A stretch of 64,000 nucleotides of DNA from Mobula hypostoma (lineage: Eukaryota), in NCBI RefSeq assembly GCF_963921235.1, contig NC_086107.1, forward strand, positions 98,022,001 to 98,086,000, in the 5' to 3' direction. Under the pieces are notes generated by a model. That model did no database searches. It saw only the letters and a program-made list of their open reading frames with translations, and was not told where the DNA came from. How positions within the stretch are numbered: the stretch's first letter is position 1; each line of letters starts with the position of its first letter. Made by a program: the position numbers and the translations under genes. Below, in pieces: positions 1-64,000 of this stretch.

Positions 1-273
1 TGCTCTTGATGTATTTCTAGAATGCCTTGGAAATGTCGCTTCTATGTCTTTTTTTGGCCAGAACAGATGTGCTGATATACACTCCAAACAGGCCTCAGAG
101 TACAAAAGGTGCTGGAAACAATCAGCTGCTCGGGCAGCATCCATGCAAAATGAAACAGAGTTCATGTTTCAGATTAAGGACCCTTCATTATTTTCTCTTT
201 CCACAGATGCTGCCCAACCTTTTCTGTGCTTCCAATATTTTCTGTCTTTATTCCAACATCTAGTTTTTTTTTA

Positions 274-490
274 CAAACAACAGGAATTCTGCAGATGTTG
301 GAAATTCAAGCAACACACATCAAAGTTGCTGGTGAACGCAGCAGGCCAGGCAGCAGCTCTAGGAAGAGGTACAGTCGACGTTTCAGGCCGAGACCTGGCG
401 AAGGGTCTCGGCCTGAAATGTCGACTGTATCTCTTCCTAGAGATGCTGCCTGGCCTGCTGCGTTCACCAGGAACTTTGATGTGTGTTGCT
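274..490. mobile_element. Palindromic Penelope-tail mini-element
   Basis: Two inverted copies of the Penelope 3' end joined inside the hammerhead; TSD ctag(t)8-9a at 260-273 and 491-503. Confidence 0.88.
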
Positions 491-1687
491 CTAGTTTTTT
501 TTAAATTTTCAATTGCCTCTCCTTTACAGCTAGGTTTAACTGCACCCCTCTCATCCCTCATGAATTCCTTGTGAAATGAAGCACTGCTCTAGATTATTGT
601 CGCTCATCTCTTGCACTACCTCTACTAGGTGATGCTCTGTGGAGAGAGATGCAATGACGCAGTGTATTGCACTTGGCAGGATTCCAGTTGCTTGGGCCCA
701 TAGACGCTTCACTAGAAGACTCTGTTAATGAGTAATTCACCTCTGCCTCTGAAACAATCGCCTTTGTCTCCAGCTCTTGTGATTGTAATAGTAGTTAGGA
801 TAGTTAGGGAGAAACACATAAGTGCTAGAATCTGGAGCAACAGGCAATCTGCTGGAGGAACTCAGTGGAGCTTGACCCCTGCTGAGTTCCTCCAGCAGTT
901 TGTTTTTTCACTCTCTTGTTGTATGAATCTACCTATGTATTTATTATGGGCATGGGGGGCTAAATGTGGAAAGTAAATAATTTTCTTCAGATCAATGTTT
1001 ATTTACGCATGACACTGGACTTTGACATTATCTGGGTGTTAAAAACTCTTTCTGGTACTGATCCACATTCCTAGGTGTGCTGATCACCCTCTTGCCTTCA
1101 TGTGTTTCCACCAGGACTTCATATCTCTCTCCAGGTAATTCACGGGACACTTCCCTGGTTTTAGTGTTCTCTCTGTGCAGTATAGTCAAACACACACCAT
1201 TTGCTTCAGTGAGTTTGGCAATGTTGGAGCAGTTATTCTGGGGGCTGTGGCTCTTGCTGTAGGTGTTATATGTAGAAAGGTTAACACTGTTGCATTATGC
1301 CTGTTGCCATCTAAGGCAAGGTTTGCCATTTCAAACACAAAGTAAATGATTTTTAAATATTGGCAACTGTATATAATGAATGACACACCACAATTTCATC
1401 CAGAAACCGCAATCTCACACAATCGCTGGCATAATGTCTGCTACAATTTTCTCTTCCAGAACCCAAGGGAATAGTTATATTTTAGGTTCCTTACTTTCTC
1501 TAATACTTACTGTGTAGACATATTAGTAACCCTAAATCCCTCCCTGAACTCAATGTGTACTTCATTTACTAAGACCTCATTGATTAGAGGTTGAACTGAA
1601 GGTGTTTCTTTCACCAAAGGAATGGTAAAGGGTTGGAACTCACAAACCAAAAGGTTGTAGAGGTGAAGCTGCTTCCATTTTAAAAGT

Positions 1688-1839
1688 AACACACATAAAA
1701 GTTGCTGGTGAATGCAGCAGGCCAGGCAGCATCTCTAGGAAGAGGTGCAGTTGACGTTTCAGGCCGAGACCCTTCGTCAGTCCCCAGCAACTTTTATGTG
1801 TGTTACTTGAATTTCCAGCATCTGCACAATTCCTGTTGG
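1688..1839. mobile_element. Palindromic Penelope-tail mini-element
   Basis: Inverted tails; exact 15-bp TSD ttccattttaaaagt at 1673-1687 and 1840-1854. Confidence 0.9.
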
Positions 1840-2148
1840 TTCCATTTTAAAAGTGACTGGATGAATCCCTACAATATCATGATACACATGTTCATTTCCT
1901 AAGAGCTGGGCAGTGAGATTAGTCTACATCGCTTTTTATTGACTAGTGTGGACACCATGACCTTCACAATTTCTATGCTGGAAATTTCTATGGTTTCCTA
2001 AAAGATGATTTACTATGTGAATGCATGTATGAATAATTGTGGGAAGTAGACACAAGATCAACAAAAAAGCATTGCTATACATTATGTTAACCAATATCAC
2101 TATGCTCAGAATCATCTCATACTTAGTAATGTGTAAATATTTTCTTAC

Positions 2149-2240
2149 TTGTATAGGCACGTGCATACAGCACATTATCCAACACTGCATCTGCATCCAC
2201 ATTAAACCGTCCAGCAATCCCTCGTAGTCTATCTGGGCGG
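2149..2240 (-). CDS. DMC1: DMC1 coding exon (92 nt)
   Basis: [30 protein letters not shown](S); ttag| and |gtaag. Later exons were not found inside the window. Confidence 0.97.
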
Positions 2241-2596
2241 CTAATTCAGGATAAGGATTTTTGGTCTATGTAACTGGATATTTATAGAATATCACATGAT
2301 AATATCTCAGTTCCCTCAGGATTAATCACTTAAATAATTGTAATACATCAACATAAATACTGAAACTGTGCTGAATAAAGAAAATATACTTAGTATATTA
2401 CTACATATGAGCATCATGCTGGATGTAGATTCTGATTATTTAAGGTATCTAGAGATTGTAATTGTATCAACATATGAAATACAAATATTTGGCTAGGTTT
2501 TCCACAGATGAAATCCTCAGCAGAACAGGAAGATGTGTGTAATTGCCCAATGAATAGGTAGTCAATCTAATATAATGATGGAAGATACATGGCAAT

Positions 2597-3356
2597 CATT
2601 AGGAGTGAGATATACCAGCGAGTTGAGTGGTGTCGCAATAACAACCTTACACACATCAGTAAGACCAAGAGCTGATTGTGGACTTCAGGAAGAAAAGAGG
2701 AGGGAACAACTTAATCCTCATAGAGGGATCAGAAGTGGAGAGAGTGAACAACTTCAAAGTTACTATACCTCCAAGGATCTAATTAGGTCCCAACATTTTG
2801 ATGCCGCTATAAAGAAGGCAAGACAGTGGCTATATTTCATTAGGAGTTTGCGGAGATTTGGTTTGTTACCTAAAACACTCAAAAACTTATACAGATGCAA
2901 CATGGAGAGCATTCTGATTAGCTGCATAACCATCTAGCATGATTCGGGGGGGGGGGTACAGCAGATACATAGTAAGCTGCAGAGAGTTGTAAACTTAGTC
3001 AGCTCCATCATGGTCATTAGCCTCCTTAGTATTTAAGAGATCTTCAAGAAGCTGTGCCTCAGAAAAGTAGCTTCCATCGTCAAGGACACCCGCCACCCAG
3101 GACATGCCCTCTTCTCATTATTACCATCAGAAGCCTGAAGGCATATACTCAGCGACTTGGGAACAGTTTCTTCCCTCCTGCCATCCAATTTCTAAATGGA
3201 CATTGAACCCATGAACACTACCTCACTACTTTTTTTCTAAATTTCTGTTTTGTACTACTCACCTTTTCTCTATATTTATCATGTACTGCATTGTACTGCT
3301 GCTGCAAAATTAACAATTTCATGATATATGCTGGTGACATTAAACCTGATTCTGAT
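2597..3356 (+). mobile_element. Rex1/Babar-type 3' fragment
   Basis: KKARQWLYFIRSLRRFGL.PKTL.N.YRC..ESIL; tail cctgattctga. Confidence 0.85.
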
Positions 3357-4604
3357 CAGAATTAATCATATTGCTTAAGGTCTTCAAACCTCCCAAGTAC
3401 CAGGGAACTAAATCACTGGAGAGAACTGAATGAAGAAGAGATTATCAGTAAAGAAAAACAAGTAATGGAGGCAGAAACTGGAAGATAAGCCCCAGGTGTG
3501 TGAAACCCATCAATTAATCTTGCAATGAGTGCAAACACACTGAACAAGGTAGCACTGGTGATATATGGTGAAGTTTTGCTGGCAGCTCACAAACTACTAG
3601 ATATTCTACGAGATACTATTCTTCTGAACTATGATCAGTGCAACCCAAAGCCTGTAATTTCTCTTCAAGAAATGTACTTTTGTACTGTCTAGACAAGCTA
3701 ACAATTTTATGATCTCCTGAAGGTTTCAGCAAACTTGACTCTCAGAAATGCAGGTATGGTACCTTGAAGATGAAAGTTGACCATCATCGGGGCAGCCATC
3801 GTTGGGGCAGACTTGAAGCCAAATTAAGGGTCAAGGCCCAACAGCAGAAAAAAATGTTCAGCTCCACTACTCCATGCTGATTATAGCATCAAGATACAAG
3901 AGCAGAAAATAAACTGGTGTTAGTCCCATTCTTCTGCACCAATCAAAGCTTCAAGCCAGATTAAAGCATCAAGGCCCCAGAATGGAAATTGAACCAGTAT
4001 TCAATCCCATTACTCCGTACTAGCCAAGTATGGGAACAGTTGTTGTCCTACAGCCATTGGGCTCCTGAACATGCTTCACTTGCCTCAACACTGAACTGAC
4101 TCCACAGCCTGTAGACTAGTTTTCTCTGTTCTATGCATTATCTGTTTACATTTTTTTATTATTTGCATAATTTTTCATCTTTTGCACATTGGATGTTTAT
4201 TTGTCTTTGTGGAGTGTGTTTTTTCCTGAATTCTGTTGTGTTTCTTTATTTTGTGGCTGCACGCAAGGAGATAAATCTCAAGGTTGTATATGGTATACGT
4301 ACTTTGATAATACATTTACTTCGAACTTTCATCCGATCTTCAAACATCTTTATACAGGTTGAAACAAACAGACATCCCACCACAAGATAGCAATACATCC
4401 ACATTAATAAGATAGTAGCAAGTGGTAAGTATTGGTGGCTCAATGGCACAGCTGGCAGAGCTGCTGCTTCGTAGCTTCAGCCACCTGAGTTCATTCTGGA
4501 CGCTTGGTTCTGTCTGTGTAGACTGCATGTTCTCATGATTGCTCTGATTGCTTACCTTTCTTTCCACAGACAAAAGACATGTAGGTTGATAGATCTGGCT
4601 TTCT

Positions 4605-5487
4605 TGCAAAGTTTGCAGATGATACGAAGATCGGTGGAGGGGCAGGTAGTTTTGAGGAGATAGAGAGGCTACAGAAGGACTTAGATTAGGAGAATGGGCA
4701 AAGAAGTGGCAGATGGAATACAGCATCAGGAAGTGCATGGTCTTGGACTTTGGTATATGAAAGGGTTGACTATTTTCTAAATGGAGAGAAAATACAAAAA
4801 AACTGAGGCACAAAGGAATTTGGGAGTCATTTGCAGATTGAGTCTGTGGTGAGGAAGGTAAGTGTGATGTTAATGTTCATTTCAAGAGAACTAGAATATA
4901 AAAGCTAGGATGTAATGTTGAGAGTTTATTAAGCACTGGTGAGGTCTCAAATTGTGAGCAGTTTTGGGCCCCTTAGAAAGGATGTGCTGAAACTGGAGAG
5001 GGTTCAAAGGAGGTTCACGAAAATAATTCCAGGATTAAATGGCTTGTCATATGAAGAGCATTCGATAGCTCTGGGCCTGTACTCACTGGAATTCAGAAGA
5101 ATGAGGGGGTGACTTAATTAAAACCTATTGAATGGTGAAAGGCCTTGAGAGAATGGATGTGGAGAGGATGCTTAAGACCAGAGGACACAGCCTCAGAATA
5201 AAGGGGCATCCTTTTAGAAAGGAGATGAGGAGGAATTTCTTGAGCCAGAGAGTAGTGAATCTGTGGAATTCATTGCCACAGGCAGCTGTGGAGGCCAAGT
5301 CTTTATGTATATTTAAGGCAGAGGTTGGTAGATTCTTGATTGGTCAGGGCATGAAAGGATACGGGGAGAAGGAAGGAGATTGGAGCTGAGAGGGAAAATG
5401 GATTAGACATGATGAAATGGCGGAGAAGACTCGATGGGCTAAATGGCCTAATTCTGCTCCTATATCTTGTGGTCTTATGTTCTTATA
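4605..5487 (+). mobile_element. CR1 LINE 3' fragment
   Basis: TRGHSLRIKG..FRKEMRRNFLSQRVVNLWNSLP; tail tcttatgttcttat. Confidence 0.88.
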
Positions 5488-5758
5488 ACTTTAAAATTAT
5501 GGTCAAGCCAACTACCTCTATAAATTTCTCTGTGCAATGAACAGGTAGTATGTGATTTGTAGATGCAAATTGAAATGTTCGTATTGAAATTGAAATATTT
5601 GTCCTTGTGTCTTAGTAAAATATCTTAAGGCAGTAAAAAGTCAGGATTCAAATACAAGGAAGAAGGAAGTAAGTAAATTACTTATCATATATCAACAGGA
5701 TCTGTGACGACAACAGAAGCAACCATGGAATGCTAAAAGCTAATAAAACAAAGGATAC

Positions 5759-5831
5759 AAGGTATTCTCTGTATCAATGAAAATCACTTTTCCTCCACAG
5801 TATCCATTGGGTCCAGGAAGCTGAGCAGTCA
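5759..5831 (-). CDS. DMC1: DMC1 coding exon (73 nt)
   Basis: TAQLPGPNGYCGGKVIFIDTENT(F); tag| acceptor; donor |gtatcctttg (U12 consensus). Confidence 0.97.
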
Positions 5832-6195
5832 CTACAATGGAAGAAATTTAAATTATTTATCAAGGATAAATCAACTGATACAGTGCTGTACTCTTATCCA
5901 CCTGTATACCAACCTTCCCCCAAGACAGTCTACAAAACTCGATTCTCCCAAAAAACTTGTCTGTTAATTACTTCCATCTCCACCAAAGAATATAACTTTC
6001 CAATTACTGCAGATAAAATGCTATGTCTTTAATTCCCAACAGCTTGCTTTTTTAAGACTTTTAAGTATATAATTTTCACTGTTAAGTATGAATCACAACA
6101 AAGACTCAGATGTTCTAGTTCACATCCTGCAATTGTTGTAAATTCTTTTAATGTGTTGGTACTAAGCTATTTGTGTATTTTAAATGGGAGCTTAC

Positions 6196-6237
6196 CACAG
6201 AAAGTGTGTGACAGCTGTGTCTTTCCAGTTCTAAATT
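6196..6237 (-). CDS. DMC1: DMC1 coding exon (42 nt, Walker A)
   Basis: (E)FRTGKTQLSHTFC(V) completes Walker A GEFRTGKT; cag| and |gtaag. Confidence 0.97.
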
Positions 6238-6454
6238 CTGCAAATAAAAACAGAAATTAGTGACTTAAAAATAACGCAATACCCTGAAGATCTGAAAATG
6301 CTTTAATGTTAATGAATTACTTCTGAAGTGTAGTTTTGTATACAAGTAACAGAGCACATTAAGATACTACAATCAGAAATAAATTAAATGATGTTTCAGT
6401 GCTTTTGGATCCAGGATCAAAGTTGATCAGAACATCAGCGTGTAATCCTTTAAA

Positions 6455-6690
6455 TAGTGGCAAGTGGTAAGTATTGGTGGCTCACTGGCACAGTTGGTAG
6501 AGCTGCTTCCTTGCAGCTTCAGCCACTTGGATTCATTCTGGCTGCAAGGTCCTGTCTGTGTGGACTTTGCATGTTCTCCTTATGACTCAGGGTGTTCCAC
6601 GTTCCTTCCATGACGCAAAGACATGTGGGTTGTTAGATTAATTGTCCACCGTAAGTTGCTCCTAGTGTGTAAGTGAGTGGTAGAATTTAT
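6455..6690 (+). mobile_element. V-SINE-like tRNA-derived SINE
   Basis: tgtgtggactttgcatgttctcc...aaagacatgtgggtt...aattg core; related copies at 4412-4590 and 45930-46195. Confidence 0.7.
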
Positions 6691-7067
6691 AAGTTCCTTG
6701 TTATAGACAAAGGCCAAAGTCAAAAATGCTCAAATGCTGATTAAATTGCTTTAGATGAAACAAATCCTATGGGAGATAAACCATCTGTAGTAAAGAAACC
6801 CTCAAAGAGCACCTCTATAAATTAAAAAAATGTTGGAAACATTCAGCATTCTTTTTCTTGACCTGCTGGGCATATCTCATATCCTCACTATTAACAACAA
6901 ATTGTTCAGACAAGGAAGGATAATGTGCTTGTAATTTTCTCCTTTAACCCAGTTGGATTCTGTTTGTTCTACCCAAATCATCTAATCCCTCCCTCACCTT
7001 CTCTACTACTGAAAATAAACTAGTTTTTCTCCCTTTCCTGGTTCCTTCCTGAACCTGAAACATTTGT

Positions 7068-7200
7068 TTGAGACACAAGAGACTGCAGATGCTGGAATCT
7101 GGAGCAACAATGTGCCGAAAGAACTCAGTGAGCCAGGCAGCATCTCTGGAAGGAAAGAGACTATTTCTGTTTCAGGCTGCAACCCTACTTCAGGATTGGG
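7068..7200 (-). mobile_element. Diverged Penelope-tail fragment
   Basis: ctgcagatgctggaatctggagc...ccaggcagcatct...gtttcagg motif order. Confidence 0.6.
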
Positions 7201-7443
7201 AGTGGACAGGCAAGATGGCCAGCATAGAGAGGAGAAAGGGGTGGCAAAAATGGTTTCAGGCACAATCGGTGGACTGAGGAGGTGTGCAAGATGATGGACA
7301 GATCTTGCCAGGTAGAAAGACTATGGCAGGTGAATAATATATGAGGGCAGATAAAGGGAGTGAGGAAAAAGAAAAAAAAACATAGTATTTTGAATTTATT
7401 TATTCATTTATATTAACTAATCATTGTTTCTCTATGCACTCAC

Positions 7444-7496
7444 CACCAAACACCTCTGTAATTGCCATGCTTTCAATTCCTCCACCCAGCAATTTA
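7444..7496 (-). CDS. DMC1: DMC1 coding exon (53 nt)
   Basis: KLLGGGIESMAITEVFG; cag| and |gtgagt; phases join both neighbours. Confidence 0.97.
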
Positions 7497-7869
7497 CTGC
7501 AAAACAACATGAATATTAATGATACACAAAATCTCATTCATTTTCTTGCAAAAGGTGCAGCACTCATCAGGTATGTTGACATGAATGTGGCAGATAACAA
7601 TAGTACAGACAGCAAACTCCCTTTATATGTACACAAACCATGAATTATTTCCCTGAAATCCGATTTAAAATATTTTGCAATTTCATTAAGAATTTTGAAT
7701 TATTCGCCAGCCCATTTTGCTATTTCTGCTTTAAATGAATTTTTTTTTAAACCGAGATTGCTAGAAATCCAAAATGAAAATGTAAAATCTGAAAACACTC
7801 AGCAGACTAGGAACATCTGTGGAAAGAGAAACAGAATTAATCTTTCAGGGCAAACAATCTTAAAGAATA

Positions 7870-8640
7870 TTTATAGCCATAGTCACAAAGCAATACAGCA
7901 TGGATATAGGCCCCCTGGCCCAACAAATCCATGCCAACCATGGTGTCCACCCAGCTGATATGAATTTCCTCTTTTACTCCATATCCCTCCAAGTACCTAT
8001 CAAAGTGCTTCTAAATGATGATATTGAATCTGTCTCAACCACTCAAACATAAATGAAGCAGTTTATTCCATATAATCAACACCCTCACTGAAAATGTTGC
8101 CCCTTTGGTCTTTTCTAAATATTTCCACTCTAAGCCTAAACCTATGTCCTTGTTTTAAACTCACCTACCCTGTGGACAAAACTGATACCATCCACTTTAT
8201 CTGTGTCCCTCATCATCTTAAACATTTCCAAAAGCTCGCCCCTTATTTTCCTATGTTCCAAGGAATAACTACTTAGCCTGGCCAACCTCTCCCTATAGCT
8301 CAGGCCTTCTAGTCCTGGCAACATCCTTATAGATCTTCTCTGCACTCCTTTGAATTTAACCATCTAATACGGTGACCAAAATTGTACACAGTTCTCCAAG
8401 CGTGGGCTTACCAATTACTTATACAGCAGCAACATAATGCCCCAACTGCTCAGTGTCCTGCCTGAAAAAGGCCAGTGCATTTTTAATGTGAAAAATATGT
8501 ATTTTTTTTAACCACACTCTCTACCTGTGACGCTTTTCATTGAGCTATGCATGTACTCCTAGGATCTCTGTTCCATATACCTTTTTAGTGCCCTATCCTT
8601 AATAGTATAAAGCTTTATACTTCGACTTTCCAAAAGGCAT
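7870..8640 (-). mobile_element. Decayed CR1 3' fragment
   Basis: RMLPGLEGLSYRERLARL..YSLE motif. Confidence 0.75.
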
Positions 8641-9527
8641 CACCTCAACCAGTGGTTACAATAGGCAAATGCTTACAAAGTGCATCACATGAACTTATCT
8701 CTTCCATTGCCTTGTAGCTTCCGCAATAACTACAAGAAACATATACCTAGAAATGCAACTGCACGTTTCTTTTCAGCATAAAGCAACTAAAATTTATTTT
8801 ATCAGCATTGGAGACATGTGTTCTGAAAGGAGGAAAGGTATTATCAGCAAGTACAAGGGATCCTGGATATCAAGGGATGGATAAAACGAAAGGAAGTATA
8901 CAGCAGGTGTAAGGAACTGAAAGGAGGCGAGGCTTTTCGGGAGTACAGAAAGTGAAATGGGGTACTTAAAATAGAAATTAGGAGGGAAAAAATGTGTATG
9001 AAATATCTCTAGAGGACAAGACTAAGGGAAATCCCAAAACATTTTCTAAGTTACTTTGGCCAGGAGGATAACTAGGGAGAAAGCAGGGACCAAATTGATA
9101 ATCTGTGTGTGGAGACAGAGGACACAGGTGAGGTCAAAGAGGGATACTGCTAATTTGTATTCATTAAGCACAATGTATTGTAGTTAGAGAATTCAGGGAT
9201 GGAGGGGGCAATGAAATGCTAGAACATTAAAAGGGAACAGGTATTAAGTGTCTTAGCAAGCTAAAAGCTGCTAAATCCATTGGGACTAATGTGATGCATC
9301 TTAGACTGCTACTGAAGGTAAGGTAAGAGATTGTGGAGACCCTGGACAAACTTAGAAGGCATTGGATCAAGGTCTGCTAAATGGGATTATTATAAATGGT
9401 CAGCGTAGACATAAAGGACCAAACATGTCATTTCTGTTCTGTATGACTTTAAAATCAAAAATATGCAGATGTTCTGACTCCTTTAACTATAAATGACTTT
9501 GCTTCCATAAATAAATATCATTCTCAC

Positions 9528-9610
9528 TCTAATTCTTGGCTGCCAGTAGTAATGTGAAACACTGTTTTCCTCTTCTCGCTATACTCAAATGCAGTGAGAA
9601 ACCCTGGCTC
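9528..9610 (-). CDS. DMC1: DMC1 coding exon (83 nt)
   Basis: EPGFLTAFEYSEKRKTVFHITTGSQEL(D); cag| and |gtgag. Confidence 0.97.
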
Positions 9611-9740
9611 CTGCAACACATAAACAAGATTTGTTCACAAGTAAATCACTCAAAGTCTTTCAGAAATATCATTCTGGGCAATAACAAGAAAATATCATAT
9701 TATGAGCAGAAACAAAAATATAATAGTCTGCAGATTACAT

Positions 9741-10195
9741 AAACACGAGATATTCTGCAGATGCCGGAAATCCAAAGCAATACACAAAATGCTGGAGGAA
9801 CTCAGCAGGTCGGGCAGCATCAATGGAATTGAATAAAAAATCTTTGGTTTGTCCCAAGATCCTTCTTCAGGACTGGAAAAGAAGGGGGAAGGTGCCAGAG
9901 AAAAACAACAGTGGGGGAGGGGAAGGTGGTAAGTGGAGCCAGGTGGGTAGGAAAGGTAAAGGGCTGGAGAGGAAGGAACCCGATAGGAGATGAAAGTGGA
10001 CCATAGGAGAAAGGAATCCAGGGGAGGTGATAGGCATGTGAGAAGAGTTAAGAGGCCAGAGTGGGGAATAGAGGAAGAGGAGAGGGGGAGGGATTTTTTT
10101 TAACTGTAAGGAGAAATCGTTGTTAATACCATTGGTTTGGAGACTACTCAAGTGGAATATAAGATGTTGCTCCTCAACCCTGAGGGTGGCAGCTT
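9741..10195 (-). mobile_element. Penelope-like 3' fragment
   Basis: Encodes ATLRVEEQHLIFHLSSLQTNGINNDFS (end of the GIY-YIG domain) plus 3' UTR and tail. Confidence 0.85.
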
Positions 10196-11339
10196 GCATT
10201 TATGTGATACACCATTATAAATGTTATTAATTAGTCATCTGAGTGCAACTATCTCAGCTTCAGGACATTGAGTAGAAAGGCCACAAGATCTAAATGACAT
10301 TCAGGCTTTAGTTGCTAATAGCACATAACCTTTTTTAATCATACAAATAGAAAGTAATTTTCATCTCCAACAAAATTTAAAGTACTGCCCTGTGGCTCTC
10401 AATGCATTACCAATACATTGCTGAATTCAACACCTATAGTTCTGCCATCATCACTGGCCATGCATTTTACTTGGACATGCCATATTATTACTCCAGCAAC
10501 ATAAACAAATGGGAAGTCAGACACCAAGGTACTCAACTTCATTACAGAATTCATCACATCAAAGTACATTTCTGATCAAAGTATGTATAATTTATCCACC
10601 TTGAGATTTGTTTGCATACGGGCAGCCACAAAGAAGAAACCTGAAGAAACCAATTTTAAAAATTGCCCAAGCCTCAATCACAGTTCAGCATATTAGTGGA
10701 GCAAAAACATGGTGAAACTTGTGACTCTGACTGCCACCAAAGAGAAGAACGAACACTGTGAGAGAGCGAGTGAAATCAGCCAGACTTTCGCCTCCGCATT
10801 CAGGCTTTCAAGTCTTTATGAGTTGGCATTTAAATTGTCTAAGCACTGGGTAGTGCCTCGCTCTATGACCCATGCTCCAGCTCAGCGACACACCGCACAG
10901 CTCAACGCCGTTCTTGATCTCACCAAATCGGCTCTGAAGGAGGGAGAGCAGGGGACATAGTGCAGAGAGGGAGAGGATGATAAGTGGTTGGAATATCAGC
11001 AGGAAAGCATTTTGGAAACAGTGACTGTAGTCAGTGAGTTTTAAGGTGTGGAAAATGATAAGGATGGTCCAGGAATTAAAGTCCAGAAATGGAGAAAAGC
11101 CAATTTTAATATTTAAGATATAATCTGGCAAACGTAGAGCTGGAGCAGCTACTTCCAGAGCTCACAAGTGCAGGTCAATGAGTTCAGGTCCAATGTGTTC
11201 CCACCAGAGTGAAATGAAAGAACAGAAAGGTCAAGGAACTCTGGATATCAAAGGATAATTAGAAATGGATAAAAATATGGAGCACATGGCTGTACGGAGA
11301 ACTGAAAATGAAAGAAGCCCTTCAAGAGTAAAGAAATAC

Positions 11340-11580
11340 AGGGGATACTATGAAGAAATTAGGGGGGAAAGCATATGAGAAGGAGAAAGGAAAGAGAGAA
11401 GGAGACCAGGTGGGGGAAGAGTCAGAGGAAATTGGGAGGAGTGAGAGGGTAGGGAATGGTTATGGAAAGGATGTACAAGAATGGAAAGTGGGCAAAAGAA
11501 GAAGGAGCACATGAGGGAGAGAGAGGAGAGAGGGGAGAGGGGAGAGGTAGAGGATGAGAAGAAAGGAGAATGCACATGAG
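11340..11580. repeat. Purine-rich (GA) low-complexity tract
   Basis: Direct inspection. Confidence 0.7.
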
Positions 11581-11964
11581 ACAATGACACTCTTACAAAC
11601 CTTGACCATTATGGTTAAGGTTAATTGACACTTCATAGCATTTATTTCATGTACATGAAGTTTCACTCCTGTCACTGACTTTAAGGTTAACATCTTCCCC
11701 TAGCTACTTACCTAACGAAATGGATTATTAAATAGTTTGTACTAAAATAATAAGTAATAGAATTAGAAGTGGGTGAGCAATAGAGTCATAACAACAAGAT
11801 GGGAAAGGGACAAAAATTTCATATGTGTCCTGCACCAGATGAAATTGCTGCCGGGTACTTAATCATTATAATTTCAAAGCCCAGTAAATCAAAATAAAGA
11901 CTGTAGATGCTGGAAATCTGAAACAGAAAAACCGAAAATACTCAGCCGATCAGGCAGTAGTTAT

Positions 11965-12192
11965 AAGAAAGAGAAAATCTGCAGATACTGGAATTCCAAG
12001 CAACACACACAAAATGATGGAGGAACTCAGCAGATTAGGCAGCATCTATGGAAAAGAGTAAACAGTCAGTGTTTCGGGCCAAGACCCTTCTTCATGATTT
12101 ATGAAGGGTCTCGGCCTGAAATGTTTACTGTTTACTCTTTTCCATAGATGCCACCTACCTGCTGGGTTCCTCCAGCAATTGTGTGTGTGCTG
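11965..12192. mobile_element. Palindromic Penelope-tail mini-element (second subfamily) nested in an older one
   Basis: Exact 14-bp TSD caggcagtagttat at 11951-11964 and 12193-12206; outer inverted tails at ~11900-11950 and ~12207-12240. Confidence 0.85.
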
Positions 12193-12687
12193 CAGGCAGT
12201 AGTTATTCTGGTTTTATTGCAGATTTCCAGCATCTACAATTTTACCTGGACAATATGACTCTGAGGCAACAGTGAACAGGAGTCAAGGGATTTGCTCTGA
12301 GACTTCTGATCCCCATGTTATAAAATAAATAACTGGATAGGCATCATACTTCTGGGAAAATAAAATAGTAAAATGATCTGATGTGACCCTTGGTATTATG
12401 ACTATTGAAATATGGAAAAGATATTCTACTTATAGAAGATAATCACTAATACCTCCAACTAAGAAGATAGAATGTCGAGATGAAACATTCAAATACATTT
12501 AAAAGGATCAACATGAAGGAGAAAGAAATAGAATTCAATGAGGAAGTGTGGAAGGAAGCTCCACCCTTCCTCATTGAGAAATATTGGTATAGTATGAAGT
12601 AGTTAGGGCCATTTTTGGTCAAAAGGCATTTGAGTTTTCTTCTCTAATAATTGGGGTGTAACAGGGACAGTATGTTTGGATTCTTAC

Positions 12688-12834
12688 AATGAGTTTGTTG
12701 GCTGCTTCCTTGATTTTATCAACCTTAGCTTCAGAAAGGCCCTTAATGTTGCACAGCGCCCTTCGTGTTGTCATCTGAATTCCTTTCACTGTACAGATTC
12801 CAACTGTTTTCATTTTCTTAATGTCAGCAACATT
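12688..12834 (-). CDS. DMC1: DMC1 coding exon (147 nt, HhH domain)
   Basis: NVADIKKMKTVGICTVKGIQMTTRRALCNIKGLSEAKVDKIKEAANKLI; cag| and |gtaag. Confidence 0.97.
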
Positions 12835-14529
12835 CTGTAAGCAAACAGCAAAAAAAAAGCCCAATCATTAAGTGCAGAAACAAAGAATTATTTTGTTTAA
12901 AATATGCACATCAAATAAAGGTAAAGGATTAGGTCCATTAATGTTTTGGTTTCATGGGCTTTCATTAAAATGGAACTGAAGTGAAACTCTTCAGCCTGAA
13001 ATAGTTCTTTCTGTCTGCATCAGAACTGGACATTTCTGCTTTTCAATTTTTCTTATTCTATTCATATAATCTAGCTTATGGGTATGTCCCACATTCTCAG
13101 TAATAACACATTACGAAACAAAGTATGCTTATATCTGCTAAGCTAATTAATAACATTAAACTATTTGGACTAACCATATCATAGTTATATTTGCATTCTT
13201 CTTCCCACCATGGATCTTACTGAATACTAAATTTTTTTATACCCACTTCTGACAAAGCACCCTAAACCATTAACTGCTTCTCTCTCCACAGAAGCTCCCT
13301 GACCTTATAAATGTTTCTAGCATTTTCTGTTTTTAATTCAGATTTCCAGCGTTTATCTTAACTCTAAGATATAACTGATATATTCTACCTGATTTTAGGT
13401 AGAATACCACTTACAGGATTTGCTCACACTAGATCTCAAGAGTGGTATGTCAAAGATATCAGACATGCTGGAAATAAAAGAATTGAAAAATAAAACCTAG
13501 TCTTGATAATGGGATCATTGTTATCATAATAGAGAAATAAATTTACTGATCTTTCATGTCTGCCACTTAGATAAGCCCTTAGTGATATAGTTCGGAAAAC
13601 TTCTAAATAGTCATATTCTGAAAAGTTATTCAGTTGAGGTAGCAAAACACTTCAGATGTGTATCATAAACCATGATTATGACATGAACAGCACTTCAAAA
13701 TGAAGCAACAATTAATTTGAACATTACACAGTTTAGAGTATTGCATTCAATGCTCACAATGCAGATTCTTCTATATTAGAGAAAGCAAATGCAAATTGAG
13801 TGACTATCTGTGTAAAGCACCGTTGCAGGCGTGATCCTGAGCTTCCAACTGGCACTTTAATAATCCATCATACTCTTACTCTGACCTAATGGGAGATTCC
13901 CACACCATCCCAGTGAAGCTTAAAATAAGCTTGAGGAACAGAACCGCATTTTCCATGTGGGGGAGCCTTTGGAATTCAATATCAAATTCATCAATTTCAG
14001 CAGATTTGTTTTCTCTGTATCAGAATGGTCAATCCTTCTACAATATCTTTGTATCATTTTAATTAATTTCTCTCCATTGGCATAGCCCTACGTGCTGTGC
14101 ATTTTCTACATCTCTCACGTGTTTCACAGTCTTTACATGTCCTTTTATTTGATTTTTTTCCTATTTACCCTCACTAAAAAATCTAACAGATGGCTTCATC
14201 ACCAGCTTGTCACAACAAACCTAGCCTCAACCATAAGGTTATTCCTTCTGTCCTATCCATCTCTCCCTGCCGTTTCTGTAACTTAAAAGAAACTTGTTTT
14301 CTTTCATAGTTGTGATGAAGGGTCTTCAACCTGAAACTTTTCTCCTTCCATAGATGCCAACTGCCCAACTGAATATTTTCTGTTTTGCTTCAGGTTTGCA
14401 TCTTCTGCAGTTATTTTACTTTCATAAACTATGACTCAATGTATAGACAAATCCACTAACAAATTTATTTGCAACCAAAAGTGAAGATCTAAGATTAAAG
14501 CTTAGATAGTCACAGTTTACAGTACTTAC

Positions 14530-14574
14530 AATGCCATGTTTCTGTAAGAGATCGATGTCCTGGAAGAAGGACTC
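14530..14574 (-). CDS. DMC1: DMC1 coding exon (45 nt)
   Basis: ESFFQDIDLLQKHGI; cttcag| and |gtaagt splice sites. Confidence 0.96.
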
Positions 14575-15510
14575 CTGAAGGAACAAAAATAAAGTCACAT
14601 TAGTTCATACTTTTCATCAAATTATACCAAGATATTACTCTAGGCCATAAGATATAGGGGTAGAAGTAGGCCATTTGGCCCATCGAGAAAGGGTCTTTAA
14701 TGGTTACCTCAAACTTAGTGCCCATATATGTGGTGTATGACCATGACTCTACCAATCAAGCAGGAGATAAACAGGACAAAGACCTGAAAGAGCTGGTCTG
14801 CATTAGAATTAGCTGTATTGTAAGGCTGTAGTCATCTGGGAATCAAGGGGGATAAATTACCTGGGGAAAACAGGACATCAGCAAATCAATAGGTGAGAAT
14901 GTTTGAGATAGGAGTTGGCAAATTGAGGGACTGCAATAATCAGCAAGGGTTTGGGTTGGCAGGTCTGGGGGTCTGAGCAATGGCCAAGGCTTGAGTGCAG
15001 GGATCAATAAATCATTGAAATGAGTCCTCTTGGATTATCAATGCTAACTATGATGCCAAGGGAGTTACCAGAGCAATGTTGAGTCATGATATGGAGACAG
15101 TTGATAGTAATATAAAAATAGTTCAGTTTGAAATTATGAATGGTAGGGGAGAGAAAACACAGGTGGGTGTAGTCTATCGACCCCCAAAATGTGACATCTC
15201 AAAAGGACACAAATATAAATGGCAAAATATCTAGGCATCTTTAAAGGGAACTGCATTCATCATGGGAAATTTTAATCTACATATTAATTGGATGAACCCA
15301 ATTGGAAAGAGTATCACAGAAGAAGAATTTGTGGAGGACGACAGACTTTGCTTCTTAGTACAATAGGTATTGAACCTACCGGAACAGGTTATTTTGGATT
15401 TGGCCATGAGTAATAAGGAAGGATTAATAAGAGGTCTTATGGCTAAATATCCCCAATATGATAGGATCCCAGATACATTTTGAGTATGAACATTATAGGA
15501 AGAAAACAAC

Positions 15511-17193
15511 ACACATCAAAGTTGCTGGTGAACGCAGCAGGCCAAGCAGCATCTGTAGGAAGATGTGCAGTCGACGTTTCAGGCCGAGACCCTTCGTCAG
15601 GACTAACTGAAGGAAGAGTGAGTAAGGGATTTGAAAGTAGGAGGGGGAGGGGGAGATCCAAAATGATAGGAGAAGACAGGAGGGGGAGGGATAGAGCCAA
15701 GAGCTGGACAGGTGATAGGCAAAAGGGGATACGAGAGGATCATGGGACAGGAGGTCCGGGAAGAAAGACAAGGGGGGGGGACCCAGAGGATGGGCAAGAG
15801 GTATATTCAGAGGGACAGAGGGAGAAAAAGGAGAGTGAGAGAAAGAATGTGTGCATAAAAATGAGTAACAGATGGGGTATGAGGGGGAGGTGGGGCCTTA
15901 GCGGAAGTTAGAGAAGTTGATGTTCATGCCATCAGGTTGGAGGCTACCCAGACGGAATATAAGGTGTTGTTCCTCCAACCTGAGTGTGGCTTCATCTTTA
16001 CAGTAGAGGAGGCCGTGGATAGACATGTCAGAATGGGAATGGGATGTGGAATTAAAATGTGTGGCCACTGGGAGATCCTGCTTTCTCTGGCGGACAGAGC
16101 GTAGATGTTCAGCAAAGCGGTCTCCCAGTCTGCGTCGGGTCTCACCAATATATAAAAGGCCACATCGGGAGCACTGGATGCAGTATATCACCCCAGTCGA
16201 CTCACAGGTGAAGTGTTGCCTCACCTGGAAGGACTGTTTGGGGCCCTGAATGGTGGTAAGGGAGGAAGTGTAAGGGCATGTGTAGCACTTGTTCCGCTTA
16301 CACGTATAAGTTCCAGGAGGGAGATCAGTGGGGAGGGATGGGGGGGATGAATGGACAAGGGAGTTGTGTAGGGAGCGATCCCTGCGGAATGCAGAGAGAG
16401 GCGGGGAGGGAAAGATGTGCTTAGTGGTGGGATCCCGTTGGAGGTGGCGGAAGTTACGGAGAATAATATGTTGGACCCGGAGGCTGGTGGGGTGGTAGGT
16501 GAGGACCAGGGGAACCCTATTCCTAGTGGGGTGGCGGGAGGATGGAGTGAGAGCAGATGTACGTGAAATGGGGGAGATGCGTTTAAGAGCAAAGTTGATA
16601 GTGGAGGAAGGGAAGCCCCTTTCTTTAAAAAAGGAAGACATCTCCCTCGTCCTAGAATGAAAAGCCTCATCCTGAGAGCAGATGCGGCGGAGACGGAGGA
16701 ATTGCGAGAAGGGGATGGCGTTTTTGCAAGAGACAGGATGAGAAGAGGAATAGTCCAGATAGCTGTGAGAGTCAGTAGGCTTATAGTAGACATCAGTGGA
16801 TAAGCTGGCTCCAGAGACAGAGACAGAAAGATCTAGAAAGGGGAGGGAGGTGTCGGAAATGGACCAGGTAAACTTGAGGGCAGGGTGAAAGTTAGAGGCA
16901 AAGTTAATAAAGTCAACGAGTTCTGCATGCGTGCAGGAAGCAGCGCCAATGCAGTCGTCGATGTAGCAAAGGAAAAGTGGAGGATAGATACCAGAATAGG
17001 CACGGAACATAGATTGTTCCACAAACCCAACAAAAAGGCAGGCATAGCAAGGACCCATACGGGTGCCCATAGCTACACCTTTAGTTTGGAGGAAGTGGGA
17101 GGAGCCAAAGGAGAAATTATTAAGAGTAAGGACTAATTCCGCTAGACGGAGCAGAGTGGTGGTAGAAGGGAACTGATTAGGTCTGGAATCCAA
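15511..17193 (-). mobile_element. Penelope-like retroelement, 5'-truncated, left arm of palindrome
   Basis: ORF 15898-17217 has RT motifs (GVAMG, YIDD, LPFLD) followed by GIY-YIG endonuclease (VIYCIQC..C...YIGET.R.L..RF.EH); the 3' UTR carries a hammerhead. Confidence 0.95.
15568..15609 (-). ncRNA. Minimal type I hammerhead ribozyme (intact core)
   Basis: Minus strand reads agtc-CTGACGA-agggtctcggcct-GAAAC-GTC-gact. Stem I is agtc/gact, stem II is agg/cct, stem III is the palindromic ACGT; cleavage triplet GUC. Confidence 0.85.
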
Positions 17194-17204
17194 GTATATA
17201 AGTA

Positions 17205-18960
17205 TATATACTTCCATCCTCCATCAGGAAGGTCTCAAAGCTCTACGCTTCTTTTTGGATTCCAGATCTAATCAGTTACCCTCTACCACCGGAATTAGTC
17301 CTTACTCTTAATAATTTCTCCTTTGGCTCCTCCCACTTCCTCCAAACTAAAGGTGTAGCTATGGGCACCCGTATGGGTCCTAGCTATGCCTGCCTTTTTG
17401 TTGGCTTTGTGGAACAATCTATGTTCCGTGCCTATTCTGGTATCTGTCCCCCACTTTTCCTTTGCTACATCGACGACTGCATTGGCGCTGCTTCCTGCAT
17501 GCATGCAGAACTCGTTGACTTTATTAACTTTGCCTCCAACTTTCACCCTGCCCTCAAGTTTACCTGGTCCATTTCCGACACCTCCCTCCCCTTTCTAGAT
17601 CTTTCTGTCTCTGTCTCTGGAGACAGCTTATCCACTGATGTCTACTATAAGCCTACTGACTCTCACAGCTATCTGGACTATTCCTCTTCTCACCCTGTCT
17701 CTTGCAAAAACGCCATCCCCTTCTCGCAATTCCTCCGTCTCCGCCGCATCTGCTCTCAGGATGAGGCTTTTCATTCTAGGACAAGGGAGATGTCTTCTTT
17801 TTTTAAAGAAAGGGGCTTCCCTTCCTCCACTATCAACTCTGCTCTTAAACGCATCTCCCCCATTTCACGTACATCTGCTCTCACTCCATCCTCCTGCCAC
17901 CCCACTAGGAATAGGGTTCCCCTTGTCCTCACCTACCACCCCACCAGCCTCCGGGTCCAACATATTATTCTCCGTAACTTCCGCCACCTCCAACGGGATC
18001 CCACCACTAAGCACATCTTTCCCTCCCCGCCTCTCTCTGCATTCTGCAGGGATCGCTCCCTACACAACTCCCTTGTCCATTCGTCCCCCGCATCCCTCCC
18101 CACTGATCTCCCTCCTGGCACTTATCCGTGTAAGTGGAACAAGTGCTACACATGCCCTTACACTTCCTCCCTTACCACCATTCAGGGCCCCAAACAGTCC
18201 TTCCAGGTGAGGCAACACTTCACCTGTGAGTCGACTGGGGTGATATACTGCGTCCAGTCTCCCGATGTGGCCTTTTATATATTGGCGAGACCCGACGCAG
18301 ACTGGGAGACCGCTTTGCTGAACATCTACGCTCTGTCCTCCAGAGAAAGCAGGATCTCCCAGTGGCCACACATTTTAATTCCACATCCCATTCCCATTCT
18401 GACATGTCTATCCACGGCCTCCTCTACTGTAAAGATGAAGCCACACTCAGGTTGGAGGAACAACACCTTATATTCCGTCTGGGTAGCCTCCAACCTGATG
18501 GCATGAACATCAACTTCTCTAACTTCCGCTAAGGCCCCACCTCCCCCTCGTACCCCATCTGTTACTCATTTTTATGCACACATTCTTTCTCTCACTCTCC
18601 TTTTTCTCCCTCTGTCCCTCTGAATATACCTCTTGCCCATCCTCTGGGTCCCCCCCCCTTGTCTTTCTTCCCGGACCTCCTGTCCCATGATCCTCTCGTA
18701 TCCCCTTTTGCCTATCACCTGTCCAGCTCTTGGCTCTATCCCTCCCCCTCCTGTCTTCTCCTATCATTTTGGATCTCCCCCTCCCCCTCCTACTTTCAAA
18801 TCCCTTACTCACTCTTCCTTCAGTTAGTCCTGACGAAGGGTCTCGGCCTGAAACGTCAACTGCACCTCTTCCTACCGATGCTGCTTGGCCTGCTGCGTTC
18901 ACCAGCAACTTTAATGTGTGTTGCTTGAATTTCCAGCATCTGCAGAATTCCTGTTGTTTG
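17205..18960 (+). mobile_element. Penelope-like retroelement, 5'-truncated, right arm of palindrome
   Basis: Near-identical inverted copy of the left arm, with a 17-bp deletion at 17290, a frameshift near 18257 and an extra ~36 nt 3' tail. The whole palindrome is flanked by TSD aggaagaaaacaac (15497-15510, 18961-18974). Confidence 0.95.
18821..18862 (+). ncRNA. Minimal hammerhead ribozyme (stem I mismatch)
   Basis: cagttagtcCTGACGAagggtctcggcctGAAACGTCaactg; a G>A change follows the cleavage triplet. Confidence 0.75.
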
Positions 18961-21900
18961 AGGAAGAAAACAACTGTCTTCAACTTCAAAAAGAGCAAAT
19001 ATAATGCTGTAAAGGTGGAGTTATCTAAGATGATTTAGCAAATAAACTAAGAGACAAATCAATGGAGAAATAGTGCCTGATACCTAAACAGAATACTCAG
19101 CAGGAATTTATCCCAATTAGAAAGAGGGATTCCACAAGAAAGATGAACAATCTGTAATTACCAAAGGAGGTAAAGGATAACACTTAATTGAAAAATAAGG
19201 CATACAAAATGCTAAAGGCTGGTGGTGGGTCTGAGGACTGGGAATTTTCTAGGGCTCAGCAGTGAAAGACTAAAAAACTTATAAAGAAGATGATTGATTT
19301 TAAAATAAAATTTAAATGTAATATCAAGACAAACAGTAAGAATTTCTGTGGATATATAAAAATGAAGAAAGTGGCTAAGGTAGATATGAGACCACTAGAA
19401 AATGAGGTTAGTGAATCAATAATAGAAACAAAGATATGGCAGATATATGTATTATATGAGTTTGTTTCCTCAGGCTTCATAGAGCAATAGAACAATACAG
19501 GATGGAAACAGGCTCTTCAACCCAACATGTCCACGCCAACCACGGTGCCCACCAAGCTAGTCCCACTTGCCCATGCTTGCCAGTGTTCCTCTAAATCACT
19601 CCTAACCATCTGCTTAACTGAATGTCATTTAACTGTTGTTATTTTACCTACTTCAACCACTTCCTCTGGCAGCTCATTCCCTCTGAGTGAAAAAGATCCC
19701 CCCCAAGATCCCTTTCAAATTTTAATCTCTGACCTAAAACCTAAGCTTTCCATTTCTAACAAAAAAGACTATGCCCATTCACCCTTTTTATACACCTCAT
19801 GATTTTATACAACTCTATCGGATCAGCCCTCAATCTCATATGCTCCAGGGAATAAAGTTCTAGCCTGCCCAACTTCTCCATAACTCAGGCCCTTGAGTCC
19901 TGGCAGGAAGCATTCTCATAAAACTCATAAATCATTTCTGTGCTCTTTCTGGTTTAATGATGTGTTCCCTTTAGCAGGAAGACCAAAACTGTACACAATA
20001 TTCCAAATGCAATCTCACCAATGTCTTATACAATTGCATTATAACATGCTAACTCCTATACTCAATGTCTTGACTTATGAAGGACAGTGAGCCAAATAGC
20101 TTCTTCACAATCTGGTCTATCTGTCATGCCACATTCAGCAAACTTTGTACTTGTATCTCTAGGTCTCACTGTTCCACAACACATACAGGACCTGACCAAT
20201 GACTATATAAGTCGTTGGGAACCAATCGACTGCACCCTTGGGATCTATTGGTTGAAAATTTTCAAAACTACCTAAATTCTGAGAGGCTACTAGAGGTCTG
20301 GAAAACATTAATTGTAATCCACTTATTTTAAAAAAATGGCAGAAAGACAAGGACTGTGAAACTATAGGCCAGTTAGTTTAATATCTATTGTTGGCAAAAT
20401 ACTAGAATCAATGATCAAAGAGGAAATAACTAATCATTTACAAAAGCTGAATATATTCAAACTTGGCCAACATAGTGTTATGAAAGGTAAATAATGTTTA
20501 ATATATTTGCTTCAATTTAGGTTGATAGAGGGAACTATTAGATATAGGATATTTAGATTTCTCAAAGGCCTTTGACAAGGTAAAACATAAGAAGCTGGTG
20601 CATAAATTAAGAGCAAAATGTATTGAAGGAAGCGTGTTAACATAGATTGAGCAAAAACCTGACAAACGGAATTTTGTGTGGGGAAGACTGAGGTCATGCA
20701 TTTCAGTAAGAGGAAAGGGTCATCTAATTATCTAATTGAAGAGAGGCTGGAAATGAGTGAAATTTGTTGTCATAATGCATGGATCATAAAAGCTAGCAGC
20801 CAAGTCCAGCAAGTAGCTAAGAAGGAAAATGGCATGTTGGCCTTTATTGCAAAGGGATTGGAGTTAATGATTAGGGAGATTTTGTCACAGTTGTACAGGG
20901 TTTTGGTGAGGCCCAATCTAGAATACTGTGCAGTTTTGGTCCCCTTAACTAAAAAGGATAATAAAAACACTGGAGACAGTTCAAAGGAGGTTCACCAGGC
21001 TAATCCTTGAGATGAGGGTGTTGTCCTATCAAGGGAGACGAAACAGTTTGAGTCTGCATTCCTTGGAATTTAGAAGAGTGACGTAAAAGATTGTAATTTG
21101 TTTGGTAGGGTAGATGATCAAATGTTTTCACCAATGGAAGAGTTATGGCCAAGAGCATATAGCTGCAAAATAAGAGGGCATTTAATTAAAACTGAGGAGC
21201 ATAGACAGTAGTGAATTTATGAAATTCTCCCAGAAGGTGGTGGAGGCCAGATTATTATATATATTTAATTTGGGGAAAAGAGAAATGTTTGAAAGATTGA
21301 GGAGTTGAAGGCTAATGAGAACTGCTACAAACAGAGTTGAGGCCCGTATAAACCAGCCATGATCACACTGATCGGTGGGGCAGACTTGAGGTGCCAGCTG
21401 GTCTGCTCCTGCTCCTATTTTCATCAGTTTTTCTTTAAATTTCAGTTTCTTATATATCCCTATGGTTTTCATTTCTTCACTTAACCCTTGATATACCTTG
21501 AATCCAGGATTCCTTGGAGATGTCCTTACTTTTCACCGCTATGGGAATATGTTCATTCCTGTCCAAAGATGCTGCCTGATATGCTCAGTTCCTTCAGAAT
21601 TTTGTGAATGTGGCTCTATTTTAGTTTCCTCACAGTTATTAGATATAAATGGCAGTCCCAGTCCTTTGTTTTTTGGTGCTGAAATTGGCCTTCACCATTT
21701 TAGGACCTTAATTTTTGATTCACCTTTGCATCTTTATGGATATAGTCACTATCTCCAAAAGACTCTCCCACTAAACACTGTAACCACTTACCTTGCAATA
21801 TTCCCTTAAACCAAATCCAATATGTCCCCTGCTCTTGTTGGATTATCTATGTACTTACTGGGTGCAGTTTAAAAATTCTAATAGTCTTCCACACCAAGGT

Positions 21901-22464
21901 AATCCAGTTAATACTGGGAAGCAGGAATCACCTACTACCCTTTTACCTTTTTCCTCTTGCATCTCTGTATAGCTTCAGTTCCTTTTATTTCTTACTGGTT
22001 GTTAGGAAACCTGTGATATAAATGCAAAAGCAACTACCCCTTTTTCTCAAAGCTCTACTCAGGTGGGCTCACTTAAACAGGCTTCTTTGAGAGTTTCCCT
22101 CATTACTGCAGCCATGGATTCATTATCACTATTGCAATCATCTCTCAATTATGTCTCAGTGTTAGCAACAATATTAGAATTTCATGCACTCATCAACACT
22201 CTAAGTTCATCTTCCTTACTAGTCAGACTCTTCGCATTAATATAAAATAGGAATTCAGTCTGGCATTCCTCTCATGTGCCTTATCACTCCTACGTCTGTA
22301 CTGCCCACTGGATTGACTTAGTTTTCCATATTTGACCATAAGCATATCCCCCACACCCAACAACTGTACATTTATCTGAAATTCCATTTTCCTGCCACAG
22401 TACATCACAATGAAGGGAATGATGCCAATAAAGAGAAGAAATATTTTATGCTGACCTTGTGTTG

Positions 22465-22878
22465 TGTGGGGGCGTGGCTTATTTCCCAGTTAAAAGTTGC
22501 TTCCACCGTGTCGGTTGTTGATTGGTCCATTTAAAAACTGCAGTTGCTCTTTCCTTTTGGCTGGTTTGCGTGCTACGGCACCAATTTCCAGTACCTTGGG
22601 TAGGGGTATAAAGTAGCAAGTGCAGGAGGCATGGTCTCTTGCTCTCTCTCTCTCCTTTATCTCCAAGGCATGCTTCATAGAACCATTGGGAAGGTAACCT
22701 CTGCATGCACTTTTAGCTAAATATCTGTTTGTTGAGTATTTAGTTTTGTAGTTCATGTAATTAGGGGGACTTAAATGTTTGGTAGAATTTTTTACTATTT
22801 GTAAACAAGCAATTTATATGCTTATTTGTAGTCAGTGTTTACTGTCTCACTCACCAAACCCATGAACCTGCTTCCACA
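22465..22878 (+). mobile_element. Putative solo LTR
   Basis: TGTGG...CCACA termini, GC box, CCAAT (22521, 22581), TATAAA (22607); no clean TSD. Confidence 0.5.
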
Positions 22879-23314
22879 TTAAAGCTACAAGACCCATCAT
22901 CATGTTGAACAGCTTAACTCTTCAAAATAAAGAGGATGAATATGGCAGGAATTTTCAAGCATATCATTGTTACTGCACACGCTGAGGTACTATGACATTG
23001 GATGAACTTACCAAGAAGTAAGGAGAAGAAATGACAGTCTATTGCAGCAATGATTTTCCAATGGATGAGTTATAGTTAATCATTCTTAAAAGGCCAATGG
23101 CAATGGTAAAAAAAAACTAAATTGGGCACTTGCACCAACCTAACAATTGAAAATTGGGACTGAGCACCCTTTGGTCTGGGCACCATCTCTATACACCTGA
23201 TGCCTGAAAACCATGTAGAATCAGCAATTATGATATTATTCAATGTGAAACATCGATAGATAACAGCTCAGTCTTTTTTCTAATTATATTCTCTAATTTA
23301 CCATCTATGTTAAC

Positions 23315-23710
23315 CTGGAGGTAGCGGGATGGAGATACATCTCTACCAAAGGAGGTGTAAGGGGCTCCTTCCCTCTGCTACCCTGTCACCCTTGGGCAAG
23401 GTGATGCACCTGTTTAGCATTCTCCTCCCCCCCCACCAATCAGGGTCAAGTGAAGCCATGGGAGCTGGTGGTGGATGGTCGTATGAGGAGCTGGTGAATA
23501 TCACAAGTCCTGGTTATGCAACCACTGATGCCAGGCAGATCATCTCTGAAATGTATTGACAATGGATGGGGTCACCTGTCTTGTAAAGACACTGCCCAGA
23601 AGAAGGCAATAGCAAACCACTTCTGTAGAAAAACTTGCCAAGAACAATCATGGTCATGGAAAGACCATGATCATCCACGCATACAACACAACACATAACA
23701 AACAAGCGAA
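23315..23710 (+). mobile_element. SINE with RTE-like 3' end
   Basis: aagaaggcaatagcaaaccacttc...ccaagaacaatcatgg resembles RTE/BovB-type tails. Confidence 0.55.
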
Positions 23711-23879
23711 CAATGTTAACCTGGTGCAGTACATGGCAAGACACCCCACTTCCCAGATGCAGCATCACTTAAATAATTGATTTCTGAATTGGCTTCATAT
23801 GACTTGGTTGTTAAATTCTGAATTCACTTCACATGACTTGAACGTTTCAGATTCTATTTCTAATACTGTATTACTATAC

Positions 23880-23936
23880 CTCTTCATCCTGGAAACCAAC
23901 TTCCTCTTCCACTACCTGATCCTCCATGGCTTTCAT
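23880..23936 (-). CDS. DMC1: DMC1 first coding exon (coding part; exon extends to acceptor at 23983)
   Basis: Translates MKAMEDQVVEEEVGFQDEE, matching the vertebrate DMC1 N-terminus (human MKEDQVVAEEPGFQDEE). Donor GAG|gtatag; pyrimidine-rich acceptor ...ttctag at 23984. Confidence 0.93.
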
Positions 23937-25152
23937 GGTTACAAACAGCAAAGTTCAGTTATTTCAAAGAATCAGTTGTACACCTAGAATTACAGAAGAC
24001 AAAAGTAACCAAAAGTGGAGAAAGGAAGTCACCTACATAGCTCATTTTCTGAGTGCAGGACATCCAGAGTTGTTACTAGTGTAATGGAGCAATGAAATAG
24101 TGATAAATCATGGTGCGAAGTGCCTGCCATCTTGTGGACTATACACAACATTGTCAATGCAATAGACTGCGAGTAATAAAACCAAATAAGGAAACACTTG
24201 GCAAGCAGGACATAGAAAATTAATATCCTGTATACAACACATTTTCACTTTTGTCATATATTGATCCATTGCATAATGTTTGATCATTATGTACATTTGG
24301 TTATCTGCCAGAAGTAAACTTCAGCTGCACAGGAACAATAAGAACAGGAACTGCTCGGGATGCTGTATAGGTCAGGCATTATCTGTAGAGATGTAGAGAA
24401 TTAACATATCAAGTCCATGACCCTTCCTCAGACCTGGAAAAGTGAAAAAGAAAATCAGCACATACTCTTTTACTCACATTCCACAATAGAGACCCATATC
24501 AGAATCAGTTTTATCATCACTCACATATGTCATGAAATTTGTTTTGTTTCTGTGGCCAGCACCACAGTGCAATACATAAAATTACTATAGTACTGTGCAA
24601 AAAAAAAATACACACACACACACACACACAAAACCACGATTCTGATGCAGGTCTCTATTGTAGACTGAGTGTGGGAGGGGAAATCATGGTGCCTGAGACT
24701 TTTGCACAGTACTGTATTGAGTTATAGAAATTGGGAAAGGTGCAGAGAAAGCGGGGAATATCGTCGATAGGATGGAAATCAAGGTTATTCAATTGATATA
24801 ACTGCTCTTTATGCCATTTAGGAGGGGGAAATAACTGTTTGTTCTTCACGGTTATCTGTTTGGAAAAGAGTAAATAGAAGAAAATGAATAAAAATAGAAG
24901 AGAGAAAAAAACATGCTGGAACATGTAATATAGAACACTACGCTTCTGGTAATGCAAAACAATTGAAAATCCATCAATTGTTAGGTAGCATCCGTGAACT
25001 CAGAAAAACTGAAGTTAATATTACAGGTGGATGACCTTACAGAACAGGTCAGATCTGATGCAAACAAGGAAAGTTGGTTATGTGAAATTATTGAATATTG
25101 AATTTTGAAAGTTCAAAGTAAAATTTATTATCAGAGTACATACATACATGTC

Positions 25153-25581
25153 ACATAGAAACATAGAAAATAGGTGCAGGAGTAGGCCATTCGGCCCTTT
25201 GAGCCTGCACCACCATTTATTATGATCATGGCTGATCATCCAACTTAGAACCCTGCACCAGCCTTCCCTCCATACCCCCTGATCCCCGTAGCCACAAGGG
25301 CCATATCTAACTCCCTCTTAAATATAGCCAATGAACTGGCCTCAACTGTTTCCTGTGGCAGAGAATTCCACAGATTCACCACTCTCTGTGTGAAGAAATT
25401 TTTCCTAATCTCAGTCCTAAAAGGCTTCCCCCTTATCCTCAAACTGTGACCCCTCATTCTGGACTTCCCCAACATCAGGAACAATCTTCCTGCATCTAGC
25501 CTGTCCAATCCCTTTAGGATTTTATGCGTTTCAATCAGATCCCCCCTCAATCTTCTAAATTCCAACGAGTACAAGCCTAGT
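25153..25581 (-). mobile_element. CR1 LINE 3' fragment
   Basis: YSLEFRRLRGDLIETHKIL...NFFTQRVVNLWNSLP; (catagaaa)2 tail. Confidence 0.9.
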
Positions 25582-25654
25582 TATACAACCCTGCGATTCA
25601 TTTGTAGCATGGCTGAATAGAAAATGAGATACTGTTTGTTGAGCTTATGCTGAG

Positions 25655-26880
25655 CTAAGGGTTGCCATTGATATCTCCTCTTTTCTATCAGTTAACCATT
25701 TGGTAATCTGTACCTGTGCATTTCTACTAATTCCCTGTCAGCAATGCTATCATTTTGCTATGAAACTGATAACTTCAGCAGCTGGATGAACAACCTGATG
25801 GGGTAAGGTTTCATCCTGTTGTGCTCTAAACTTGTTTGCAAATCCCCCATGTTGAATTGCATTGAAAAGCTTCTATAAATGTAAAGGCTTCAAGGAACCC
25901 ACCAAGGCTTCATAGTGAACCAAGTGAACATCGACAAAAACACACTGGGTGAAATATAATTTGAAATAAAACACTGGTGTGTGAAACGGGATGAGTTTTG
26001 GAGATAGTTTTGTTCAAAGAGACCAAATACTCACGGGTTACTGAAAGCCATCAAGTGCATGAAATGGAGGAAAGGTGAAGATAGATTGGGGAAACACACA
26101 GTGCCATTAAATGGAGGAGGTAGGTTTAGGATAGGGGAGGTTCAAATTTCGAAGTAAGCGAAGTAAATTTTATTATCAAAGGATATGTCTGTCACCATAT
26201 ACAGGTCGACCTTCACTAATCCGGCACCATTGGGACCTGAGGAGTGCCGCATTAGTGAAAATGCCGAATGACGGAAGGATCACATTAAACATAATCAGTG
26301 CCGGATTATCGAAGGAACCGGATTACAGGTAGTCGGATTAGTGAAGGTCGACCTGTATAACCCCAAGATTCATTTTTTTGCAGGCAGACTCTATAAATTC
26401 AACAACCAGAATGGAATTAATGAAAGACAGCACCAAAAGGGCAGACAAGCATGATGGCTTTGATTAAGTAACCTGTGAGTACTTGGTCTATTTGAACAAA
26501 ACCACTTTGAAAACTGTCCGCCCTGTTTCATGCTCCAGTGTCTTATTTCAACTTGTTTTTGTCGATGTTCATGTAGATATCTCCTTAAAGTTTTGGTGAG
26601 CTCCTTGAAGTCTTTCAGCTGAGAGGAGGTGGGTCTAGTACAACTAAGCCTTTACATTTATGGGTTTTCAATGCAATCCGATATTGAGAATTTGTCAATA
26701 GGGTTACAGCACCACAGAGAGGAACTTTACATCATGAGAGGTTGCACATCCCGCTGCTTAAGTTACCAGTTTCATGGCAAAATTCTAACATAGGTAACAG
26801 GGAATTAGTAGTTATGCACAGCTACAGATGATCAACTGGTTAGACTTTAGAAAAGATGGGATATAAAGGGATCCTTACAG
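25655..26880. repeat. Diverged ~400-bp inverted repeat with ~400-bp spacer
   Basis: 25655-26053 is the reverse complement of 26452-26880, with shared blocks ctactaattccctgt, atgaaactg.taactt, ttgcattgaaaa, ataaatgtaaaggctt, tgaacatcgacaaaaaca, aaagccatca. Confidence 0.85.
26202..26355. mobile_element. Tc1/mariner-superfamily (Tigger-like) MITE
   Basis: 22-bp perfect TIR caggtcgaccttcactaatccg; TA on both sides. Confidence 0.9.
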
Positions 26881-27379
26881 GCCGATTGGCTGTGACTAAC
26901 GGGGCACTACAAGGATAGGGCCTGGATTCCAAGAACCAACAATCTATATCGAGGGGGGTAAATGTCACACACTGTAGTCTGCTGATGATGCCAAACTGGA
27001 TATGGCAGTAAATGGGGAGGAGAATGTAAGGACGCATTAAGATGGCAGACCAGCTGAGTAAGAGGACGAGGACTCAATAGATGGAAAATAATGTGGAAAA
27101 AGAAGATGCCATCCACTCCGATATACGAAAGGTATTTCCCACAGCCCTAATTCCTCTACTCCCTTCTCAGTTCCCACTCCCCTCATCTTCCCCTCCTTTA
27201 TTTTCACCACCCTCATATTCTCCACGCCCCATCCCTACCCCTTTCTCTACTGAGGTAGTCATCTCATAGTTTCCCCGTGCCCCAATCACTATCTTATCTC
27301 TCCACCTCAATTCTAACCACTGCCTCCTCAACCTCTCTTCCTCCACTCCCCCGTCCTTTCAGTTCCCTCCCTATCTCAC

Positions 27380-27425
27380 CAACACAGACGGCGTCGTGCG
27401 GCGGGGAACAGCGCCTCAGCTGGCG
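27380..27425 (-). other. DMC1: Probable non-coding first exon of DMC1 (5' boundary approximate)
   Basis: GC-rich segment ending TTG|gtgaga (donor 27379-27375), directly downstream of three CCAAT boxes in the only clear CpG island upstream of the ATG exon. Confidence 0.55.
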
Positions 27426-27810
27426 GCGCGCTCATTGGTCGGTCCCGTCACGTGCTTTCGAGACCAAGGCGGGAGGCGCATTCATTGGTCGGTTCCGAGA
27501 CCAAGGCGGGAGGCGCGCTCATTGGTCGGTTCCGTCACGCGGCCTCGCTGCCAAGATGGCGGCGGCTGTGGGCACCGGAGAGCGGGAGTGGTTTGTCACG
27601 TGTGGTGGGCTGTGTGAGGACCCGCTCCGGATTTATTTTTATCCGTTTTACTCATGTTGTAAACTGAGAGCAGGGTTTGGTCAGTGTTAGGGCGCGGGTC
27701 GGGATGCCCTGAAGAATGGGAAATCGACGGGATAAAATCTTACCTCACCAGCTGAGGTTGCTGTCTGTTTCGATGGATAAAGCTAGCAGATTAGTTGCTA
27801 TCACAACTAC
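27385..27810. promoter_or_regulatory. CpG-island promoter upstream of DMC1, possibly bidirectional
   Basis: CpG-dense. CCAAT on minus strand at 27434, 27484, 27521; GGCGGGA at 27468, 27505; GTCACGTG at 27447, 27595; YY1-like CAAGATGGCGGC at 27552; RFX X-box-like GTTGCTATCACAAC at 27794. Confidence 0.8.
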
Positions 27811-28094
27811 AAAATCCACACCTATCGTTTCTTATGAATAAGAGTCGTTTGACTTCATCCATCCCGATTCCTAACTTTCAGAATCCGCACGTTGGCACCA
27901 ATAACGCTAGGTAGCAATCGGGTTCGATCACCCTTCCACTAAAGGTATTGCATATTTTCAAAGTAAGCCATCTTTCATAGTTTAGATTCGCTGGTGAGTT
28001 TAGATGTTGATTTTCAAGTCTTTAGGGATTCTCCGGAATGATATTTAGGATGCAGCGAATGTTTGTTAAGTGGTCAGTGACTGAATCTAGTGCT

Positions 28095-28930
28095 CAAAGT
28101 TCAAAGTAAATTTTATTATCAACGTATACATACACGTCTCAACATATACAGCCCTAAGATACATTTTTCTGTGGGCATACTCAACAAACCTATAGAATAG
28201 TAGCTATAACAAAATCAATGAACAACCCCCCAACTAGGCGATTGCATAAGACAACAGACCCTGCAAATGCAAAAAGAAGAAACAGTAATAAAAAATAATA
28301 AATATTGAAAACATGAGAAAGTGAGTCCATTGGTTGTGGGAGCATTCAGTGATGGGACAAGTGAGGCCTATTGGTTGAGGGGTAATAACTGTTCCTGAAC
28401 CTGGTGGTGCGAGTCCTGAGGCTCTTGTAACTTCTTCCTGATGGCAGCATCGAGAAGAGAGCATGACCTGGGTGGTGGGGATCCCTGATGATGGACGCTG
28501 CTTTCCTGCTACATTGGTTCATGTAGGTGTGCTCAATAATTGGGAGAGCTTACCAATGATAGACTGGGCCATATCTACTACTTTTTGTAGGATTTTCTGT
28601 TCAAGGGCATTAGTATTTCCATATCAGGCTGTGATACGGTTAATATACTCTCCACTACACATCTATAGAAGTTTGTTGAAGTTTTAGATGTCATGTCGAA
28701 TCTCCACAAACTCGGAAGTTCTCTGGGCGCAGGACACATCCTCTGAAATGATAACACCAAGGAATTTAAAGTTGCTGATCCCTTCCACCTTTGATCTCTG
28801 AAGAGGTCTGGTTTAAGGACCTCCAGTTTCCTTCTGAAATCTATAATCAGTTCCTTGGTCTTGCTGACGTTGAGTAAGAGGTTGTTGTTGTGACACCACT
28901 CAGCTAGATTTTCGATCTCCCTCCTATAAT
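28095..28930 (-). mobile_element. Rex1/Babar-type 3' fragment
   Basis: NFYRCVVESILT; tail aaagttcaaagtaaattttattatc. Confidence 0.75.
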
Positions 28931-29464
28931 CTGTGCTGTGCCAAGTTATAGATATGAAGTCCAGTTAATACAACTATTATTAAACTTACAGCTACCTTCA
29001 TGTGCTAGACTAGGTAACAACTAAAATCAACACCAACAACTGAAACATTAACTCTCCCCTCATAGATGCTGCCCGGCCTGCTGTGAGCATTTCCTGTATT
29101 TTCGGGTTTTATTTCTGTTTTCTGGTGTTTTGTTCTGGATTTTCAACAAGCATTTAATAAAATTAATCACACACACAAGTCAATTTGGACTTAAATTGTC
29201 CAAATTGAGAGATCTATATCTGAATCATGAGGACCAACCTAAAATAAATTTTATGTTCTAAAAGAAGTCTATGAAGAACTTGGAAGTTCCAACAACTGTC
29301 GAATAATCACAATGTGTGCATTCTTCCGTGTTGTCAAGATCATCTTAGAGTCATACAGCATGGAAGCAGGCCCTTTGATGCAACTCATTGATGTTGATCA
29401 TAATGCTCTCTATGTTAGTTCCATTTTTTGTCCCATATAAACCCCACTTAACCGCGTATTTATC

Positions 29465-30053
29465 ATTTTAATTCCACGTCCCATTCCCATTCTGATATGT
29501 CTATCCACGGCCTCCTCTACTGTAAAGAGGAAGCCACACTCAGGTTGGAGGAACAACACCGTATATTCTGTTTGGGTAGCCTCCAACCTGATGGCATCAA
29601 CATTGACTTCTCAAACTTCCGCTAATGCCCTACCTCCCCCTCGTATCCCATTGGTTATTTATTTACTCACATTCTTTCTCTCTCTCTCCTTTTTCTCCCT
29701 CTGTCCCTTTCACTATACCCCTTGCCCATCCTCTGGGTTTTTTCCCCCCTCCCCCTTTTCTTTCTCCCTAGGCTTCCTGTCCCATGATCCTCTCATATCC
29801 CTTTTGCCAATCAACTGTCCAGCTCTTGGCTCCATTCTTCTCCCTCCTGTCTTTGCATCATTTCGGATCTCCCCCTATTCCTCCCACTTTCAAATCTCTT
29901 ACTAGCTCTTCTTTCAGTTAGTCCTGACGAAGGGTCTCGGCCTGAAACATCAACTGTACCTCTTCCTAGAGATGCTGCCTGGCCTGCTGCGTTCACCAGC
30001 AAATTTTATGTGTGTTGCTTGAAATTCCAGCATCTGCAGATTTCCTTGTGTTT
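29465..30053 (+). mobile_element. Penelope-like 3' fragment
   Basis: Closely similar to 18370-18960 (end of ORF, 3' UTR, hammerhead, tail). Confidence 0.9.
29915..29956 (+). ncRNA. Degenerate hammerhead in Penelope 3' UTR
   Basis: CTGACGA...GAAACATCaactg; stems I and III are mutated. Confidence 0.55.
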
Positions 30054-30699
30054 GCGTGTTTACCACGATGCATTTTGAATGTTATTGTACCCACCCTAAC
30101 CAGTTCTTCTGCCAGCTCATTCCGTATGCACACCATCATCTGCATGAAGAAGTTGCCCCTCAGATCCCTTTTAAATCTTTCACCTTTTACCCTTCTCTGG
30201 AGAAAGAAAGACTGCCCGTCATGATATTATACATCTCTATAAGATCCCTCAATCTCCTGTCCTTCAAGGAATAACTTCCTAGCTTGTCCTATAACTCAGG
30301 TCCTCAAGTCCTGGCGGCATCCTTGTAAACCTCTGCATCCTTTCCAGTTTAATGATGTCTTTCTTATAAAGGGTGACCAAAACTCTATATAATGCTCTAA
30401 TTATTTGTTCATGGCAACTGAATATCACTAGTAATGCCAGCACCTTTTGTCCATTTTTAATTGCTGCTGAATTGACAAGGCATTGGGTATCTGTGGCCCA
30501 AGCACCCACCCAATGAGAGCTCAAAAAGAATGGAGAGGTGGTTGGTGCTAGGTGGAACACTTTGAAATATAAGAGACTGTAGATCTTCTAATCTGGAGCA
30601 ACACAAAAAGCTGAATGAACTCAGTGGGTTGGACAGCATCTAGAAAGAAATGGACGATTGATATAAGGGCTGAGATTGATATTAGGGATCATAATATCA

Positions 30700-32043
30700 T
30701 CCAGTAGCAGTCATATCTATGGTGATGAAATGCTTTGAGAGGTTAGTCATGGCTAGAATCAACTCCTGCCTTAGCAAGGACCTGGACCCACTACAATTTG
30801 CTTATCACCACAATAGATCTATGGCAGATGCAACCTCAATGGCTCTTCACACAGCCTTGGATCACCTGAACAATACAGACACCTATGTCAGGATGCTGTT
30901 CACTGACTATAGCTCAGCATTTAACACTATCATTCCTACAGTCCTGAGTGAGAAGCTACAAAACCTAGGCCACTGTACCTCCCCCTACAATTGGATCCTC
31001 AACTTCCTAACCGGAAGACCACAGTCTGTGTGGATTGGTAATAATATCTCCTCTTCGCTGACTATCAACCTTGGTGCACCTCAGGGATGTGTGCTTAGTT
31101 GACTTAGTTGTACTTAGTCTACTCCCCCTATACCCATTACTGTGTGGCTAGGTCTTGCTCAAATGCCATCTATAAATTTCCTGATGCTACTACCATAGTT
31201 GGCAGAATCTCAGATGGAGATGACAGGGTGTACAGGAGTGAGATATGCCAGCTAGTTGAGTGGCGTTGCAGCAACAAGCTCGCACTCAACGTCAGTAAGA
31301 CCAAAGAATTGATTGTGGACTTCTGAAGGGTAGGATGAGGGAACACCAACCAATCCTCATAGAGGGATCAGAAGTGGAGAGAGTGAGCAATTTCAAGTTC
31401 CTAGGTGTCAAGATCACTGAGGATCTAACCTGGTCCCAACATATTGATGCAACTATAAAGAAGGCAAGACAGCAGCCATATTTCATTAGGAGTTTGAGGA
31501 GATTTGGTTTGTCACCTAAAACACTCAAACTTCTCCACATGTACTGCGGAGAGCATTCTGACAGGCTGCATCACTGTCTGGTATGGGGGGGGGGGCGGCG
31601 TGTGCTACTGCACAGGATCGAAAGAAGCTACAGAGGTTCTAAATTAGACAGCTCCATCTTGGGTTCTAGACTCCATACTTCCATACTATCCAAGACATCT
31701 TCAAGGTGCAGTGCCTGAGAACGGCGGCATCCATTATTAAGGATCCCCCACCACTTAGGACATGCCCTTTTCTCATTGTTGCCACCAGGAAGGAGGTACA
31801 GGAGCCTGAAGGCACACACTCAATGATTCAGGAACAGCTTCTTCCCCTCTGCCATCCGATTCCTAAATAGATATTGACCCCATGAACACTACCTCACTTT
31901 ATTTTATTATCTCTGTGTTAGTATGCATATATTTTAATTGATTTACTAATTTATTTTTCTATATTATCATGTATGCATTGCTGTGCTGCTGCTAAGTTAA
32001 CAAATTTTTCAACATAAACCAGTGATATTAAACCTGATTCTGA
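30700..32043 (+). mobile_element. Rex1/Babar-type LINE, 5'-truncated
   Basis: MKCFERLV...DPLQFAY...DYSSAFNTI...GAPQGCVLS; tail aaacctgattctga. Confidence 0.9.
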
Positions 32044-33624
32044 GACCATTCATCTGAAGATCTCAACCTGAAATTGCCCTGTCCATTTCTAGGAGAACTT
32101 TGAGTGTCTCCTCAAAGCATATGTCTTTGACATGAATGCCTAGGACACCATCCACACTGATATGTTATCTATTACATCATGAGCTTCAATAGTTTTGATG
32201 TGGCTCTGCACTAAATGCCTTCTAGAAATCCAAGTAAATTATATTCATCACACCCTTTCCTTTATTCTCAGCATGTCATTTCTTCAATAAATTGCTCAAA
32301 CATTATTTCCCTTTCACAAAACCACAATGACTGCCTGAATACCTTGGATTTTTTTTTATTATTGTGCCTTGTTATAATGTGTTTAATAATAAGTATGTAG
32401 TATTTTCCTGTGATTCTACTGCATGTAGTTTTCAACTTCCTGTACCCTTCCTCTTGTGAATAAAAGTTACATTTAATCTTTTCTAATCTAATCTCCATTC
32501 AATTCAAAGCCACAAAGGTACAGTATTTATAAATTTCATTGAGAAGAACAGTTTAGTGTGCTGCCAATCAAATTAGAAGATAGGTAGTCTTGGATTTTAT
32601 TTTAGGGTATAGGCCTTGGCGAGTAGGAGGATTGTCAATGGAAAACCAATTTCATGCAAGTGATCATAATTCAGCTGGATTTAATATAGTTATGGAAAGA
32701 GGCCATAAGTTGAAGTTTACCATTAGACCTTTAAATTAGTATCATGGGTGGAAAGTCTGTTGAAGATGAAGTGCAACAGTGACATAGCCTAGCTTGGTAC
32801 CAGTCTACACAGAGATTTACTCTATTGTAAACTTGTCAATTAGGATTAAGGGCCAAGGTTTTCTCAACATCAGTAACTGAGCTGCAGTAAGCAGACAATG
32901 CTTGCACTTTTGAATGATAGGAGACTGAGTACCAAGTCATCAAAGCAGACAGGAGGATGGATCTTTTATGATCAGGGCAAAGTGTTTCTACCAAGTTGAA
33001 CCATTTTATCTCAAGAGCCACCTCTAAGCAAAGACAGCTATCAATCATGAAAGTCAGCATAGCTTTCAGTCGTTGACTAAGGAAAAGTGTTTTGAAGATC
33101 TGGACCTCAAACCTGCATAAAATATGCTGCCACCTCGGGTGCAGCAGGAATACACACCACCACAAACTGACCACCTGATCAGGTATCCACTGCTCCAACT
33201 TGGAAGAATTTGCACAGTAGACTCAAAAGGTACAGGACCATAAGAAAGTCATCCCTAATCCTAGGTATTGCCCAAGAACCCAAAGATAAATTAGAAGGTC
33301 CTAAATAGGAATGCAGCCAATTTTACTGGACTGGGATGTAATTGAGAAAAATTTGACTGGAAACAACTAAAATATTAAGATTGGTTTATCCTTGGGATTT
33401 AAGGAGATCAATATAATCATATTCTTCCAAACAAATTGTGTAGGGCCACTGAAATCAAGCTCACCTGATGACCAGGTGTATCGAGACTAGGATAAAGGGT
33501 AATTTTTTTTGTCATACACAGAATACTGCAGCAAAAAGTACAGACAAGAAAACGAGTGAAATTGAAAGGGAATTTAGGAAAACAAAGCACATATTCAGCA
33601 AAGAAAATCCAGAGGTGCTTTTAT

Positions 33625-33635
33625 TTATATATACA

Positions 33636-33678
<43 letters not shown>

Positions 33679-33732
33679 ATATATGTGTGTGTATGTATAT
33701 AGTATAGGTATAGTGTATATGCATGTGTATAT
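33625..33732. repeat. Compound (TA)/(TG) microsatellite
   Basis: Direct inspection. Confidence 0.9.
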
Positions 33733-33791
33733 TTAGGTTGATAATTATTGTGTGACTATCTGCAAGAAAGTAAATCTCAGGATTGTATAAT

Positions 33792-36203
33792 AACAAGGTT
33801 ATTGTGGTGGGAGATTTTAATTTCCCAAATATTGATTGGCATGTCCCTAAAGCGAGGGGTTTAGATGGGATGGAGTTTGTTAGGTGTGTTCTGGAAGGTT
33901 TTTTTGACACAATATGTAGATAAGCCTTCAAGAGGAGAGGCTGTACTTGATCTGGTATTGGGAAAGGAACCTGGGCAGGTGTCAGATCTCTCAGTAAGAG
34001 AGCATTTTGGAGATAGTGATCACGATTTGATCTCCTTTACAATAGCTTTGGAGAGGGATAGGAACAGCCAGGCTAGGAAAGTGTTTAATTGGAGTAAGGG
34101 GAAATATGAAGCTATCAGGCAGGAACTTGGAAGCATAAATTGGAAACAGATGTTGTCAGGGAAATGCACGGAAGAAATGTGGCAAGTGTTTGGGGGATAC
34201 TTGCATGGTGTTGTGCACAGATACATTCCAATGAGACAGGGAAAAGATGGTAGGGTACAGGAACCGTGATGTACCGTTTGTACAAAGGCTGTTGTAAATC
34301 TAGTCAAGAAAAGAAGAGCTTACAAAAGGTTCAAAGAACTAGGTAATGATAGAGATCTAGAAGATTATAAGGCTAGCAGGAAGGAGTTTAAGAATGAAAT
34401 TAGGAGAGCCAGAAAGGGCCATGAGAAGGCCTTGGTGGACAGGATTAAGGAAAACCCCAAGGCATTCTACAAGTATGTGAAGAGCAAGAGGATAAGACAT
34501 GAGAGAACAGGACCAATCAGTGGAAAAGTGTATGAAACCAGAGGAGACAGCAGAGGTACTTAATGAATACTTTGCTTCAGTATTCACTACGGAAAAGGAT
34601 CTTGGCGATCGTAAGGATGACTTACAGTGGACTGAAAAGCCTGAGTATGTAGATATTAAGGAAGAGGATGTGATGGAGCTTTTGAAAAGCTTCAAGTTGG
34701 ATAAGTCACCGGGACTGGACAAAATGTACCCCAGGCTACTGTGGGAGGTGAGGGAGGAGATTGCTGAGCCTCTGCCAATGATCTTTGCATCATTAATGGG
34801 GACAGGAGAGGTTCTGGAGGATTGGAGGGTTGCAGATGTTGTTCCCTCATTCAAGAGAGTAGAGATAGCCCAGGAAATTATAGACCAGTGAGTCTTACTT
34901 CAGTGGTTGGTAAGTTGAAGATCCTGAGAAGCAGGACTTATGAACATTTGGAGAGGCATAATATTGGGAATAGTCAGCATTTTTTGAGGATGTGACTAAA
35001 CACATTGATGAAAGTAGAGCAGTAGATGTAGTGTATATGGATTTAAGCAAGGCGTTTGAGAAGGTACCCCATGCAAGGCTTATTGAGAAAGTAAGGAGGC
35101 ATGGGATCCAAGGGGACATTGCTTTGTGGATCCAGAACTGGCTTGCCCACCATAGGCAAAGAGTGGTTGTAGATGGAGCATATTCTGCATTGAGGTCAGT
35201 GACTAGTGGTGTGCCTCAGGGACCTGTTCTGGGACCCCTACTCTTTATGAGTTTTATAAACGATCTGGATGAGGAAGTGGAGCGATGGGTCAGTAAATTT
35301 GCTGATGACACAGAGGTTGGGGGTGTTGTGGATAGTGTGGGTGCCTGTCAGAGGTTACAGCGGGACATCAATAGGATGCAAAACTGGGCTGAGAAGTGGC
35401 AGATGGAGTTCAACCCAGATAAGTGTGAGGTGGTTCATTTTGACAGGTCAAATATGATAGCAGAATATAGCATTAATGGTAAGACTCTCGGCAGTGTTGA
35501 GGATCAGAGGGATCTTGGGGTCCGAGTCCATAGGACACTCAAAGCTGCTGTGCAGGTTGATTGTGGTTAAAGCAGCATACGGTGCATTGGCCTTCATCAA
35601 TTGTGGGATTGAGTTTAAGAGCTGAGAGGTAATGTTGCAGCTGTATAGGACCCTGGTCAGACCCCACTTAGAGAACCCCACTCAGTTCTGGTTGCCTCAC
35701 TACAGGAAGGATGTGGAAACCATAGAAACGGGGTACAGAGGAGATTTACAAGGATGTTGCCTAGATTGGGGAGCATGCCTTATGAGAATAGGCTGAGTGA
35801 ACTTGGCCTTTTCTATTTGGAGCGATAGAGGATGAGAGATGACCTGATGGAGATGATGAGAGGCATTGATTGTGTGGATTGTCAGAGGCTTTTTCCCAGG
35901 GCTGAAATGGCTAGCACAAAAGGGCACTGTTTTAAGGTGCTTGGAAGTAGGTACAGAGGAGATATCAGGGGTAAGTTGTTTTTTTTTACACAGAGTGGTG
36001 AGTGTGTCAAATGGGCTGTTGGGTACAGTGGTGGAGGTGGATATGATTGGGTCTTTTAAGAGACTCCTGGTTAAGTGCATGAAGCTTAGAAAAATAGAGA
36101 GCTATGGGTAACCCTAGGTAATTTCTAAGGTAAGGCCAGGTTTGGCACAGCTTTGTGAGTCGAAGGGCCAGTATTGTGCTGTAGGTTGTTTCTATGTTTC
36201 TAC
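33792..36203 (+). mobile_element. CR1 LINE, 5'-truncated and decayed ORF2
   Basis: EN (LDLVL, GDSDH) and RT (YMDLSKAFEKVPH, GVPQG, KFADD) pieces; 3' end tttctatgtttcta. Confidence 0.93.
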
Positions 36204-36610
36204 ATGTACTTTGATAATAAACTTACTTTGAAATTCAGCAAACCCTGAGAATGACACCAGTATGTTGAAGGAGGACAAGTGAAGGTGTTTAAGGTGAGAT
36301 AGGGGAGAAACATGGTAAATGAAGAGTCAGAGATTTATTATCTTTACCAATGTACATATCACCAAGCCCAGATGAAATATATCCTAGGATGTTGAAAATG
36401 TGGGAGAAAATAGCAAAGTTTCTGAGGACATTGACTACAGGATTAGTACCCGTGGATAAGAGAATTGTTAATGTACAGTTGTTGGAAATAAAATGATCTA
36501 TCAAATTCTCACTAGTTTAAGCAGTGGTTGATATGATATTGCAATTCATTCAATAAGGAGAGCACAAATATTTAATTTAACTGGAATAGTCTGGCCTAGC
36601 TGACTATTAG

Positions 36611-36850
36611 TAACACTCAAAATGCTGGAAGAATTCAGCAGGTCAGGCAGCTTCCATGGAGAAGAATAAACAGTCGAAGTTTTGGGCACACCCTTCATCA
36701 GGACAGGAAGCAAAGGGGGAAGAAGACAGAATAAGAAGCTGAGGGAGAGGGGAAGGAGTACAATCTGGTGAAGGGAGGAACTTGGAGTTGCCCTAGTATT
36801 TTGAGTGTTACTCTGGATTTCCAGTACCTGTGGTATTTCTTGTATTTATG
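36611..36850. mobile_element. Older palindromic Penelope-tail element
   Basis: Inverted tails; degenerate TSD ctagctgactatta / ctagttgactgtta. Confidence 0.6.
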
Positions 36851-39797
36851 ACTAGTTGACTGTTACAATGGTAAACTGGTGTGATTCTGTAATGCCAACT
36901 GTTTTAAAAACTCTTATTAGCTCATACTAATGAGACCTAGGTCACTTGCTGTCACTATTTCATAGCACCGGCCAAACAGTGGCAGTCATCTGCCCAACCA
37001 CCACAGATAGGAAAAATGCACACAGCTAGAATTAGTTTCAGTCTGCAGTAAAACAGATTTGAAACTGGCTTTCTTGCCTGTAAAATAGTTTCAACAACTT
37101 GGGCAAGTTTATTTGGATAATTACACACCACTACCACCAAAACCCATTTCTCAGTTTTAAATATTGAGAAGTGTATCACAACCTTTTCAATGCATTTGAA
37201 GCTTTATTTCTCAGCAGTGCAAACAATAAAACATCAGTAAATTAAGAGAAAAAAATTAAAAAAATAACTTTCAAAACTCTTTGAGTGGTGTAGAAAATGT
37301 TTGCATTGATCAAGTAGTTACATCACGCTGGAACTGAGTTTATAATACATACAAGGTGTATTTGATTTTTTTATTGTAAACAATAAGCAGAATGAAAAAA
37401 ATACTGTTAGTTTTGCATTTCATTTGAAAGCTTTAAAGTAAAATATTGTATATATTATCAGGAATCAAAGCATTATTTTATCACATTACATTAAATGCAC
37501 GTTGCAATAAAATCAAACAATATTATTAGGCATATTGGGAGAGAAATGCAATGTTTAGCTCCTCTATCGTGATTTTAATATTCATTTTGGCTAAAACCTA
37601 CTGCATTGCACAGCATGGATGACTCTTGCTTCTTCAACTATAGCATTTTTTAAAAAAGCAGACCAATTTTAAGAAATAAATCTTTTGATGTCCCCATTTC
37701 TATAGATGGTAGCCCTATCAATAAATTAATACTTCAATACAATAATTATTTAACATTAGCTGGCAATAGTTTAATTTCATTTTGCTGGTTCTTTTTGAAT
37801 CATTGTGACAAATCCTTTAATAAATCTTAAAGGTGCCTGTGAGCAGTGCAATAGCATAGTAGTGCAAATATTGCCTCATGATACATATAGCAGATACAGT
37901 TAATACTGCTGGTCTTTAAGCTAGACTACTTGGCGACTAACATTGTTCTTATGACATTTTCCATTATATTATAACCACAGGAAATAAATAGTATGGGGAA
38001 GGAGAACAAAATTAGAAAATTCCAATCTTAATCTTACTGATGCTAGTGGAAAATACAAGATTATACAATGAAATCAACATGGCAGCAATGTACAAGTGTG
38101 AGGAATTTTCCATCTCTGCTCTCAGCCTCTTCCCCCCCCCCGATGCTTTCTGACAATTGCTGCTTTAAAACAAACCACAAATCAAATGGAATAAATTTAA
38201 GAAATAAATCCTGACTTTAAGAATCATTTCCAGATAGCTATAGTACAATATGGGATGCACATGAATGCAACCTTCAATGAGCATACACCAAACTCTCAAA
38301 TTCTTGTTCAGTTCATTACTTCCATTTTTCACACTGGCCATTGGAAACTTCTTGGTTAGGCTGCCAATCAGTACACCAGTCGACAATTTATTTTCAAGAA
38401 TGCATGGCAGGATTCCAGTCCAAATGTCGTGTTCAAAATAGTCCATGATGCTGAAAGATAACATCCTAAACTACTTTAAGTTTCATTCCGATGGCTAGTG
38501 AGCGCTTGGCAACAATTTAATTTTAATAATTTGGAAGAATCTTGTGTACCATAGAGTAAATAAATTTAAAATGTTTTGCAATTAATGGTGCAGTTGAACT
38601 GCATTTCTCTAAAAGCTCAGAGAAACAGCAGAGTAAATTGTGTCTAGCAACAGGCAAAATTGTTGACCATTTCTGATCATGGGTAAAGCACTAAATGTGT
38701 GGGCAGAGGATAAGGCCTCACCCTCAATCAGTGTCTCTTTGATACTGGGACATTACTGTCACATGATTGTTGAGGAAGGTAAATAGACAATCATGCAAAG
38801 GCCTAGGTAGACCCTCAGGTAGGGTACCTTAAAGCAGGTGCTGCTATAGGAAAGTAAACCAGAAACACCATTTCAATGTGGACCTTCAGATGATGATGAT
38901 GGTGGCATGTTAGATTTACACTGGATGTCTGTTGAATGGGAATGTTATTGCAGAAAGTACCTACTTTTGCATTTACCCTTCCTCAAAGCTCTGTGTTTGT
39001 GTTCTAAATGGACTTTCCTTAAATAGACATTTCTACTTCACAATTTGGCCTGTTCTCCCTGTTCCATGAGTTTATGAAGCATTTCCCATCCATGAACAAA
39101 ATCATTTTGACAAACACAAATCAGAACAGTGATGCAAAAGGATCAAAAGAATAAATTGCATCAAGCTCCTAATGTATTTTTAGCCAGATTTCTTTCTTCA
39201 ATTGACTTAGGTTAAGTGGCTGCTGTCCCATAGTTAAAAATTTGAGGAGATGTATAATTTCATTCTGAACCATATAACTGTGTAGCAATGGATACTAAGC
39301 TGGAAGGCCTTGTAGCAGATGCATGTTGAAAGCAGTTATGCAAGTGATTTCATGATCTTGTATAAGAGCAATTAAGCTTTGTAGTCAGCATGGCAGCTGG
39401 TGTTTGAACTGACTCAGGTCTTTAAGCATTTTTAAAATATATCATGTGCTACTGGCATGCAATTCTATAAATCACTGCCCGATTTGTGAAGAAAAAAATC
39501 AAATTAAGTTAGATGACATTTGTTTGTCTGGTACACTAGCACTTCCACTGGTAATTCCATTTACTGGCAGGGAAGTTAAATGCATACTGGGTGAACAGAA
39601 CAACATTCAATTAGATTTAAACTTGCAGTCATTAATAGACTACATACACCAAACTGACTTAAGTTACGGAAACCTGTAGCTCTTAATATTTGTTACAAAT
39701 CATACAAATGTGCATACAAATTAGGCACAGGACAGGCCACTGCACCTCTCAAACCTCCTCCACAATTTAACAAGAACATGGCTTATCTAATAGTAAC

Positions 39798-39959
39798 ATA
39801 CATCAAAGTTGCTGGTGAACGCAGCAGGCCAAGCAGCATCTATAGGAAGAGGCGCAGTCGACGTTTCAGGCCGATAGATGCTGCTTGGCCTGCTGCGTTC
39901 ACCAGCAACTTTGATGTATGTTGCTTGAATTTACAGCATCTGCAGAATTCCTGTTGTTT
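39798..39959. mobile_element. Palindromic Penelope-tail mini-element
   Basis: Inverted tails; exact 15-bp TSD ttatctaatagtaac at 39783-39797 and 39960-39974. Confidence 0.9.
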
Positions 39960-41894
39960 TTATCTAATAGTAACCTCAGCTTTGCATTCCCATCTATCTA
40001 CATTATGCCTTGTTCCTCAGGAAGTTGTCTACCTCTGCCTTAAAAATATTCCAGGACTCTGCCTCTGCCTTTTGAGGATGGAGTTCCCAAGGGTCCTGAT
40101 CCTCAAAATTCTAACTTCTCTCAGGAGAGAAAACATCTCAGGAACATTTATGTTTCAAAGAAGTCTCCTCCTGCTCTGAAAAATACTGCAGGAGATACAA
40201 GCCTCCTTTTCCAACTGTTCCTCATTCAGGGGCAACCCATGCTAGGCATTGGTTCAATAAATCTTCTCTGAATTGCTTCCAGTCTATCAAGAACCTTCCT
40301 TAAATGAGCTTATTCCAATACACAGTACACCAGGTGAGATCACAGCAGTGCTCTTTATAAGCTAAAATACATCTTGTCCTTCTAGTTTATAATTACCACT
40401 CCCACCTGAATAGTACTTTTAATGTAGTAACATAGTCCAAGATGCTTCCTAGAGATCAAATTTAGTTTAGCACATCTGATACTTCGTTAAACATTAGTGT
40501 GCTGTCTGCAAGGCCCAACTAGTTTAACTATTTCATCAATGACTGACTTTCCATGATAAGATCAGAAGTATGAGTGTACAAATGATTGTATAGTGTTTAC
40601 TTCCATTTGCAGTTCCTCCGCCGATGAAACAATCCACACCTGCACAGAGCAAAAAAAAGGTTGCGTGCAAGCACTGGCTGATATGGGAAATACCAGACAA
40701 ACAGCAGGCTAGATTGACAGTCCTGCACCAAGTGCCTCACCGCCTGACACCATTTATAGTTCAGCAGCATGATGGAATAATCCCCATAAATTTGCATGTG
40801 CAGCTCCAACAACACACGTTCAACACCAATGACAAAGTATCATGCTGTATCATTGTCTCTACCAACAACACACTGTAGCTGCAGTCTGTATCATCAACAA
40901 AACAAGTTACAATTACTCACACAGGCTACTTGGACAATATTTAATACCTCTAACACGGAGGACAAGAGTGTAGATGTGAGAACACACCACCATAACAACT
41001 CGTACACCATTCTGACAGAAGTACATCATCCCTAAATTTAAATGTTGTAAATCCTGTTCAGCAGGAACTGAGAGCAGCTTCCCCAGGAATGCAGAGAGAG
41101 AAGTTGGTACCTCGTCAGTGCCTTCTCTAGGGCAAATAGGGATGTCCATAAATTCTGGTTTTGCCAGAGACAAACTTATCATTTAGATGAAATTTTATAA
41201 AAGAAATTGAAAGGCAGCACGATGTTTCCTGTTGATCTACAAACCCTATTCAATATTGGCGATGAGCACATATCAAGGCAGTGGAGAGCATGCTTACGTT
41301 TCTATTAATACTCTAAATAAAGACAATACTGGAAGCACTCGGGTCTGGTAGGATCTATGCTGGGGTAAAACAGTTAACATTTCTAATGAAAAGTCATTAA
41401 CTGAAAAAATTTTCTCTGTTGATCCTACTAAGTCTAATCATTACAGTTTTAAGATTTTTTTTTGCTTTTCCTTCAGTACTTGCTTATAAACAATTGAATT
41501 GACTTGCTTTTTTTCTCTTTTCCTGAAATGTTTCCAGAAATACTGGTTTTAAAATAATGAAAACTCAAGATAACAATGTTAAATAATAAATATAAAATAA
41601 GTATACTTTAACTGCACTGAGTATTGCACTTCAGAATCTAATACATTGAATGTCACACACTGTACAAATATGCAGGTCTGGAAAAAAATTCAAAACTATC
41701 ATTGATTTCATAATCCCAGTTTAAAAATTCCTCCATTGTACACGATAGTAAATCATAAAAATCTTTACAATATCAAATGCCCGAATGAAACAAGATTTGT
41801 AGGCATCCTCTTATGTAATGTCACAATTAACATTGGTTAGTGGAAGCTGAACCCCTGAATATTTTCCCCAACATGTTACTTTTGCTCAACAATA

Positions 41895-44026
41895 CAAGAA
41901 AAAGATATATCCTTTTATTTGAATTTTTGGAACTCCAGTGGAAGTCAACATTGGAAGAGTATTGCAGGTCAAATGCATAGAGTGAATGTGTCCACGGGCT
42001 ATGATGAAATATCATTTTTAACATTGGGGAATAACTGGTGGGGCCTACTCTCTGTGGTTAAACTTCAGTAAACAAGACCTTGCATCTATAACGATTTAGA
42101 TCAGTCCAGATAGGAGTCGGTGACACGATGAAAGTTTATAACCTTTCCTCAATTGTCATCAAGATGGTGGTGAACCATACTTTTTTTTGATCACTCATTT
42201 ATGATTTGGCAAGTCTCGATTGCTAAACCATTACAGAGGACAATTAAGAGTCAGAGTATATACCAAATTGTCATGGACATACAGTACACACAAGGGATAG
42301 AAAGATTTCCTTCCACCAGTCATTGAACCATTAATACTGGATTTCATTTTTTTTTGGGTACAAGAATAATAATAAATACTTTGACCATTAATTCAAAAAT
42401 GGGAAATTAGCCCTTTCTGCATCTTGCTTTGAAATTCCGAGTGCTTCAGCAATCAACTGGATATTTGAGGAAATTAATTAGTTGCCAAAGATAAACTGAT
42501 TGTTAACCTTTATGGTGGGTGAGCCAAGCACAAAGAAAACTTTTACAAATGCATAAACAGCCAAAACATCTTGTCCCAAACTGTAACAAAGGGCTTGCTA
42601 TTCTGACTTGTTTAGTAATTGAACCACTAAGTAACAAGTTCGACAGAAACCCACCACACCCTAGCTGATGCCAAGAGAAAGATGCAGATTTTGGAAAAAC
42701 TTTACTGGGCAGTGTACTGGTCCTGTGTACGGGACCATGAAGCCTCAACAGCAGTAGAACTGTGGTTAAATAACTGAATGGGCAATTAGAATCTTAATAG
42801 AAAATGCAAGAAATTAAGTAACTGAGCAGCTCAAAATAAAAATCAGTAAAAGGTTGGTAATTTGTCAGAGTTATATTGTGGTGAAGAACTCCAGTCCAGA
42901 TAAGTGTGTCTGTTAAAGCAGCTAGCAATGGACAATCTTACCAGCTTTGTTCACTTCCCATGCACATACACAAACAAAAGCAATGTGGATTTTCAGACAG
43001 TGATTAATCTTGGTTCATCCAGGCCATCTGAATAGCAGGAATTAGAATTCTTATAAAGATTCCCAAAATTCCTGGGAATGTTGGCATTCTTCTAAGTTCT
43101 ACACCAAGCCAAGAGGTCTTTGTGTATTGTGCTGACAAGCTTGCATAATATTCTTGTTAAAGGTCTGTGAGGTGGGGTAGATTTATGTCAACTATCAGCT
43201 TCTGAAAATTATTAATTTTAGTTAAAATAGTACCGATTTAATGGCAGTGCAATTGGACGCTTGATCAGAATGAGTGTTCCCACAGCATGGTAACAGTTTA
43301 TTCCTGACAGACACAATGCCCGCACTGGTCCATCCACTGGCTGGAATGTGCGTGGGAATGGTATTAGAATTTCAGTCGGGTGCATGATAACATTTCTTCC
43401 AGCAAATACAAATATTCTACCATTTGCAAACTATATACCCAGCAGAAGTTAATGGCTATTTACAAAAGAGGAAAAGCCCAGATGCCTCTTTCTTAAAAAA
43501 AAGTGAGACTTTGTTTGCCAGTGTTTCCTTGTATTTCATTGCTGCAGTTGATAGGAAATCAACTTTGAATCAATGTTATGGAATTACTTTAATGTCCAGT
43601 ACAAGAAGTTTAAAACCATTGCATGTGTTCAAAATCCATAATAAAAATACATGCTCAAACTTTTCCATTGGGATGAACAGGTGGAAATTCAATCTGAAAG
43701 GTGCAATGTGATAGGGTAAAATTTCATGAACAGTGCATCATAAATAATGGCACACAATAGATTTCTTCCAATCACTTCTCCATATTATTCATGGCTTAGG
43801 ATATTCACAATCTTGAAACTGAGTGTTTCTTTTCAATACATTCCACTAAGTACCTCTGTATTTCCTTCCTGTAAAATGGGCTTTTTTTTTATTTGCAATA
43901 AGCAACATAGCAGAGATTGGGCAGCAGTTAGAGCAATCACCAGCACTGAAGCTTCAGATGTGCATTAAATAAAACCTGGCCAGGTCGATGAAGGGCTGTA
44001 GGATGCAGGATGGCAGACTGCTGGAG
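41895..44026 (-). other. SUN2: Probable SUN2 3' UTR (end uncertain)
   Basis: TE-poor AT-rich sequence after the stop. Minus-strand AATAAA candidates at 43297-43302 and 41914-41919; the latter is followed by U-rich sequence. Confidence 0.45.
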
Positions 44027-44140
44027 TTACATCACTGGCTCTCCATGGACACGGAATCGGTAGAGGCAGGTGTATTCAGGATGACCCCAGTTGCTATTCA
44101 CCCTCAGTTCAATGACTTGGTAGGCTGCAAGATCTTCATT
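44027..44140 (-). CDS. SUN2: SUN2-like terminal coding exon
   Basis: NEDLAAYQVIELRVNSNWGHPEYTCLYRFRVHGEPVM*. SUN2 is preferred over SUN1 from coiled-coil similarity and linkage to DMC1. Confidence 0.93.
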   Translation of the reverse strand, partial: NEDLAAYQVIELRVNSNWGHPEYTCLYRFRVHGEPVM

Positions 44141-44804
44141 CTACAAGTCAAAAGGAAGAATAAAAGACAAGGCATCAAATCAGGGAACCTGTGCTACAGT
44201 ACAAACATATGTGCAGATACAAGGCAGGGCTTTGGGATGGGGTCGGGGCTTAGCTGCAGACCAAATTTACAATTGACATGTTAGTAGCCCATTTTCAGTG
44301 TTTTACATGGAATCCAGGACATTCTTTTAAGACTATACAGCATTGATAATAAGGGAAAAGCAAAGCTATTGCTTCTTGTAACATCATGGGTGGGGGAGAC
44401 ACTATGCTCTACGTTTGCTTTGTGGCAATTGGTGTGACTAAGTAGTTGTAATATCAAAACCTGTACTTTGGTTGGGTTTAACTGGCTTGTGACCAGCAAC
44501 TACAACAAGTAGATCAGCCATAAATCCAGTTGTCTTCTGTAACCAACTATAAAACGTCCAGTGGCAGCACATTGAACACGCGATTAATCTTTGTTACCGT
44601 GTTCCCGCTTACTGGAATACATCAGTTTGATCTTCTGCAAAGACTGACTGAAGTAAAAATGCCTGAAGTGACAAAATCTAGGTAAAGATTGAAATCACAG
44701 CTTAAACACTAGAGCAAGCCGATGGTCAGATATTGTCACTTGTCAGAAAACAACTACCAGTTACTATATTGAGGAGCATGTTTTAGGAATAGATAGATAA
44801 ATAT

Positions 44805-45592
44805 CCCTCAACATCAGCAAGACGAAGGAATTGGTTGTTGACTTCAGAAGGAGTAGCGGACCGCACAACCCTATTTACATCAGTGGTGCGCAAGTGGAAT
44901 AGGTCAAAAGCTTTAAGTTCCTTGGGGTCAATATCACAAATGACCTGACTTGGTCCAACCAAGCAGAGTTCACTGCCAAGGAGGCCCACCAGCACCTTTA
45001 CTTCCTGAGAAAGCTAAAGAAATTTGGCCTGTCCCCTAAAACCCTCACTAATTTTTATAGATGCACCGTAGTAAGCATTCTTCGAGGGTGCATCACAACC
45101 TGGTATGGAAGTTGTCCTGTACAAGACCAGAAGAAGCTGCAAAAGATCGTGAACACAGCCCAGCACATCACACAATCCAATCTCCTGTCCATGGACTTGC
45201 TTTACACCGCACACTGTCGGAGCAGTGCTGCCAGGATAATCAAGGACACGACCCACCCAGCCAACACACTTTTCGTCCCTCTTCCCTCCGGGAGAAGGCT
45301 CAGGAGCTTGAAGACTCGTAAGGCCAGATTTGGGAACAGCTTCTTTCCAACTGTGTTAAGACTGCTGAACGGATCCTGACCTGGACCTGGGCCGTACCCT
45401 TCAAATATCCGGACCTGCCTCTCGGTTTTTTTGCACTACCTTACTTTCCCTTTTCTATTTATGATTTATAATTTAAATTTTTTAAATTTACTATTGATTT
45501 GTACTCCAGGGAGCGCAAAGTGCAGAATCAAATATCGCTGTAATGATTATACGCTCTAGTATCAATTGTTTGGCAACAATAAAGTATAAAGT
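44805..45592 (+). mobile_element. Rex1/Babar-type 3' fragment
   Basis: ARIIKDTTHPANTLFVPLPSGRRLRSL...NSFFP; tail caataaagtataaagtata. Confidence 0.85.
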
Positions 45593-45680
45593 ATATTCAA
45601 GACATATGAAAATAAAAGCATGAACAAGGTGATAGGATTATTTTAGCAAAGAACCAATGGTCCTTTCTGCATGTTCATAC

Positions 45681-45773
45681 CTGCACCTGGAATGTCTGGA
45701 TTGGATCCGCTTCTTGGTTATAGGTGTACTGTCCAAACAGGAACCCTTCATCCCGATCCTCATCATCTAAGCC
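45681..45773 (-). CDS. SUN2: SUN domain exon (93 nt)
   Basis: GLDDEDRDEGFLFGQYTYNQEADPIQTFQVQ; acag| and |gtatga. Confidence 0.95.
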
Positions 45774-47214
45774 CTGTAAACAAGCAAAATCAACAATATT
45801 CTGCTCCAGACAGTAACAGCTGCACCCAGAAATTTCCCCTCCCAAGTTGGTCCAACAATTATATCAGGCAAATGAGTACAGCAGGGCTTTCACTCGTTTG
45901 TAAAAAAAAACTTTATTGAATATAAACCATGGGGGCACCACTATTACATCTTGGGGGGGGGGGTCAGAGATCAGAGTTCAATTCCAATGCAGTCTCTAAG
46001 GAGTTTGTACCTTCTCCCCATGACTGCATGGCTTCCCTTGGGGTGCTCTGGTTTCCTCCTACAGTCCAAAGACACTCAATTTAGTGGGTTAATTGGTCAT
46101 TGTAAATTGTCCTGGGATTAAGCTAGGGTTAAATAGGTGGGCTGCTGGGCAGTGCGGGTCATTGGACGGGAAGGGCCTGTTCTGTCTTGTTACTCTAAAA
46201 TATTTTTTAAAAATTTAGAAAAAAAAATCATTTTATTTGAAAGAGAATTAGTTCCCTAAATGTTTCAAACAGAACAATTTCACCACCTTGTTTATTATGA
46301 AGTGAATCTGTAACACAAGCAAACTGAATGAAGTGGACACGTCCAACACACGTAGCATGGAGCTTGGTCTCAGGAGCACGTCCAGATTATTGGTTTATTT
46401 GTGGCTTCATTTACAACAGAACAAAATCTATATTGTATTCGCTGCTGAAGTAGTTCAGTACGGGAGGTACAATGGAAGCTAGTGCTGCGAAATCTAGAAA
46501 CCAAATTCAATGCAGAGTTAACTGATGAAAGGTTACTGAGCTGGAACATCAGCTGTGTTTTTTTTCCTTCATGGGTGCTGTCTGATCCACTTAGTATCTC
46601 CAAATCTTTCTGGTTCAATATCAAGGTTTCCAGCATTTGCAATTCTTTGCTTTCAGTCAACTGTACAAGCTTCTACAGATTTAACTAGGAATAGTTATGA
46701 TCTGGAATGTAGGCACTGAGCCATTTATAAGGTCATGTACTGCTGTGTTGCTACTTATGATTGTGAAGTTCAACTCAACCTGAGTGCTGAATATTTAATC
46801 AGTGACAAGAAAAATTAGTCAAAGATAGACATAGACATACTTTATTGATCCCGAGGGAAATTGAGTTTCGTTACAGCTGCACCAACCAAGAATAGAGCAT
46901 AAATATAGCAATACAAAAACCACAAACAATCAAACAACAATATGCAAACTATGCCAGATGGAAATAAGATGGGGGTATATTGGTAAAAGAAGCATTTTAT
47001 TTGAGCTGGAGGAAAGTGCAGAACTGGGAAATACAATGCCTCAAATTGATTTACTCAAGAGCATGCTCTGGAAAAAGGCAAACCCAAAGATTACTAGCCC
47101 TTTTACCACAAACATCAGTTGTAGCTGACAACCAAAGCTTTTAGCTTGTCTCAGCATTGTAGTAATCAAAACTTTAGGGGATCAGGGGTAATGAATATGG
47201 ACTAATCACCCATT

Positions 47215-47838
47215 AGCACTCACATTTACAGTGATAAAGTACTTTGATAGGACCAACTCCTGCCAAAGCAAGTACTGCAATTTGCCCATCACCACAATAG
47301 GTCTACAGTGGATGCAATCACAATGGCTCTTCATGTGGCCTTAGATCATCTGGGCGGTACTAATACTTACGTCAGGTTGCTGTTTATTGACTACAGCTCA
47401 GCGTTTTAACACAATCAGTCCTATAGTTCTGATCAAAAAGCTCCAAAACCTGGGCCTCAAAATCTTCCTCTGCAATTGGATTCTCGACTTCCTCACTGGA
47501 AGACCACAGTCTGTGCAGATTGGAAATAACATCTCCAACTCTCCGACAATCAACACTGGCATACCTCAAGGATGTGTGTTTAGCCCACTGTTTTCTCTCT
47601 CTCTACACCCATTACTGTGGGGCTAGGCATAGCTCAGATGCCATCTATAAATTTGCAGATGACACAACTATTGTAGGGAGAATTTCAATTGGTGACAAGG
47701 TGTACAAGAGTGAGGTAGATCAGCTGGTGCCGTAGCAACAAACTTGCATTCAAAGTCAGCAAGACCAAAGAATTGATTGTGGACCTCAAAGGATAGGACA
47801 AGGGAACACACCAGTACTCACAGAGGGACGAGTGGAAA
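47215..47838 (+). mobile_element. Rex1/Babar-type RT fragment
   Basis: [29 protein letters not shown]. Confidence 0.85.
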
Positions 47839-47945
47839 GAATCAGAATCAGGTTTATTATCACCAGCATATAATGTGAAATTTATTAACTTAGCAGCAGC
47901 AGCACAATGCATTACACAATATAGAAGAGGGAAAAAAAAACAATA

Positions 47946-48888
47946 ATAGAAACATAGAAAACCTACAGCACAATATAGGCCCTTCGGCCCACAAAGCTGT
48001 GCCGAACATGTCCCTACCTTAGAAATTACTAGACTTCCCCATAGCCCTCTATTTTTCTAAGCTCCATGTACCTATCCAAAAGTCTCTTAAAAGACCCTAC
48101 CATATCCGCCTCCACCACCGTTGCCAGCATCCCATTCCATGCACTCACCACTCTGAGTTAAAGAACTTACCCCTAACATCACCTCTGTACCTACTCCCAA
48201 GCACCTTAAACCTGTGTCCTCTTGTGGCAACCATTTCAGCCCTGGGAAGAAGCCTCTGACTATCCACACGATCAATGCCTCTCATCATCTTATACACCTC
48301 TATCAGGTCATCTCATCCTCTGTCGCTCCAAGGAGAAAAGGCCGAGTTCACTCAACCCGTTTTCATAAGGCATGCTCCCCAATCCAGGCAACATCCTTGT
48401 AAATCTCCTCTGCACCCCTTCAATAGTTTCCACATCCTTCCTGTAGTGAGGTGACCAGAACTGAGCACAGTACTCCAAGTGGGGTCTGACCAGTGTCCTA
48501 TATAGCTGCAACATTACCTCTCGGCTCCTAAATCCAATTCCACGATTAATGAAGGCCAATACACCGTATGGCTTTTTTTTGGTGTGTGCCTGTATGCATG
48601 CGAGTCTGTGCATGTGCGTGCGTGTCTGTGCATGTGTCCGTGATGATATCTTTTCTCTCCATGGCTTTTTTACAAGGCGCGGAGCGAGAGAGAGACTATG
48701 TGGCGCACCACTCCTCACATGGACATTTTCACAGTATTTTCCCTTTATTTTACCCGGCACGGATGGAAAGCATACTCGGGAGCGGACCCAACTGGTTTCG
48801 AACCCAGGAACCTCCGCTCCTGGGTCCGGCGCTGATGTCATTGCGCCACCAGCCAGCCCACCGTATGCCTTCTTAACCACAGCATCAA
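47946..48888 (-). mobile_element. CR1 LINE 3' fragment interrupted by a SINE
   Basis: LYRTLVRPHLEYCAQFWSP...; same subfamily as 35570-36203. Confidence 0.9.
48571..48858 (-). mobile_element. tRNA-derived SINE
   Basis: Minus-strand head has A box tggcgcaatg and B box ggttcgaaacc; (CA)-rich and A tail; 9-bp TSD caccgtatg at 48562-48570 and 48859-48867. Confidence 0.85.
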
Positions 48889-51499
48889 CCATAATAATAA
48901 GTAAATCGATTACAGTATACATATTATGAATAGATTAAAAAATGTGCAAACAGAAATACTTCATATTAAAAAAAAGTGAGGTAGTGTCCAAGGGTTCAAT
49001 GTCCACATGGACATTGAATCAGATGACAGAGGGGAAGAGCTGTTCCTGAATCGCTGAGTGTGTGCCTTCAGGCTACTGTACCTCCTACCTGACGGCAACA
49101 GTGAGAAAAGGGCATGCCCTGGGTGCTGGAGGTCCTTAATAATGAATGACACCTTTCTGAGACACCGCTCCCTGAAGATGTCCTGGATACTTTGTAGGCT
49201 AGTACCCAAGATGGAGCTGACTAGATTTACAACCCTCTGCAGCTTCTTTTGGTCTTGTGCAGTAGCATCCCCCCACCACCCATACCAGACAGTGATGCAG
49301 CCTGTCAGAATGCTCTCCACAGTACATCTAAAGAAGTTTTTGAGTGCACTTGTCGACGTTCCAAATCTCTTCAAACTCCTAATGAAGTATAGCCACTGTC
49401 TTGCCTTCTTTATAACTGCATCGATGTGTTGGGACCATTTTAGATCCTCACAGAGATCTTGACACCCAGAAGCTTGAAACTGCTCACTCTCTCCACTTCT
49501 GATTCCTCTACGAGGATTGGTATGTGTTCCTTCGTCTTACCCTTCCTGAAGTCCACAGTCAGCTCTTTTGTCTTTCTGACATTGAGCGCCAGGTTGTTGC
49601 TGTGGCACCACTCCACTAGTTGGCATACCAACAGCGGTTGTATCGTCAGCAAATGTATAGATGGTATTTGAGCTATGCCTAGCCACACAGTCATGCGTAT
49701 TTAGAGAGCAGAGCCATGGACTAAGCATACACTCCTGAAGTGTACCAGTGTTGATCGTCAGCGAGGAGGATATGTTATCACCAAACCGCACAGATTGTGG
49801 TCTTCCGGTTAGGAAGTCGAGAATCCAACTGCAGAGGGAGGTACAGAGGCCCAGGTTCCGCAACTTCTCAATCAGGATAGTGGGAATGATGGTATTAAAT
49901 GCTGAGCTATAGTCCATGAACAGCATCCTGACACAGGCGTTTGTGTTGTCCAGGTGGTCTAAAGCCATGTGGGGAGCCATTGAAATTGTGTCTGCCGTTG
50001 ACCTATTGGCGATAGGCAAATTGCAATGGGTCCAGGTCCTTGCTGAGGCAGGAGTCCAATCTAGTCATGACTGACCTCTCAAGCATTTCAACACTGTCGA
50101 CGTGAGTGCTACCGAGCGATAGTCAGTAAGGCAGCTCATATTATTCTTCTTAGGCACTGGTATAATTGTTGCCTTTTTTGAAGCAAGTGAGAACTTCTGC
50201 CCATAGCAGTGAGAGGTTGAAAATGTCCTTGAATACTCCCACTAGTTGGTTGGCACAGGTTTTCAGAGCCTTACCAGGTACTCCATCGGGACCTTCTGCC
50301 TTGCGATGGTGTACTCTCTTCAAAGACAGGCTAACATCGGCCCCTGAGACAGAGATCACAGGATCATCAGGTGCAGCAGGGATTTTCACAGCTGTAGCTG
50401 TGCTCTCCTTTTCAAAGTGGGCATAGGTGTTGAGTTCATCTGGTAGTGAAGCATCGCTGCCATTCATGCTATTGGGTTTCGCTTTGTAGGAAGTAATGTC
50501 TTGCAGTCCCTGCCAAAGTTCTGTACATCCGATGTCACCTCTAACCTCGTTCAAAATTGTCTCTTCGCCCTTGAAATAGCCCTCCACAAATCATACCTGG
50601 TTTTCTGGTATAGTCTGGGTTGCCAGACTTGAATGCCACAGATCTAGCCTTCAGCAGATGATGTACCTCCTGGTTCATCCACGGCTTTTGGTTTGGGAAT
50701 GTACAGCAAGTCTTTGTAAGCACACACTCAGCCACACAGGTTTTAATGAAGTCAGTAACAACTGCAGCATACTCATACAGGTTCAAAGATGAATCCCTGA
50801 ATACAATCCAGTCCATCGATTCAAAGCGGTCCTGTAGGTGCTCCTGTGCTTCCCTTGTCCATACCTTCTTGGTCCTCACTACTGGTGCTGCAGTCTTCAG
50901 TCTCTGCCTACACTCAAGGAGTAGAAGTACAGCCAAGTGATCGCGTGGAATAGCATGGTAGGCATTCTTGATGGTGGTGTAGCAATGATCCAGTGTGTTG
51001 TTTCCTCTGGTATTGTAAGTGATCTGTTGACGGTAATTGCTTAGTGATTTTTTCAGAATGGCCTGGTTAAAATCTCCCAAAACAATGGTGAAGGCGTTCG
51101 GCTGCATCCAGTACAGAAGGGGTTAATCAGGATTCCATGAAACGCGGTCCTAATGTCCCTCTGATTCAGCACCCTAGCTCTGATCATCGATTTTATTCAC
51201 CAGAGACTGCATGTTTGCCAGCAAGATAATCGTTACAGGGAGTTTAAAACCCCATTTCCTTAAACGCACTTGTAACCCCACACTGCACCCGTACTTCCTC
51301 CATGGGTGCTTCCGACCACAATCGGTGTTGTTTCTGTCAGTTTTAAGCAGCGATAGTTTGTTTAAACGCATTAATACATTTTGTTGACTGTACTGACCTT
51401 GGAAGCAGTTGTGCTTTTTAGCTGTATCAGGCTGAAACGGGAATATTTAATCATATCCATTGAGAGTACTGCTGCTACTCGAGTCGCACCTAAGCGCCC

Positions 51500-52135
51500 C
51501 GGAAGAGTGAGCAATTTCATGTTCCAGGCTGTCAGCATTGGAGGATCTATCCCAGGCCTAAGCATATCGATGCAGTCACAAAGAAGGCACAAAAGCGGCT
51601 ATATTTCATTAGGAGTTTGAGAAGATTTAGTATGTCACCAAAGACACTCGCTAATTTATACACATGTAACGTGGAGAGCTTTCTAATTGGTTGCATCGCT
51701 GTTTGGTATGGGGTGGGGGCACTGCACAAGATCAAAGTAAACTGCACAGCACTGTAAACCCAGTCAGCGCGGTTATGAGCACTACCCCTCCCCAGCATCC
51801 AGGACATCTTCAAGGAGCGATGCCTCTAAGAGGTGGCGCCCATCGTTAAGGACCCCCATCACACAAGACATGCCCTCTTCTCATTGCTACCATCAGGTAG
51901 GAGGTACAGGAGCCTGAAGGCACACACACGGTGATTCAGAACAGCTTCTTCCCCTCTGCCATCCGATTCTCAAATAGACATTGAACCCACGAACACTACC
52001 TCACTACTTCCCCCCCTCTTTTTGCACTATTAATTTAGCATATACTGTACATTTCATTTTTTAATTGTGTTACAATGTACTGCTGTCGCATAACAAATTT
52101 CATGACATATGCCAGTGATAATAAATATGATTCTG
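51500..52135 (+). mobile_element. Rex1/Babar-type 3' fragment
   Basis: Parallels 31380-32043. Confidence 0.8.
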
Positions 52136-52322
52136 AAAGTTGGAGAAGGCTTAAAGGTCTGAATAGTGTCCTGCTCTAATTCCTTTTTTTTTAATATATA
52201 GAGGGATGGGGTATTTTTAAAAATTTTATTATGGATATGCTCAGCAAATTATTGCCCCCAAGATGATGGTGAGCTGTCATCTTCAGTCCTTCCCTTGACG
52301 TTGGAGGGTGTTCCAAGAGTTA

Positions 52323-52844
52323 AGGCTGATTTATACTTCTGTGTCAAATGGATGCCGTAGGTACGGAGTATCCGTGAACCCTACGCAGTGCCTACGCGGA
52401 TCCCTACGCCGTAGCCTGCCACCCAACTCTCCCAAAATGTAACTATGTGTCGCAGCAATGCAGACCGCAACCCGCAACAACTGTGATTGGTCCGCTTGGC
52501 AGCATCGCATTTTCTCCTACGCTGCAATAGCTTCCCACTGGGCGACTGAAGGGCAGAGAAGGAACTCTGGCTGCAATGCTTTCCATAAAACTTTACAGAC
52601 ATCCGAAATTATGGAGGACACATTTCGCTTTTACGAAAAAAGACCCTCGCTTTAAACTTGTTTACCCCTACAAAGACTACCATGACAATGAAGCCTTGCA
52701 CGGGCAGGTGTGTGTGCATGTGCGAGGTGCCCGAATTGCAGAGCGATGCAGACACACCAACGCACAAGTATAAATGCTCACAACGCGCGTAGGCCACTTG
52801 CGTAGGTTACGGCGTCCATTTGACGCACGAGCATAAATCAGCCT
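52323..52844. mobile_element. PIF/Harbinger-type non-autonomous DNA transposon
   Basis: ~37-bp imperfect TIR aggctgatttat...tcaaatgga.gccgta; TTA duplicated on both sides; CpG-rich interior. Confidence 0.82.
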
Positions 52845-53849
52845 TTACACCTGGAGGTAGAGGAGCAGCAATACATTTCTAAGTCAAGATGTTATTCAAC
52901 TTGAAGGGGAACCCACGTTGTGGTTTTTCCATGAGCTTGCTGCTCTTGTGCTGCCTGGTAATTGAGCTCATACTTTGGAAGGTGCTACAGAGTAACCTGT
53001 GAAAATAACTAGCACATTTTATATATGGCACATAGAGTGGCTACTGTTACCAGTGATGGAGGGTGTGAATGTTCAGGATGGTGCTTTGTCCTGAGTCAAC
53101 GGCCTTGTGAATCTTTTCTGCACTTTTTCAATCTTAATTATGTCCTTCCTACTGTTTCGTGACCTGAACAAAGCAGTACTCCAAGAGTAACCTAACCCAT
53201 GTGTGTATGACTGTAATATGGCATCTCAACTCTTGTACTCTAATCATTTCACAGCAAGAGATCAGCAGATGGACAGAAAAGGTTCAAGTATTTCTCAAAG
53301 CCAACTTAGAAAACTGCAACTTTCCCACTGGGGACCTCTGGCCCGCAAACACTCAATGCAGGGAGCATTCAGGATAGTTGTGAGAATCTCAAGTTCATGT
53401 TGCTGGAACACAAAGAGATCTTTTGTGAATGGTGGAAGGAACACACATACCACCTTCCCCTACCTGTTGCCTCATCACACACTTTCTGCCTTATCTGTGG
53501 TATAGTCGGCATATCCCACATAGGTCTCATTAGCCACTTCTATACCCATAGACCCAGCATGGAAACAAGTAATTCTCATTTCTAGTTCACCACCATTCAA
53601 GAAAACACATGGCATCAATACAGAGCTTTCATCTCATCTGTTGATTGAGGCTGCTCATCTACTGTTCATTATTGTCCATAGGATATAAAAGAGGGCATAA
53701 AGTTGGGAAAGATGGATATAAAAAAGGATGCTCTTATAACAGGGTTTAACATTAGAGGGCTGTGGTGTATATCAAACAGTATAGCACTAAGATCTGTGTG
53801 TGCATTAGAGAATAAGGTGGTATCATAATCAAATATGTAATCCCAAATA

Positions 53850-54292
53850 TGCAGACACCAACAGAATCAACAAACTCATTCGTAAGGCCAGTGATGTTGT
53901 GGGGATGGAACTGGACTCTCTGACGGTGGTGTCTGAAAAGAGGATACTGTCCAAGTTGCATGCCATCTTGGACAATGTCTCCCATCCACTACATAATGTA
54001 CTGGGTGGACACAGGAGTACATTCAGCCAGAGACTCATTCCACCGAGATGCAACACTGAGCGTCATAGGAAGTCATTCCTGCCTGTGGCCATCAAACTTT
54101 ACAACTTCTCCCTTGGAGGGTCAGACACCCTGAGCCAACAGGCTGGTCTTGGACTTATTTCCATCTGGCACAATTTACATATTATTATTTATTTATGGTT
54201 TTATATTGCTATATTTATACTCTATTCTTGGTTGGCGCAACTGTAACAAAACCCAATTTCCCTCGGGATCAATAAAGTATATCTATCTATCT
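53850..54292 (+). mobile_element. LINE 3' fragment (Rex/Babar-like, different subfamily)
   Basis: ILDNVSHPLH...RSTFSQRLIPPRCNTERHRKSFLPVAIKLYN; tail aataaagtatatctatctatc. Confidence 0.75.
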
Positions 54293-54616
54293 AAATGAGG
54301 CTGATGAAATTCAGTGGAGTTACCAGCAACAAGTTGCTCTATACTGGAACACTGTAATGTCAGAACCTGAATTATATTGCCAGCATTTTGCTTCTGGACC
54401 ACTGCACTATGTGAAAAGCTGTGGTCTGGACCCTTCCAGAATTCATATCCTAGACTGTAGAGTGTTATTTATCCTGGAGCTTGTTAATGTTTACCAGAAC
54501 CCATGCCAATGATGTCCGTTGTGTGACATTGAACATTGAACCCAAAGTCCGCAAATACCTCACTTTGTTCAGCAGCATACTGAAGAGTGCACTCATATTC
54601 GACACGTTTCACTTAC

Positions 54617-54784
54617 AAAAACTGAGAAGTCGCGAGGGGCGCTGCTGGTTGAGCCAAGGAGAGCAATTGACCTTGGAATGTGCTCTAGGGTAAAGGCCGT
54701 GGGCCTGATTCGAGCAGCAAGCTGAATGACAACAAAGCCTTGCGAGCCTTTGAATGCCCAACAATTCCCAGGGTGAACATCCGG
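54617..54784 (-). CDS. SUN2: SUN domain exon (168 nt)
   Basis: PDVHPGNCWAFKGSQGFVVIQLAARIRPTAFTLEHIPRSIALLGSTSSAPRDFSVF; gcag| and |gtaagt. Confidence 0.96.
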
Positions 54785-54910
54785 CTGCAAGAGAGAACAA
54801 GAAAAACAAATTACAAAACTTCCTACCCACAGTTACCTCAGGAAATCTGTCTCACTTCTCAAAGGTGGTAGCACAAGTAGATAGAGTGCTGAAGGCAGGC
54901 ATTGACTATA

Positions 54911-55617
54911 CAGGTGCACATTCCTTATCTGAAATTCTGAAATCCAAAAAGCTCCGAAAACCGAAGTTTTTTTTCACCAACAGCTGACGTCACTCAGGTG
55001 TGACGTGGCAGCCCTAGCAGAGGCCGCCAGACGTCAGTTGTGGCTCAGCGCTCGTACTGGTTACACGTGCATTTGCTGTTCGCTGATATTGCAGAAGCTT
55101 GATCGTGGTGTGTCTGTGCAGTGTCTTACTGAAGAAAATAGTGTCGGAACTACCACTGTATATGATTTAAATAAACAGAAAGACAAGTTACTGAGGTTTT
55201 ATAGTGACAGTGACGGTCTACATTTATTCCAATAAGTCACTTACCATGTGTTTGATTCAGTTCGTTTGAAGATGTATATCTTTATGTTTTATTGAATGTT
55301 TTTGTTGGAAATAAAGTTTTTCTTGTCATTATTCCCTACACAATACAGTATAACAACTATTTACATAGCATTTATATTGTACTAGGATTTATAAGTAATC
55401 TAGAGATGATTTAAAGTATACGGGAGTATGTGCGTAGGTTTGGTGTGCCACTGGGTCCTAAAGTCCACCACACTAAGACAGGTTAAATAAGGGACTTGAG
55501 CATACATGTTTTTGGTATCGGGGCGGTGGGGGGGGGGGGGGGGTCTGAAATCTGAAAAATTCTGAATTCCGAAATGCAACTGGCCCCGAGGATTTTGGAT
55601 AAGGGATTGTGGACCTG
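54911..55617 (+). mobile_element. Tigger/pogo-type non-autonomous DNA transposon
   Basis: Imperfect CAGGT... TIRs, TA flanks, internal HTH remnant LQKLDRGVSVQCLTEENSVGTTTVYDLNKQKDKLLRFY. Confidence 0.85.
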
Positions 55618-56024
55618 TACGAGCAAGGAGGTCACAATACAACTTTATAAAGTATGGGTTAGGCCACCGCCGGAGTATGTGTGCAGTACGGGTTACCATA
55701 CTATCAGAGGGATATGATAGGACAGAGGGTATTACCAGGATGTTACTAAGATGGAGTGACTGGATAGGCTGGGTTTGTTTTCCTTGGAGAAGAGACCCAT
55801 TAGAGGTATAAGAATTTGAGGTGGAGATTGGATAGATAGACAAAAAACACAAACTTTCCCCAAGATAGAGATATCCAAGACCAGAGGACACTGGTTTAAG
55901 GCAAGGAGTGAAAGGTATACAGACGATCGAAGGAGAAACTTTTTGGTTGACGTTTGAATACATTGCTTAAGTAGGAGATACTCTCACCACATTTACAAAG
56001 TTTTTGTACAAGTACTTGAATTGC

Positions 56025-56114
56025 CGAAGGGTCTCGGCCTGAAACGTCGACTGCACCTCTTCCTATAGATGCTGCTTGGCCTGCTGCGTTCACCAGCAAC
56101 TTTGATGTATGTTG
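56025..56114 (+). mobile_element. Solo Penelope tail fragment starting inside the hammerhead
   Basis: cgaagggtctcggcctgaaacgtcgactg...tttgatgtatgttg. Confidence 0.8.
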
Positions 56115-56950
56115 CCTTTACATGGGATGAGTATAGATGGGTACTTGGTCTACATAGATGCGATGGGCCAAAGGACCTTTTTCTGTGCTATACAGAATAG
56201 GTTTAGAAAATTTGAACTCTGCCAGACACGAGAAGGAATGTTCTTGCTATGGAGGGAGTGCAGCAAAGTTTCAGCAGAGTGATGTATGAAGAGAAAGTCC
56301 TTTTAAACTGTGAATACTCTCACAGAAATCTACAACATCTTAACAGGACTCTAATGATTAGTTGTAGGTACCTAATGTCAGGGACGAGGGTCACCATCTG
56401 AAGATAAAGGGAAGACATGAAGAGGGAGGAAAAATCCAGAGAGCGTGAACCTGAAGAATTTTGACACAAAGTAGTTGAAATCAAATTATTAATTATGCTT
56501 ATGAATTAGGTATAGTTCTCACGGCCAGAAGGATCAAAATGTGAAAAAAAAGCTGAAGTAAGATAGAATTTATGATCAGCCATAATCATACTAATGTGGG
56601 AAAAAGGCTCAAAGGGCCTAATTGCCTGTTTGTATTAGTACTTTTTATTTCCGTTTTGCAACTCAGAGCTGTGGTATTTATCAAGCGTGTATAATGAACC
56701 AGTGCAAGATGTTACTTGACAGTTATATCAACACCCTGTCACGTAGTGCATCATTTTCCTGAGTGAGAACTATTCATACATGTCACTTCACACGTAAACT
56801 AAATGAATTCAAGTTCAGAGCAGGAGGCAGGCCCTAGTCCTGCTGCGCTGAGCGGCAAATCTTAAGGTCATACAGCACATTTGTATCCATCTGTCTCCAG
56901 GTGTCACTGCCTTCAGGAAAGAACGGAGCCGCAATGTGAGGATTATATAC

Positions 56951-57066
56951 CTGAATGACAGCCCTGGGAGACTGGGAATAGTACCACAGTGGAACTCCAA
57001 ATAGACTAAGAAGAGCCGTCTTGGTCTCAAAGGTTTCCGAGCAGCGAGTGCTGATTACACTGGCAC
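56951..57066 (-). CDS. SUN2: SUN domain exon (116 nt)
   Basis: ASVISTRCSETFETKTALLSLFGVPLWYYSQSPRAVIQ; ttag| and |gtata. Confidence 0.96.
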
Positions 57067-59047
57067 CTAACAAAAGAAAAATGGTTAAATCACTGAAAAG
57101 ACAAAGATGATCAACTCTTCAAGAAATATCTAACATTTAGAAAGAACAACAAAATTCTAGCACAGGGCGAGTGCTCATTTGCGCACTGGACGCAAATAAC
57201 AATTTATCTAGGAACTGATCACATTCAGCACAACTCCATAAGTTTCATAAATCAACAGTCTATAGGTAACTTCAGCACAGAACTCTCATTGATGCCCACC
57301 TCACAAAATTGTGGTTGGGTGCGAGAATCCTCTTAAAATTTAGCATTAATTAACCCGTAAATTTTTCCGTCCATTGCAACAGTACTGAATGGAGCTATTT
57401 TTACAGTAAGTTAATTGCAATGGGGCAAATTTCTGCAGCATAAAATGAAACAGAACTAGATTGTAAAAAATATTGTTTGTGGTCAGTTTTCTGAGACAAT
57501 TAACATGCCTATATATGATCTTCCTCCCAACTTGAAGTAAACAGTTAAAGCATTATATTTGACCTTGTTTCAGACAGTGACCAGCAAGGGTGTACATTTC
57601 TTATGGAACAAAATACTGCACACTTTGGCCCACCATGTCTGCACTGACCATGATGCCAGTTTAACTAACCACATGGTCTGCATTCCTCTTTCATTTCTGT
57701 TCACGGTTCTTAAACATTGTTCTTGTATCTGCTTCTACTACCTCATCCAGCAGCACATTCTAGGCAGCTACCTCTGCATAAAAAAAACCTGCCTCACACA
57801 TCTGTAAACTTCCCCCTCCCACCTTAAAGCTATGGCCTCTGCTGTTGATATTGTCTACACTTCTCAGTTTTATATACTTCTAAACTGTTCAACCTACCCT
57901 ATAGCTAACAGTCCAATCCAGGAAATAACCTGGTGAATCTGCAGAAGACTGAAATTCCTTCACAGTTCCAGTGAAACCCAGTATAAGCTTTAGAAGAACC
58001 ATATTTCCAAACGTGAGTTTTTTTTCCCCTTTCCTCGCTCTTCTACTGGTGTTTCAGATTTAATTTGTGTCCTCCAAGTTACATCCTCCCCTAGCTGGCA
58101 CCACTGCTTGATTCAAATATCTCCTGGTCACCAGTCTATCATAGAACTCTCCTTTTGTTCTCACGTTCTCTGCAACTTAAACCTTGCCTCAAGGAATAAC
58201 AGGAGAGAGGACTTGTGAATGGACTTCCCAACTGGAGGAAGGTTAAAACAAGTTCCCCAGGGCAGACAAGGGCCTCTGCTTTGCTTCATATGTATCATAC
58301 ACAATGCTGAGTTTCCAAATTTACAAACAACACGGAACTTAGGACACAGTGAACTGTGAGGGACATAAAGGAAGAAGATACAGATCAGCAGATAGGTGGC
58401 ACCTTTAACTTAATAGAGTGACATGTTATATTTTTGAAAAAGCGATGACAGGAGGCAAAATAAACAGAAGGTGAAAACAGACCTGGAATGAATGGCTCAG
58501 GGGCATTGTTCACAAAGAAGGAAAGAGATGTTGAAAAGAAAAATTATAAGTAGAAGCACAGAGTAGAAGAGCAAAGAAATCACAGGGAACCTGATAAAAC
58601 AGAGGTTTGGTCATGGCCACAGCTGCAGCAGTGTTTTCAGTTCTAGTCCTTCACCCTGGGAAAGATGCGGAGCTTCGTTAGAGGTGCAGAAGAGATTTAT
58701 TGATGTGATTCCAAGAATAAGGGACTTCAGTGGATAGAATGAAGACGGAGCTGGATTTAACACACGGTGCCCTGGGACACAGCTGCACCAACCAACTGGC
58801 TGCTTAAACTTTAGATCTGTTGTGGCTGGTACAACATATACTGACCAGGAGATAAAATATTTAACAGCAGAGACCTCAGCAACTGTGGGGAAAGCTGCAC
58901 TACCAACACTGGTACCAGATGTACTTTCCCATTCTGGGAATCCTGACAGCAAGAGGGAAAGACAGCCCACACAAGACTCTTTCAACCTGTTACAACCAGG
59001 ATTGTACTTGGCCCTGGATTTCTGAGATGAATACATCTGATACTTAC

Positions 59048-59132
59048 CAGCAGATTCCAGTGCGTAATCCACCAATCCAATCCGATCAGCACTGTACAGT
59101 TCCAGGGCACGATCCACAACGTTTTTCACTTC
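59048..59132 (-). CDS. SUN2: SUN2-like coding exon (85 nt, start of SUN domain)
   Basis: EVKNVVDRALELYSADRIGLVDYALESA(G); cag| and |gtaagt. Confidence 0.95.
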
Positions 59133-59943
59133 CTGCAAATGCCAAACGGTAAGGCGATAATAAATTGGGATACGGATGGGTCAGTAGAGCACATACTCCT
59201 GCCCGTGTATTCCCTCTATTCCCACAATCTGGAATTAACCACATCCAATAAAAGTTGGCAGTGGAGTGCTGATGTATCCTTACAAGGTGGCAGGATCATA
59301 TGATAAGGTAAGCAATTGATTATTAAAATCCACAAGCTGCACTGTAACCTAATGGCAAGAATGGAGGAGTTAACAGTGGTGACTGCTGTTGAACCTTTAT
59401 CATCATTACTCAATCACGTTTTCGCACAGAGCTCCTGGCCACAACAGTGTAGGATGGGCAAAGAGTGTGTGATTCTGTAATTTCACCTTGTTGCCACACA
59501 CTTGTTCATTGGTTACAGCTGCACTCACTTCCTGACCTTCATCAAGAAGCTCCTGCAGAAAACAACATTTGACCACATCCAGTGGTCAGCTCAGAGCACA
59601 CTGCAGACCCTAGCAGGAGAAAAATCATAGCGGATTTTTCTTGGATAATTCTCCAAGCAGAATTGAGTCATTTGCCAGAATACCTCAATACCATACTCAC
59701 CAACAGGTACCAAGGCCTCACTTGGCTGGCAGAAAGGGGCCCTCCCTATCAGACATTTCCTGTACACTCAGACTCACCACCACATGCTGCCCCTCCCCCA
59801 AGATTATAAGCAGACGATTAGGTTTAGATATTTGCATTAATGAGAAGATGTACAGGCATATCTAATCAAGTGGCCATTGAGTGTATATTATGAATAAAAT
59901 ACATTTCTGAAACAGAGACGTCTGTTCCAGAGTTAGGACGTAC

Positions 59944-60168
59944 CTGAAAAATCCCTGCCCTGACAAGTGCCAAATTTTGCTCTGTTGGCTGACCGGTGTT
60001 GTATGAAAGACCTGTGAGAATCTTCTTCTCCAAGCCTGCAAGAAGGTTTTCCAGTTCCTTGCGTTGCACCAGCTGTGCTGTCAGCACTTGCCCTGATGGT
60101 ACCTCTGTGCTGTCCAGCGACGAACCAAAGAGCAGCTTGTTGACCAGCGGGACCAGGGCCGCCCGCAT
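59944..60168 (-). CDS. SUN2: SUN2-like coding exon (225 nt)
   Basis: MRAALVPLVNKLLFG...QRKELENLLAGLEKKILTGL...AGIFQ; tttcag| and |gtacgt; phase 0-0. Confidence 0.82.
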
Positions 60169-60434
60169 CTGAAAGCGCAAGAGAAGGGTCAGTGCTTCTT
60201 CTGGTATAGGAGTTAACACCACATGCAGGTAACTAATTCTATGCAACTCCGCACGGTTGTCATCTTAAAAATATTCTATGCTTTATTTTATGTCTAAATT
60301 TATGCTTTGGGGAGGGAAATAGGGCAAAGGAAAACATGATAGCTGAAAGTTTACTAAATAAGATAGAGGAACCGAGGGATCTTTGAAAGCTTGATCACAG
60401 ATCTCTGACAACAGTGGGACAGGTAATCTTGGAA

Positions 60435-60550
60435 AATCTGAAATGCTGGAAATCAAAGCAATACACACAAAATGCTGCAGGCCAGGTAGCATCTATGGAA
60501 AAGAGTAAACAGTCGCTGTTTTGGCCTCCAGCATATTGTGCATATTAATT
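60435..60550. mobile_element. Palindromic Penelope-tail mini-element (degenerate)
   Basis: Exact 14-bp TSD aggtaatcttggaa at 60421-60434 and 60551-60564, around a tail plus a short inverted tail. Confidence 0.75.
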
Positions 60551-62145
60551 AGGTAATCTTGGAACTATGGAAAACATTCGATTCTGGTCATCTCACTACT
60601 GAACGGATTTGATAGCACCGGAGAGGTGCAAGAAAGATTTACAAGGACGTTGCCAGGGACGGACAATGATGGTTCTGGGCGGAGCATCTCCAGGATCTAC
60701 AGCAGGAAAATTGGAATGCTTTTGAGATTATGAGAAATCTAGATTGAGTGAACAAGAAGAACACCTTTCCTATAGAAATTAGAGATTTAAGTCAATTGGT
60801 AGAAGGCCAGGGCTCACTGCCTGTACCTTACCCAGATTTCGTGGACAGTGGGGCCAGCACTTCTACACCTAATATTGAATTCTACAACTTCAGGTAACTT
60901 TATTTCTCTCCCTTTCTCTACCACTTGTGATACTGGCTCAACTTTCTCCCAGGATGGTGCAATGGGCAGAGGGAAAGTGACACAAGGAAGATCCTTTTCA
61001 GGCTTGAAGGATGAATCTGCTCTCGACCCAACTATTTACTGTTTATAATAATGACCTCGAGGAGTTAACAAAAAAAAAAATTAGGTTTCCAATATTGCCA
61101 ATGATGCGAAAGAACATATTGGAGTGAGCACAGTGTTGACCCCTCAAAGGAGTCACAGCTAACTTCTGTGATAAACTGGTTGTGCTATTAAGAGATGCTA
61201 TAACAGTTGATATTTGTATTCCTTAAGAGTTTAAAAACAATAACATCCAAGAACCCAGGGGGAGGGTGGTTCTTGACAGGGTAGATGCTGAGATGTTTTA
61301 ACTAACAGAAATATCATGAACAAGGGGACATGCCAACAAAATAAAGGGGCCAGCATTTTAAACTGAGGGACATAATGTAGAAATTTCTTCTCACAGGATA
61401 GTCAATTTTGGAATTCTCTGCCTCCCAAGAGTGGTGGAGGCCAGATCATTCAGTATATTTAGGTGGAGATAAACATTGGAAAGGTCACATAATTGGGGGT
61501 TGTGGGGAATTAGCACAGGACTTCAGGCCAGCATAATCAGTCACAATCATTTTGTAAGGTGGGGTGAGCTTTGAGGAGTTTGTGGCCTCCTCCTACTCTG
61601 TTATTGATTTGGACTCAACGGGCTACACTGGACTACTACGGTCCAGTGTAGCAAGTTCCTGGACAGGCGCTCACAAGATCGTTGAGGGGGGACAGGAAAA
61701 GGGAGATGGTTGGAAAATAAGCCCAACTCAAACTGCCCGAAGTGAGGTATGGAACTACAGATTATTCCAAATCTGGGGATGGGGAGACTTTGGGGTTCTA
61801 ACATTTGACTGTCGTTCATTCTTTGGGGCACTCCTCTGTTTTTGTGGACGGTTGCGAAGAAACCCATTTCAGGATGTATATTGTATACATTTCTCTGACA
61901 TTAAATTGTACCTTCGAAATCCTAATCCCTTCCAACACTTCCCATCTTGTTAAATGTTAACCTATTCATGACCTTTTTAGTAATACAGACAGTGCTGAGA
62001 GCCAAATTCTGTCCATCTAGCCCCACACGAAACATTACTTTTCATTTTAATTTCCTTAATGAGGTTGCTTTCTCTAGGGTGATAGAGGCACTAACAGAGT
62101 TTTGATCTTTTTTACAGTTTAATAAAAACAATTTGTAAAACCTAC

Positions 62146-62305
62146 ATCATCCGTCATACTTTCAACCCTGTTGCCCAGTGCTTGCAAGTCGGAGACCACG
62201 TCTTTCTGGGCCGTGCGTGCAGCCCGCAGCTCCTGCTGGGTCTGGCTTAGTTGCTCCTCCAACTGGCCAACTGCAGCCAGTAACTTCCTCTGTTCATCAG
62301 TCATG
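62146..62305 (-). CDS. SUN2: SUN2-like coding exon (160 nt, coiled coil)
   Basis: MTDEQRKLLAAVGQLEEQLSQTQQELRAARTAQKDVVSDLQALGNRVESMTDD resembles human SUN2 SMT...LEDQL...QQEL...RDD; gcag| and |gtagg. Confidence 0.88.
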
Positions 62306-63038
62306 CTGCATCAAACAAGACAAACAGAAAGAGCAGGCTGACAACAGCTTAGTAAAATTGCTAATTCCGCAAATTCCCGAAGAGTAGATCGAAAAATAAT
62401 TTTTAGCAAATTCTGAAAACACATCAACACATCCAAAGGAATCACGCTCCAGTCTGTCTACCGCAGCTGACTAGCGCCTTTCACAGCATCCAGGACCAGG
62501 AGGTTCCCAGTCTCTCCAGTCACCTGGGGAGGAGGTGTCAACCTCAGTGAGCCAGAGTTAAGAAATGGAAAAGTTAACCACGGTTCTCAGTGATTTTTGT
62601 GGTTACCAAAGCTGTGGGGCCTTTAAAACTCGTGGATCAACAGCTAGACAAGGTTCAGCACCTTCGAAATGGTAGCAAGGCAGGAAACGAGGAGACACAC
62701 ACATGAATTCTGCAAGAAGGCAAGGGCAGTTTTGTCCAGCAAAGGGTGCTAAACTGTTTCATGCAGCAGCCAGAGAAGCTGCTGTTCGAGGGGAAAGGCT
62801 GTGCTGCTGTTCAGCTCCTGACTGGAAACACAGGACCAGTGTTATACTGCTTCCACCTCAGCCAGAGGCAGACTTACTGCTGTGCAACCTACGACAGGCA
62901 TCTGATATAGCTGCAGACAATGTGGCCAGCATGTCAACATCCAGCTGCTAATTTGGTAACAGTTAACATTGCAGCTGTGTCTACCACTGTGGGCAGTTTG
63001 ACAGTGTCGGGAAATGTAACCACAACCCACCCCTGTAC

Positions 63039-63082
63039 CTTTCAACAGCAGATTCCACTCCCTTCATCTTCTGTAACATCTC
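63039..63082 (-). CDS. SUN2: SUN2-like coding exon (44 nt, coiled coil)
   Basis: EMLQKMKGVESAVE(S); ttccttccttag| and |gtacag; the phase-2 end joins the next exon. Confidence 0.8.
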
Positions 63083-63279
63083 CTAAGGAAGGAAATCAAA
63101 ATATTCATTTCTTCTTAAATCGCATATTTTAATTCTATTCATAACTACATTTACCCCACAACAAGTACACACACACAAAATACATAGTGACTTTATCTTT
63201 GCACTTTTGATATTTCCTTATGACATAGAAGGCAATTTCAGTCCATGTGTTTAATGCTGTCACAGGAAAACAGAATCCA

Positions 63280-63712
63280 TCATCAGGGACCCCCACCACC
63301 CAGGTCTTCTCGCTGCTGCCATCAGGAAGGTGGTACAGGAGCCTCAGGACTCACATCACCAGGTTCAAGAACAGTTACTACCCCTCAACCATCAGGCTCT
63401 TGAACCAAAGGGGATACCTTCACTCGACCCACTGAAATGTTCCCAAACCTATGAACTCACTTTCAAGGAATCTTCACTTCATGTTTTTTTTTTAAATTTC
63501 TTGCTTATTTATTATTATTATACTTTCTTCCTTTTTACAGTTGCACAGTTTGGTGTCTTTTGCACACTGGTTGAATGCCCAAGTTGTTGCACTCTCTCAT
63601 TGGTTCTGTTATGGTTATTCTAGTATGGAGTTATTGGGTATGCCCACAATAAAATGAATCACAGGGCTTATATGGTGACATGCATGTACTTTGATAATAA
63701 ATTTACTTTGAA
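63280..63712 (+). mobile_element. Rex1/Babar-type 3' fragment
   Basis: FSLLPSGRWYRSLRTHITRFKNSYYPSTIRLLN. Confidence 0.8.
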
Positions 63713-64000
63713 CTATGCCTACTCATATAGAATTTCATTTCTCCTAACTTTCCCTGTAACCAGTTCTCTCCGCATTTCCAAATACTCTCCAAATCCTACC
63801 CCTCACCTGCACACCAGGGTCGATTTACAACTGGCATGTCTTTGGGATGTGGGAGGAAACCAGAGCATCTCAATAAAATCTACATAGTCATAGTCTAAAA
63901 TTTATTTTCAAGCTATTTGATTTCAACATTTGTTCCATCTCCACACAGATAACACCCGAGGTCAGGATCAAACTTGGCTCACTGACACAGTGCGGAATTA

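What the first reader, a model, noticed from the sequence alone, without database searches (positions are those of the whole stretch)
15497..18974. 3.45 kb near-perfect palindrome inside DMC1 intron 2
Seen: two ~1.7 kb head-to-head Penelope arms with a tiny spacer, bounded by one 14-bp TSD, so they came from a single insertion event into an old CR1. The arms differ by scattered substitutions (many at CpG), a 17-bp deletion and a 1-bp indel, which argues it is real and datable like paired LTRs. Inference: the DMC1 pre-mRNA would form a ~1.7 kb dsRNA stem in meiotic cells (ADAR substrate, endo-siRNA source against the whole Penelope family), and the DNA could extrude a cruciform or fragile site.
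Basis: partly seen in the sequence, partly recalled or inferred. Interest (0 to 1): 0.8.

Follow-up and report, generated by a model that had tools for sequence, protein, structure and literature searches.

The report
Palindromic Penelope-like insertion in DMC1 intron
A real 3.45-kb hairpin-shaped insertion of a Penelope-like jumping gene sits in an intron of the meiotic gene DMC1, but its shape is the usual product of how these elements integrate, a sister species lacks it, and no effect on the host is shown.

Summary
Two 5'-truncated copies of one Penelope-like element (PLE) lie head-to-head at 15511-17193 (- strand) and 17205-18960 (+ strand). They are joined by an 11-nt filler and flanked by a 14-bp target-site duplication. 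The arms differ at 30 of 1665 paired sites (1.8%; 10 are CpG transitions), plus a 17-bp and a 1-bp indel. A DNA contig from a related organism joins 15496 directly to 18961. That is the empty site with one copy of the target, so this was one lineage-specific insertion. One arm carries a 37-41-nt "tail" and the other does not. Four smaller inverted dimers in the same window show the same asymmetry and 13-15-bp duplications. This matches the published PLE signature (inverted 5'-truncated copies, tail at one end) and the in vitro finding that a PLE protein cleaves and extends both target strands from two start sites. The host gene is DMC1 on the minus strand, and the insertion is in the intron after the first coding exon. 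The RNA is predicted to form a roughly 1.65-kb stem, but no DMC1-expressing RNA run of this organism was available. Editing and small RNAs are therefore untested. Cruciform extrusion is unlikely with a 61-nt unpaired centre. The scan has already noted similar PLE palindromes elsewhere in this genome. Verdict: an ordinary new member of a known kind.

The parts
15497..15510 (.). Left copy of the 14-bp target-site duplication AGGAAGAAAACAAC. The last 4 bases, CAAC, are ambiguous between target and element end.
   Evidence: The empty site in organism B has a single copy (record 18).
15511..17193 (-). Left arm: a 5'-truncated PLE copy, sense to DMC1, with a tail-less 3' end at the outer edge. It keeps an open 439-codon frame (15898-17217) covering the RT C-terminal part, a CX4CxxC linker and GIY-YIG.
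   Evidence: Other copies run on past 17193 (loose ends).
17141..17157 (.). 17 bp present in the left arm only. It is deleted in the right arm, where it breaks the frame, and it makes a bulge 37 bp from the inner end of the stem.
17194..17204 (.). 11-nt filler GTATATAAGTA at the 5'-5' junction. It is built from reverse-complement copies of the first bases of the right arm (TATATACTT) and creates the mini-palindrome AAGTATATATACTT.
   Evidence: and loose ends at 17193 and 17205
17205..18960 (+). Right arm: a 5'-truncated PLE copy, antisense to DMC1. It reaches 50 nt further 5' than the left arm (17205-17254, unpaired). It is frameshifted by the 17-bp deletion and by a 1-bp deletion opposite 16172.
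18924..18960 (+). The 'tail': a 37-41-nt 3' extension present on this arm only. The same extension ends other copies at 274, 1841, 30054 and 39959.
   Evidence: At 18960, 37 contigs run on into unlike flanks.
18961..18974 (.). Right copy of the target-site duplication
15568..15609 (-). Hammerhead-like core (CUGACGA ... GAAAC GUCGAC) near the element's 3' end. Its mirror copy is at about 18821-18862 (+), with GUCAAC.
   Evidence: sequences. No Rfam hammerhead match at gathering score or at E up to 10. The fold is no better than shuffles. Motif only, activity untested.
23880..23936 (-). DMC1 first coding exon (MKAMEDQVVEEEVGFQDEE), followed by a GT donor
14530..14574 (-). Next DMC1 exon (ESFFQDIDLLQKHGI), with an AG acceptor and a GTAAGT donor, 936 nt downstream of the palindrome in the transcript
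12688..12834 (-). DMC1 exon matching human DMC1 residues 33-81
   Evidence: E 3e-24 against DMC1, 1e-7 against RAD51
274..490 (.). Short inverted dimer of the same family: tailed arm on -, tail-less arm on +, 13-bp duplication
1684..1841 (.). Short inverted dimer: tail-less arm on -, tailed arm on +, 15-bp duplication
39792..39959 (.). Short inverted dimer: tail-less arm on -, tailed arm on +, 15-bp duplication
11969..12193 (.). Inverted dimer of a related PLE family: tailed arm on -, tail-less arm on +, 14-bp duplication

Best explanation
This is one retrotransposition event of an abundant, recently active Penelope-like element. The element's GIY-YIG nuclease cut both strands of the target about 14 bp apart. 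Each freed 3' end primed reverse transcription of element RNA. One started at the outer start site and so kept the 37-41-nt tail. The other started at the inner start site and so has no tail. Both cDNAs stopped early inside the RT gene. Their ends were then joined through a short filler copied by fold-back. The result is a head-to-head dimer with 3' ends outward, framed by a 14-bp duplication. It landed in the DMC1 intron after the first coding exon, in the lineage of organism A after (or around) its split from organism B, and has since decayed. Shown: the anatomy, the single event, the empty site and the recurrence of the architecture. Inferred: the both-strand priming mechanism, by analogy with the anole element studied in vitro. 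For the host it is most likely a neutral intronic passenger. The pre-mRNA is predicted to fold it into a roughly 1.65-kb imperfect duplex, which would be an ordinary intronic dsRNA removed with the intron.
For: The arms and their differences are shown. The arm ORF has a GIY-YIG match (22.2 bits) with two cysteines between VIY and YIGET. Its nearest Atlas clusters carry RVT_1 plus GIY-YIG (score 0.97). The empty site in organism B is one contig covering 14655-15496 and 18961-19124. The left arm ends exactly at the tail-less terminus, and the right arm at the tailed terminus, that independent copies in the window share. Five of five inverted dimers in the window pair a tailed with a tail-less arm and have 13-15-bp duplications. 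Craig et al. 2021 describe inverted 5'-truncated copies and a 30-40-bp tail at one end as typical of PLEs. Frangieh et al. 2024 show that the anole element cleaves and extends both strands, and that the tail is the stretch between two RT start sites. Summed depth on the arms is 0.5-2.7 million against about 15 on the flanks, and 40% of laid contigs are at least 99% alike, so the family is large and young. The RNA minimum free energy is -3586 kcal/mol against about -1170 for shuffles, with 1648 arm-to-arm pairs.
Against: Both-strand priming has been shown only in vitro, for a different PLE in a different host. No read shown to me spans the centre, so extra sequence between the arms or an assembly error there is not formally excluded. 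Five of five asymmetric dimers is a small sample (chance about 0.03 if the ends were chosen independently at 50:50). Precise loss of the insertion in organism B, rather than gain in A, is not excluded without an outgroup.
Confidence: 0.85

Rival explanations
1. Functional hairpin locus. In meiotic cells the DMC1 pre-mRNA folds the two arms into long dsRNA. That dsRNA is edited by ADAR and/or diced into small RNAs that act on the whole PLE family, or it alters DMC1 processing.
For: A very stable stem is predicted, with perfect runs of up to 307 bp. The family is abundant and similar enough to be targeted. In Drosophila melanogaster strains transformed with Penelope, siRNAs map precisely to rearranged copies with long inverted repeats (PMC3681739).
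Against: There are no RNA data. RNA-labelled runs of organism A hold no DMC1 exon words and give zero depth on the unique intron flanks. The letter variants on the arms are also present in DNA runs, so they are family variants and not editing. The sister taxon lacks the insertion, so it is not needed for DMC1 function. The locus is not special either: five such dimers lie in this window alone, and the scan holds many more notes on them. From general knowledge, long-dsRNA dicing is weak in most vertebrate cells.
Confidence: 0.1
2. A DNA-level origin. Either a single truncated PLE insertion was later copied in inverted orientation by replication fold-back or template switching, or two independent insertions landed next to each other.
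For: Palindromes can arise by fold-back replication. PLE nucleases are reported to recognise PLE sequence, which could favour nested hits.
Against: The left arm stops exactly at the element's canonical tail-less terminus, seen in at least 5 independent copies. A DNA duplication has no reason to respect that terminus. There is only one duplication, and it frames the whole unit with no target-derived bases at the inner junction. Organism B shows a clean empty site and no one-arm intermediate. The same architecture recurs with arm lengths from 60 to 1700 nt.
Confidence: 0.04
3. An assembly artefact, such as a chimeric fold-back read or a collapsed or misjoined repeat.
For: PLE inverted structures are known to trouble assemblies (Craig et al. 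2021). No contig shown spans the centre.
Against: Artefactual fold-backs give identical arms. These arms differ at 30 sites and two indels, have unequal inner and outer ends, and have a matching duplication confirmed by the empty site in organism B. An organism A contig crosses the left junction without any difference or branch.
Confidence: 0.02

Closest known systems
[quoted passage not shown] 2021, PMC8557442)
   Same: It has an inverted 5'-truncated copy adjacent to another copy, forming inverted repeats. It has a 30-40-bp tail at one end only, a hammerhead-like motif near the terminus, a GIY-YIG nuclease with cysteines between GIY and YIG, and a target duplication of variable length.
   Different: Here both copies are truncated, so there is no full-length unit and no direct pseudo-LTR. 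It is a bare two-arm dimer. The CX4CxxC linker points to a Neptune-type PLE rather than Penelope/Poseidon proper. That rests on the motif only, and no tree was built.
PAc (Poseidon of Anolis carolinensis) in vitro integration (Frangieh et al. 2024, PMC11167929)
   Same: Cleavage and extension of both target strands, plus two internal RT start sites whose spacing equals the tail, would give exactly a dimer with one tailed and one tail-less arm inside one duplication.
   Different: That work used purified protein on short substrates. It did not report a rule that the two strands use different start sites, and I did not read it as seeing a difference between strands. The in vivo product here is a natural case in a ray genome.
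L1 twin priming (Ostertag and Kazazian 2001; cited from my own knowledge)
   Same: A second priming event on the opposite target strand creates an inverted segment within one duplication.
   Different: Twin priming copies one RNA at two places. It therefore yields an inversion of the 5' part without duplicating sequence. Here both arms hold the same 3' part of the element, so two full priming events at 3' start sites are needed.
Hairpin-RNA or inverted-repeat small-RNA sources, such as Penelope inverted copies giving siRNAs in transformed D. melanogaster (PMC3681739)
   Same: Long inverted PLE repeats lie inside a transcribed unit, and the predicted duplex is long.
   Different: No small-RNA or editing data exist for this locus. 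The host is a vertebrate, and the setting is intronic.

Membership tests
Penelope-like elements (EN+ PLE) | C-terminal GIY-YIG nuclease fused downstream of the reverse transcriptase in one ORF | tested here: met
   The 439-aa frame 15898-17217(-) ends in a GIY-YIG match (E 1.8e-4, 22.2 bits against a cut-off of 22.6). The nearest Atlas clusters carry RVT_1, HTH_animal and GIY-YIG (score 0.97, 198 shared features). The RT N-terminal half is missing through truncation.
Penelope-like elements (EN+ PLE) | CCHH-type motif with two cysteines between GIY and YIG (Arkhipova 2006, as quoted in PMC8557442) | tested here: met
   The sequence reads VIY-C-IQ-C-SRCGLL-YIGET ... AEH ... H. The definition was read.
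Penelope-like elements (EN+ PLE) | Insertion signature: 5' truncation, inverted or tandem partial copies, and a 30-40-bp tail at one end | tested here: met
   with definitions.
Penelope-like elements (EN+ PLE) | Hammerhead ribozyme motif in the terminal repeat region | tested here: inconclusive
   The core letters CUGACGA...GAAAC, with a palindromic ACGU/GUCGAC, are present. Rfam hammerhead models gave no match and the fold is not better than shuffles. Minimal PLE hammerheads are expected to escape such models. Activity was not tested.
   CKRNKCYTC (CX4CxxC) is present upstream of GIY-YIG. This linker is described for Neptune, Naiad and Terminon nucleases and as absent in Penelope/Poseidon. 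No phylogeny was run, so the clade call is provisional.
DMC1 (host gene) | Closer to DMC1 than to RAD51 in sequence | tested here: met
   Exon 12688-12834(-) matches human DMC1 residues 33-81 at E 3e-24 and 45 of 49 identical, against E 1e-7 for RAD51. Further exons were found by motif.
   Open frames on the + strand at 15076-15234 (...VGVVYRPP...), 19290-19490 and 20678-21010 (...LYRVLVRPNLEYC...) look like LINE endonuclease, linker and RT C-terminal pieces by eye. Pfam found nothing and the Atlas gave only a weak RVT_1 lead. The clade was not determined.

The most novel reading that the evidence does not exclude
The DMC1-hosted hairpin, and the many PLE dimers like it inside transcribed introns, could act as a built-in hairpin-RNA source. 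On this reading, meiotic transcription of DMC1 yields long dsRNA that is processed into small RNAs against a PLE family that is still active and very abundant. A separate, more sober novelty is that PLE dimers may obligatorily pair one tailed with one tail-less arm. That would reveal a fixed division of labour between the two subunits of the integration complex.
Probability: 0.08. Interest if true: 0.6.

Novelty: new member of a known kind. Interest (0 to 1): 0.25.

Why it matters
As a single locus it matters little. It is a lineage-specific, decaying intronic insertion whose shape is the textbook by-product of PLE integration. Its use is as a clean natural specimen, because the exact empty site survives in a sister taxon and both element termini, the filler and the duplication can be read base by base. 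Together with four smaller dimers in the same window, it gives in vivo support for the both-strand, two-start-site integration model that so far rests on one in vitro study. It also hints at a testable rule of one tailed and one tail-less arm. The presence/absence difference between two closely related rays offers a natural control for asking whether such intronic hairpins produce edited RNA or small RNAs.

Tried and rejected
- **Rfam:** Searches at gathering score over the whole window, and at E up to 10 over 15300-19150, gave no hammerhead. The only hits were chance hairpin matches to miRNA models caused by the palindrome centre.
- **Pfam on the right-arm ORF and five flank ORFs:** nothing usable.
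- **PDB sequence search with the arm ORF:** no match.
- **Search for RNA runs that express DMC1 in this organism:** the holders of exon words are other species, and organism A's RNA-labelled run holds none. The dsRNA, ADAR and siRNA test therefore could not be run.
- **A-to-G differences on the arms:** I looked for them as a sign of editing. All listed variants are also present in DNA runs of three organisms, so they are family polymorphisms.
- **Organism B's 0.69 share of words:** this first suggested the palindrome was present there. Laying the contigs showed the arms' words come from other copies and that the locus is empty.
- **Snap-back of one cDNA:** rejected, because the arms have different 3' termini and the flanking repeat is direct, not inverted.
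- **Words-based look-up of earlier notes for palindromes:** returned nothing. The genome-scope look-up did return notes.
Full report
**Observation**

The inverted repeat is real. The repeat finder reports arms 15504-16171/18259-18926 (99% complementary) and 16173-17141/17290-18258 (98%). My alignment pairs 1665 sites with 30 substitutions, or 1.80%. Of these, 19 are transitions, 11 are transversions, and 10 are CpG-type transitions. A 17-bp stretch (17141-17157) and one base (16172) are present only in the left arm. The 14-bp repeat AGGAAGAAAACAAC sits at 15497-15510 and 18961-18974. GC content and the skews flip sign at the centre, as expected for two inverted copies.

**What the arms are**

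The left arm carries, on the minus strand, an open 439-codon frame (15898-17217). It ends with a GIY-YIG domain. Two cysteines lie between VIY and YIGET, and a CKRNKCYTC linker lies upstream.

- Its nearest ESM Atlas clusters combine RVT_1, HTH_animal and GIY-YIG.
- This is the architecture of endonuclease-bearing Penelope-like elements (PLEs), whose nucleases are set apart by cysteines between GIY and YIG (PMC8557442).
- The same paper says the CX2-5CxxC linker is absent from Penelope/Poseidon proper. By motif the element therefore looks Neptune-type, so 'Penelope' is right at the class level only.
- Both arms lack the N-terminal half of the RT. Their 5' ends meet at the centre and their 3' ends point outward.
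- The right arm is frameshifted by the two deletions.

**Fine anatomy**

A blastn of the right arm against the window, together with loose ends of genomic contigs, shows three things.

- The left arm stops at 17193 and the right arm starts at 17205. Other copies of the family run on past both points.
- The 11 bases between them (GTATATAAGTA) are reverse-complement copies of the first bases of the right arm. This is a typical template-switch or end-joining filler.
- The right arm has 50 nt of element that the left arm lacks, so the unpaired centre is 61 nt.

At the outer ends, the right arm runs 37-41 nt further (to 18960) than the left.

**One event, lineage-specific**

I laid Logan contigs of four runs on 14300-19900.

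- In organism B, one 1006-nt contig at single-copy depth covers 14655-15496 and continues directly at 18961-19124. This is the empty site with one copy of the 14-bp target.
- In organism A, a contig crosses the left junction (14645-15529) with no difference and no branch, at the same depth as the flanks. The sampled animal therefore appears homozygous for the insertion.
- Organism B's high share of words (0.69) comes from other copies of the family, not from this locus.
- Flank divergence between A and B is about 30 differences in about 1900-1950 bases, or 1.5%.
- Arm-to-arm divergence is 1.8%, or 1.2% without CpG transitions.

If the arms were identical at birth, the insertion dates to about the time of the A/B split, or just after it. 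Where other copies in the window allow the changes to be polarised, both arms carry private derived changes. That fits decay after insertion. Three caveats apply: two separate cDNAs need not have been identical, arm-to-arm gene conversion could erase differences, and precise loss in B is not excluded without an outgroup.

**It is the usual product of this element class**

The window holds four more inverted dimers: 274-490, 1684-1841 and 39792-39959 from the same family, and 11969-12193 from a related family. Their arms are 60-140 nt long. All five dimers have 13-15-bp duplications, and all five pair one tailed with one tail-less arm. Single copies end at one or the other of the same two termini.

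Craig et al. 2021 list these as general PLE traits: strong 5' truncation, an adjacent inverted 5'-truncated copy, and a 30-40-bp tail often present at only one end. Frangieh et al. 2024 showed for the anole element that the protein cleaves and extends both target strands. They also showed that reverse transcription starts at two internal sites whose interval is the tail, and that the protein is predicted to be a dimer.

The simplest reading of the present structure has four steps:

1. A staggered double cut about 14 bp apart.
2. Two target-primed cDNAs started at the two different start sites.
3. Premature stops in both cDNAs.
4. A filler-mediated join of their ends.

Snap-back of one cDNA, later DNA-level duplication, and two independent insertions all fail. 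They do not explain the different canonical termini, the single direct duplication, or the clean empty site. An assembly artefact would not give unequal, diverged arms. Earlier notes of this scan on the same genome, a devil ray according to one of them, describe further PLE fold-back and palindromic insertions.

**Host gene**

DMC1 lies on the minus strand.

- The exon at 12688-12834 matches human DMC1 residues 33-81 (E 3e-24, against 1e-7 for RAD51).
- The first coding exon is 23936-23880.
- The next exon is 14574-14530, with consensus splice sites.
- The palindrome lies in the 9.3-kb intron between these two exons, 936 nt upstream of the acceptor.

Calling it intron 2 assumes an untranslated exon 1, which I could not verify. 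The left arm is sense and the right arm antisense to the pre-mRNA. The flanks carry decayed LINE-like frames on the plus strand, recognised by eye only. Pfam is silent and the clade is unresolved.

**Consequences**

*RNA.* The pre-mRNA strand of 15397-19074 folds at -3586 kcal/mol, against about -1170 for shuffles. It forms 1648 arm-to-arm pairs, and perfect runs reach 307 bp. A long intronic duplex is therefore a sound prediction. Nothing beyond that could be tested:

- The RNA-labelled runs of organism A hold no DMC1 exon words.
- They give no depth on the unique intron flanks.
- The variant letters on the arms also occur in DNA runs.

The siRNA idea has a direct insect precedent. In D. melanogaster transformed with Penelope, siRNAs map to rearranged copies with long inverted repeats (PMC3681739). 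It is not a new idea, and here it is unproven. The sister taxon does without the insertion, and the locus is one of a great many such dimers.

*DNA.* In yeast, widening an inverted-repeat spacer from 12 to 20 bp cuts recombination about 40-fold, and widening it to 100 bp cuts it about 300-fold. Even one mismatch near the centre has an effect (PMC10164571). This locus has a 61-nt centre, a 17-nt bulge 37 bp in, and three mismatches in the innermost 30 bp. Cruciform extrusion from duplex DNA is therefore unlikely. Hairpin formation in long single-stranded DNA remains possible.

**Verdict**

The functional half is untested, and the cruciform part is unlikely. The locus is a well-preserved new example of a known kind of insertion. 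The modest points of interest are the validated empty site and the five-of-five asymmetry of tailed and tail-less arms.

Noticed in passing
window 274-490, 1684-1841, 11969-12193, 15504-18960, 39792-39959: All five PLE inverted dimers in the window pair one tailed with one tail-less arm and have 13-15-bp duplications. If the ends were chosen independently at 50:50, the chance of this is about 0.03. This may reflect a fixed asymmetry of the integration complex.
   Followed up: partly
window 15597-15618 joined to 18814-18833 (joints): Very many genomic contigs of organisms A and B join the two arms at these places. Short fold-back dimers whose arms break just 5' of the hammerhead-like core are therefore extremely common genome-wide. 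The in-window short copies also start at the equivalent of 18826-18843.
   Followed up: no
window 15898-17217 (-): The nuclease linker carries CKRNKCYTC (CX4CxxC). The literature says this is absent from Penelope/Poseidon and present in Neptune-type PLEs, so the family may be Neptune-like rather than Penelope proper.
   Followed up: partly
window 15507-15510, 1684-1688, 39792-39797: At the tail-less ends, 2-5 bases are shared between the target duplication and the element terminus (…GTTG/GTTAC). This suggests microhomology between the nicked target and the inner start site. The tailed ends show no such overlap.
   Followed up: no
window 15076-15234, 19290-19490, 20678-21010 (+): There are decayed LINE-like coding remnants on either side of the insertion, antisense to DMC1 and at single-copy depth. 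This is an old element, and its clade was not determined.
   Followed up: partly
window 15422-18974 (depth table): Summed contig depth on the arms falls from about 2.7 million at the 3' ends to about 0.5 million at the centre, against about 15 on the flanks. 40% of contigs are at least 99% alike. This indicates a huge, recently active family with the usual 5'-truncation gradient. Small runs labelled RNA by guess also hold it.
   Followed up: no
window 14487-14860 and 19536-19722: Two flank stretches show raised depth (hundreds to thousands) in both organisms, so other repeats border the unique flanks. The first stretch overlaps the small DMC1 exon at 14530-14574.
   Followed up: no
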